Position numbers and translations under genes: made by a program. DNA of 64,000 bases. It comes from Ranitomeya imitator (Eukaryota). The stretch covers positions 207,638,001 through 207,702,000 of the forward strand of contig NC_091288.1 in NCBI RefSeq assembly GCF_032444005.1, given 5' to 3'. Positions 1-64,000 of this stretch are shown here, one piece after another (position 1 is the first letter of the stretch; the number at the start of each line of letters is the position of its first letter). The notes below the pieces were generated by a model that did no database searches, was not told the DNA's origin, and saw only the letters and a program-made list of their open reading frames with translations.

Positions 1-846
1 ACTTACTAAAAGAGTCCTTCAACGAGCCTCTACCGGGACCCCAAAAGTTGTAATCTATGTGAAAGTTTAATTTTCCTACAGCGCCACCACAGGGAAAATT
101 AGGCATTGCACAGTGTCTACGTAAATCTATTGATTGTCTGTGTAATGTAGGACCGGAGAGGTCCTCCAGAGCGAGAGATAGTCTTTAGATCGCTCTCCAC
201 TTTGGCCAAGGAAGAAGTATCATAAACAATGGACCCCAGTATATGAAATCAATGCGGTGTATGAAAACGGGTTTCCAAAGTAAACAACCCCTTTAAATAT
301 GGTTGATCTGTAAAGAGAAAGGCTATAAACCATGATGATTGCCTTCTTGATGCTTGAGGTCGCCTACAGGATGCATGGCTCGGCTATAGGAACCTACGCA
401 TTTTGGATAAAAGTTGGTTGAACCTACCGATTTCGCAGGACCGACCAATCATCTGTTGTGTATGGGGTCCTTCCGACTCCCCTTCAACAGATGATACCAG
501 GAAAGATAAGAATCATGGAGATTTCAGGGGAGGAGTCTGACCGCAGCTCTCTTCCCTCTGTCCATTCAAGAACATGAAATCGATCTTACAGAAGGGGATG
601 GAGGACTTTCGGGGTCCTACAGCTTCTGGGCCTCAATACCAAATCATGTTGTGACCCATGTGCGGTGCACCCCCTAAAGTTACACCCCTCGTAACAATGT
701 GATCCTTTAACCATTTGAGCCTAACAAATACACATGGCATGCTATGTATAGATTTAGCTTCTTGCTCCAGTCCTTGATGGAACTTGTAGTCCCCCCCTTA
801 ACAAAAATGTGAATTTTAGGTAATTTGTTTTCTTTAATTTTAACAG

Positions 847-2042
847 AGCAATATATTTTCAATTCTGTGGTCCGACCACAACGACATAGTCATCTACCGG
901 ACGTTTGAAGACTTCAAAAAGATGCAGGTAAGTCACATTTGTGTCATCGTGTTGTAGTCCGTGAAGCCATCGTTTACATAGAAACCAATGACGCTTTGGC
1001 TCACTGAGCACTAATAGCATTTAGGCGAGGCCTAGACATGGGGGAGGCCACGTAATCACACTACAGTTTCAGTTTCCGAGATGTATCATGTGACCTGTGT
1101 CCAGTTTTAGTCATATTTTCTAACTTATGCTATTTTTTTTTTAAGTGTTGTTTGTGGTGTCGGCCATAGCATCCACAGCTCAGCTTTCAAGATGAATGCC
1201 GAACTCTGAATGGTTGCTACAGGGCCAAAATTAACTAGTTAAAACTTCAATACTCAGGCAAGGTTGCCCATAGCAACCAATCAGCTGTCAGCTTTTATTT
1301 TTCACAGGGCCTTTGAAGAATGAAAGAGGCGACCAGATTGGTTGCTGTGGGGAAACTGCTCTACTTTACTCTTTTAGTAATTCTAATAAGGTTCCCTGTG
1401 ACCTTGTTAATTTCTGTCTACATGGAAGATTTTGAATCTATGTATTTCTGGGTTAAAATGTTTTGGATACAGCATACAAATATTTTACACCCAATTTGAC
1501 ACTTATAGGGGTGCCCTTAAGAGGTATGGCTGAGAGAGATGATAAAATCCACCAAATTTAGCAAATAGTGCACATCTTAATCCAAAAATTGTGCTATCTT
1601 GTGTCAGTCACGAGAAAAATCCATTAACATGCATTACATGATGAAGAAAAATTGTGCGCCATTTTTTATAAATGCGATTTAAAATAAAAAGTTTAAATTT
1701 TTTTTTTATATTCTTTTGTTCATAGCGAGAATTAAGAAAAAAATTCCCATTGGAATCTGGGTTACTTCGAAAATCAGAGAATATTATCCCGAAATTGAGA
1801 GGTAACGAGCCCGTCATCAATATCCGAGAGTCACTGACAGATCCCATTAATGCCTAGGGATCCCATAAAAACAATCGAATTTAGGATGTTCATAAGTCAG
1901 GATAAGATTTTTTTTTCACATTTCAGGTATGACTGTTTTTGTTAATTTAATTATTATAAAAAATAAATGGAAAAAATATCCTATCCAGAATTTATGGCTC
2001 ATTCACGTAAATAAATTCTCTATAGGATTTTTCTTATAATAG

Positions 2043-2106
<64 letters not shown>

Positions 2107-4966
2107 TCTTGTACCTAAAATAAGGAAAAATCCTATACAGAATTCATTTACATTTTTTGGGCCCTTGGGCAGATAATTATCTGTAATAAATATTCGGCAT
2201 AGCAATGTGTTTACACCAGAGGTGGCCGAGCCGTTCCCTAAAATGACTAATACCCTCGTGGACATTCCCTTTAACAGCCATCCGGATGCCTCATGTGCCA
2301 ATTTCCTCTTCTTCCCTATAGACGTGCCGATCTTCAGGAAAAACAGGGGCAGCAGTCGCTTTATGGAGAGGCTGCGATTACTGGAGACATTTTCACAGGA
2401 GCTGCTGAAGACGGACAACAAAATCTCACAATGCGACGTGGTGACGACGTTCTTTACGCCCAAAAACAGCGACCTCAACGCCACCTTCCCTGAAAACAGG
2501 TCTGTGTGCAGCGTGATGACAACACGTATTCACATTACAGGGGCCATTTAGGACATTTTAGGCAGTTTTTGGGGGTGGCGTTTGCATAATCCCCGACCTT
2601 TGCAATATGCTGCATCGGATCCTGGGACTATCAGAATTGCTGGCAAATATGTTTTATATCACTAAATGAACTATACAGGTCAGAAGGGGACACAGAGTAC
2701 TAATGCAGAGCAACCTAAAGCCACATCCCCCCCCCCCCCCCCAAAAAAAAAAAAAGTGAGCCACGCCCCTTTGGCAAAAACTAGAAAAATTAGGTCTAAA
2801 TAAAATGGTGCACATCTCCGGAACCATACGGAACCAAAAATCAAAAAGTTGAATATTTAGGCAAAGTAGAGGAATAAAATAAGAGCAAAGAACTGGCCAT
2901 TTTTGGCTTGGGGACAGGTCCGCTTTAAGAAGCTGCTGGACTTGGAAATAAACCATTTAATTTGTCTTTCTGGTTACAGTGTAGTGATATTGCCATCAGA
3001 AGTAAGAGAAACTCAGAAAAGGGAGCAGCCGAAACAACTACCACGACCACCAGCCTCCGAACCCATTGTATCCCAGATGTACGCGTGTATCGAAGACTAC
3101 GAAACCAAGGACACCAAAAACCGGCCCTTCAAAATCAAGCGCAGCGAGCAGCTGGGAGTACTGATCAAGGAAAGCTCAGGTGAGACGTCACCAGCCAGGT
3201 ACCGATAGATATAAGATCTCGGAATTGCATAATGGAAGCTGGAATAACGCCTATTACATTTTAGGGTGGTGGCTGGTGGAAAATGAAGAAAAACGAGTGG
3301 CCTGGTTTCCAGCTCCATTCCTTAAAGTTGTAGAGGAAATAGAGGAGTCAGATTCGGGAACAGAATCAGATGACGAAGGTAAACCGCGCACCCAGTGTTG
3401 GATTTTCTACAGATGTAAAAATAGTGGGAACTTAGATAATTGCTATATAAAAAGAAAAAAAAAAGTGCAGGAGTTGTTTGCACCACTAGGTGGCAGATTA
3501 GAATATTGTACCACTCTTTTGTGTTGCTCATGGACTCAAGAGCACAACATCTGGTCACACAGAGTACTGCAAGCAAAAAAATAATTAGCTGTATTATGAG
3601 ATATCGTTATCAATTATTTTTGGGAGAGGTGAGGAGACCGATACACTGCAATTGTGTCAATTTATTTTTTGCTTTATTATTTATATTTTAATTGATTGGG
3701 TTTATGTGGACATAGCAACGCCAAATGTTTTTTTCCCTGTATTTATGGAGAAAAGTGGAGCAATTCAAATTTAATATATATTTTTTTTATATAATAAAAT
3801 TAAATATATAGATATATTACAAAATATATATTTTGTTAGTGTTTACTCTAGGGGACTTGAACTTGTGATCATTTGATTGCTTGTACTTTATACTGTAATT
3901 CTTCAGTACATAGCAAGAAAAAAAGCCTACTGTAAATCCCAACCGTTCATAGAGGACGGGGATAATAATTCCATAATTGATAACATCCCATACTTTTTTT
4001 TTTAACCAGGACTCCGTTACTATTCAACATCATCTTATGAAGCCATGAGCTGTGATGAACTGTCCATCTCCAGAGGGGTTGTAGTAGAAGTCAAGGAGAA
4101 GTCCAACAATGGATGGTGGCTAATCAGGTACGAAAATAGAATTGGTTTTTAGAAATAAATCCATTCCACTAAGGATTTTAGATCTCATTAATACAGATTT
4201 CGTTGTTTTCAAAGGGCCATGTAATACCTCCCTTCCCCTGTGGGGGTGCTGCAGGGAAAATAAACGCTTGCTGCATCAGCATAACTTTATTATTATATAC
4301 TTGTTATTGTAGATCTCTTATCTCATCCTTATGAACAGGTACAATGGTAAAACCGGGTATGTCCCAGCGATGTATTTGAAGCCCTACCGAAATGGTCACC
4401 AGCTCGAGTCCATGATGAACCAAAGCGTCTTCTCGTCTGGGGGAAATCTCTTCAAGGCCTCGAGCACCTTGGAGGTGAGCAGCGCAGAGGAATCATGGAG
4501 GGAATACGACAATCATCCAGTTCTCAACGATGCAGGAAATAAACTGGACCGACGAAAATCCAGGTCAATCAGCGGCTTCCCACTGAACGCTCAATATGGA
4601 TATCAACAGCCTCCTGGGAGATCATCGCCGATGGGAAAAACTGGGGTGGTGGGCCCAAGCTCGGAAACAGAAATGAAGCCCACGGTTCGGAAGATCAGAA
4701 ATCCACCTGCAGCTTCCGAGCAACCGGCAATAGTCGCCAAAGAAGCCCCCATACCGCGACCGAGGAAGATAAGTCTAGACGCACCGACTGTGGGAACTAA
4801 TCCCAGAAGCCCTAAAGAGACGAGCGGACCCCCGAACTCTCAGCTTGTCTTGGACATTACCCCTCCGGTCCCACAACGGCCCAAACAGCATGAGATTCTT
4901 AGCAAATGTACGACTGTAACGAGGACAGCTTTTAAGAAAAGGGGGGACGCTCTCATGTATGGCTAA
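847..4966 (+). CDS. NOXO1: NADPH oxidase organizer 1, 5'-partial (first coding exon not found in the window); exons 847-927, 1726-1801, 2322-2499, 2980-3179, 3265-3378, 4010-4127, 4339-4966
   Basis: GT-AG exons join in frame into a PX domain (IFSILWSDHNDIVIYRTFEDFKK; LRKKFPLESGLLRKSENIIPKL), tandem SH3 domains (GWWLVENEEKRVAWFPAPFL; GWWLIRYNGKTGYVPAMYL) and a C-terminal PPVPQRP..SKCTTVTRTA motif. Tail-to-tail with TBL3, as in mammals. Confidence 0.92.
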
Positions 4967-5698
4967 AGACAGTAACATTGAGGGGGTGGGGGGCATTTAT
5001 ATTTTTAATATCTATATTTATTCTGTATATTTATTATTTCTGTGATCCACATTGGTGGAGAGGCGCGGAGTAGATCTATATAGGATTCAGTATAACTGGA
5101 AATTTACTTAAACCTATATTCATTCTGTGCTTAGGAGTCCAGTGGGCGGTCCCACCAAGCAGAACCACCCACTGGACTCCTAAGAATGAGTTGGAATTTG
5201 AAAGAGTAAAGTAGAAGTTCTGAGTCTTTTCCTATAAAACTATATAATAATCTGCTCAGCGCCTCTTCCTTCATAATTTGATGCCTGCAGATCAGACACT
5301 AGGATCAATACGATAAGTCACCTATTTTGTGAGTTCAGTTAAATGGTTGGTCCAGAACAGAGAGGTGCTGGACACTCGCCTCCATGCAGCGGCATCTGTC
5401 AAAGGTAAACAGAAGAAAGAGGCGCTGGAGGATCCCTTTATCGTTAAACGCATACATTCACAATGATCTTTATCTGATAAATCGGTATATTTTGATGTTA
5501 CATTGTATCAATGAGAAATAAATAACATCTGAAATATAACCCAAGTGTTGTAAATTTCCATTATGCCTCATCATAGCAGGAAATTCAGCGGATTGTTATC
5601 TGCAGTACCACTCTTCTCCACTGGGAGGTGCAAATTATTTTTCTACAGACGCCTATGCAACAGCGCCCCCAGTGGTAATCAGCGCAAATCTCACTTGG

Positions 5699-5740
<42 letters not shown>

Positions 5741-6378
5741 TTTTTTTTTTTTTTTTTAGCCCAGTACTACTATAATAAGACCCTTTAAACCTGAATTGAT
5801 AGACTCACACTATGAAAAAAAAAAAAAAAAAAAAAAATACAACTTATATACAACGCCATATAGTTTTTCAGACTAATGTTCTATTTGGATTATTTTTTTT
5901 ACTATACCTTTATGGCATAGACATAAAGTTGAATGATAAATTGCTTTCTGCCAGCAGTCACCACTAGGGGGAGCACACTGCATACTGTCTCATCATGGAG
6001 CCCAATGTAAAAACTGTATACAAATGGCGCCATCTGGTGGCTGACAAAAACGGTGCTGGTGTTCTAGATCCCAGTAATATACTGGCGGTCTGAGGTCACT
6101 TGATATTGCAAAATGAAAGACCGGAATAGATAAAATGTCTGTATTAAATATTAAAAATTAAGTGCCCCCCGAAAACAATGGTAGGAGGGGCCAGGCAGAA
6201 GTTTTAGCCCCTAAAAAAAAATAATTAAGAATTGAACCAATGAAACTGGAGCATGAAGCGTTTTTTTGGTGACTGGTCCACAATCCATCCAAGATGGTGG
6301 CTATGACCCCAGCAGGTGCGGGGGGAGGGTTTCGTTAACCCCATACTTGACTGTAGTCTCTGATGAATGATCCTGGCT

Positions 6379-9300
6379 TCACACCTTGCCATTTTCTTGC
6401 AAAGGAAGAGCAAGACTGGTCACAGGGCCGGGCGCGCCGTTCTTCTCCCCTGGCAGATCGGACAGTCTCATGTGCTGCCACATGAAGTCCACGAACATGG
6501 CAGACTGCAGCAACCTCCCCATCCTCTGCATGTGGCGCTCTGGAAGAAAACAGGGCAGCGTCATGAGAGCGTGCAAGAGGCATTCCCTGCACCATGTCTG
6601 TGGTCACCGTCCTCACCTGTGTAGGGTATGAGCGCCTCCACGCTGCCCCTGATGCCGCCGTACTGAAGCAGGTCCTCGGGGGTCTCGTGCCGCAGCAGGA
6701 CGCTCAGCACGCATTGGGCTTCGTGACAGTTGCGCGAGTTGGTGTTCCAGACGCTGCAGTATCTCAGGATGGACTCTGATGGGCAGACAGGGTCGTTATC
6801 GTATGATCCTTCTGGAAACAGCGCCACCCCTGTCTTCAGGTTGAGTGTGGTATTGCAGCTTGGCCCCAATCACTTTAATGGAAGTCACAATTCCAGAAAA
6901 CCCATGGACAGGTGTGGTGCTGTTCGGGGAAGAGACGCTTTTCTAATGCAGGACAACACTTTTCAGGGCTTAGAGACAAATTTAATTAATTTGATTAGGT
7001 AATTTAGAGTTTATAAAGGGGAAGGAGGGGGGGGGGGGGGGTCGTCTGTTCTCTTGGCCAAAATGAAGAGGGGTTATAACTAGTGCTTCTCACTGCGGAG
7101 GACCTCTATTACACAGACAACCCACTGATTTAAATAGACACCATGTAATACTTCATTTATCCTGCGGGAGTGCTGCAGGGAAACAGAGCACTTAGTGGTA
7201 GATCTCTCTACAGATCTATGGGGGTTTTAGCACAGAGATATTTTATGATCAGCCGATTATAAAACAGGACTCTTCCAACTAGTAGGACAAAGCAGAGGAC
7301 CCCTTTAATGTAGATGTGGATTTCTTTAAAAGGCGTTATCTAAAAAAGGATACTGACGCTCAAGTGTTCTCAAAAGCACGATGTCCCAGTGATTTGTGGC
7401 CAATGTACGGGGAACACATGGCTATGAGACCCCAAAACCAGGCGGGTCCCTCAGACATGAAATTTACCGCAATCATCCCAATTACCTTTTTGGTCTTGTC
7501 GCAGCCTCAGAATATTTTTCTCCAGGTCGTCCTTCCCTTGTGGTTCTTGCAAGATGGCTGGAGGCAGAACATAGGATGGAAGATAAAACAGGGCAAACAT
7601 CTCCCCCCTCACTATTAGTACAGCTTAGCACAAACCTATGCTGCAGCTTCTTAAAGGGCCAGCACACCTAAAATCAGCAGTGTATTAATTAAGAAGAGGC
7701 ACATCAACTGTATCTATGAATGTAAATGTATCTGTAGGTAAAGCGCAATGAGAAGGCACAGTGGCCACCGACTGTATGGGGAAACTAGCACAGCTCCAGC
7801 AATAAATCCTTACTCAAACGGGTGGCTAAAGGCAAAATGGTGCAAGCAAATCCAGTGCTGAATCAGAACGATGTTCATTCATTTTCTGATGTGTGGGGGG
7901 GGTCCCAGAAATCTGACCCTGCTGATCATAAAAGTGATGGCATATCCTATAATAAAGAAAAACTCCTTTTAAGGGGACTTGTCGCTTGCCATCAATATGC
8001 ATTTTTTTACCTGGTGTAAATGCTGATTGTCTCCTGAATCTAGCTATGTTTTTGTTTTTTTCCTGCGCCTCTGCGTTCCCGAGATATCGCCCCCTCTTCC
8101 CTGTATGTAATTCTAATCTTGTAGTTCAGTTGGGTGTGGCTCTGATGGCAAAGACCACGCCCACTCAGCTACAAAGACCACGCCCACTCAGCTACAAAGA
8201 CCACGCCCACTCAGCTACAAAGACCACGCCCACTCAGCTACAAAGACCACGCCCACTCAGCTACAAAGACCACGCCCACTCAGCTACAAAGACCACGCCC
8301 ACTCAGCTACAAAGACCACGCCCACTCAGCTACAAAGACCACGCCCACTCAGCTACAAAGACCACGCCCACTCAGCTACAAAGACCACGCCCACTCAGCT
8401 ACAAAGACCACGCCCACTCAGCTACAAAGACCACGCCCACTCAGCTACAAAGACCACGCCCACTCAGCTACAAAGACCACGCCCACTCAGCTACAAAGAC
8501 CACGCCCACTCAGCTACAAAGACCACGCCCACTCAGCTACAAAGACCACACCCACTCAGCTACAAAGACTGGATTTGTATACAGGGATGAAGGGCCGTAT
8601 CTCAGGAATGGAGGAGAGCAGGAACAAAAGAAAAACATCGCCGGATTCAGGAGAACAGGGGCATTTACCCCAAGTAAAATATAGATATATTTATTGCAAG
8701 TGACAGGTTCCCTTTAAGGTTTTTTTTCAAATGTATATATTGATGGCCTATCCTCTGAACAGCATGTGGATGCGTGACTGGTAAAAATCTGATCCCACGG
8801 AAATTTAATTACTCGACTCATTGACAAACACGTCATCCTTTACCTACTTTTAAGTGACTGACAACCGAGAACAAAAGCTTGCGTTTAACCACACAAAAAA
8901 AAAAATTGGGTTTAGCGCCATTGCATTTAAGAACCCTCAACACTCAAAGGGTTAAAAATTGGCACTTTGCTACCCACCTTTTATGACCCTGAGAACAGTA
9001 TGAGGCTGGTCTAAGGAGATTGCTAGGCCCAAAGCCTTGAGGAACCGCTTCTCATGTAGAAGATTCGACAGTTCCTGTTGTCTTAGAAGAAAAAAAAAGA
9101 AAAGGTAATTAGGATCTTGGCCAATCGGAGACCCGTATATAATAAGCCGGACTATTATAAGACTCACTGCAAGATCTCGTTCTCCTGCTTTGCCTGCTCC
9201 TCCGCCAGCTCTACCTCCGTGACGTCCTGCACACAAACCAAAACAGGGTGACCACCCGAGAGCGCAGTCCGCCATAGGCAAAGAAACGCACTTTAAATGG

Positions 9301-12300
9301 GCGGAATATGGTAATTTATTATACGTCCACTTAACCCCTTCACCCCAAAGCCTGTTTTCACCTAAGTGACAGGGCCAATTTTTACAATTCTGACCACTGT
9401 CACTTTATGAGGTCATAAGTCTGAAACGCTTCAACGGATCCTGGTGATTCTGACATTGTTTTCTCGTGACATATTGTACTTCATGTTGGTGGTAAAACTT
9501 CTTCGATATGACTTGCATTTATTTGTGAAAAAAACAAAAATTTGTCGGAAATTATGAAAATTTAGCAATTTTCAAACTCAGTTTTTATGCCCTTAAATTA
9601 GAGAGTTATATCACATAATATAGTTAATAAACAACATTTCCCACATGTCTACTTTACATCAGCACAATTTTGGAAACATAATTTTTTTTGGTTAGGAAGT
9701 TATAAGGGTTAAAAGTTGACCAGCAATTTCTCATTTTTGCAACAAAATTTGCAAAACCATTTTTTTACGGACCACCTCACACTTGAAGTGACTTTTAGGG
9801 GTCTATATGACAGAAAATGCCCAAAAGTGACACCATTCTAAAAACTGCACCCCTCAAGGTGCTCAAAACCACATTCAAAAAGTTTATTAACCCTTCAGGT
9901 GCTTCACAGGAATTTTTTGAATGTTTAAAAAAATTGAACATTTAACTTTTTGTTCACAAAATTTTTACTTCAGGTCCAATTTGTTTCATTTTACCAAGGG
10001 TAACAGAAGAAATTGGACCACAAAAGTCGTTGTACAATTTGTCCTGAGTACGCCGATACCCCATATGTGGGGGTAAACCAATGTTTGGGCGCATGGCAGA
10101 GCTTGGAAGGGAAGGAGCGCCATTTGACTTTTCAATGCAAGATTTGCTGGAATTGAGATCGGAGCCCATGTCACGATTGGAGAGCCCCTGATGTGCCTAA
10201 ACAGTGGAAACCCCCACAAGTGACACCATTTTGGAAAGTAGACCCCCTAAGGAACTAATCTAGATGTGTGGTGAGCACTTTGAACCTCCAAGTGCTTCAC
10301 AGAAGTTTATAATGTAGAGCCGTAAAAAAAATGTCATATTAATTTTCACAAAAAATGATCTTTTTGCCCCAAATTTTTTATTTTCCCAAGGGTAACAGGA
10401 TAAATTGGACCCCAAAAGTTGTTGTGCAATTTGTCCTGAGTACGCCGATACTTCATATATGGGGATAAACCACTGTTTGAGCGCATGGCAGAGCTCGGAA
10501 GGGAAGGAGCGCCGTTTGACTTTTCAATGCAAAATTGGCTGGAATTGAGATCGGACGCCATGTCGCATTTGGAGAGCCCCTGACGTGCCTTAACAGTGGA
10601 AACCCCCCACAAGTGACCCCATTTTGGAAAGAAGACCCCCTAAGGAACTTATCTCGATGTGTGGTGAGCACTTTTAACCCCCAATTGTTTCACTAAAGTT
10701 TAGAATGTAGCATTGTGAAAATTAAAAAATCATTTTTTCTTTCCACAAAATGATGTTTTAGCCCGCAATTTTTTTTTCCCAAGGGTAACAGGAGAAATTG
10801 GACCACAAATGTTATTGTCCAATTTGTCCTGAGTACGCTGATACCCCACATGTGGGGGGGAACCACTGTTTGGGTGCATGGCAGAGCTCGGAAGGGAAGG
10901 AGCACCGTTTGAAATGCAGACTTTGATGGAATGGTCTGCAGGTGTCATGTTGCATTTGCAGAGCCCCTAATGTACCTAAACAGTAGAAACCCCCCACAAG
11001 TGACCCCATATTGGAAACTAGACCCCCCAAGGAACTTATCTAGATGTGTTGTGAGAGCTTTGAACCAACAAGTGTTTCACTACAGTTTATAACGCAGAGC
11101 CGTGAAAATAAAAAATATTTTTTTTCCACGAAAATGATATTTTAGCCCCCACGTTTTTATTTTCCCAAGGGTAACAGGACAAATTAGACCCCAAAAGTTG
11201 TTGTCCAACTTGTCTTGAGAACGCTGAAACCCCATATGTTGGGGGGAACCACTGTTTGGGTGCACGGCAGAGCTCGGAAGGGAAGGAGCGCCATTTGAAA
11301 TGCAGACTTAGATGGATTGGTCTGCAGGCGTCATGTTGCATTTGCAGAACCCCTGATGTACCTAAACAGTAGAAACCCCACACAAGTGACCCCATATTGG
11401 AAACTAGACCCCCCAGGGAACTCATCTAGATGTGTTGTGAGAGCTTTGAACCAACAAGTGTTTCACTACAGTTTATAACGCAGAGCCGTGACAATAAAAG
11501 ATATTTTTTTTTCTACGAAAATGATATTTTATCCCCTATGTTTTTATTTTCCCAAGGGTAACAGGACAAATTGGACCCCAAAAGTTGTTGTCCAACTTGT
11601 CCTGAGAACGCTGATACCCCATATGTTGGGGTAAACCCCTGTTTGAGCGCATGGGAGAGCTCGGAAGGGAAGAAGCACTGTTTTACTTTTTCAAAGCAGA
11701 ATTGGCTGGAATTGAGATCGGACGCCATGTCGCGTTTGGAGAGCCCCTGATGTGCCTAAACAGTGGAAACCCCACAATTATAACTGAAACCCTTATCCAA
11801 ACACATCCCTAACCCTAATCCCAATGGTAACCCTAACCACACCTCTAACCCTGACACACCCCTAACCCTAATCCCAACCCTATTCCCAACCGTAAATGTA
11901 ATCTAAACCCTAACCGTAACTTTAGCCCCAACCCAAACTGTAGCCCCAACCCTAGCCCTAGCCCTAGCCCTAACCCTAGCCCCAACCCCAACCCTAGCCC
12001 TAACCCTAATGGGAAAAATGGAAATAAATACATTTTATTATTTTTCCCTAACTAAGGGGGTGATGAAGGGGGGTTTGATTTACTTTTATAGCGTTTTTTT
12101 AGCGGATTTTTATGATTGGCAGCTGTCACACACTGAAAGACGCTTTTTATTGCAAAAAATAGTTTTTGCATCACCACATTTTGAGAGCTATAATTTATCC
12201 ATATTTTGGCCCACAGAGTCATGAGAGATCTTGTTTTTTGCGGGACGAGTTGACGTTTTTATTGGTAACATTTTCGGGCAGATGACATTTTTTGATCGCT

Positions 12301-15300
12301 TTTTATTCCGATTTTTGGGAGGCGGAATGAACAAAAACCAGCAATTCCTGAATTTCTTTTAGGGGGGGCGTTTATATCGTTCCACGTGTGGTAAAATGGA
12401 TAAAGCAGCTTTATTCTTCATGTCAGTACGATTACAGCGATACCTCATTTATGTAATTTTTTTTATGTTTTGGCGCTTTTACACAATAAAAACTATTTTA
12501 TATAAAAAAATAATTGTTTTTGCATCGCATTATTCTGAGAGCTATAACTTTTTTATTTTTCTGCTGATGATGCTGTATGGCGGCTTTTTTTTTGCGGGAC
12601 AAGACGTTTTCAGCGGTACCATGGTTATTTATATCCGTCGTTTTGATCGCGTGTTATTCCACTTTTTGTTCGCCTGTATGATAATAAAGCAATGTTTTTT
12701 GCCTTGTTTTTTATTTATTTTCTTTGCGGTGTTCACTGAAGGGGTTAACTAGTGGGATAGTTTTATAGAGCGGGTCGTTACGGACGCGGCGATACCAAAT
12801 ATGTGTACATTTATTGTTTTTTTTTTATTTACATAAATAAATGGATTTATTGGGAAATGGTTATTTTTTTTTTTTATTTGGGGATTTTTTTTTTTTTATA
12901 CATTCTATTTTTTTTTTACTTTCTACCATTGTCCCAGGGTGGGACATCACTGTATTAGATCAGATCGTTGATCTGACAGTGTGCATAGCACTCTGTCAGA
13001 TCAACGATCTGACAGGCAGTTTAGCTGGCTTTCCAGCGCCTGCTCTCAGCAACTCTCAGCAGGCGCCGGCTAGCCAGGTCATTTCATGACCCGGAAGGAG
13101 TCCGGCGGCCATCTTGGAACCGGGGACTCCTTCCGGGTCACCGGAGCAACGCGATCTCATTGCGTTGCTCCGGTGGGAGAGCGCAGGGAGCCCCCGTCCC
13201 TGCGCGATCCCCCTCTATGCCGCTGTCACTACTGACAGCGGCAACAGAGGGGTTAAATGCCCGCGATCGGCGATAGCGCCGATCGTGGGCATTGCTGCGT
13301 GGTGTCAGCTGTCATATACAGTAGACACCCGCACCCGATCACCGTGGCGCTCAGCGCGAGACCGCGGTGATCGGTGCGCCGTACTAGTACTGCTGCTGGC
13401 ACTAATGCAGTGCCGGCAGCGCAGTACTAGTACGGCGCGTGGCGCGAAGGGGTTAAAGGGTGTTCCAACAGTCCAGCAGGAAGGGGCTGACAATGTCACA
13501 GGATGTGATGTGTCAGGTGTGGAGACGTCTGCTCACCTTCCACAGGACAATGCTGGAATCTGCTGATCCAGTCACCACGGCGCTGTCCAGTCGGTTCCTA
13601 TGAAGCCCCCAGACTTTATCCTCGTGACCGTCCAGTGTCTTAACGCACTCGTTGGTTTTAATGGTCCAAAGTTTCAGCAGACCATCGGAGCCACTGAACA
13701 ATGAAGGGTTAAAGGGTTATTCAACATCTTTATAAATGGGGTACGGTCGGATACAGCTCGTAAATACAAGCACTTTTTTAATTTATTGCTTGTTGAAATT
13801 TTCAGCCGTTCTTGAAATATTAACACTTTTCTTTTGTTTACATCTCGTTGCCTTGGAGACCGACCACCGCTGCTAGACACCAGAACATGCGCAATGCTAA
13901 TAAGCTCTTTTCTATTGAGCTTCTAACACCGTTTTGAAACTGGCTGGGAAAAGCTGGACTTCCTAAATCATGGTCAGCTTGAGCACAGAGCTTACAAGCT
14001 AGACAGCAGCGGTGGTTGGTCTCCTAGGTAACAAACTGTAAACAAAAAAAGAAAAAGTGTTAATATCTTAAGAATGGCTGCAAATTCTAATCTGCGGTAA
14101 ATGGCAAAAGTGCTCATTCTAGCAAGTAGAAGCTGATAATATCCACATCTAAAAATGGAAATAATCCCTTTAAATGGAAGTATACAGCGAAGGAGGAGGA
14201 CGAGCAGAGACGGCTCAGCGATTACCTGGTCATCAGCTGGGTGCCACGACTCACGAATACCACCTTCAGTACAGAGGCGTCATGACCCTCAAAGGTCTGC
14301 GGGAGGGGAAATGAAAGGGAGGGTAACATACAGTATAATGGAAATGTATTGTACTCATGCTGGGAGTTGTAGTTCTCTGTATAGAGGAGGACATCACCTT
14401 TAAGCAGCTGAAGTCATGTAGACCCCAAACTTTGACTGTACCATCTGCAGATGAAGTGGCGACAACTTGGTCCACAGGTGAGAACTGCACGCACCACACG
14501 CCTCGCTTGTGTCCCCTGAAGACGCCCATAAGAGAGAGGTCGGCCGACGACCAGAGCCTGGCGGTTTTATCCTGAGACCCAGAGGCGATCAGCTTGTCGT
14601 TGGGAGAAACCGCAACGCTGTTAATGTCCTGGGGAAGGAAAAGGGGATTATATGTCATTTATACAATATATATGTACAGCCGGTATAACCAGGGCATTTC
14701 CTGTATATAATTATATATGTACAGCCGGTATAACCAGGGCATCTCCTGTATATAATTATATATGTACAGCCGGTATAACCTGGGCATCTCCTGTATATAA
14801 TATGTACAGCTGGTATAACCTGGGCATCTCCTGTATATAATTATATATGTACAGCCGGTATAACCAGGGCATCTCCTGTATATAATTATATATGTACAGC
14901 CGGTATAACCTGGGCATCTCCTGTATATAATTATATATGTACAGCCGGTATAACCTGGGCATCTCCTGTATATAATTATATATGTACAGCCGGTATAACC
15001 TGGACATCTCCTGTATATAATTATAGATGTACAGCCGGTAAAACCTGGGCATCTCCTGTATATAATTATATATGTACAGCCGGTAGAACCTGGGCATCTC
15101 CTGTACATAATTATATGTGTATAGCTGGTATAACCTAGGTATCTCCTGTATATAATTATATATGTACAGCTGGTATAACCTGGGCATCTCCTGTATATAA
15201 TTATATATGTACAGCCAGTATAACCTGGGCATCTCCTGTACATAATTATACATGTACAGCTGGTATAAACTGGGCATCTCCTGTATATAATTATATATGT

Positions 15301-18300
15301 ACAGCCGGTATAACCTGGGCATCTCCTGTATATAATATGTACTGCTGGTATAACCCGGGCATCATCTCGGCCCGCTCTCACCTTTTCATGCCCCTTCTCG
15401 GTCACGCTGGCGTACAGACTCTCCAGTTCGGGGGTCTGGTCTTTGGACTCGGTCACGGTCTCGGGAAGCGTCCAGCGCTTTAGTGTGAAATCTTGGCTTC
15501 CGCTGACAATAAAGGAATTTTTCAATCTAAAAGAAAGAGACAGAAGCTGAAGGCGGCAGCGGTCGGCCATGATGCCCCGTCTGCTGCGCTCAGGAGGGAG
15601 ATACAACACTGCGGTTCACACCGAGATCAGCGGCGCCTGCAGTTTGTTAGCCGCTCATCCATCCTTCCTACCTGGAGCAGGCGATGGCCCCCACACCATT
15701 GGTGTGACCTCCGCCCATGGCGACACAATGCACCCGTCCGGTGGATTTATTCATCCTCCAGATCCTGACTGTGCGATCCTATAAGAAAGCACAAATTGAG
15801 CAAAGCACATGGAGGGCACCTGCTGGAGCGGCTCATATTTTAACACATTTGTTTGCATTGTACCTTGGCAGAGCTGGCAAACATGAGGCCTTTCTTAAAC
15901 ACATCAAGCGCAAGAACAGTCTCTAAAAAATAAATAATAATAAATAATAATGAAAAAATAAATACAATAGAGAAAAATGCTGCCACAATTCAAAAAGAGT
16001 TAACTGAGGATCTCTCGGTGAGCTCATTCATGTGACCACTGCAGCAATCACTAGCCGCAGCGGTGACTCACTTGTCATAGTGGCCAGTGATTGCCGACAG
16101 TGGTCACATGTCCACCTGTCCAGAAGCAGGCTCTGTACTCCTCACTTGTGATTGGCTGCAGCGGTCACATGCACATTCAAGACTGAATAAAATAAAAAAA
16201 TTAAAATCTGCAGAGGATGTGGAAGAAAGTCTGCAGCAGAACTTTGGGGAGGTTCTTGTATTGTGAGGTGTCTGTAGACATTGGCACAACGTACCCGAGT
16301 GGCCGTACAGGATCTGGCAGTTGGAGGTTTCCAGCTCAAAGACTTTTATTTGGGGGCTGTTTGTAGCCACGACGATATGGGAGTCAGAGGGACCCAAGAA
16401 TTTCACGTCCAGAACCTCGTCGTTATATCCTGCAAACTGCGAGTGAGAATGTTAGGAGGCGGCGAAGATCGCGAAAGCTCGGGACGGAACGGACGAGACA
16501 CACCTGCTTCTTCAGCTGCAGATTGTGCAGGTCGTACATGATAATGCTGTGCTCCGCCGTCACCGTCACCACCTCCTGCTGGTTAGGCAGAAGCAGGCAG
16601 TGCGTCAGGCTGTGCTCGTCCCCCTCTACTTCCGAGGACTTCTTACTGGTGTGAGGCGATAGCTGAGTGTATAAACACCTGGACGTGGCGGCATCCCACA
16701 CCTGCAGTATACCTGGCGAATACAGACGTAGCCCAGGATCAGAATAGTGAGTGCAGCTCTGGGGTATAATACAGGATGTAACTCAGGATCAGTAATGTAT
16801 GTACACAGTGACCGTACCAGCAGAATAGTGAGTGCAGCTCTGGGGTATAATACAGGATGTAACTCAGGATCAGTAATGTATGTACACAGTGACCGTACCA
16901 GCAGAATAGTGAGTGCAGCTCTGGGGTATAATACAGGATGTAACTCAGGATCAGTAATGTATGTACACAGTGACTGCACCAGCAGAATAGTGAGTGCAGC
17001 TCTGGGGTATAATACAGGATGTAACTCAGGATCAGTAATGTAATGTATGTACACAGTGACTGCACCAGCAGAATAGTGAGTGCAGCTCTGGGGTATAATA
17101 CAGGATGTAACTCAGGATCAGTAATGTAATGTATGTACACAGTGACTGCACCAGCAGAATAGTGAGTGCAGCTCTGGAGTATAATATAGGATGTAACTCA
17201 GGATAAGTAATGTATGTACACAGTGACTGCACCAGCAGAATAGTGAGTGCAGCTCTGGAGTATAATGCAGGGTGTAACTCAGGATCAGTAATGTAATGTA
17301 TGTACACAGTGACTGCACCAGCAGAATAGTGAGTGCAGCTCTGGGATATAATACAAGATGTAACTCAGGATCAGTAATGTAATGTATGTACACAGTGACT
17401 GCACCAGCAGAATAGTGAGAGCAGCTCTGGAGTATAATACAGGATGTAACTCAGGATCAGTAATGTAATGTATGTACACAGTGACTGCACCAGCAGAATA
17501 GTGAGTGCAGCTCTGGGATATAATACAAGATGTAACTCAGGATCAGTAATGTAATGTATATACACAGTGTCTGCACCAGCAGAATAGTGAGTGCAGCTCT
17601 GGAGTATAATACAGGATGTAACTCAGGATCAGTAATGTAATGTATGTACACAGTGACTGCACCAGCAGAATAGTGAGTGCAGCTCTGGGATATAATACAA
17701 GATGTAACTCAGGATCAGTAATGTAATGTATGTACACAGTGACTGCACCAGCAGAATAGTGAGTGCAGCTCTGGGGTATAATACAGGATGTAACTCAGGA
17801 TCAGTAATGTATGTACACAGTGACTGCACCAGCAGAATAGTGAGTGCAGCTCTGGGATATAATACAAGATGTAACTCAGGATCAGTAATGTAATGTATGT
17901 ACACAGTGACTGCACCAGCAGAATAGTGAGTGCAGCTCTGGGGTATAATACAGGATGTAACTCAGGATCAGTAATGTAATGTATGTACACAGTGACTGCA
18001 CCAGCAGAATAGTGAGTGCAGCTCTGGAGTATAATACAGGAGGTAACTCCGGATCAGTAATGTAATGTATGTACACAGTGACTGCACCAGCAGAATAGTG
18101 AGTGCAGCTCTGGAGTATAATACAGGAGGTAACTCCGGATCAGTAATGTAATGTATGTACACAGTGACTGCACCAGCAGAATAGTGAGTGCAGCTCTGGA
18201 GTATAATACAGGAGGTAACTCAGGATCAGTAATGTAATGTATGCACACAGTGACTGCACCAGCAGAATAGTGAGTGCAGCTCTGGAGTATAATACAGGAT

Positions 18301-21300
18301 GTAACTCAGGATCAGTAATGTAATGTATGTACACAGTGACTGCACCAGCAGAATAGTGAGTGCAGCTCTGGAGTATAATACAGGATGTAACTCAGGATCA
18401 GTAATGTAATGTATGTACACAGTGACTGCACCAGCAGAATAGTGAGTGCAGCTCTGGAGTATAATACAGGAGGTAACTCAGGATCAGTAATGTAATGTAT
18501 GCACACAGTGACTGCACCAGCAGAATAGTGAGTGCAGCTCTGGAGTATAATACAGGATGTAACTCAGGATCAGTAATGTAATGTATGTACACAGTGACTG
18601 CACCAGCAGAATAGTGAGTGCAGCTCTGGAGTATAATACAGGATGTAACTCAGGATCAGTAATGTAATGTATGCACACAGTGACTGCACCAGCAGAATAG
18701 TGAGTGCAGCTCTGGAGTATAATACAGGATGTAACTCAGGATCAGTAATGTAATGTATGTACACAGTGACTGCACCAGCAGAATAGTGAGTGCAGCTCTG
18801 GAGGATAATACAAGATGTAACTCAGGATCAGTAATGTAATGTATGTACACAGTGACTGCACCAGCAGAATAGTGAGTGCAGCTCTGGGATATAATACAAG
18901 ATGTAACTCAGGATCAGTAATGTAATGTATGTACACAGTGACTGCACCAGCAGAATAGTGAGTGCAGCTCTGGGATATAATACAAGATGTAACTCAGGAT
19001 CAGTAATGTAATGTATGTACACAGTGACTGCACCAGCAGAATAGTGAGTGCAGCTCTGGGGTATAATACAGGATGTAACTCAGGATCAGTAATGTAATGT
19101 ATGCACACAGTGACTGCACCAGCAGAATAGTGAGTGCAGCTCTGGGGTATAATACAGGATGTAACTCAGGATCAGTAATGTAATGTATGTACACAGTGAC
19201 TGCACCAGCAGAATAGTGAGTGCAGCTCTGGAGTATAATACAGGATGTAACTCAGGATCAGTAATGTAATGTATGTACACAGTGACTGCACCAGCAGAAT
19301 AATGAGTGCAGCTCTGGCGTATAATACAGGAGGTAACTCAGGATCAGTAATGTATGTGAATAGCGAGTGCGACTTTTTCAAGATATGTTTTAGGTTCAGA
19401 ATGAGCTATGTTAATACAATAACTAGAGTTGAGCGAATTTGTTCGGGTCACCGCTAATTGGGCAAGCTATAGTGCTTACGGAATAAGCTGCAGGGGTAAT
19501 CTGGATACATGGAACGCACTGGGTGATCAGTTGATCGGCACTGCAGATGCATGTGTCGCGGCGGTGTCACTGACACACCACATGCATGGAGAGCCCAGCA
19601 CACAGCTATGTATCCAGGTTCCCTCTGCAGATTATTCAGTAATGCTCAACTCTAACAATAACCCCACTGCCCAGCTGTGTCTGTGACGCATACACTCCCT
19701 GTAATTCCACCTTCTGTCTTACCTTTACTGCCAGCTGTAATGAAGAGAAGAGACTCCGTGTCCTGATCTCTGCCGATCAGATTGGGGGTGTTGGGGAGGA
19801 GCAGGACTTCCTCCACACTCTGTTGAGAAATAAAAAATAAAATGGTTTCTCGTGTATCTAATGTCCACAATAATCACAGAGCGAGCGATCACCGACCTCG
19901 TACACGGGAACCGTCCTCTTGGGGGTCTTCGTCACCAAGTCCCACACGGTGCAGATTTTATCACGACCTGAACTGCAGATAAGAAGCGATCACAATAACT
20001 GATCATCACCGGGGTGTACAAACTTCTAGGAAAGGATTAACATTGTGCAATTAGGGCCTTACCTGATCATGGTGTCCCCATCAGGGGAGAAGCACAAGGA
20101 GGTGACGGCGCTATAATGATTCTCCAACAGACACAGACACTTGCTGGACTTCAGATCCCAGATACGGATCTTATAATCCATGGAGGAGGAGAAGAGCTGC
20201 AGCCGGGACATGTCAGGATGAAACTGCACCAGACTAAAAAGAAAGAAGTGCATGAGAGACTGCAATACCAGACCGAGCCACTGAGTGGTGCCGTTTCCGG
20301 AGAACAGCAGTTGCTCCTTTCTCATCTCCTATGACCCCTTTAAATATTGTATTACCTAAAATACTAAACAGACAGTTTGCTACTGCAATAGATGCTAAAG
20401 CCAATGCTGACGGGAGTGTAACCCCTAAACTTGGCATATAAGACTTACTGGACCACGCCGGAGGAGCCCTTCAGGTTGTGGGTGCAGTACTGCTTCAGGA
20501 CATCCCAGATCTTGATTGTGCTGTCACAGCCACCTACAGGTAGAGAAGGGTAATACAGTTATATGTAGCTGCACAGCGTCAGATCACCGACTCAGCAGCC
20601 AGAAATATGTAATGATCGTAACCAGCACAAAAGTACAAGAAAACAATATTCTAATCAGGATTCTGCAATATGGAAGCTGCACTCTTATTTTACATCTGAC
20701 AGTGGTAGAACTAAGCCACATATTAGAGAATCGATCCGTAGCACCCTGGCACAGCGTCCAGGTCGGTACTTTGTGGCCACCAGCCCTGTGATCTGCCTCC
20801 CCAGCTCCTTTTTCTGATGAGCAGGCCAGCACTCATGCTGCACCGGTGAAGTAACCGGGTGAAGAGGCGGATCACAGGGCTCCGGACCAGCAGCCATGAC
20901 TGCCTACCCGGCAATCTGGACCAGGGTGATGCAGATGGATTCATGGATACCCATCATATTTTCTTTTTATCTGCCATCTTATTCAAAGTGTTGTTAACTT
21001 TTAAAGGTTTACTTCACAGCAGGAAAAAATAGACCGGAGAGGACTCATTGACTTATATGGGAAAGTGTTGGGGCATTCTCTTTGACCTCAGCAAGGAGGG
21101 GGCGGAAGAGGTGAACTACAACAATCGACCATTGTGAATGGTGGAACCTGTGCAATATATCACTTTTGAGCAGTCTCACGATCATCAAAGGTAGACAACA
21201 TAAACTTATAAGTACTGTGTATATGTATGTTACCTGCCTGTGACGATAATGTGACTGCTGAAAAGTGATATACTACACAGAATCCACCACTGACATCACT

Positions 21301-21468
21301 TTTCAGCAGTCTCATCATCACAGGCAGGAAGCATACATTCATGCATATATAGTGTGTGTGTAAGTATGTTACCTGCCTATGATAATGCGACTGCTGAAAA
21401 GGGATATTGCACAGGATCCACCACTTACATCACTTTTCAGCAGTCTCATCATCACAGGCAGGTAAAAT

Positions 21469-21505
<37 letters not shown>

Positions 21506-23278
21506 AAGGTATGTTGCCTGCCTGTGATGATAATGTGACTGCTGAAAAGTGATCTCTACAGAACATGAAGTGTCAGTCTACTGAGAATCAGAGTAAAAGC
21601 TGCAAGATTTCAGGATAAGTTTAATAAAGACAGAGACATGGAAAATAAAACTAAGAGTTAAGAGAACGCTCTATATTTTTTTTAAACAAATTATTTAGAT
21701 TTTTATTATCGTTTTAAAATAATGGTAGATATGATCAGAGAAGAAACGGGGGAGTGTTACCGGTAGCCAGCAATGTAGAGGTAGAGTCGAAGGCCATGCT
21801 GGAGACTGGCGCGGTGTGGATGGCCTTCCAGGTCCGTGTGCATTCGCCTGTCTGCCACTGCCATTGTTTTAGTAGCAAAGCGCGGCTGCTGGTCACCAGG
21901 ATCTACACAGGGAAAACAGAACTTAAAGGGTAAGTTCACCTTTGCAACCAATTTTAGTTAATAGCTCAGATACAATCAAAATAAAATCAAATAGTACAGA
22001 TAATCCTGATTAATAACCCGCTACCATTTTGGGTCTACATCTCCTATACAGAATCTGTCACCATGGTAACAGACTACAAACAAACCCTGTGTAGTCTGAC
22101 CACAAGTACATCTGTAAGCGTCTGGCTTCTTGGCGACCTCCTGAATGTAGAAACAAAAGGAGCAGATATTACTGTAGAATCAGACTACACTGAACTTGCT
22201 TGTAGTCTGTAGTTATGGAAACACACAGGTTTGCACAAGAGCTGCATACACAAAACGGCAGGATTTTTAATTTTATGTTTACCAATACTAATAGCAAAAG
22301 GTCTTATTTTTTCTGTTGAGAGGAGGCCATTTGATGTTATATACTTTACCTCATCGTCTGGGCTGAGTATAAAACTCATGATATCGTCCTGATCATCCTA
22401 GGATACAAAAAAAGACGTAGGAGTTTAGTGAAATGGCGCTCTATATAGGATGGTATCAGGTGGGTGACGCTTCAGTCTCACCTCCCGGCACTGACTGGAG
22501 GGGTCACATGCTCCTGTTATTGCCCCAGCATTGCCCACAGGATCCCCTTTACCTCCTATGGGGAAGCGTTTTAGGACGGCACGTCCCCTACCTGTTCTAT
22601 AGTTCGGGAGATGGCCCCGGTCGCAATCTCCAGGACGTTCAGCTTATTACCGCATATACATAACAGATGGGTCCCATCCTTACTGATCTGTCAGAAAAAA
22701 AAGAAGAAATCATCATCATCAGCCCCTGGCGGCCTCGGACATCATGGACGTCGCTCTGGAAACATCTGCTGAATACCTGAACTTTGCCTCTTTTATAGAA
22801 CGGCTCAATCCTCTTCTCCACGGCGTAACTGGAAAATATAGAGAATGAGTTACAGCGCGTCCACCAGCCAGCGATCTGGTCTGCAGGCCAACATACATCT
22901 GGGGGTCTGCCTGGGAAGGAGGGGGGCTAAACAAATAACTACCCCGCTATACACGTTTAACCGCTCCTGATGACGTCCTGCTCACAGGGCTCCGTACCAG
23001 AGAGGACTGGCGCAGTCACGCACCCAGTGTGAACAGCACGGAATGGAAACACGAGGGTCTCCAGTCACTGACAGCAAGCAGGGGTCTGGAGGCAGGATTT
23101 ATAGAAGATTTACACACTGTCAGCCCCTTTACTGTTAAATATCAATATTACATAGAACTGTGATGTGGTGGTGGAGCTGAGACTTGTAGTACCACTACTA
23201 TACGCAGGATTTGGCAAAATACAGGAAACAAACCACCCCGCCTTACTTGGTCTTAAACTGCACCGCAGGAGCCGCCAT
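6379..23278 (-). CDS. TBL3: Transducin beta-like 3 (UTP13, WD40 SSU-processome protein), 22 coding exons: 23247-23278, 22777-22828, 22592-22687, 22350-22397, 21761-21902, 20449-20533, 20063-20233, 19897-19972, 19723-19819, 16504-16712, 16295-16436, 15864-15922, 15672-15778, 15382-15526, 14398-14628, 14226-14296, 13537-13693, 9168-9226, 8978-9081, 7486-7557, 6617-6775, 6379-6539
   Basis: All exons have canonical splice sites and compatible phases. Translation gives MAAPAVQFKTNYAVEKRIEPFYK, WD40 repeats (DINSVAVSPNDKLIASGSQDKTARLW, TFEGHDASVLKV) and the Utp13 C-terminus (QQELSNLLHEKRFLKALGLAISLDQPHTVL, WNTNSRNCHEAQ). Confidence 0.97.
7973..8713. mobile_element. T2/Kolobok-type MITE (TTAA TSD) carrying an internal 23-bp tandem array
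   Basis: TTAA|GGGGACTTGTC..GTGACAGGTTCCCT|TTAA. Internal sequence resembles the MITE at 32851-33186. Confidence 0.75.
8150..8563. repeat. Minisatellite, 18 x 23 bp (AAAGACCACGCCCACTCAGCTAC)
   Basis: Near-perfect tandem units; source of the spurious 232-aa ORF. Confidence 0.97.
9335..13452. mobile_element. Non-autonomous piggyBac-like element (4118 bp, TTAA TSD) in TBL3 intron 17
   Basis: TTAA|CCCCTTCAC..GCGAAGGGG|TTAA. About five internal 350-430-bp tandem units (about 9870-11770). No transposase ORF. Confidence 0.8.
11787..12008 (+). repeat. Telomere-like degenerate hexamer array (CCCTAA/CCCTAG/CCCCAA) inside the piggyBac-like element
   Basis: aaccctaatcccaa..ccctagccctagccctaaccctagccccaaccccaaccctagccctaaccctaa. 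Confidence 0.85.
13713..14169. mobile_element. T2/Kolobok-type MITE in TBL3 intron 16
   Basis: TTAA|AGGGTTATTC..ATAATCCCT|TTAA with palindromic interior. Related sequence at about 24010-24390 and 25060-25200. Confidence 0.7.
14665..15360. repeat. Minisatellite, about 15 x 45 bp, filling TBL3 intron 14
   Basis: Unit TATATAATTATATATGTACAGCCGGTATAACCTGGGCATCTCCTG. Confidence 0.96.
16737..19360. repeat. Satellite, about 30 x 81-86 bp, in TBL3 intron 9
   Basis: Unit GTATGTACACAGTGACTGCACCAGCAGAATAGTGAGTGCAGCTCTGGAGTATAATACAGGATGTAACTCAGGATCAGTAATGTAAT. Confidence 0.97.
21160..21560. repeat. About three diverged 130-bp tandem units with internal inverted repeats and a (TG)n tract, TBL3 intron 5
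   Basis: Repeated ATGTTACCTGCCTGTGA..ACTGCTGAAAAGTGAT..ATCACTTTTCAGCAGTCTCATCATCACAGGCAGG. Confidence 0.8.
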
Positions 23279-23369
23279 GTCCCTTTTCTAGCCGGTCCTT
23301 CTCCTGCTGATCAGCACCATATAGCAGAAACACACGCGGACAGCAACATCACATGCGTTCCGTACAGAG

Positions 23370-23440
23370 GAGCACACTTCCGGCGCCATCATTCTACGTC
23401 ACCAGCGGGGCAGGAAGTACTACGGGCGCCATCTTGCTGC
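23370..23440 (-). promoter_or_regulatory. Probable TBL3 proximal promoter with ETS (CTTCCGG) and YY1 (CGCCATCTT) motifs
   Basis: CpG-rich stretch about 100-160 nt upstream of the TBL3 ATG; CTTCCGG at 23377-23383 and CGCCATCTT at 23427-23435. Confidence 0.45.
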
Positions 23441-24150
23441 ACCCAAAGCTATGCCTATTTTCACGGTGCAGAGTAAAGTTATATAAAGTGATTATTTTAT
23501 AGGGTGTGGTGGTTGTAAAGGTCCAACAGGGCAAGTTTGTACACTTTTGTTTTACTTTTCAACGTCAAATAAGTCAATGTTTTCCCATATGATTGCCTGC
23601 CTTATAGTTATGATAGGGCTAGACCCTGTGATATAATGCATTGCCCTTATATCTCCACCTTGGCTGCTGTACTGAGTAATCAATGTCTTCATCAAGTCTT
23701 ATTAGTGTTACCCAACCTCCAGCTTTTGCAAAACTACAACTCCAAGCATGTCATGGCAGCCTGTAGTTCTTAGGGCATGCTGGGAGTTGTAGTTTTGCAA
23801 TAACTGAAAGAACACTACTAATAGGAGCTTGGAACATGATGCTCCTCTTCGTTAAGCTAGTCGGCTTTCGTTTTTTGGCTTATGACTTCTCAACCTAAAC
23901 GGTCCAGGGTTCTTTAAAGTTATTTTAAAAAGTAACAGCAAACTGCAAAGGTTTCGCCTTATTTTATGTGGTTTTGTGTAACCTCCGGGAGCCTCAGATC
24001 CTGAGCATTAAAGGGTCATTGCCATCTTCATAATTGTCCGTTGTTAGATAGTCCTTGTAAACACAAGTCATTTTGCAATTTACTACTTTTTAAAAATAGT
24101 CTACTGTTCTTGAGATATTAACACTTTTGTTTATAGCTTGTTAACTAGGA

Positions 24151-24341
24151 CAGTGGTCTCCAACTCCAGGCCTTGAGGGCCGCCAACAGTGCAGGTTTTC
24201 AGGATTTCCTTCGTATTGCACAGGGGTTGGAATCATCACCTGTGCAGATGATCACATTACCACCGATGCAATACTAAAGAAATCCTGAAAACCTAACCTG
24301 CACTGTTGGCAGCCCTCAAGGCCTGGAGTTGGGGACCCTTG
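24151..24341. mobile_element. hAT-type MITE with 8-bp TSD (AACTAGGA), nested in a T2-type MITE
   Basis: AACTAGGA|CAGTGGTCTCCAACTCCAGGCC..GGCCTGGAGTTGGGGACCCTTG|AACTAGGA. Confidence 0.85.
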
Positions 24342-24597
24342 AACTAGGAGATCGACCACCGCTGCTAGGCAGCAGAACATGCACAGCGCTTACAACAGGG
24401 GTGGGGAATTTTTTTTATCTACCAAGGGTCATTTAGATATTTATACTTTGGAGGTTATACAAATTGCGTGCTAACCCTACCAAAAGTGCGTCCTGACGCT
24501 GGCACTGATGTCTGAACATAATATTTCATTGCACGTGCCGCAGCGTCCAGAAGTGAACACTGTGTGTGCGTGCTCACAGAGCAAGAAAAAAAATTAA

Positions 24598-24910
24598 CCC
24601 CTTTCTGACATTAGACGTACTATCCCGTCGAGGTGGGGTGGGCCCCTGTGACCACCGACGGGATAGCACGTCATAGGCGATCGGCCGCGCTCACGTGGGG
24701 AGCGCGGCCGATCACGGCCTGGTGTCAGCTGCCTATCGCAGCTGACATCCGGCACTATGTGCCAGGAGCGGTCACGGACCGCCCACGGCACATTAACCCA
24801 CGGCACATCGCAATCAAACATGATCGCGATGTGCCGGCGGTACAGGGAAGCATCGCGCAGGGAGGGGGCTCCATCAAAATACAGCTGCCAGCCCATGCAC
24901 TGTGGTTATC
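24598..24910. mobile_element. piggyBac-like terminal fragment
   Basis: TTAA|CCCCTTTCTGAC start followed by a GC-rich palindromic subterminal region similar to 13050-13450. The other end was not found. Confidence 0.5.
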
Positions 24911-25249
24911 GAGTACCTGCCCAGGGAACGGATAAAAGGCCATTGAGGGCCTGATGTTCCCCATCCCTGGCTTACAAACAGATTTCTGTTGAGCTTGCGA
25001 TCACTGTTTTGAATCTGCGCAGGATCTCTGGAATGCACTATTACCTCCTACAGCTGGCCAACATTAGCTCCTTGTTTACAAACTAAACAGTCAAAGTGGT
25101 GGTCGGTCTCCTAGGCAACAAGCTGCAAACAACAGAAAAAAATGTTAATATCTCAAGAGTGGCTGCATATTTTAATAAATTGCAAAAATGCTTGTAATTA
25201 CAAGAACTATCTGATGATATGAATTTATGAAAAACGTATTTCTTTTTTT

Positions 25250-26749
25250 TTTAGGGACTCTATAGCGACAGAGTCTGTTACGCAGGACTGGCGCATAGCA
25301 AATGTGGTGCCAATATTCAAAAAGGGCTCTAAAAGTGAACCTGGAAATTATCGGCCAGTAAGTCTAACCTGTATTGTTGGTAAAATATTTGAAGGGTTTC
25401 TGAGGGATGTTATTCTGGATTATCTCAATGAGAATAACTGTTTAACTCCATATCAGCATGGGTTTATGAGAAATCGCTCCTGTCAAACCAATCTAATCAG
25501 TTTTTATGAAGAGGTAAGCTATAGACTGGACCACGGTGAGTCATTGGACGTGGTATATCTCGATTTTTCCAAAGCGTTTGATACCGTGCCGCACAAGAGG
25601 TTGGTACACAAAATGAGAATGCTTGGTCTGGGGGAAAATGTGTGTAAATGGGTTAGTAACTGGCTTAGTGATAGAAAGCAGAGGGTGGTTATAAATGGTA
25701 TAGTCTCTAACTGGGTCGCTGTGGCCAGTGGGGTACCGCAGGGGTCAGTATTGGGACCTGTTCTCTTCAACATATTCATTAATGATCTGGTAGAAGGTTT
25801 ACACAGTAAAATATCGATATTTGCAGATGATACAAAACTATGTAAAGCAGTTAATACAAGAGAAGATAGTATTCTGCTACAGATGGATCTGGATAGGTTG
25901 GAAACTTGGGCTGAAAGGTGGCAGATGAGGTTTAACAATGATAAATGTAAGGTTATACACATGGGAAGAAGGAATCAATATCACCATTACACACTGAATG
26001 GGAAACCACTGGGTAAATCTGACAGGGAGAAGGACTTGGGGATCCTAGTTAATGATAAACTTACCTGGAGCAGCCAGTGCCAGGCAGCAGCTGCCAAGGC
26101 AAACAGGATCATGGGGTGCATTAAAAGAGGTCTGGATACACATGATGAGAGCATTATACTGCCTCTGTACAAATCCCTAGTTAGACCGCACATGGAGTAC
26201 TGTGTCCAGTTTTGGGCACCGGTGCTCAGGAAGGATATAATGGAACTAGAGAGAGTACAAAGGAGGGCAACAAAATTAATAAAGGGGATGGGAGAACTAC
26301 AATACCCAGATAGATTAGCGAAATTAGGATTATTTAGTCTAGAAAAAAGACGACTGAGGGGCGATCTAATAACCATGTATAAGTATATAAGGGGACAATA
26401 CAAATATCTCGCTGAGGATCTGTTTATACCAAGGAAGGTGACGGGCACAAGGGGGCATTCTTTGCGTCTGGAGGAGAGAAGGTTTTTCCACCAACATAGA
26501 AGAGGATTCTTTACTGTTAGGGCAGTGAGAATCTGGAATTGCTTGCCTGAGGAGGTGGTGATGGCGAACTCAGTCGAGGGGTTCAAGAGAGGCCTGGATG
26601 TCTTCCTGGAGCAGAACAATATTGTATCATACAATTAGGTTCTGTAGAAGGACGTAGATCTGGGGATTTATTATGATGGAATATAGGCTGAACTGGATGG
26701 ACAAATGTCTTTTTTCAGCCTCACTAACTATGTTACTATGTTACTATGT
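25250..26749 (+). mobile_element. 5'-truncated CR1 LINE (RT ORF 25304-26638) with intact 3' tail
   Basis: Open RT domain. Ends in the CR1-type (CTATGTTA)n octamer tail at about 26728-26749. Nearly identical to 57500-58819. Confidence 0.96.
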
Positions 26750-27522
26750 AATACAGCAAAAAAAAAAAAAAGGCCTGGGTTTTATAATCAGGCAGGTGGC
26801 CTTGAGAGTTGCTGAGCAAAGCTACCGCTTCAATATCTGGCTGGTCAAACAGGTCACAAACTCACAGATCATAAAGTAATGGCACATCCTAGCAATATGG
26901 TATCACTTATAGCTCAGACTGTCTGACAATGGAGCCACCACTTCTCCCGCTCTCTAATTTATTATTATAAAATACACATATTTGCTCTTGCTGCGTTAAA
27001 GTCCAATCCATTAAAATAGAAAATTAATATGTGGTAAGAAGAGAACGCCGGCACCATTAATAAACTCATGTATCATAATTGGACATCCGCACAAACCTTT
27101 GCAACTTGCTTGGGATTTCCAGGTGCTTCACCTCATAAGATATGGATAAAATATCCAAGCAAAAAATTGGTGGCCCTCACAATCCCATAAAAATTCTTCT
27201 TTAATTTCTATGAACCTTAATACATGGATTCAGGATAATGCAGGTACAAAGATGGACGACAACTGTTTTGCGTGCAATGGAGCTTCAACAGACTAATTGA
27301 AGCGTTATTTTGCTCGAAACGGCTGTCGCCCACCTCTTAACCTGCATTATCCTGAATCCATGTTTTAAGGTTCATTGAAAAAAAAAGAAGAATTTTTATG
27401 GGATTGTGAGCGCTGCCAATTTTTTCTTTGCTTTAATTAAGTTTATAAAAGATCCAATGGATATATGGCGTATTGAGGGGAAAAAAAAACATGCTAGAAT
27501 TACAATTTTTTGGATACCGCAA

Positions 27523-28192
27523 TCTAATATATAAAGCTGAATGTGTGTGTATGTATGTGTGTATGTCCGGGTTTGGCATCTGCACCGTCGCAGCTACAGC
27601 CACAAAATTTTTCACAGTCACACGTATGGTCCCCGAGAGCGTTATAGGCTATGTTGTGAGGCAAAATTTTAACCCCGTGCGTTCCAATTCACCAAACAAT
27701 TTTGCCCCTATCTACATAATGGGGGAAAAGTGAAAGGAAAAGTGTTGGGAGGCAAATTGACAGCCGGAAGGAGATGACATAGGTATATACTATTTACAGG
27801 GGAGATGACATACAGGTATATACTATATACAGGAGATGACATACAGGTGTATACTATATATAAGGGAGATGACAAACATGTATATACTGAGAGGAAAATG
27901 AGAAGTGTGAGGTGAAAATGAGAGGTGTGAGTGCAAAATGAGAGGAGTGAGGGAAAATAGTGGGGTGATCGGAAAATGACAGATGTGAGGTCGAAATGAC
28001 AAGTGTTAGGGGGGAATGAGAGGAGTGAGGGGGAAAATAAGAGGAGTGAGGGGAAAAATGAGAGGTGTAAGGGAGAAAATGAGAGGTGTGAGAGGGAAAA
28101 TGAGAGGCGTGATGGGAAAATAAGAGAAGTGAGGTGCTATAACTAACCACAGATATTTACTATGCCCAGGCAACGCCGGGCTCTTCAGCTAG
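27523..28192 (+). mobile_element. Non-autonomous Helitron
   Basis: 5' TC and 3' CTAG, inserted between A and T. Subterminal hairpin CCCAGGCAACGCCGGG about 10 nt before CTAG. Internal (TG)n and purine-rich repeats. Confidence 0.8.
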
Positions 28193-29568
28193 TAGTGCAA
28201 TAAAAGGCAATCAAAACATGGTATCTACCCAAAAATGTATCAGTAAAAATGTCAGCTCAGGGCGCAAAAAATGAGCACTCACTCAGCCCCAGATCCTGAA
28301 CATTGAAACATCACAGGGCTCGGAAAACGGCGGCACAAGCAAAAAATGTTATTTTTTTTTTACAAATTTCTGAATATTTCTTCACTGCGTAAAAAACAAA
28401 ATCACAACATATAGATATTTTCCAGATCAGTAACGATTGTGCAATTTCAACGCACTTAGAAAATTTTTTCCCTTACTTTCCAGTGCATCACATGATAAAG
28501 TGAAAATTACAACTTGACCTGTAAAATAAATCAACAAGCCCAAGCCATCATATGGCTATGTGGACAGCAAAATAAAAAAAAAGCTATGGCTCTAGGAAGA
28601 AAGTGAGGAAAAAACCGAACATGAAAAAACAGAAATTGGCCGCGGCGTGAATTGGTTAAAGGCTGTAGAAGGGAAAATATTTAATAGTTGCACACATCCA
28701 GGGGGACCTTTGTGAGCCTGAAAAGTTCCCTATGCCACATAAGAACACACCGCTATTTAACATGGTAGCTGGGGGCCTATGGCGGTCCCAAATTTACCTT
28801 CACTGTCCCAATATTTTTAGAAACAGACCCAATAAATTTGGGTATGTCCTGGTCTGAAACTGTACAGGTTTTGTTCGATTCATGACCAATAGTTATTCCC
28901 ACCTTCCTTTGGCCAGTCACCATTTTACCAAGGCAAATATGAAGGCCTTGGTAGGAGATAGACAGCCCTATACCTTATAGTTTTTTAAAAATATATATAT
29001 ATATGTATACAAAAAAAAATACTAATGCATAAAGCAAATAGAAAACTGTATTTATTAAGAAAACGGTTCATTAATATAAATGTTCAAAATTCCGGCATTT
29101 ATCACAATTTTCCTCTCATTGTAAAAAGATTTGTATGATTTAAATAAAGTTTATTGAAGTTCTGCCATTTTCAAATCTATGAATCCCTCTGCTGCCCATA
29201 GCAACCAATCACAGCAGAGCTTTCATTTTGTATTCTGCTTTTCAGAAATGAAAACTGCCCTGTGATTGGTAACTGCAAGAGGACAACAACTATACTGACC
29301 CAGTCCGTGCCGCTGAGGGGCTTTTTACAAGCTTTTATTTTTGAGCTGTGGCAAAATGAACACATAAAAGTACATTAGATAATGGCAGAACTATTCATTA
29401 CACAGCATATACGTTATATTAACAGAAAGTTAAAAAAAACCTGGGGAGTTCCAAGACAAAAGTCCATTATCAGATTAAATAAATTATATATAATTATATT
29501 CCGCCCCTGCATCGGTTACAGGGGTATTCCCATCTCAATGATCCTATTCCAATATGGAGTAAGTGTAA

Positions 29569-29764
29569 GGCCGGGATCACACATGTGAGAAACACGTCCG
29601 AGTCTCGCATGTGAAATCCAAGCTCTGGCACCGGCACTTGGGAGCGGAGCGTGCGGCTCCATGTGTTGCTATGCGGCCGCCCGCTCCGCTCCACAGTGCC
29701 GGCACCAGAACTTGGATTTCACATGCGAGACTCGGACGTGTTTCTCACATGTGTGATCCCGGCC
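29569..29764. mobile_element. PIF/Harbinger-type MITE (TAA TSD, long TIRs)
   Basis: TAA|GGCCGGGATCACACATGTGAGAAACACGTCCGAG..CTCGGACGTGTTTCTCACATGTGTGATCCCGGCC|TAA. Confidence 0.85.
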
Positions 29765-29889
29765 TAATAATAATAATAGCAATACCTTCAATTAGAAATG
29801 TAGTATAGTTGTTCTGATTAGCTGTGTCACCCCATGTGCAAGGCATTGCGGTAGGTTAGATATCCATGGTTACTACCACTGATAACTAA

Positions 29890-30344
29890 GGCCGGAGCCA
29901 CGCTTACCGTATAAAAAAATCGGTCCGATTTTGACAGCTGAAAATCGCACAAATGATCCCGAACAGTGATCCGTATATTATCCGTATGCAATGCGATTTT
30001 ACCATGAGCTTTTACATACAGCAGGTCTCTCTATGTAAAAGCTCATGCTAAAATCGCATTGCATACGGATGTCACACTGATGGTCCGTGTGCGGTACGTG
30101 TTTTACACGGACCCATTGACTTTAATGGGTCCGTGTAATCCGTGCGCTCCCACGAACACTGACATGTCTCCGTGATTTGCACACGGAGACACGGTCCGTG
30201 AAAACACGCTGACATGTGCAGAGACACATTGATTTCAATGTGTCTACGTGAGTCAGTGTCTCCGGTACGTGAGGAAACTGTCACCACACGTACCGGAGCC
30301 ACTGACGTGTGAAACCGGCCTTATGGTCTAGTGAGACTCCGGCC
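29890..30344. mobile_element. PIF/Harbinger-type MITE(s), probably nested
   Basis: TAA|GGCCGGAG..CTCCGGCC|TAA, with a second terminus GTGTGAAACCGGCC|TTA at 30320. Confidence 0.65.
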
Positions 30345-30726
30345 TAATTGTCACTACATGGGTGGTCGTAATCATGGGTACCTTAGCTGCTGCAATGCCC
30401 TGCACATGGGGAAAGTGACATAACTAATCAGAAGAACTATACTACATCTCTAATTTGAGGTATTTGCTTTGAAAAATTATTATTATTATTACTATTATTA
30501 CCCATTACATATTGGGATAGGATCTTGGAGATGGAAATATCTCTTAAGGCTGTTTTAACATGTTGCTGCCACAAGGTTAGCAAAATGTTCATTTTTTTAA
30601 TGCCGATTTTCCAATATCATGGCATAAAAAAGTTTTAATTGCGATGCAATCGCCGCAAGAAGCGCAATGCACCAGCGCAGTCTTTGTTTCTTTATCTAGG
30701 GCCATGGAGGGGGTCCTATTACTTAA

Positions 30727-31046
30727 AGGGACACTGTCACCTGAATTTGGAGGGAACAATCTTCAGCCATGGAGGCGGGGTTTTTGATTCACCCTTTCCT
30801 TACCCGCTGGTTGCATGCTGGCTGCAATATTGGATTGAAGTTCATTCTCTGTCCTCCATAGTACACGCCTGCACTGTGCAAGATTGCTTTGTGCAGGCGT
30901 GTACTACGGAGGACAGAGAATGAACTTCAATCCAATATTGCAGCCAGCATGCAGCCAGCGGGTAAGGAAAGGGTGAATCAAAAACCCCCAAACCCCGCCT
31001 CCATGGCTGAAGATTGTTCCCTCCAAATTCAGGTGACAGTGTCCCT
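30727..31046. mobile_element. T2/Kolobok-type foldback MITE (320-bp near-perfect palindrome)
   Basis: TTAA|AGGGACACTGTCACCTGAATTTGGAGGG..CCCTCCAAATTCAGGTGACAGTGTCCCT|TTAA. Confidence 0.9.
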
Positions 31047-32438
31047 TTAAGCTATGCTCACACAGCTATTTTTGTAGGCATAAAAAGCCAATTTGTTCAA
31101 GCAAAATCATTTTTTTTATAACCCAAAGTGGTATTGAAATTAATTTTTTTTCTCGCATACTGACAGCAAAATCTGTACCATATTCCATGTGGAATCTTCC
31201 TCAAATAAGTGACGTAACTTTTAAAAAAATTTTTTTTACAGTTTTTCCCCTTGGACTATTTTTCAAAATCTTATTGGGAATTAAAAAAACAACATTCTTA
31301 TGAGCAGCAGCTTGAATTTTCCAATGAAATTAATAGGAAGAGTAATATTGTATTTATGCAGTTTAGGAGGAGAATTCTGGAACAGATTTACAGTAAAAAT
31401 CCTGCTTATACAGAACTGCATGTACAAATCTTCAAAATCAACTTCAAATACTGTACTGTTCCGATTACTTCAACGGAAATCAGCTTTGCTTTTCATAAGG
31501 AGAGTTTGAGCTTTTTTTGTAATAAGGTCTTGAAAAACGTCGTCCTCTCGGAATCTAACAAGTCAAAAGGCTGCAAAGCAGTGTGGAAAACGGTAGATTC
31601 TTTTGAAGACAGAAAAAAAAAATCTGATTAGTTTTTCAAGAGGAAACCACTTCAGGAGACTTTTTTTGGAGGTTTTTTTTCTTCCGGGAGGCATTTTGAA
31701 TTTTTTTTTCTCCATACTGCGTTTTGCAGCTTCCTGACCCCATGTCAAGTTCGGAGAGGATTCTTTGAGGATGTGTAGCTTTTATTTCCCCACAGGGCAT
31801 TTTTCAAAACCTTATTGATAAGAAAAATGTATTTTTCACTGAAATAAACAGGGAGATTATTCAAAGCGTATGAAATAAATGAAAAAATAAAAATCAAACA
31901 GTATTTTGGATTAGATCCGCTTTTAAATCCTAGCCAAGTGCTTTAATAACCTCTTCAAAGCCATTTCAAGAGAACCCCCCTGCAAAAAAAAAAAAATAAT
32001 AAAAAAAACTTCTTGAAAACCTTGTCAGATTTTTTTTGTCTCCCAAGAACCTTAGTGTGAACTTGGCCTTGTACTGCACTGTTGCTACAGCAAGGGTCCC
32101 TATAACCCCAGGGACAGCGATAGGGAGTGGTACATTGAGGTCTCAGTATGGATGCCACAGCTACAATAGTCGTACGGGAGCATTCACGGCCAAGTAAGTA
32201 GCTGCTGTGCAATCGAAGGATCCCAGTGGTTGGACCCCCAGAAATCTAAGATTTTATAATTTCCTATGTGATAATGGAATTATGGGGGTGGAACGTAAAT
32301 AATCCAAACAATAGAAAATAGAGGGTCCCTATGTCAAGCACAGCTCTGCGGTGGGCAGGCCCAGTATATGAGTTCTGTGCGGAGCGCTCCTTTGTGGAGC
32401 TGTCGGCATGATAGGACATGGCAGTGCTTGTGATCCGG

Positions 32439-35400
32439 TTACTCCGCTTCCTCGGTGCCTTCCAGGACCTCACTAAGCAGCTGGATCTGTCGGCTCATCT
32501 GTGAGGAGAGACTCTCCATCCTCCGCGCCTTCTGGCGCAGCTTGTGCAGCTGTTTGTTGTAGGTCTCTTTGAGTTCCATGTAGCAGTTGTGCTGGTCTCG
32601 GTTTGCGGGGGTCAGCAGCGCTCCGCACCCCATGTGACACATCTCGCTCCAATACTCGCAGCTTTGGCTGTGGTCACCTATGTCTTTCCTCATCACCTGG
32701 GCAGGACATCCATCATTAGTGCAGACCACCAGTCCGAAAGCGCACGACTCTGCGTGTTCCTCGCTCCTCAGCAGAGGGAAGAGGGCTGGGCAGCCATTCT
32801 GCTCGTTAGGACACTGATAATTAAGACAGATACATTGTTATAGACCTTAAAGTGGATTTATCACTGGGAACAAAATATGTATTTTATTACTTGTTGTAAA
32901 TGCCGCTGTTCCCCTGAATCCAGCAGTGTATTTCTTGTCTTCCTGCACCTCTCCATTCCTGAGATAAAACCCTTTCTTCCCTGTATAAATCTAGTCTTTT
33001 AGCCAACTGGGTGTGACCCTTGGAAAGACACCCACAGAGAAGAGTTGGGATCATACAGGGAAGAAGCTGCTACATCGCAACAGAGAGGTAGATGAACAAA
33101 AGAAAAACAACGGATTCAGGAGAATGGCGGCATTTACACCAAATTAAATTTTTTTTTCCATATTTGTGGTAAGTGACAGATCTACTTTAAGGGTTTAAAG
33201 GGGTTGCACAAAATGAAAGAACAAAACATGGCCGCTTTTCTTCTGTCAAGACTGCTCTGCACCTGTTTGCAGTCTCTGAAAGCTCTCTGCAATGGAGCCG
33301 CAAAACCAGACAATCCGTGGAAGGGGTGACGCGGTTTCTGGAAGAAAGCAGACGTGCTTTGGGTTTCATTTCACCGCCATTTTGAAGAACTTTCCTATCA
33401 GTAACTGCAATTATCCTTGGTTAGATCCAATCAGACATTCCAACCTGCTGGCACCGGGGCACAGGGCCATTAAAGGTCATTTCAGACATTTTGTGACAGA
33501 TTAAGTATTTCATTTACACTCTTTTCTAGATCATCACTCTCATTAGATCATGAAGAAGTCTATGGCCGCCTTATCTCCTTTACCTTGACTTGCAGACTGT
33601 TGATTTTCTTCTTCAGCTTATGCATCTGTACATAGAGTTTACCCCTCACTTCAGTTCTACAGCATGGGCAGGTCTGCTGTCTGGGAAAAGCAAGTGCAAT
33701 CAAACAACGGAAATGACCACAATTTACGGTCTGAGAACCATTAAACTGCTTTTTATGGAGCTGATTTTCAAATTTCCATCATAGGAAGTTAACTAAGCTG
33801 GTATTTTTCACGTATTTAAACCAGTAGTAATATCCTATTATGTTTAGGGTAGAGTACACGCTATTTAAAATGACGTTTCTAAAAATAAATAACATCCACC
33901 TGAAGACCCTCGCTCTGTAACAAAGGAAAAATAATAAACCAACAATATACATACCCTCCGTTGATCTGTAACGTCCCACAATGTAAATCCATCTGAAGGG
34001 GTTAAAATATTTTACAGGCAGGAGCTCTGCTATAATGCAGCTGTGCTCGTGCCTGTAAACCCCGGGGAATGAAGGTAATGTAGGTCAATGGCCTATAGTT
34101 ACCTTCATTCTCGGTGATGCGTCCTCTGCTGGATGTCCTCATATGACCTCGAGCCTGGGAACTTTCCTGGAAAGCTCCCAGGCTCGAGTTCATATGAGGA
34201 CATCCAGCAGAGGGCGCCTCACCGCGAATGAAGGTAACTACAGGTCATTGACCTACATTACCTTCATTCCCCGGGGTTTACAGGCACGAGCACAGCTGCA
34301 TTATAGCAGAGCTCCTGCCTGTAAAATATTTTAACCCCTTCAGATGGATTTACATCGTGGGACGTTACAGATCAACGGAAGGTATGTATATTGTTGGTTT
34401 ATTTTTTTTTTGTTACAGAGCGAGGGTGTTCAGGTGGATTGAGAGAGCAATAAAATATTAAAACAACCTGTGTGTTTATTTCATTAAAATACTTTTTAAT
34501 AATGTTTTTTTAACCCTTTCATACAATTGGATTAATAATTGATAGGTGTCATAATTGACACCTCTCCATTATTAATCTGGCTTAATGTCACCTTACAATA
34601 GCAAGGTGACATTAACCCTTCATTACCCCATATCCCACCACTACACAGGAATGGGAAGAGTGGCCAAGTGCCAGAATAGGCGCATCTTCCAGATGTGCCT
34701 TTTCTGGGGTGGCTGGGGGCAGGTGTTTTTAGCCAGGGGGGGGCCAATAACCGTGGACCCTCTCCAGGCTATTAATATCTGCCCTCAGTCACTGGCTTTA
34801 CTACTCTGGCGGAGAAAATTGTGCGGAAGCCCACACCAATTTTCTCCGCCATTTAACCCTTAAATTTATTAGCTAGAGCGCCCAAATTTTGCACATACAC
34901 ACTGCTAACATTAGTAGTGTGGAATATGCAAAAAATGGGGATATGAGATGGTTTACTGTATGTAAACCATGTCTCATCATGTCGGGTTTAGGAAGGAGAT
35001 CGCAAAAGCCGGCAACTGAATTACCGGCTTTAAAGCTATCTCGCGCTGGATGAAATATTAATATATATACATATGTGTCTCACTGACATAATATATATTA
35101 TATATATAGATAGTACATACAGTGGGGCAAAAAAGTATTTAGTCAGTCAGCAATAGTGCAAGTTCCACCACTTAAAAAGATGAGAGGCGTCTGTAATTTA
35201 CATCATAGGTAGACCTCAACTATGGGAGACAAACTGAGAAAAAAAATCCAGAAAATCACATTGTCTGTTTTTTTAACATTTTATTTGCATATTATGGTGG
35301 AAAATAAGTATTTGGTCAGAAACAAAATTTCATCTCAATACTTTGTAATATATCCTTTGTTGGCAATGACAGAGGTCAAACGTTTTCTGTAAGTCTTCAC

Positions 35401-37336
35401 AAGGTTGCCACACACTGTTGTTGGTATGTTGGCCCATTCCTCCATGCAGATCTCCTCTAGAGCAGTGATGTTTTTGGCTTTTCGCTTGGCAACACGGACT
35501 TTCAACTCCCTCCAAAGGTTTTCTATAGGGTTGAGATCTGGAGACTGGCTAGGCCACTCCAGGACCTTGAAATGCTTCTTACGAAGCCACTCCTTCGTTG
35601 CCCTGGCGGTGTGCTTTGGATCATTGTCATGTTGAAAGACCCAGCCACGTTTCATCTTCAATGCCCTTGCTGATGGAAGGAGGTTTGCACTCAAAATCTC
35701 ACGATACATGGCCCCATTCATTCTTTCATGTACCCGGATCAGTCGTCCTGGCCCCTTTGCAGAGAAACAGCCCCAAAGCATGATGTTTCCACCACCATGC
35801 TTTACAGTAGGTATGGTGTTTGATGGATGCAACTCAGTATTCTTTTTCCTCCAAACACGACAAGTTGTGTTTCTACCAAACAGTTCCAGTTTGGTTTCAT
35901 CAGACCATACGACATTCTCCCAAAACTCCTCTGGATCATCCAAATGCTCTCTAGCAAACTTCAGACGGGCCCGGACATCTACTGGCTTAAGCAGTGGGAC
36001 ACGTCTGGCACTGCAGGATCTGAGTCCATGGTGGCGTAGTGTGTTACTTATGGTAGGCCTTGTTACATTGGTCCCAGCTCTCTGCAGTTCATTCACTAGG
36101 TCCCCCCGCGTGGTTCTGTGATTTTTGCTCCCCGTTCTTGTGATCATTCTGACCCCACGGGGTGGGATTTTGCGTGGAGCCCCAGATCGAGGGAGATTAT
36201 CAGTGGTCTTGTATGTCTTCCATTTTCTAATTATTGCTCCCACTGTTGATTTCTTCACTCCAAGCTGGTTGGCTATTGCAGATTCAGTCTTCCCAGCCTG
36301 GTGCAGGACTACAATTTTGTTTCTGGTGTCCTTTGACAGCTCTTTGGTCTTCACCATAGTGGAGTTTGGAGTCAGACTGTTTGATGGTGTGCACAGGTGT
36401 CTTTTTATACTGATAACAAGTTTAAACAGGTGCCATTACTACAGGTAATGAGTGGAGGAAAGAGGAGACTCTTAAAGAAGAAGTTACAGGTCTGTGAGAG
36501 CCAGAAATCTTGATTGTTTGTTTCTGACCAAATACTTATTTTCCACCATAATATGCAAAAAAATGATAAAAAAACAGACAATGTGATTTTCTGGATTTTT
36601 TTTTCTCAGTTTGTCTCCCATAGTTGAGGTCTACCTATGATGTAAATTACAGACGCCTCTCATCTTTTTAAGTGGTGGAACTTGCACTATTGCTGACTGA
36701 CTAAATACTTTTTTGCCCCACTGTATGTTTTTATGTTTTTGGGAGCACATGGATCCATTGTATGTCCGTATGTCGGTTTTGCAAGCCTGCGAGAAAATCT
36801 CGCAGTACGGATGCCATACGGATTACATACGGATGCCATGCGCAAAATACGCTGACACACCCTGCCTACGGAGGAGATACGGACCACTATTTTGGGGACT
36901 TTTCTGCGTATTACGGCCATAAATTACAGACCGTATTTTTATACGCCGAGCGTGACGCCGGCCTTATTACTACATTTTCCCTGATTTTCTCACCTTTTTA
37001 GCCATTGTAAAATGCATTTTCTGCAGAAGATGTGCCCGCAGGAGATCATGACCGGGCACCTGAGCACACCATGGCAGATGGAGCACAGCAGGTCGTCATC
37101 TGGATGTTCTGTAAATATATCTAGATCGTATCCACCTCCCTGAAAACATGGAAGCACCAGAGGCATCAGGTCATTAATACAAGGTCAGCGGGACGGGGAA
37201 GCCATGGACCACATCACAGCCACCCTGCGTCCTGGCTCACGGGGACCTTACAGCTATGATGTTGCCCCCGTAAAAGCCCAAGTACCCACTGGAGACCTTA
37301 AATGTCCCCGGCACACGTCACTCCAGTACATACCAT
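32439..37336 (-). CDS. RNF151: RING finger protein 151 (RING + TRAF-type zinc finger, about 206 aa); exons 37334-37336 (ATG only), 36994-37139, 33584-33680, 32439-32813
   Basis: [57 protein letters not shown] (C3HC4 RING), then [37 protein letters not shown]. Canonical splice sites; ATG|GTATGT donor upstream. Syntenic position between TBL3 and RPS2. The ATG-only exon is the least certain part. Confidence 0.9.
32851..33186. mobile_element. T2/Kolobok-type MITE in RNF151 intron 3
   Basis: TTAA|AGTGGATTTATCAC..GTGACAGATCTACT|TTAA. Confidence 0.75.
35120..36723 (-). mobile_element. Full-length Tc1-like DNA transposon (1604 bp, 207-bp TIRs, TA TSD)
   Basis: TA|CAGTGGGGCAAAAAAGTATTTAG..CTAAATACTTTTTTGCCCCACTG|TA. 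TIRs 35120-35326 and 36517-36723 differ at about 2 positions. Lies in RNF151 intron 2. Confidence 0.97.
35335..36357 (-). CDS. Intact DD34E Tc1 transposase, 340 aa
   Basis: [41 protein letters not shown], with 34 residues between D and E and no stops or frameshifts. Confidence 0.95.
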
Positions 37337-38349
37337 AGTGTATATGTACGCTCCACTGCCCCAGGGAATCTGTCACATTACACTTACCACGGCCGGTCCC
37401 AGGGCAGCCATCCACCACTAGGCTCTTTCTAGATCCAGGTCATTCATCACCCTGATCATGTGCGGCCGGCTGACCCCCGTCACATATTTCCACGTCAGCA
37501 TTTATTCTGGGCACGGCCCACTATTGGCTCTGCAGATCAATGGGTAACTAGATTCCTAGCTGTGTATTGTCATCAGCCTGAAGAATACTGCACAATGCAG
37601 GACAGGAGGCTACGTGCGGAAAATGTCAGGAGGCAAAAACTTCTGTAGATAAAGTACAACTTTATTGAAAATTAAGCAACACAACAAGTAGCAAAACCTA
37701 CTGTAAAAATTCAATCATATGCTAAGGACCTGCAAAAGGGAGGAATGGCAACTATATTTTAGGTCCTTTCAAGCACGAGAAGGCACAGTTATCGGACTCT
37801 GGGCATGGCTCTTATATTAGTTCCCCTCGTGATCCTTAGAGGCCAGTATGTGCTCTCCGGCACGACCCATTGTGCGGGCAGCTGCCTGTATGACGTCCAT
37901 GTACCATCTGCCAGCCATTACCCTACCTGGCAGGCATCGGTCACAACAGCTAGTGTGGCACGGAGCGGTGACAAAAACCCTTTAAGCCCCAGGATACTGT
38001 GATTTTGGCCATGACCGGTTTGCCGCTGTGCCATTAACGTGGACAACTTTAACTCCTAGTTTTTGGGACTTAGGAGCCAAATTATAGTATTTGGTCTCTA
38101 CACTAAAGCAAGTTTTATACAGAATTTCGGAGGGGACCGGTTTGCCATTTTGTGGATTTTCTGAACCGGTGATCACGATCTCACACTTTGGTCTTGGTCA
38201 TTTGTCTCGCTCCCATCACACTTAAGATCGGTCCCTTACTGTCCTAACATTGAAATTGCAACACAAAGAAGTAAAAGTTGTGGAATGATGGAATTCACAA
38301 ACAAGTTAATGATCTGGAAATGGTGAGAAACGGAAAAAAACATCAGGAT

Positions 38350-41300
38350 TTATTCAGTGTGAAGTTTGAGCGCCATGTGCAGAAATCTCAGCACTGAGGT
38401 TGTTAATGGTCGTCTGAGGAAGGTTCTGCCACACTGAAAGTACTTGGGCAAATCATCAAGATCCTCTGCTGGCAGCACTATGTTATCACCGGTGAATGAC
38501 TCCCCGATGGGAGACAAGTCTGGAGACGCTGCAGCCATGGGAGCAGATTTAGGCCGCGCAGGCTGCTCACTGTAGCACGAGCAACAAGAGGCCCGACGTG
38601 GAGTTTAAAGGGAACTTGTCACCCTCCCCCCCCCAGGCGTTTGAAACTAAAAGCCACCTTGTGCAGCACTAATGCTGCATTCTGTCAAGGTGGCTCTTTT
38701 AGTTCTTGTCCCTGGCAATGCTGAAATAATCGTTTAGATAATTTGTCCCTCATACCTCAAAATTGTCAGGGGGGCAGGGCTTTCCTCCCTTACACAGACG
38801 CCACAGCCATCAGTTACTTCATTTATTCTGGACACCGCCTCCTCAGCGTTGTTATTTACCCGGCGCCTGCGCTAAAATCTTTGTCCTTGGGCATGCGCAG
38901 TTAGCGCTGCCCGTCCAATGACATCACATGAAGTCTTCCTTCTTGCGCCTGTGTGGACGCGTGGCCTGAGATCCCGCCCCGCCGTCTCTTCTGATTTATT
39001 CACACTGTGGGGCTGGGAATCTTGAGGGAGAGCTGCAGATAAGTAGTGTGCATGCCCAAGATTCCCAGCCCAGCAGTGTAAATACATCAGAAGAGACTGG
39101 GGCTGTATCTCAGGCCACGCGTCCACGCAGGCGCAATAATAAAGACATCATGTGATATCAGTGGACGGGCAGTGCTAACTGCACATTCCCAAGGAAACAA
39201 AATTACAGCGCAGGCGCCAGGAAAATGCCATAACGCTGAGGAGACGCCAGGGAGAAATGAGGAAATAACCAGCGGCTGTGGTGCGTCCGTGTAAGGGGGA
39301 AAGCCCTGCCCCCCCCCCCCCCCCCCCCATTTCAAGGTATGAGGGACAAATCATCTGAACTATTATTTCAGCGTTGGCAGGGACGAGAACTAAAAGTCAC
39401 CATGACAGAATGCAGCATTAGTGCAGCACAAGGTGGCTATTACAAACGCCTGGGGGGGGGGGGGGGGGTTGGTGACAGGTTCCCTTTAAAACCAGCTCCT
39501 GTGACAGAAATGGCCGCACTACTGGTTCTACCACCCCGAGGTTAGTGTACCTGGAATGGAGACTACGGGGTTCCAGCTACTGTACATTATTCCACCCAAC
39601 GGCATAAACTCTGGACTGGGACCTCCGTTATTTTCATAGCATTGCCCACAAAGAGGGACACTAACTACTGCTAGTAACCCTACATATTAATGCTACTGAG
39701 CCAATAAGGACTGATCACAGAGCGAGCATATAAAAAAAAAACCTAAAGATTGCTAATAAATTAGTGATAGAAATAGAGCAGTAGCAAACACCGTATTGTT
39801 CAGACGGTAAGGCTTGGTTCCCATTGCGTTAATGGGAAAGCGTTAACGGACAGCGTTGTACGGCGAAATTAACGCCGTGCAACGCGTCCGTTAGCGCGCC
39901 CATTCACGGCAATGGGAGCGCGCAGCACTAGCGCGTGCCATGTTCGGCACGCGCTAGCGACGCGCCGGTGTTTCCTGGCGCGCCGCGGACGCTGCTTGCA
40001 GCGTCCGAGGCGTGCCCGTGGTCCGTTCCCCGCTCTCGCAGATCGGGGATCTGTGAGAGCGGGGACGTTACCGCGACCCGGCCCCATTAAAAACATTGCG
40101 TTAGCACAACCCGCTAGCGCTAAACGGGTTGCACTAACGCAATATGAACCTAGCCTAAGATGCACCACAAGTTCTCAGGAGAAAAAAACTGAACGGGGCA
40201 AGTGGGGTGTTGTTTTAGGCCATGTTCACACGACGAGTTTTTTCAGCAAATTTTCAGCTGTGTTTCACAGTACCAGTAAAGTCTGAGATTTCAGAAATCT
40301 GATGCATACACCTTTTTTACCCCGTTTTGTCAGAGCTGCATTTTTGCAAAATTCAGCATGTCACTATTCAGGTTTTGCTGCGTTTATGGTGTCAGAACCT
40401 GATGAAGTAGAATGCGATTAGTTTATGCACTAAACTTTATCAGCATGCACGAGAAACTTACCCCGGAAAAGCAACAATTATAACACAGCAAAACCTGCTT
40501 TTTGTAAGCAGCCTAAATTTTGCATAAAAACACAATGTGAGAACATAGCCTAAAGGTACCTTCACACATAACGATATTGTTAACGATATCGTTGCTTTTT
40601 GTGACGTAGCAACGATATCGTTAAGGAAATCGTTATGTGTGACAGCGACCAACGATCAGGCCCCTGCTGGGAGATCGTTGGTCGCTGAATAAAGTCCAGA
40701 ACTTTGTTTCGTCGCTGGATCTCCCGTGGACATCGCTGGATCGGCGTGTGTGACACCAATCCAGCGATGTCTTCACTGGTAACCAGGGTAAACATCGGGT
40801 AACTAAGCGCAGGGCCGCGCTTAGTAACCCGATGTTTACCCTGGTTACCATCCTAAAAGTAAAAAAAACAAACAGTACATACTTACCTACAGCCGTCTGT
40901 CCTCCAGCGCTGTGCTCTGCACTCCTCCTGTACTGGCTGTGAGCGTCGGTCAGCCGGAAAGCAGCAGACGTCACCGCTCTGCTTTCCGGCCGCTGTGCTC
41001 ACAGACAGTACAGGAGAGCAGAGCACAGCGCTGGAGGACAGACGGCATTAGGTAAGTATGTACTGTTTGTTTTTTTTTTACTTTTAGGATGGTAACCAGG
41101 GTAAACATCGGGTTACTAAGCGCGGCCCTGCGCTTAGTTACCCGATGTTTACCCTGGTTACCGGCATCGTTGGTCGCTGGAGAGCGGTCTGTGTGACAGC
41201 TCTCCAGCGACCCGGATCGTTGTCGGTATCGCTGCAGCGTCGCTTAATGTGAAGGGGCCATTACACTCCGAATTTAGCTTACCAGTGGAAAGGAAGGGGG

Positions 41301-41563
41301 GTGTGGACGACACTACAGGGTGATGGCGCGAGAGCCATCCCAGCCTGGAAAAAGGGGGTGTTCAGCAATGCAGAGATCTTACAATGCCGCTTCCTCAATT
41401 TCCATAACCCTACAACTTGTCCTTCTTGGTGATGCAATGTCAATGCTCTGACATGTATACAGTCAAAGGTTTTGGCACAGACTGTTGAGAACCAAACCAA
41501 TGTGATGAACTTATTTTTTGTTAGAGCACAGATAAGTCTGCTGCCTCGCTCATACAGGACCAT
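38350..41563 (-). CDS. Candidate uncharacterized two-exon ORF, about 166 aa (41283-41563 + 38350-38569)
   Basis: 93 open codons end at a TG|GTAAGC donor and are phase-compatible with a ctacAG|T acceptor followed by 72 open codons. The TAA stop overlaps AATAAA (38349-38354). No homolog recognised. Confidence 0.4.
38609..39485. mobile_element. T2/Kolobok-type MITE with long internal inverted repeats
   Basis: TTAA|AGGGAACTTGTCACC..GGTGACAGGTTCCCT|TTAA. Confidence 0.85.
39811..40155. mobile_element. PIF/Harbinger-type MITE
   Basis: TAA|GGCTTGGTTCCCATTGCGTT..AACGCAATATGAACCTAGCC|TAA. Confidence 0.8.
40218..40550. mobile_element. PIF/Harbinger-type MITE
   Basis: TTA|GGCCATGTTCACAC..TGTGAGAACATAGCC|TAA. 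Confidence 0.7.
40554..41260. mobile_element. PIF/Harbinger-type MITE with internal palindromes
   Basis: TAA|AGGTACCTTCACAC..TGTGAAGGGGCCA|TTA, with internal GGTAACCAGGGTAAACATCGGG inverted repeats. Confidence 0.75.
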
Positions 41564-41965
41564 GGGCCTTACGGTAACTAATCAGTAGCAGGTAATGAAA
41601 ACCACAGTTCACTGCCATTTATATACAGCAGTAAGTCCTAAAGCTCCTGTTATTCAGCCTTCGTTATAGGTGTACGTTTATGAATACCCCCCCCCCCCCA
41701 ATAGGATGGCACAGTATATATATATCCCCTCCTTGTTCCATTCCCCCAATGCTTTGCTCCGCTGTGCAGCGTGTGGACTGACTCGGCACAGCAGGTACAA
41801 GCTAGTGACATTGTGCCTGCTGCACTGAGACCCGGACGCTCCGCTGAATGCTGCCGCATGAAGCCAACTGTTCCACCACTGAATTAATCTGAGCACTGAG
41901 GCCTCATGTCCCAGGTCTGTTTTATGGTATATTGAAATACAATTAAACCTTTATTGTCAAATTCA

Positions 41966-42997
41966 TCAAGTTTCAGCAAAGACTGAATATGTACAGCGTT
42001 GCCCCTCATTTTTTAGGACTTCTGCGATTCGCTCGGGCATGCTGGATATCAGTTTCTGGGCCAATTCCTGAGTGACTGCAGCCCATTCTTCCCTAATCAG
42101 TGTTTGGAGCTTATCATGACTTAGGTCTTTTTGTTCGGCCACCTGCTTTTTGAGGATTGACCACAGGTTCTCAATGGGATTAAGATCTGGAGAATTTCCT
42201 GGCCATGAATCCAGAATTGCGATGTTTTGCTCACTGAGCCACTCAGTCACCAGTTTTGCCTTGTGACATGGTACACCATCATGCTGGAAGATGCATTGGT
42301 CCTCACCAAATTGTTCCTGGATGGTTGGGAGAAGCTGCTCTTTGAGGAGTGTTAGATAACATTCTTTATTCATGGCTCGGCTCCGAGGCAAGATGGTAAG
42401 CGAGCCCACCCCCTTGGATGAAAAGCAACCCCACACATGAATGGTCTCAGAATGATTTACTGTAGGCATGAAACCGGCCTCAGGGAAGCCCTCGCCACTT
42501 CTCTGAAGCGTCATTCTTCCAGATACCCCCAACAGTCTAAAAGACGCTTCATCAGAGAAAATCACTTTCCCCCAGTCCTCTGCAGTCCAATCCCTGTACT
42601 TCCTGCAGAATGCCAGCCTGTCCTCCATGTTTTTCGTGGAGAGAAGTGGCTTCTTTGCTGTTTTTTTCGTCACTAACCCAGCCTCTAAAAGCCTTCTCCT
42701 CACTGTGCGAGCAGAAGCACTGACCCCTGCCTGCTGCCATTCCACAGCAAGCTCTGCGCTGGTGTTAAACTGATCCTCTTGACGGATTTTCTTTAGGAGA
42801 CTGTCCTGGGACTTGCTAGACTTTCTTGGGCGCCCTGAAGCCTTTTTCACAGCAATTGAACCGCGCTCTTTGAAGTTCTTGATGATTCGATAAATGGTTG
42901 ATTTAGGGGCTAGCATACAAGCGGCAATGTCCTTCATTGACAATCCCTTTTGATGCAAAGCAATAATGTCTGCACGCGTTTCCTTAGAGGTAACCAT
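41966..42997 (-). CDS. Intact Tc1/mariner DD35E (Traveler-type) transposase, 343 aa, no TIRs visible; candidate domesticated gene
   Basis: Uninterrupted [46 protein letters not shown], with 35 residues between the second D and the E. GCCATGG Kozak context. AATAAA at 41950-41955 just past the stop. No CAGT..-type inverted termini or TA duplication seen on either side. Confidence 0.9.
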   Translation of the reverse strand: MVTSKETRADIIALHQKGLSMKDIAACMLAPKSTIYRIIKNFKERGSIAVKKASGRPRKSSKSQDSLLKKIRQEDQFNTSAELAVEWQQAGVSASARTVRRRLLEAGLVTKKTAKKPLLSTKNMEDRLAFCRKYRDWTAEDWGKVIFSDEASFRLLGVSGRMTLQRSGEGFPEAGFMPTVNHSETIHVWGCFSSKGVGSLTILPRSRAMNKECYLTLLKEQLLPTIQEQFGEDQCIFQHDGVPCHKAKLVTEWLSEQNIAILDSWPGNSPDLNPIENLWSILKKQVAEQKDLSHDKLQTLIREEWAAVTQELAQKLISSMPERIAEVLKNEGQRCTYSVFAET

Positions 42998-43364
42998 GGC
43001 TAACAAATGACAATTTAAAGCTTCAGCTCCACATTACAGCAACCAGTCTGGTCTAAGAAATTACTCAGCATGAAAGCAATCTCAAGGGCCTTGTCCTAGT
43101 TAACACTTCCTCCAGAGTTAACAAGACCACCACTGGATTGATGTTAGCAGGTCTTTTTGTATATCCCACCCCCGAGACTCCATTGTCAACAGATGATCCG
43201 TGTTATTAACTTTATCCATGATGTTCGCACCTCTGACAGGTGATCGCTGCACATTCTTCTAGCTCAGCGTCCACAAGTCCGGCCCCAACGAGGACTAAAA
43301 TAAAGAAAACAAAGGGTTAGTCAGGTGCAGTCATATGACACACTCCATGTATACACAGCCAGAC

Positions 43365-43496
43365 AAATGTAGGAACACGGGTCTCATTACACGCATATAG
43401 ATTATGGGTAATGAGCTAAATGCTCCAATTCCTGTAGGCACAGAGATCTTACTAAAGGCTACGAAGAGGCCAGAAGTAATTTTCAGTTTGTGCCAA
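43365..43496 (-). ncRNA. SNORA78: H/ACA box snoRNA SNORA78 (ACA64) ortholog
   Basis: Minus strand GGCACA-aACTGAAAAT-tact..agta-AGATC-tcTGTGCC, H box ACAGGA (43430-43435), second hairpin ..GCT-cattac..gtaatg-AGACCC-gtgttcct, ACA box (43368-43370) + 3 nt. Both pockets are 14 nt from their box. The 3' end is 69 nt upstream of the acceptor. Confidence 0.88.
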
Positions 43497-43591
43497 AGTG
43501 ACTAAACCAATATCCCCCAATACAAGTCATGCACAGGACCGCCAAGTGCACCGCCTACAGACATCATATACCAGCCTGTACCCAGACGCTG

Positions 43592-44040
43592 GGGGCCCAG
43601 CCTCCGCCACACGTACCCCCACCCCGGGGCCCAGCCTCCGCCACGCGAACCCCCACCCCGGGGCCCAGCCTCCGCCACGCGAACCCCCACCCCGGGGCCC
43701 AGCCTCCGCCACGCGGACCCCCACCCCGGGGCCCAGCCTCCGCCACGCGAACCCCCACCCCGGGGCCCAGCCTCCGCCACGCGGACCCCCACCCCGGGGC
43801 CCAGCCTCCGCCACGCGGACCCCCACCCCGGGGGCCAGCCTCCGCCACGCGAACCCCCACCCCGGGGCCCAGCCTCCGCCACGCGGACCCCCACCCCGGG
43901 GCCCAGCCTCCGCCACGCGGACCCCCACCCCGGGGCCCAGCCTCCGCCACGCGGACCCCCACTCCGGGGCTCAGCCTCCGCCACGCGAACCCCCACCCCG
44001 GGGCTCAGCCTCCGCCACACGAACCCCCACCCCAGTGCCC
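43592..44040. repeat. GC-rich minisatellite, about 13 x 34 bp, in SNHG9 intron 1
   Basis: Unit CCCCCACCCCGGGGCCCAGCCTCCGCCACGCGRA. Confidence 0.95.
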
Positions 44041-44348
44041 AGCCCCCGCCAGACGTACTACAAAACACTACACACTGGCAGACACAGAAAATCGCCTCTG
44101 TGCAATAAATGGGCCCTTTGCAGTACAGTAGCGCCTCAGAACACAATTCTATCCGCTTTGGCCCAAACTGCACAGATCAAATGTTCACCCCTGCCGTGTG
44201 TGTGTGACCAGTAAATGTAGGAACCCCTTAAAAATAGTTTAACTGCCCCACACACACTTCTAACACCCACCATACTGCCCCTCTCCACCAACAATCACCC
44301 CCATCATCGCTCCCGCAGACTCTCACCTGCACGCGGCTGCACTGAAAG

Positions 44349-44518
44349 GATCCTCGTGGCCCGGTCGCCTCCTTATATCGTTTCCGGATACCAGCCTAGG
44401 ACGTGACGTCATCAGCAGCCAAGCCCCTCCTAGCTGCGCATGCTCGTCCTGGAGCTCCAGCTCTCGCGCTGTTTCGCGGGTATAAGAAGCCCCTTCCGCC
44501 GACTTCCGCCCTTCTAGT
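44349..44518. promoter_or_regulatory. Bidirectional RPS2/SNHG9 promoter (two TATA-like + TCT initiators, ETS/GABP sites, central CRE)
   Basis: + strand TATAAGA at 44481 with initiator TCTTTTTC at about 44517. - strand ATATAAG at 44372-44378 with initiator CCTTTC at about 44349. TGACGTCA at 44404-44411. TTCCG motifs at 44382, 44493 and 44503. CpG-rich. Confidence 0.8.
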
Positions 44519-44532
44519 CTTTTCGACATCAC
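44517..44532 (+). other. RPS2: RPS2 non-coding exon 1 (5'TOP)
   Basis: TCTTTTTCGACATCAC|GTAAGT splices to AG|CAAATG at 48114, giving a leader like the remembered mammalian RPS2 5'UTR (CTTCTTTTCCGACAAAACACCAAATG). Confidence 0.8.
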
Positions 44533-45040
44533 GTAAGTGTGTGCGGCCGGCGGGAGAGTGCGGGGAGGCCGGGCGGTAATCCGCGGATATCGGGGCCATC
44601 CTGCCCGCGGGGCCGCCTGTGTTGGGGTAGTATGAGAGTGTGTCCGCGAGTGGCTGTTTCCATGGTGATATTAGTGGGGGGCTCCCTGTAGTTGTCGCGC
44701 GGGTTCCTGGTCTTTTGTTATCTCCACGTTTAGGAAGCTTCTATTAACCCTTTGCATGCTCTCTGCTTGCTGTCCGTGACTGGACTCCCCCAGGCTGGCG
44801 GCCTCCGGTAACGAGGACCATGTGCTTCTTAGCTGGGGGTTTACACTTTCTGTCTTGAGCCTTTTGTTACAGTGTGTCAGTGCAGGAGGATTCTGCAGCC
44901 TGATGGGGATCTAGGAGTAGCGGCCATTAACTGACAACAAGCAAGTTTGGAAATAATATACCAGAATATATTTTTGGTGGTCTCTTGCAATCTGGGGGCT
45001 GTAGGGGGCGCTGTTCTCCTGCTTTACTCTGTTTAGGCTC

Positions 45041-47971
45041 TGGTTTCTGATGTAGGACCCCCATCCTGTGCTTCTGGCTTCTGATGTAGGACCCCCATCC
45101 TGTGCTTGTGGTTTCTGATGTAGGACCCCCATCCTGTGCTTGTGGCTTCTGATGTAGGACCCCCATCCTGTGCTTGTGGTTTCTGATGTAGGGACCCCCA
45201 TCCTGTGCTTGTGGTTTCTGATGTAGAGGCCCCCATCCTGTGCTTGTGGCTTCTGATGTAGGACCCCCATCCTGTGCTTGTGGTTTCTGATGTAGGGGCC
45301 CCCATCCTGTGCTTGTGGCTTCTGATGTAGGACCCCCATCCTGTGCTTGTGGCTTCTGATGTAGGACCCCCATTCTGTGCTTGTGGCTTCTGATGTAGGG
45401 ACCCCCATCCTGTGCTTGTGGCTTCTGATGTAGGACCCCCATCCTGTGCTTGTGGCTTCTGATGTAGGGACCCCCATCCTGTGCTTGTGGCTTCTGATGT
45501 AGGGACCCCCCATCCTGTGCTTGTGGCTTCTGATGTAGGACCCCCATCCTGTGCTTGTGGTTTCTGATGTAGGACCCCCATCCTGTGCTTGTGGCTTCTG
45601 ATGTAGGACCCCCCATCCTGTGCTTGTGGCTTCTGATGTAGGGACCCCCATCCTGTGCTTGTGGCTTCTGATGTAGGGCCCCCATCCTGTGCTTGTGGCT
45701 TCTGATGTAGGGCCCCCATCCTGTGCTTGTGGCTTCTGATGTAGGGACCCCCATCCTGTGCTTGTGGCTTCTGATGTAGGGCCCCCATCCTGTGCTTGTG
45801 GCTTCTGATGTAGGGGCCCCCATCCTGTGCTTGTGGCTTCTGATGTAGGGGCCCCCATCCTGTGCTTGTGGCTTCTGATGTAGGGACCCCCATCCTGTGC
45901 TTGTGGCTTCTGATGTAGGGCCCCCATCCTGTGCTTGTGGCTTCTGATGTAGGGACCCCCATCCTGTGCTTGTGGCTTCTGATGTAGGGGCCCCCATCCT
46001 GTGCTTGTGGCTTCTGATGTAGGGCCCCCATCCTGTGCTTGTGGTTTCTGATGTAGGGACCCCCATCCTGTGCTTGTGGCTTCTGATGTGGGACCCCCAT
46101 CCTGTGCTTGTGGTTTCTGATATAGGGACCCCCCATCCTGTGCTTGTGGTTTCTGATATAGGGACCCCCCATCCTGTGCTTGTGGTTTCTGATATAGGGA
46201 CCCCCCATCCTGTGCTTGTGGTTTCTGATATAGGGACCCCCATCCTGTGCTTGGGGTTTCTGATATAGGGCCCCCATCCTGTTCTTGTGGTTTATGATAT
46301 AGGGACCCCCATCCTGTGCTTGTGGTTTATGATGTAGGACCCCCATCCTGTGCTTGTGGCTTCTGATGTAGGGACCCCATCCTGTGCTTGTGGCTTCTGA
46401 TGTAGGGACCCCCATCCTGTGCTTGTGGCTTCTGATGTAGGGGCCCCCATCCTGTGCTTGTGGCTTCTGATGTAGGGGCCCCCATCCTGTGCTTGTGGCT
46501 TCTGATGTAGGGACCCCCATCCTGTGCTTGTGGCTTCTGATGTAGGGCCCCCATCCTGTGCTTGTGGCTTCTGATGTAGGGACCCCCATCCTGTGCTTGT
46601 GGCTTCTGATGTAGGACCCCCATCCTGTGCTTGTGGCTTCTGATGTAGGGACCCCCCATCCTGTGCTTGTGGCTTCTGATGTAGGGACCCCCCATCCTGT
46701 GCTTGTGGCTTCTGATGTAGGACCCCCATCCTGTGCTTGTGGTTTCTGATGTAGGACCCCCATCCTGTGCTTGTGGCTTCTGATGTGGGACCCCCATCCT
46801 GTGCTTGTGGTTTCTGATGTAGGACCCCCCATCCTGTGCTTGTGGCTTCTGATGTAGGACCCCCCATCCTGTGCTTGTGGCTTCTGATATAGGGACCCCC
46901 CATCCTGTGCTTGTGGTTTCTGATATAGGGACCCCCCATCCTGTGCTTGTGGTTTCTGATATAGGGACCCCCCATCCTGTGCTTGTGGTTTCTGATATAG
47001 GGACCCCCCATCCTGTGCTTGTGGTTTCTGATGTAGGGACCCCCATCCTGTGCTTGTGGCTTCTGATGTAGGACCCCCATCCTGTGCTTGTGGCTTCTGA
47101 TGTAGGACCCCCATCCTGTGCTTGTGGTTTCTGATGTAGGGACCCCCATTCTGTGCTTGTGGTTTCTGATGTAGGGACCCCCCATTCTGTGCTTGTGGTT
47201 TCTGATGTAGGGACCCCCATCCTGTGCTTGTGGTTTCTGATGTAGGGACCCCCATCCTGTGCTTGTGGTTTCTGATGTAGGGACCCCCATTCTGTGCTTG
47301 TGGTTTCTGATGTAGGGACCCCCCATTCTGTGCTTGTGGTTTCTGATATAGGGACCCCCCATCCTGTTCTTGTGGTTTCTGATATAGGTACCCCCATCCT
47401 GTTCTTGTGGTTTATGATATAGGGACCCCCATCCTGTGCTTGTGGTTTATGATGTAGGGACCCCCCATCCTGTGCTTGTGGCTTCTGATGTAGGGACCCC
47501 CATCCTGTGCTTGTGGCTTCTGATGTAGGGGCCCCCATCCTGTGCTTGTGGCTTCTGATGTAGGGGCCCCCATCCTGTGCTTGTGGCTTCTGATGTAGGG
47601 GCCCCCATCCTGTGCTTGTGGCTTCTGATGTAGGGCCCCCATCCTGTGCTTGTGGCTTCTGATGTAGGGACCCCCATCCTGTGCTTGTGGCTTCTGATGT
47701 AGGGCCCCCATCCTGTGCTTGTGGCTTCTGATGTAGGGGCCCCCATCCTGTGCTTGTGGTTTCTGATGTAGGACCCCCATCCTGTGCTTGTGGCTTCTGA
47801 TGTAGGGCCCCCATCCTGTGCTTGTGGCTTCTGATGTAGGGACCCCCATCCTGTGCTTGTGGCTTCTGATGTAGGGGCCCCCATCCTGTGCTTGTGGCTT
47901 CTGATGTAGGGCCCCCATCCTGTGCTTGTGGTTTCTGATGTAGGGACCCCCATCCTGTGCTTGTGGTTTCT
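45041..47971. repeat. Minisatellite, about 84 x 34-36 bp, in RPS2 intron 1
   Basis: Unit CTGATGTAGG(G)ACCCCC(C)ATCCTGTGCTTGTGGYTT; source of the spurious 188-740-aa ORFs. Confidence 0.97.
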
Positions 47972-48116
47972 CAAGTCCCCATATGACTCCTGGTGTAGGG
48001 TGGGCACTGGCAATCACCGGTCTATGGCCATGTTGACATTATTTGGGGAGGTGGGGGTCTTTCTTTAAACACTTTGATCCTCAATTAACTAAATTTATTT
48101 TATATACTTGTAGCAA

Positions 48117-51839
<3,723 letters not shown>

Positions 51840-52499
51840 TGAAATAAAGTTCATGATCATCACAGTAACCCTTTGTGTGCTGCATTTTGCTTTTCTAGTT
51901 ATCACTCCTACCAGTGTAGGCTGGCAATGCCATAATGGTGGCTGTGTATATTCCGTATGTCCCTAATCTGATGCTGAGGTGTAAAATCTAAATTTGATGC
52001 ACAGCGTGTAGACCAGGTTTAACAGGATTTGAGTCCAATACTTGTAAAGCATTATGGGAGGGATCTTTAAAGATCAGAAACAGCTGGCGTCTGGCCTGTG
52101 GTTGGTTGTGGTTGCTTCCAGCCCTACAGAGACCAGAATTAAGTTTGAGCTCAGGTGAGCATGTATATTTTTATTTTGACCCCACTAGGTTGGGGTTTTT
52201 TTTTATGCCGAGGGCCATTTGGAGATTTACCATCCTTCAAAGGCTGTACAAAATTATCAATATTTGATCAAACCTTAATTAAGTAGTCTGTCCAAGTGTG
52301 ATGGCTGGAGCTGCTGGTTAGGTGGTGCAGATGATGCTACTCAAACTTCTTTTCCAGATTTCAGTTTGGAGTGCAGTTGACTCTTTGCAGCAAGTTTTGT
52401 AAAGAACGTTCTGCAGTAAGTCGTGCTGAACACCCCTGTATATTACACTGCAGATCTCTTCACAGGGGGAAATAATCATCCAATAACTATTTGTAGAAT

Positions 52500-53400
52500 A
52501 GAAGCAGTTAGGTCTGCTGTATATACATCACATACGAAACACCGACATCTATATATAAATCACATGTACACAGACTGCTATGTCACATGGGAGATGCCAA
52601 GGCTGCTTGTAGGTACATCACATCAGAGACTGCTGTATATACATGACATGGGGACACAGACTGCTTTATACCTCTCATAGAAGACTGGGACTGCTGATAA
52701 TAATAATTTTTATTTATATAGCGCCAACATATTCCGCCACGCTTTACAAATTATAGAGGGGACTTGTACATACAATAGACATTAAAGCATAACAGAAATA
52801 CAGTTCAAAACAGATACCAGGAGGAGTGAGGGCCCTGCTCGCAAGCTACAAACTATAGGAAAAAGGGGAGACACGAGAGGTGGATGGTAACAATTGCTTT
52901 AGTTATTCGGATCGGCCATAGTGTAAGGCTCGGGTGTTCATGTAAAGCTGCATGAACCAATTAACTGCCTAAGTATGTAGCAGTACAGACACAGAGGGCT
53001 AATACTGCATAAAGTGTATGAGAACATGATGCGAGGAACCTGTTTTTGTTTTTTATATAAATAGGCCACACAGGGATCGTTAGGTTAATGCATTGAGGCG
53101 GTAGGCCAGTCTGAACAAATGAGTTTTTAGGGTACGCTTAAAACTGTGGGGATTAATCGTATTAACCTAGGTAGTGCATTCCTGCTGATTACAAAACATG
53201 GGGACAGACTGCTCTATACCTCACATTGGAGAGGCTGCTGTATAAAAATCACAAGGCAGAGGCTACTTTATATACAGCAGTCAGTTTCCTATGTCCCTAT
53301 GTGATGTATATACATCACATGGAGACACAGGCTGCTCAATACATCACATAGACTGCATATAAATCACATAGGAGACACAGGGACTGCTGTTTATACATTG
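52500..53400. repeat. Diverged satellite of about 30 bp (GACTGCTGTATATACATCACATRGGA); further copies at about 59200-59240 and 60876-61140
   Basis: Repeated gactgctgtatatacatcacat-like motifs flank the TE cluster; the Tc1 at 59241 sits in one of them. Confidence 0.6.
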
Positions 53401-53929
53401 CAAAAATAAAGGGAATACTAGGTATCACTGAATAAAATGTTCCAAATCTTTATTCCTTACAAATGGAATGTGTTAAGAGAAATATATAAAACAAGGATCT
53501 ATGTAAACCAAAATTAATATCCCATGGAAGTCTTGATTTGGACTGATATGCAATCAAAGTAAAAAAATCAAATTACAGGCTGATTCAACTTCAGTGGAAA
53601 TGCCTCAAGACAAGGAAATGATGCTCAGTAGTGTGTGTGGCCTCCACGTGCCTGTATGACCTCTACAAAACCTGGGCTTGCTCCTCATGAGGTGGCTGAT
53701 GTTCTCTTGAGGGATCTCCTCCCAGACATGGATTAAAGCATGAGTCAACTGCTTGAGTTCCTTATTTGGCAAGCTGCAGAGGGAACCTGGCTTCCTGGAC
53801 CGCACTGGCCGCTCAGCGCCACAGCTGCATGTGTTGTGACTGTGACGCAGCCGTGACACATGCAGCTGAAGCGATGGATCGGCCAGCGCGATTCAGGAAG
53901 ACGGGTTCCCTCTACAGCCTGCTGAATAA

Positions 53930-54346
53930 GGCTACTTTCACACTAGCGTTAACTGCAATCCGTCACAATGCGTCGTTTTGCAGAAAAAACGCATCCTGCA
54001 AAAGTGCTTGCAGGATGCGTTTTTTCCCCATAGACTTGTATTGACGACGCATTGCGACGATTGCCACACGTCGCATCCGTCGTGCGACGGATGCGTCATG
54101 CTTTGGTGGACCGTCGGGAGCAAAAAACGCTACATGTAACGTTTTTTGCTCCTGACGGACCGCTTTTTCTGACCGCGCATGCGCGGCCGGAACTCCGCCC
54201 CCACCTCCCCGCACCTCACAATGGGGCAGCGGATGCGCCGGAGAAATGCATCCGCTGCCTCCGTTGTGCAGTGCGTTAAACGCTAGCGTCGGAATCTGTC
54301 CGACACCTTGCGGCGGGGAAATTCCGACGCTAGTGTGAAAGTAGCC
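53930..54346. mobile_element. PIF/Harbinger-type MITE
   Basis: TAA|GGCTACTTTCACACTAGCG..CGCTAGTGTGAAAGTAGCC|TAA. Confidence 0.88.
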
Positions 54347-54999
54347 TAAGAGGGAACCTGAGCAAATTGGCTCATCTCGTCAACAGGACAGTCTGGGGAA
54401 CAACGTGATGTTGGTGGATGGTGCGAGACATGATGTCCCAGATGTGCTCAGGTTTCAGGTCTGGGGAACGGGCGGGCCAGTCCATAGCTTCAATGCCTTC
54501 ACCTTGCAGGAACTGCTGTCACACTCCAGCCACATGAGGTCTGGCATTGTCCTGCATTAGGAGGAGCCCAGGGCCAACCGCACCAGCATATGGTCTCACA
54601 AGGGGTCTGAGGATCTCATCTTGGTACCCAATGGCAGTCAGGCTACCTCTGGCGAGCACATGGGGGGCTGTGCGGCCCTCCAAGGAAATGCCACCCCACA
54701 CCATTACTGACCCACTGCCAAACCGGTAATGCTGAAGCAGCAAAACGTTCTCCCGACCCTGTCGATGTGCTCTGTGTGAACCTGCTTTCATCCATGAAGA
54801 GCACAGGGTGCCAGTGTTTAATCTGGGAAATGCCAGTCGCCCTGCACGGTTTTGGGCTGTAACCACAACCCCCACTTGTGGACATTAAGCCCTCACCCTC
54901 CTGCAGTCTGTTTCTGACAGTTTGAGCCGACACATGGATGTGAGCAGCCTGCTGGAGGACATTTTGCAGGGCTCTGGCACTGTTCCTCCTTGCACAGTC

Positions 55000-57900
55000 A
55001 GCAGGATCTAGGAGCAACATGGCAGATGTGACAACCTACATGGTGAGCTGCAGCATGTGCTACATGTTCACAGATCGACCAGAAGAAGAATCCAATTTCA
55101 CCTGTCAGAAGTGTAGACTAGTGGCCCTTTTAGAAGAAAAGGTGCGGGGTCTGGAAGAAAGAATAGCAACTTTGAAACTCATCAAAGAGAATGAAGACTT
55201 TCTAGACAGAACAGAAGCATCTCTACTGGTCACAGAAGGTGAAAAAAGTGTCAGAGAACCTCCAAAAGCAGATGAGTGGAAGCATGTGACCAAAAGAAGC
55301 AAGAAGACCATGGCGAAATCACCAACCACACAACTGAAGAACCGATATCAAATCTTTGTAGAGGATGAAGATGGCACACCTAAGGATGAAGCAATACCAG
55401 CAAGCAAAAAAGAAAAGGGCACACAGCAACAAGTGACAGCAAAAAGTACAGCCAAGAAGCAACGAAGAGTGGTGGTGGTGGGAGACTCACTACTGAGAGG
55501 CACAGAAGCAGCCATCTGCAGACCGGACATAACTGCAAGAGAAGTATGCTGCCTTCCAGGTGCGATGATCAAGGATGTGACCGATAGGATACCAAAGCTC
55601 TTCAGCTCCAAGGACGTCCACCCATTTCTTCTGATACATGTTGGCACCAGTGACACGGCAAGGAAGGACCTACCGACAATCTGCAAGGACTTTGAAGAGT
55701 TGGGGAAGAAAGTAAAGGAACTGGATGCACAGGTAGTTTTTTCTTCTATCCTTCCAGTAGACGGGCATGGCACCAGGAGATGGAACAGGATCCTTGATGC
55801 AAACAACTGGCTAAGACGATGGTGCAGACAACAAGGATTTGGATTCCTGGACCACGGTGTGAATTACTGGTATGATGGACTCCTCGCCAGAGATGGACTA
55901 CACCTCAACAAACCTGGGAAACACACATTCGCCAGAAGACTCGCTACACTCATCAGGAGGGCGTTAAACTAGAAGAAGAGGGGACGGGAAGAAAAACATT
56001 AGACTCGACCAAAGAAGACCCAGGAAAACATACTCAGAAGGGAGGTAAGAACATTTCTAAAACAATCCACAGCAAGGAGATTGGAACAAAACAAAATCCT
56101 CTAAACTGCATGCTCGCAAACGCCAGAAGCCTGACAAACAAGATGGAAGAACTAGAAGCAGAAATATCTACAGGTAACTTTGACATAGTGGGAATAACCG
56201 AGACATGGTTAGATGAAAGCTATGACTGGGCAGTTAACTTACAGGGTTACAGTCTGTTTAGAAAGGATCGTAAAAATCGGAGAGGAGGAGGGGTTTGTCT
56301 CTATGTAAAGTCTTGTCTAAAGTCCACTTTAAGGGAGGATATTAGCGAAGGAAATGAGGATGTCGAGTCCATATGGGTCGAAATTCATGGAGGGAAAAAT
56401 GGTAACAAAATTCTCATTGGGGTCTGTTACAAACCCCCAAATATAACAGAAACCATGGAAAGTCTACTTCTAAAGCAGATAGATGAAGCTGCAACCCATA
56501 ATGAGGTCCTGGTTATGGGGGACTTTAACTACCCGGATATTAACTGGGAAACAGAAACCTGTGAAACCCATAAAGGCGACAGGTTTCTGCTAATAACCAA
56601 GAAAAATTATCTTTCACAATTGGTGCAGAATCCAACCAGAGGAGCAGCACTTTTAGACCTAATACTATCTAATAGACCTGACAGAATAACAAATCTGCAG
56701 GTGGTCGGGCATCTAGGAAATAGCGACCACAATATTGTGCAGTTTCACCTGTCTTTCTCTAGGGGGACTTGTCAGGGAGTCACAAAAACATTGAACTTTA
56801 GGAAGGCAAAGTTTGACCAGCTTAGAGATGCCCTTAATCTGGTAGACTGGGACAATATCCTCAGAAATAAGAATACAGATAATAAATGGGAAATGTTTAA
56901 GAACATCCTAAATAGGCAGTGTAAGCGGTTTATACCTTGTGGGAATAAAAGGACTAGAAATAGGAAAAACCCAATGTGGTTAAACAAAGAAGTAAGACAG
57001 GCAATTAACAGTAAAAAGAAAGCATTTGCACTACTAAAGCAGGATGGCACCATCGAAGCTCTAAAAAACTATAGGGAGAAAAATACTTTATCTAAAAAAC
57101 TAATTAAAGCTGCCAAAAAGGAAACAGAGAAGCACATTGCTAAGGAGAGTAAAACTAATCCCAAACTGTTCTTCAACTATATCAATAGTAAAAGAATAAA
57201 AACTGAAAATGTAGGCCCCTTAAAAAATAGTGAGGAAAGAATGGTTGTAGATGACGAGGAAAAAGCTAACATATTAAACACCTTCTTCTCCACGGTATTC
57301 ACGGTGGAAAATGAAATGCTGGGTGAAATCCCAAGAAACAATGAAAACCCTATATTAAGGGTCACCAATCTAACCCAAGAAGAGGTGCAAAACCGGCTAA
57401 ATAAGATTAAAATAGATAAATCTCCGGGTCCGGATGGCATACACCCACGAGTACTAAGAGAACTAAGTAATGTAATAGATAAACCATTATTTCTTATTTT
57501 TAGGGACTCTATAGCGACAGGGTCTGTTCCGCAGGACTGGCACATAGCAAATGTGGTGCCAATATTCAAAAAGGGCTCTAAAAGTGAACCTGGAAATTAT
57601 AGGCCAGTAAGTCTAACCTCTATTGTTGGTAAAATATTTGAAGGGTTTCTGAGGGATGTTATTCTGGATTATCTCAATGAGAATAACTTTAACTCCATAT
57701 CAGCATGGGTTTATGAGAAATCGCTCCTGTCAAACCAATCTAATCAGTTTTTATGAAGAGGTAAGCTATAGGCTGGACCACGGTGAGTCATTGGACGTGG
57801 TATATCTCGATTTTTCCAAAGCGTTTGATACCGTGCCGCACTAGAGGTTGGTACACAAAATGAGAATGCTTGGTCTGGGGGAAAATGTGTGTAAATGGGT

Positions 57901-58819
57901 TTGTAACTGGCTTAGTGATAGAAAGCAGAGGGTGGTTATAAATGGTATAGTCTCTAACTGGGTCGCTGTGACCAGTGGGGTACCGCAGGGGTCGGTATTG
58001 GGACCTCTTCTCTTCAACATATTCATTAATGATCTGGTAGAAGGTTTACACAGTAAAATATCGATATTTGCAGATGATACAAAACTATGTAAAGCAGTTA
58101 ATACAAGAGAAGATAGTATTCTGCTACAGATGGATCTGGATAAGTTGGAAACTTGGGCTGAAAGGTGGCAGATGAGGTTTAACAATGATAAATGTAAGGT
58201 TATACACATGGGAAGAAGGAATCAATGTCACCATTACACACTGAACGGGAAACCACTGGGTAAATCTGACAGGGAGAAGGACTTGGGGATCCTAGTTAAT
58301 GATAAACTTACCTGGAGCAGCCAGTGCCAGGCAGCAGCTGCCAAGGCAAACAGGATCATGGGGTGCATTAAAAGAGGTCTGGATACACATGATGAGAGCA
58401 TTATACTGCCTCTGTACAAATCCCTAGTTAGACCGCACATGGAGTACTGTGTCCAGTTTTGGGCACCGGTGCTCAGGAAGGATATAATGGAACTAGAGAG
58501 AGTACAAAGGAGGGCAACAAAATTAATAAAGGGGATGGGAGAACTACAATACCCAGATAGATTAGCGAAATTAGGATTATTTAGTCTAGAAAAAAGACGA
58601 CTGAGGGGCGATCTAATAACCATGTATAAGTATATAAGGGGACAATACAAATATCTCGCTGAGGATCTGTTTATACCAAGGAAGGTGACGGGCACAAGGG
58701 GGCATTCTTTGCGTCTGGAGGAGAGAAGGTTTTTCCACCAACATAGAAGAAGATTCTTTACTGTTAGGGCAGTGAGAATCTGGAATTGCTTGCCTGAGGA
58801 GGTGGTGATGGCGAACTCA
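55000..58819 (+). mobile_element. CR1 LINE: ORF1 55019-55972 (CxxC/coiled-coil + SGNH esterase) and ORF2 (APE + RT) disrupted, 3'-truncated
   Basis: ORF1 has VVVGDSLLRG..CCLPGA..IHVGTSD..DGLHLN. ORF2 has ANARSL..GITETW..GDFNYPDINW..YLDFSKAFD..GVPQGSVLGP..IFADDTK. Relative to the copy at 25-26 kb there is a 2-nt deletion near 57688 and a TAG at 57842. Confidence 0.96.
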
Positions 58820-59240
58820 CCTTGACATAGCTCGTGTTGATGTGGCATCTTGGATGAGCTGCACTACCTGAGAAACTCCTGTTGGTTGTAGACACCGCCT
58901 CATGCTACTGTACCTCTAGGGGTGAGAGCAATGATAACATGTAAAAGTAACCAAAACAGCCAAAAAGAAAGAACAGAGAAATGGTCTGTGGTCACCCCCT
59001 GCAGATTCACTCCTTTATAGGAGCTGTCTTGCTAATCGTCTATCATTTCTACCTGTTGTCGGTTCCATTTGTACAACAGCAGGAGAAATTGATTCACAAT
59101 CTGTGATACTTCGCAACTGGACAGGTTGATTTCACCGAAGTTTGAGTGACTTGGAGGTACTCTGTTGTTTAAGTGTTTCCTTTATTTTTTTTTTTTTTAA
59201 AGCCGTGTATGCTATACCTCCCATAGGCAGACTGCATATA

Positions 59241-60875
59241 CAGTTAGGGCCAGAAATATTTGGACAGTGACACAAGTTTTGTTATTTTAGCTGTTTACAA
59301 AAACATGTTCAGAAATACAATTATATATATATAATATGGGCTGAAAGTGCACACTCCCAGCTGCAATATGATAGTTTCCACATCCAAATCGGAGAAAGGG
59401 TTTAGGAATCATAGCTCTGTAATGCATAGCGTCCTCTTTTTCAAGGGACCAAAAGTAATTGGACAATGGACTCTAAGGGCTGCAATTAACTCTGAAGGCG
59501 TCTCCCTCGTTAACCTGTAATCAATGAAGTAGTTAAAAGGTCAGGGGTGGATTCCAGGTGTGTGGTTTTGCATTTGGAAGCTGTTGCTGTGAGCAGACAA
59601 CATGCGGTCAAAGGAACTCTCAATTGAGGTGAAGCAGAACATCCTGAGGCTGAAAAAAAAGAAAAAATCCATCAGAGAGATAGCAGACATGCTTGGAGTA
59701 GCAAAATCAACAGTTGGGTACATTCTGAGAAAAAAGGAATTGACTGGTGAGCTTGGGAACTCAAAAAGGCCTGGGCGTCCACGGATGACAACAGTGGTGG
59801 ATGATCGCCGCATACTTAATTTGGTGAAGAAGAACCCGTTCACAACATCAACTGAAGTCCAGAACACTCTCAGTGAAGTAGGTGTATCTGTCTCTAAGTC
59901 AACAGTAAAGAGAAGACTCCATGACAGTAAATACAAAGGGTTCACATCTAGATGCAAACCATTCATCAATACCAAAAATAGACAGAAAAACACCTCAAGA
60001 AGCCAGCTCAGTTCTGGAAAAGTATTCTATGGACAGATGAGACAAAGATCAACCTGTACCAGAATGATGGGAAGGAAAAAGTTTGGAGAAGAAAGGGAAC
60101 GGCACATGATCCAAGGCACACCACATCCTCTGTAAAACATGGTGGAGGCAACGTGATGGCATGGGCATGCATGGCTTTCAATGGCACTGGGTCACTTGTG
60201 TTTATTGATGACATAAGAGCAGACAAGAGTAGCCGGATGAATTCTGAAGTGTACCGGGATATACTTTCAGCCCAGATTCAGCCAAATGCTGCAAAGTTGA
60301 TTGGACGGCGCTTCATAGTACAGATGGACAATGACCCCAAGCATACAGCCAAAGCTACCCAGGAGTTCATGAGTGCCAAAAAGTGGAACATTCTGCAATG
60401 GCCAAGTCAATCTCCAGATCTAAACCCAATTGAGCATGCATTTCACTTGCTCAAATCCAGACTTAAGACGGAAAGACCCACAAACAAGCAAGACCTGAAG
60501 GCTGCGGCTGTAAAGGCCTGGCAAAGCATTAAGAAGGAGGAAACCCAGCGTTTGGTGAGGTCCATGGGTTCCAGACATAAGGCAGTGATTGCCTCCAAAG
60601 GATTTGCAACAAAATATTGAAAATAAAAATATTTTGTTTGGGTTATGTTTATTTGTCCAATTACTTTTGACCTCCTAAAATGTGGAGTGTTTGTAAAGGA
60701 ATGTGTACAATTCCTACATTTTCTATCAGATATTTTTGTTCAACCCTTCAAATTAAACGTTACAATCTGCACTTGAATTCTGTTGTAGAGGTTTCATTTC
60801 AAATCCAATGTGGTGGCATGCAGAGCCCAACTCGCGAAAATTGTGTCACTGTCCAAATATTTCTGGCCCTAACTG
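59241..60875 (+). mobile_element. Tc1-like transposon with frameshifted DD34E transposase (59602-60620), about 35-bp TIRs, TA TSD
   Basis: TA|CAGTTAGGGCCAGAAATATTTGGACAGTGACACAA..TTGTGTCACTGTCCAAATATTTCTGGCCCTAACTG|TA. The ORF is split by a small deletion near 59985 (..PFINTKNRQ / KKPAQFWKSILWTDETK). Confidence 0.93.
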
Positions 60876-61872
60876 TACATCACATAGGAGACTGGGACTG
60901 CTGTATATACTTCCCATAGGAAGCTAGTACTATTGTATATACAAAATGGGGACAGACTGCTCTATATACCTCACATAGGAGGCACTGAGACTGCTGTATA
61001 TACATCACATGAGGACACAGACTGCTATATTTTACATGTAAAGCACAGTGGAATAAAAGTCGCTATAAGAATAATATAGCTCATATAGGAGACACCTTGA
61101 CTGCTGTATATACACAGCACATAGGAGATACTGGTGCTGGGGTATATATCATGAGCAACGGGCTGTGGCATACATGTCACAAGTATGTTCTGCACTGACT
61201 TGTGTCTGGATGTAATATTTTACTGCGTGCGCCGCATTGTTCAGTAGTGATGCTCTGTGCTCGCAAAGCAAGAAGACATTAAAAGGGCCAGCAGCCATCA
61301 AACTGCAGCAGCTGGCCTGAGCACTGCGGTCCCTGGGAATCTCCTGGAGGACAGGTAATCGGCCTGGGGACCCGAGGTTCCCGTCCCCTGTCCTAGGTGC
61401 TCACTGCTGAATTTACATTTTAGAACCCAGAATGGGCAGTGACAAGGTATTTAGCCTTAGTAATAAATTAGAGCCTCACAGACGTCATTTTTACATAGAA
61501 GCCAACCTGGATTGTTAATCATGTTACTAACAGGACATGGATTATAAGCGTCTAAGTGCAGTCATGCTGTGGATTTTGAGATTGCAGCAATAAGATGACG
61601 TCCCAAGGACTTGTTCACATGTGAAAATTTGAGTTGTATTTGTGAGAAAGCAAATTAATAGATGCATAAACCATAAGAGGAAAGACGCCTTCCTTCAGTG
61701 CTCGTGGTCCTCGGTGTTCATCCTAATCTGCAGGAGTTACTTTCTGCTAACTCTCCTCGGTGAAAAGGGCGAAATCCACAACAAATTAACATGAAGCAAA
61801 ATCTGCAGCTCAGGTCGACTTAATTCTGTAACTAGGATAATATCTGCTCGCTGGTGCCGGTCATAGGAGTAA

Positions 61873-63136
61873 GGCCGGCCTCACACTCAGCGTACGAAAA
61901 CATGGTCCGTTATTTACGGCCGTAATACGCAGACAAGTCCCCAAAATAGTGATCTGTATGTCATCCGTAGGCAGGGTGTGGCAGCGTATTTTGCGCATGT
62001 CATCCTCGGTATGGCATCCGTACTGCGAGATTTTCTCGCAGGCTTGCAAAACCGACATACGGACATAAAATGGATCCATGGGCTCAAATAATCGTAAACA
62101 TATACACTGTGTATATATATATAGTTATAGTCAGTGAGACATATGTGTATATATATTAATATTTCATACAGCACTAGATAGAAAAGCCGGTAATTGAATT
62201 GCCAGCTTTTGCGATCTCCTCAAACCCGACATGATTACATACAGTAAACCATCTCATATCCATTTTTTTTTTTGCATATTCCACACTACTAATGTTAGTA
62301 GTGTGTATATGCAAAATTTGGCCGTTCTAGCTATTAAATTGAAGGGTTACATCGCAGAAAAAATTGGTGTGGGCTCCCGCACAATTTTCTCCGCCAGAAT
62401 GGTAAAGCTAGTGACTGAGGGAAGATAATAGCCTGGAGAGGGTCCACTGTTATTGCCCCCCCCGGCTAAAAACCATCTGCCCCCAGCCACCCCAGAAAAG
62501 GCACATCTGGAAGATGCCCCTATTCTGGCACTTGGCCACTCTCTTCCCATTCCTGCGTTGCGATGGCACCCTCTCCAGGCTATTAATATCTGCCCTCAGT
62601 CACTGGCTTTACCACTCTGGCGGAGAAAATTGCGCGGGAGCCCACGCCAATTTTTTTTCCGCGATTTAACCCTTTAATAGCTAAAGCACCCACATTTTGC
62701 ATATACACACTACTAACATTAGTAGTGTGGAATATGCAAAAAAAAAAAAAGGGGGATATGAGATGGTTTACTGTATGTAAACCATGCCTCAGTTATTTTA
62801 GCTATTGTAACCTGTCAGTGTGATTTTACTGTACACCGCACTGAATTGCCGGCTTTTCTCTCTAACAGCGCTGCGTATTTCTCGCAAGTCACACTGTTGG
62901 TCCGTGTGTAATTTGTATTTTTCTCGCCCCCATAGACTTTCATTGGCGTATTTTTTGCGCAATACGGTGACAAACGCAGCATGCTGCGATTTTCTACGGC
63001 CATAGAAGACCGTATAATACGGATCAGTAAAATACGGCAGATAGGACCTGGGCCATAGAGAATCATTGTACCGTGTGCAATCCGTATTTTCTGCACCTCT
63101 CATACATCCGTAAAACTCGCTAGTGTGAGATCGGCC
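61873..63136. mobile_element. PIF/Harbinger-type non-autonomous element (1264 bp)
   Basis: TAA|GGCCGGCCTCACACT..AGTGTGAGATCGGCC|TAA. Confidence 0.85.
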
Positions 63137-63393
63137 TAAGACTCTCAGCAATCAATAAGTTATCACCGGAGAGCCCCTATAAATCTGCAATTACCAATAT
63201 GATTAGTATTAATTAATATGATGTAGTAATATGGTGCACGGTGACCTCAGAGAAGTATATAATCTCTTACCTACATACAGCAGCCGCAGACACCACAACA
63301 CTGATCTCCAGATCTTTATTTTACGCTTTAGTTTTATTTCTTTCATTTTGGAACATATGAGAGACAAGTAACACAAAATGTACAGGAGATAAT

Positions 63394-63503
63394 TTATTCC
63401 AGGTTGGCATTTTCCTGTGCAGCCGCCTTCCTCTCCTCCATCATCCTCTGTCGCTGCTTCATGAGACATTTCCTGGCCCCCGAGAAATATCCCAGGTCCT
63501 CAT
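63394..63503 (-). CDS. NDUFB10: NADH:ubiquinone oxidoreductase subunit B10, last coding exon (gene continues beyond the window)
   Basis: tttttcgcAG|AT GAG GAC CTG.. translates as EDLGYFSGARKCLMKQRQRMMEERKAAAQENANLE*, resembling human [27 protein letters not shown]. Stop overlaps AATAAA. Syntenic with RPS2. Confidence 0.87.
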
Positions 63504-63559
63504 CTGCGAAAAAAAGGGTTCACCTATTAAGGCAGAGATACCGGAAGCAGGAGACGACC

Positions 63560-64000
63560 GCCGGCGAGGTCACTGGTGGTCTAGAGGCGAGAAGGAATTC
63601 AAAGTGAGGTCCCTGGTGATCTAGGGTTGAGAAGGGATTAATGGTGATGTCACTGGTGGTCTAGGGCAGGGGTCCCCAACTCCAGTCCTGAAGGCCCACC
63701 AACATGTCATGTTTTCAGGATTTCCTTAGTCTTGCCCAGGTAATAATTGCATCACCTGTGCAATGCAAAGGAAATCCTGAAAACATGACCTGTTGGTGGG
63801 CCTTGAGGACTGGAGTTGGGGACCTCTGGTCTAGGGGAGAGAATGGATTGATGGTGAGGTCACTGGTGGTCTAGGGGCGAGAAGGGTTTCAAAGCGAGGT
63901 CCCTGGTGATCTAGGGTTGAGAAGGGATTAATGGTGAGGTCTCTGGGAGAGATAAGGGATTTATATTGATATCTCTGGTGGTCTAGGGGAGAGAAAGGAT
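63560..64000. repeat. Tandem repeat (about 32/63 bp) in the last NDUFB10 intron
   Basis: Repeated GAGGTCACTGGTGGTCTAGGGG(C)GAGAAGG units. Confidence 0.75.
63667..63828. mobile_element. hAT-type MITE with 8-bp TSD (GTCTAGGG); same family as 24151-24341
   Basis: GTCTAGGG|CAGGGGTCCCCAACTCCAGTCC..GGACTGGAGTTGGGGACCTCTG|GTCTAGGG. Confidence 0.87.

Follow-up and report, generated by a model that had tools for sequence, protein, structure and literature searches.

A probable domesticated Traveler-lineage transposase in the terminal exon of a SNORA78 host gene beside RPS2

The locus described here raises the question of why an intact transposase reading frame, deprived of the ends that would allow it to move, lies within the last exon of a gene that hosts the small nucleolar RNA SNORA78. 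A sequence-only reading of the window, by which we mean the whole 64-kb stretch of Ranitomeya imitator DNA that was analyzed, had proposed that this frame may be a domesticated transposase. We regard domestication as the best reading of the locus rather than a demonstrated one. The open reading frame (ORF) is a probable domesticated transposase, with a probability of roughly 55%, and thus a credible but unproven example of a jumping gene that turned into a host gene. Readings in which the ORF is an ordinary transposon copy, a passive relic or a source of active transposase are considered below together with the evidence that bears on them.

The ORF is located on the minus strand and gives a stop-free translation of 343 codons (42997-41969, with the stop codon at 41968-41966), starting in a GCCATGG context. 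Pfam domains HTH_Tnp_Tc3_2 (3.5e-17) and DDE_3 (7.4e-13) were identified in the predicted protein, while HTH_SB remained under its cut-off. The two helix-turn-helix (HTH) regions correspond to amino acids 4-47 and 67-136 and the DDE domain to amino acids 145-290. A GRPRK motif can be read at amino acids 55-59 (42821-42835, minus strand), and the catalytic residues are D149 (42551-42553), D240 (42278-42280) and E276 (42170-42172), all encoded on the minus strand. The spacing between the second aspartate and the glutamate is 35 residues (DD35E), and alignment with Sleeping Beauty SB100X (5CR4, E 4e-39) shows the ORF protein to be one residue longer than DD34E. A protein of about 340 amino acids with two HTH motifs of the paired-like type, GRPR, a DDE_3 domain and a DD35E triad is what has been described for Traveler (PMC7093834). 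Among PDB structures, the AlphaFold2 model of the ORF protein (mean pLDDT 83.6) is most similar to the Mos1 and SB100X transposases.

Two features of the 3' side of the ORF are informative about its origin. The TGA stop codon of the family is TCA in this ORF, which extends the C-terminus by 6 residues. An AATAAA polyadenylation signal is found on the minus strand 10 nt beyond the stop (41950-41955), and the corresponding CAATAAA motif is present in three of the four family elements that were aligned with it; the signal is inherited from the transposon. A second AATAAA lies inside the ORF (42365-42370, minus strand). The Tc1-family frame with its motifs, its start context and both of these signals had been described in the sequence-only reading, and all of them were located.

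What this copy lacks are the hallmarks of mobility. As delimited by blastn, the transposon-derived segment spans 41918-43160 on the minus strand and represents the internal part of a Traveler-like element, with 75-79% nucleotide identity (21-25% divergence) to the full-length elements L001-L006. Homology to these elements ceases at 43160 and at about 41918, and the copy is truncated by about 178 nt at its 5' end and by about 85 nt at its 3' end, with the loss of both terminal inverted repeats (TIRs). While mobile Traveler elements have TIRs of 13-68 bp flanked by a duplicated TA target site, neither was found for the ORF copy. No inverted repeats were detected around the ORF, the family TIR pattern had no match anywhere in the 64-kb window when up to three mismatches were allowed, and local alignment of both element ends with the ORF flanks gave scores no better than shuffled sequence. 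Since both TIRs have been lost, the copy cannot move. Both remaining Tc1 copies of the window, at 35115-36728 and 59236-60880, do possess TIRs, with perfect 132-nt arms in the former and 57-nt arms of 86% identity in the latter, in accord with the contrast drawn by the sequence-only reading; the protein identity between the ORF and these two copies is only 29-33%.

The number of copies and their divergence allow the age of the ORF to be considered. DNA contigs of the locus have a depth of 8-9 compared to 11-16 in unique flanks, and it is this k-mer depth alone that defines the ORF as single-copy. The same DNA run contains thousands of Traveler-like contigs, and at both of the comparable replacement sites (W213 and K288, which are C and E in the ORF), among the sites listed, the multicopy contigs have the family-consensus residue. 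The best protein identity of the ORF to any database relative is 72-73%, to fish Traveler copies, and a transposase-like protein of Salmo salar is the third-ranked match with 71%. An assembly collection searched for exact occurrences of the ORF sequence had no match. The ORF protein is 27-28% diverged from every crown Traveler member and has many unique changes at positions that are invariant in the family. Our tree places it as sister to a well-supported crown Traveler clade (19 proteins, 99/96), with a joining node of only 90/50 and a terminal branch of 0.26, so that its position appears to be beside crown Traveler rather than clearly inside it. Because of the 72-73% identity, the unique changes, the single-copy depth, the sister branch and the consensus residues of the multicopy contigs, the ORF does not appear to be a recent copy. 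Traveler, first described in Salmo salar, occurs in ray-finned fish, anurans and squamates and has been portrayed as a very recent invader (PMC7093834).

An ordinary Traveler copy, still mobile or recently inserted, would also have an intact ORF, and the family is multicopy in this genome, with intact copies reported in anurans, some of which have thousands of copies (PMC7093834). For this to be the case, the TIRs and the TA duplication must have been overlooked, which the pattern and alignment searches described above argue against. The nucleotide divergence of 21-25% from full-length elements and the sharing of the insertion with two other species (about 91% identical, discussed below) are also difficult to reconcile with such a copy. 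We therefore consider this explanation very improbable, and the multicopy, near-consensus recent insertion that had been named as an argument against domestication is contradicted by the single-copy depth, the 72-73% identity and the missing TIRs. In being devoid of TIRs and TA duplication, single-copy and orthologous in several species, the ORF copy is unlike Traveler as a mobile family.

The ORF is embedded in a gene with the anatomy of a SNORA78 host. A putative promoter region shared by the SNHG9-like gene on the minus strand and RPS2 on the plus strand lies at 44350-44510, its activity being predicted from sequence motifs: a TATA-like motif on the SNHG9-like side (44371-44379, minus strand), TATAAG on the RPS2 side (44481-44486, plus strand) and a CRE-like TGACGTCA at 44404-44411. 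A scan of this region for bacterial-type promoters and terminators was uninformative. The predicted exon 1 of the SNHG9-like gene is non-coding, 23 nt long (44327-44349, minus strand) and begins with a TOP-like, pyrimidine-rich CCTTTC; it is followed by a GT donor at 44326-44325 and is below the size visible in k=31 contigs. The intron (43295-44326, minus strand) has near-zero RNA-like depth and contains a 34-nt tandem repeat (43592-44051) and SNORA78 (43365-43491, minus strand). This H/ACA snoRNA was identified as a full-length match to Rfam ACA64 with aligned H and ACA boxes (72.9 bits versus a gathering score of 35) and is 98% conserved in a second organism, C, with 3 mismatches over 43339-43491. 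A pyrimidine tract and AG acceptor place the predicted start of exon 2 at 43294.

Exon 2 is the terminal exon of the SNHG9-like transcript and covers 41920-43294 on the minus strand in RNA-like contigs. Its leader of 297 nt (42998-43294, minus strand) has five upstream AUGs, at 43254, 43219, 43183, 43071 and 43034, two of which are in good context. Sequence of a candidate second acceptor is present at 42999. These features include the TATA-like motif, the 23-nt exon with its GT donor, the acceptor at 43294 and the intronic SNORA78 on which the sequence-only reading was built and the upstream AUGs that it named as a caveat, and the gene order that it gave, RPS2 / SNHG9-like / RNF151-like, proved to be real. 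RPS2 has a non-coding exon 1 with a pyrimidine-rich start (44511-44532, plus strand) and a GTAAGT donor at 44533; its coding exons start at 48117 on the plus strand and SNORA64 lies in one of its introns (50507-50643). Downstream of the SNHG9-like gene and in the same orientation, the first coding exon of a RING-finger gene was found by combining the ORF listing with Pfam (36990-37166, minus strand; zf-C3HC4, 1.2e-8), while a regular-expression search for a one-exon RING pattern had no match. We call this gene RNF151-like on the basis of the N-terminus of the human protein. Human SNHG9 is head-to-head with RPS2 and has RNF151 as a neighbor.

The gene therefore resembles mammalian SNHG9 in having SNORA78 in the intron of a short, spliced, two-exon gene beside RPS2 and on the opposite strand. 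In mouse, Snora78 is flanked by Snhg9 exons and Rps2 is a nearby gene (PMC10688608). Unlike mammalian SNHG9, which is a short non-coding RNA, exon 2 of the gene studied here is about 1.37 kb long and includes the transposon-derived ORF of 343 codons.

Transcripts of the locus were recovered as contigs from four small runs of four studies that we call RNA-like, since they are only presumed to be RNA. These contigs cover 41920/41938-43296 and leave the intron empty: X3 spans 41938-43296 with 0 mismatches, X5 41763-43288, X8 41729-43262 and X20 41920-43287. Depth in the four runs was 44-138 in exon 2 and about zero in the intron, and runs of seven studies had high word shares for the locus. In the X20 contig, a run of T on the plus strand before 41920 corresponds to the poly(A) tail of a minus-strand RNA. 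Poly(A) addition occurs at about 41920-41938, close to the site near 41930 that had been suggested from the sequence, with longer forms extending to 41729-41763. In these RNA-like contigs, which cover the ORF up to the poly(A), transcripts do not end before the ORF, which was one of the ways in which the proposal could have failed.

At the other end, an RNA 5' adapter is joined at 43287 in minus-strand sense, and the contig ends at 43287-43296 fit the acceptor predicted at 43294. The X3 contig end at 43296 is what is expected of an assembly-graph branch between the spliced form, in which exon 1 ends in AG, and the unspliced form, in which the intron also ends in AG. The contigs are unbroken from 43296 through 42999 and hence a form with the long leader exists. 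The RNA that contains the ORF is polyadenylated and of minus-strand sense, and its 5' boundary falls at the predicted acceptor. A joint of 42071 to 42147 in one RNA-like run was considered as a splice and rejected, since it is also found in the DNA run and points to deleted paralogous copies. An RNA-like run of another organism, B, had nothing matching the stretch, and this is not evidence of absence.

Transcription of the ORF does not require that a protein is made from it. Genes that host snoRNAs usually encode no protein and can accommodate insertions in their exons. One simple possibility is that the transposon fragment was exonised into a non-coding snoRNA host RNA, to which it supplies only a terminal exon and a poly(A) signal, and that the frame remains open through chance or for want of time, with no selection on the protein. 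The five upstream AUGs of the leader are compatible with such a relic, as is the treatment of mouse Snhg9 as a lncRNA (PMC10688608), and the very many Tc1 copies in the genome mean that some intact ORFs will turn up by chance.

Contigs of organisms C and D continue from the ORF into the same non-transposon sequence on either side. The insertion is therefore orthologous and shared by at least two other species, in line with the syntenic copy that the sequence-only reading had proposed to look for. C and D are close relatives of each other and amount to one independent comparison. Their alignments with the ORF are free of gaps and have 75 mismatches over 822 nt and 82 over 897 nt, an identity of about 91%; the frames of C and D may contain stops. 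The surrounding sequence has changed much more. The 3' UTR has at least 29 mismatches in 186 nt, several indels and a replaced stretch of 95 nt in the orthologs, and 178 nt of the leader (43049-43226) are deleted from the organism C transcript, the joint of 43048 to 43227 having ends other than GT-AG. At least 6 indels have occurred in the roughly 565 nt of neighboring exon, a rate at which about 9 would be expected in the ORF, where none was seen (P ~1e-4). Within the species, too, both indels are outside the ORF, where 3 synonymous and 2 replacement variants were found, too few to test. One 1-nt gap common to C and D within 41780-42180 is unplaced and might fall in the last 70 or so codons of the ORF, which would favor a relic. 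The ORF stayed open and indel-free while the surrounding UTR decayed; for C and D it is indel-freedom only that was observed.

Substitution rates lead to a more modest contrast. Divergence is about 9% in the ORF versus 14-16% in the UTR, only about 1.5-fold (p about 0.01-0.02), which is a point for the relic and corresponds to an omega of roughly 0.5 since the species split. CpG hypermutability was considered as a cause of the UTR divergence and rejected, as the ORF and the flank are alike in CpG density (2.4% and 2.7%). On the assumption that the UTR has diverged neutrally, the ORF should have collected about 80 substitutions per lineage, and simulation of 80 neutral substitutions gave a probability of 0.034 for the absence of a stop, with indels uncounted. 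Over the longer branch to the five-copy family consensus, a comparison with Traveler also suggested by the sequence-only reading, we obtained a dS of 0.545, a dN of 0.157 and an omega of 0.29 (Fisher p = 1.6e-14). Omega was 0.20-0.32 across HTH1, HTH2, the catalytic domain and the C-terminus, with the catalytic domain at 0.32. Changes avoid deeply invariant sites, 4 of 58 of which are changed compared to 86 of 276 others (p = 6.5e-5). The low omega on this long branch may largely predate the insertion, when the lineage was an active transposon. Given the avoidance of invariant sites, the low probability of an open frame and the missing indels over 822-897 nt, we consider a passive relic unlikely, yet a serious alternative to domestication.

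In the ORF protein, both HTH domains retain their recognition helices, and GRPRK and the DDE triad are conserved as well, so the question arises whether it is an active transposase. The ORF could be a fixed, immobile source of such an enzyme that mobilizes Traveler copies in trans and drives the expansion of the family. The intact triad and recognition helices, a catalytic-domain omega of 0.32 and the thousands of Traveler-like contigs in the DNA run are in favor of such a source, and a constitutive promoter of the ribosomal-protein type would be predicted to supply transposase broadly. However, an immobile copy gains nothing by transposition, so selfish selection cannot maintain the ORF, and a constitutive transposase would harm the host. 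The protein also differs by 27-28% from the crown transposases, and it is their TIRs that it would need to recognize. In the loop after the first catalytic aspartate (amino acids 158-179), the sole low-confidence part of the AlphaFold2 model, two deeply conserved arginines have been replaced (R164L, R165Q) and several further basic residues lost. An active source is improbable in light of these observations.

In the domestication reading, an old Traveler-lineage (DD35E) Tc1 copy landed, in sense orientation, in the final exon of the gene that hosts SNORA78. Its whole transposase ORF and its own AATAAA now make up the 3' part of the host's polyadenylated transcript. The host would then have kept the ORF as a protein-coding gene, making the host RNA bifunctional, with a snoRNA released from the intron and an mRNA formed by the exons. 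Based on the conserved helices, GRPRK and the triad, the protein is most likely still nuclear and able to bind Traveler-type terminal repeats. It may regulate the Traveler copies of the genome, which number in the thousands, probably by repressing or competing with them, and the lost loop arginines make impaired synapsis or transposition more likely than full transposase activity. That a complete Traveler-lineage transposase has been kept by the host in an anuran lineage with both modules constrained, in a bifunctional snoRNA-plus-mRNA gene with a ribosomal-protein-type promoter and a likely role in Traveler control, is a more tentative proposal, to which we give somewhat less than even odds.

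Known domesticated transposases offer a useful comparison. SETMAR arose in primates when a SET gene captured the Hsmar1 mariner transposase; splicing onto host coding exons creates a fusion protein, and the catalytic triad is altered. Like SETMAR, the ORF is a transposase of the Tc1/mariner superfamily that is fixed at one locus, immobile and transcribed within a host gene, while TIRs of the source family, the presumed binding sites, are dispersed through the genome. Unlike SETMAR, there is no fusion here; exon 1 is non-coding and only 23 nt long, all three catalytic residues are kept, and the gene involved is a snoRNA host lncRNA. An intact DDE domain has been kept in Drosophila CG14478, a gene derived from Tc1/mariner, and genes of this type are recognized by loss of TIRs and target-site duplication, conserved synteny, expression and purifying selection (PMC13548663). 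The corresponding findings for our locus are that mobility hallmarks have been lost with the ORF kept, that RNA is expressed and that the single-copy locus is syntenic in two additional, closely related species. Co-option of the DNA-binding and the catalytic module together has not been observed in one Tc1/mariner derivative (PMC13548663), and unlike the Drosophila derivatives both modules here have a branch omega of 0.2-0.3. Of the original proposal, what stands is a transcribed, TIR-less, diverged and orthologous ORF with an omega of 0.29; its place appears to be that of a sister to crown Traveler rather than clearly within it.

If the ORF is a mere relic, the locus is an ordinary exonised transposon. 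A literature search for domesticated Tc1-proper transposases of vertebrates found none, and to our knowledge no transposase of this DD35E type is known to have been domesticated in vertebrates. If domestication holds, this would be a vertebrate case for a Tc1-proper transposase and one of whole-transposase co-option, unobserved so far in Tc1/mariner (PMC13548663). Translation of and selection on the ORF would add Tc1-proper (DD35E) to the short list of domesticated Tc1/mariner genes of vertebrates and would mean that a non-coding snoRNA host gained a protein in one step, through the ORF and poly(A) signal of a transposon. They would also provide a testable candidate regulator of the Traveler family, which in some anurans numbers thousands of copies (PMC7093834). 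The locus would further imply that the Traveler lineage reached anurans before the “very recent” invasion on record.

An intact transposase ORF, immobile, present as a single copy at this locus and retained in orthologs, lies within the terminal exon of the transcript that hosts SNORA78. SNORA78 was matched as ACA64 at 43365-43491 on the minus strand (Rfam score 72.9 bits, gathering threshold 35), with its H and ACA boxes aligned. Sequence reading places a TATA-like motif of the SNHG9-like host gene at 44371-44379, a pyrimidine-rich stretch of 23 nt as the predicted exon 1 at 44327-44349 and a GT donor at 44326, all on the minus strand, and CTAAC, a pyrimidine tract and AG downstream of SNORA78 mark 43294 as the first base of exon 2. 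The transcription start, its TOP character and a second acceptor at 42999 are predictions from sequence. RPS2 lies on the plus strand, with TATAAG at 44481 ahead of its pyrimidine-rich exon 1 (44511-44532, donor at 44533), coding exons from 48117 and SNORA64 within an intron (50507-50643). The sequence-only reading had put SNORA78 in a host intron beside RPS2, and the Rfam match and the RPS2 exons bear this out. Farther downstream of the host gene, a minus-strand stretch (36990-37166, Pfam 1.2e-8) codes for a C3HC4 RING finger, of which it contains the N-terminal half, and resembles human RNF151; the order RPS2, SNORA78 host and RING gene agrees with that of the mammalian locus. In mouse, Snhg9 exons flank Snora78 and Rps2 is the neighbor (PMC10688608).

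The shared promoter region contains a palindromic CRE-like TGACGTCA at 44404-44411, between the opposed TATA boxes. Upstream of SNORA78, the SNHG9-like intron holds a G+C-rich 34-nt tandem repeat (43592-44051, 13.5 copies, 95% matches), which creates long artefactual ORFs on both strands, and most of RPS2 intron 1 is taken up by about 84 tandem copies of a 35-nt unit (2.9 kb, 45041-47971), a source of spurious ORFs as long as 740 aa. A large palindromic structure at 40778-41162, downstream of the host gene, has arms of 91 nt that are perfectly complementary, with shorter hairpins nested in it, and looks MITE-like or foldback-like.

The transposase frame runs for 343 codons on the minus strand, from the ATG at 42997 to a TGA stop at 41968-41966. 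Its Pfam matches are HTH_Tnp_Tc3_2 (3.5e-17), the endonuclease domain DDE_3 (7.4e-13) and several weaker HTH families. GRPRK was read at aa 55-59 and the catalytic triad as D149, D240 and E276, with 35 residues between the last two. In alignment with the solved catalytic domain of Sleeping Beauty SB100X (5CR4, E 4e-39), the interval from the second D to the E is longer by one residue in the ORF, which is the difference between DD34E and DD35E. The uninterrupted Tc1-family ORF with these motifs that had been claimed from the sequence is thus confirmed. With 32 family sequences as input, AlphaFold2 gave a model (mean pLDDT 83.6) with two DNA-binding domains of three helices each and a core like that of RNase H, in which aa 158-179 is the sole internal stretch of poor prediction; the closest PDB structures are the Mos1 transpososome and SB100X.

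Mapping of RNA-seq for junctions out of exon 1 and for poly(A) use near 41930 had been suggested, and the runs examined contain exon-restricted contigs. In nineteen small runs of organism A, the source of the runs for this genome, about 55% of the words sampled from 41900-44400 are present, the same fraction of the stretch that exon 2 makes up, and over exon 2 alone the word share rises to 0.86-0.99. Contigs were placed for four runs from four studies; their RNA label is a guess, though the empty intron and a poly(A) tail favor RNA. One RNA-like contig spans 41938-43296 with no mismatches, and others span 41763-43288, 41729-43262 and 41920-43287. Since the intron (43297-44326) has essentially zero depth in all four runs, the signal over exon 2 cannot be genomic DNA. 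In one contig 18 T's precede 41920 on the plus strand, corresponding to the poly(A) tail of a minus-strand RNA, and in another an RNA 5'-adapter sequence is fused at 43287 in minus-strand sense. At 41950-41955 lies an AATAAA that lines up with a CAATAAA motif in three of the four aligned family elements; the host transcript therefore terminates, and is polyadenylated, at the transposon's own signal. The zero-mismatch contig ends at 43296, two bases past the acceptor; because exon 1 and the intron both end in AG, spliced and unspliced forms would branch exactly there in an assembly graph. This end fits splicing from exon 1 and is not proof of it, a 23-nt exon being too short for contigs at k=31. 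Past the main poly(A) site, two runs have RNA-like contigs of lower depth (10-22) at 41300-41691, which may stem from host transcripts that read through this site or from a 5' exon belonging to the RNF151-like gene.

The ORF is preceded by a leader of 297 nt with five upstream AUGs, two of them in good context. A transcript of organism C, one of two other species with the same insertion, is without a 178-nt stretch of this leader (43049-43226) whose ends are not GT-AG, and three of the five AUGs are removed with it; the alignment of organism D, the second such species, likewise ends at 43048.

The proteins nearest to the ORF are fish transposases with 70-72% identity, including a "transposase-like" protein of Salmo salar, and one Ranitomeya imitator prediction resembles it at 68%. 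It was from Salmo salar that Traveler, the DD35E family, was originally described (PMC7093834). The comparison used five related elements, one of them (L002, 1571 nt) full length, with terminal repeats that start TACAGTCATGGCC. DNA identity of 75-79% to these elements is confined to 43160 to about 41918, so that about 178 nt of the 5' end and 85 nt of the 3' end are missing from this copy, both terminal inverted repeats (TIRs) included. The family TIR pattern with up to 3 mismatches had no match in the whole 64-kb window, and element ends aligned locally to the ORF flanks no better than shuffled sequence. The copy therefore cannot be mobile, as its TIR-less appearance had indicated, and a mobile element with an intact ORF whose ends were overlooked is very improbable. 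Two other Tc1 copies lie in the window. One, at 35115-36728 just downstream of the RNF151-like RING exon, is a full-length element from another family, its protein 33% identical to the ORF under study, with perfect 132-nt TIRs and no stop in its tblastn-matched transposase part (35338-36336), and is possibly active. The other (59236-60880) has 57-nt TIRs at 86% match and a transposase match in two separate pieces, probably owing to a frameshift.

In a DNA run of organism A, 2576 contigs stack on the conserved core (42119-42937), mostly less than 90% alike and many internally deleted, so Traveler-like elements are abundant in this genome; the pile-up resembles the report for one toad (PMC7093834), as a likeness only. 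Contigs of the locus itself have a depth of 8-9 over the ORF, like the unique flanks (11-16). At six listed sites distinguishing multicopy contigs from the window, the multicopy contigs have the family-consensus residue at the two comparable replacement sites, W213 and K288, the A129T replacement matches neither, and three differences are synonymous. Dozens of replacements are unique to the window ORF at positions that are identical in every aligned fish copy and in the Ranitomeya copy. Maximum-likelihood analysis places the ORF as sister to 19 Traveler proteins that form a well-supported crown clade; the end branch of the ORF is 0.26, against roughly 0.05-0.15 within the crown. Divergence, depth and tree position argue that the ORF is an old, diverged relative of the genome's present elements, outside their recent burst. 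An RNA-like run of organism B (X23, from the same study as runs of A and C) gave zero contigs on the stretch, the conserved Traveler core included, unlike runs from A, C and D with tens to thousands; organism B may be without the whole family, or its contigs may have been lost to a filter.

Against the five-element consensus the ORF has 86 synonymous and 111 replacement differences (dS 0.545, dN 0.157, dN/dS 0.29, Fisher p = 1.6e-14). By domain, dN/dS is 0.22 for HTH1, 0.26 for GRPR and HTH2, 0.32 for the catalytic domain and 0.20 for the C-terminus, and replacements affect 4 of 58 deeply invariant sites (F156L, R164L, R165Q and P291D) versus 86 of 276 others (p = 6.5e-5). These comparisons indicate that most of the branch passed under transposase-like constraint, in which time as an active transposon and time at the locus are inseparable by these figures.

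A check for a single syntenic copy in other anurans had also been suggested. In RNA-like contigs of organisms C and D, the ORF continues into non-transposon flanks upstream (43227-43295) and downstream (41780-41917 and 41579-41684); linked to the same flanks on both sides, these copies are orthologs. They share nearly all differences from A and therefore count as one comparison. Their ORF aligns without gaps over 822 nt (75 mismatches) and 897 nt (82 mismatches), though it may contain stop codons. Their 3' UTR has at least 29 mismatches in 186 nt with clustered small deletions, 106 other letters in place of a 95-nt stretch, and 4 gap letters in the next piece of 106 nt. At least 6 indel events fall in about 565 nt of non-ORF exon versus none in the ORF, where about 9 are expected at an equal rate (P ~1e-4). 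One more 1-nt deletion common to C and D, its exact position unlisted within 41780-42180, probably belongs to a messy cluster at 41811-41822 and could otherwise hit the last ~70 codons. Substitutions (about 9% in the ORF versus 14-16% in the UTR, p ~0.01-0.02) give a modest contrast, which suggests a dN/dS near 0.5 since the species split; CpG density does not differ between ORF and flank. Variants within organism A are too few for any test: the ORF has three that are synonymous and two replacements, and the two indels seen fall outside it. A passive exonised relic is possible but the less likely reading. The modest contrast would suit it; against it, in a simulation that takes the UTR as neutral, a neutral ORF would gather about 80 substitutions per lineage with a 3% chance of no stop, before indels.

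The recognition helices of both HTH domains, GRPRK and the basic linker are nearly identical to the family consensus, which suggests that the protein would still be nuclear and able to bind terminal repeats of the Traveler type. All three triad residues are intact, and the most altered segment is a basic loop that follows D149 (aa 158-179), where two deeply conserved arginines are lost; this loop corresponds to the clamp loop of SB and Mos1. A fixed source of transposase acting in trans, with which the triad would agree, is improbable, since the altered loop favors a regulator or competitor over a fully active transposase.

The protein groups with Traveler/Tc1 transposases and would work like them, and the element is without their TIRs and target-site duplication. 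Features of domesticated genes found here are TIR loss, synteny, single copy and expression, and in part selection. In contrast to SETMAR there is no fusion and the triad is intact, and the ORF differs from the Drosophila cases of PMC13548663, a paper which states that no single Tc1/mariner derivative has been observed to have both of its modules co-opted. Our literature search for a domesticated Tc1 transposase in frogs or a coding SNHG9 found no report. The locus is a candidate for transposase domestication by exonisation, a known process in an unusual host context. One gene would here give two products, a snoRNA out of its intron and an mRNA out of its exons, and the encoded protein may, with low confidence, be a TIR-binding regulator or competitor of Traveler rather than a full transposase.
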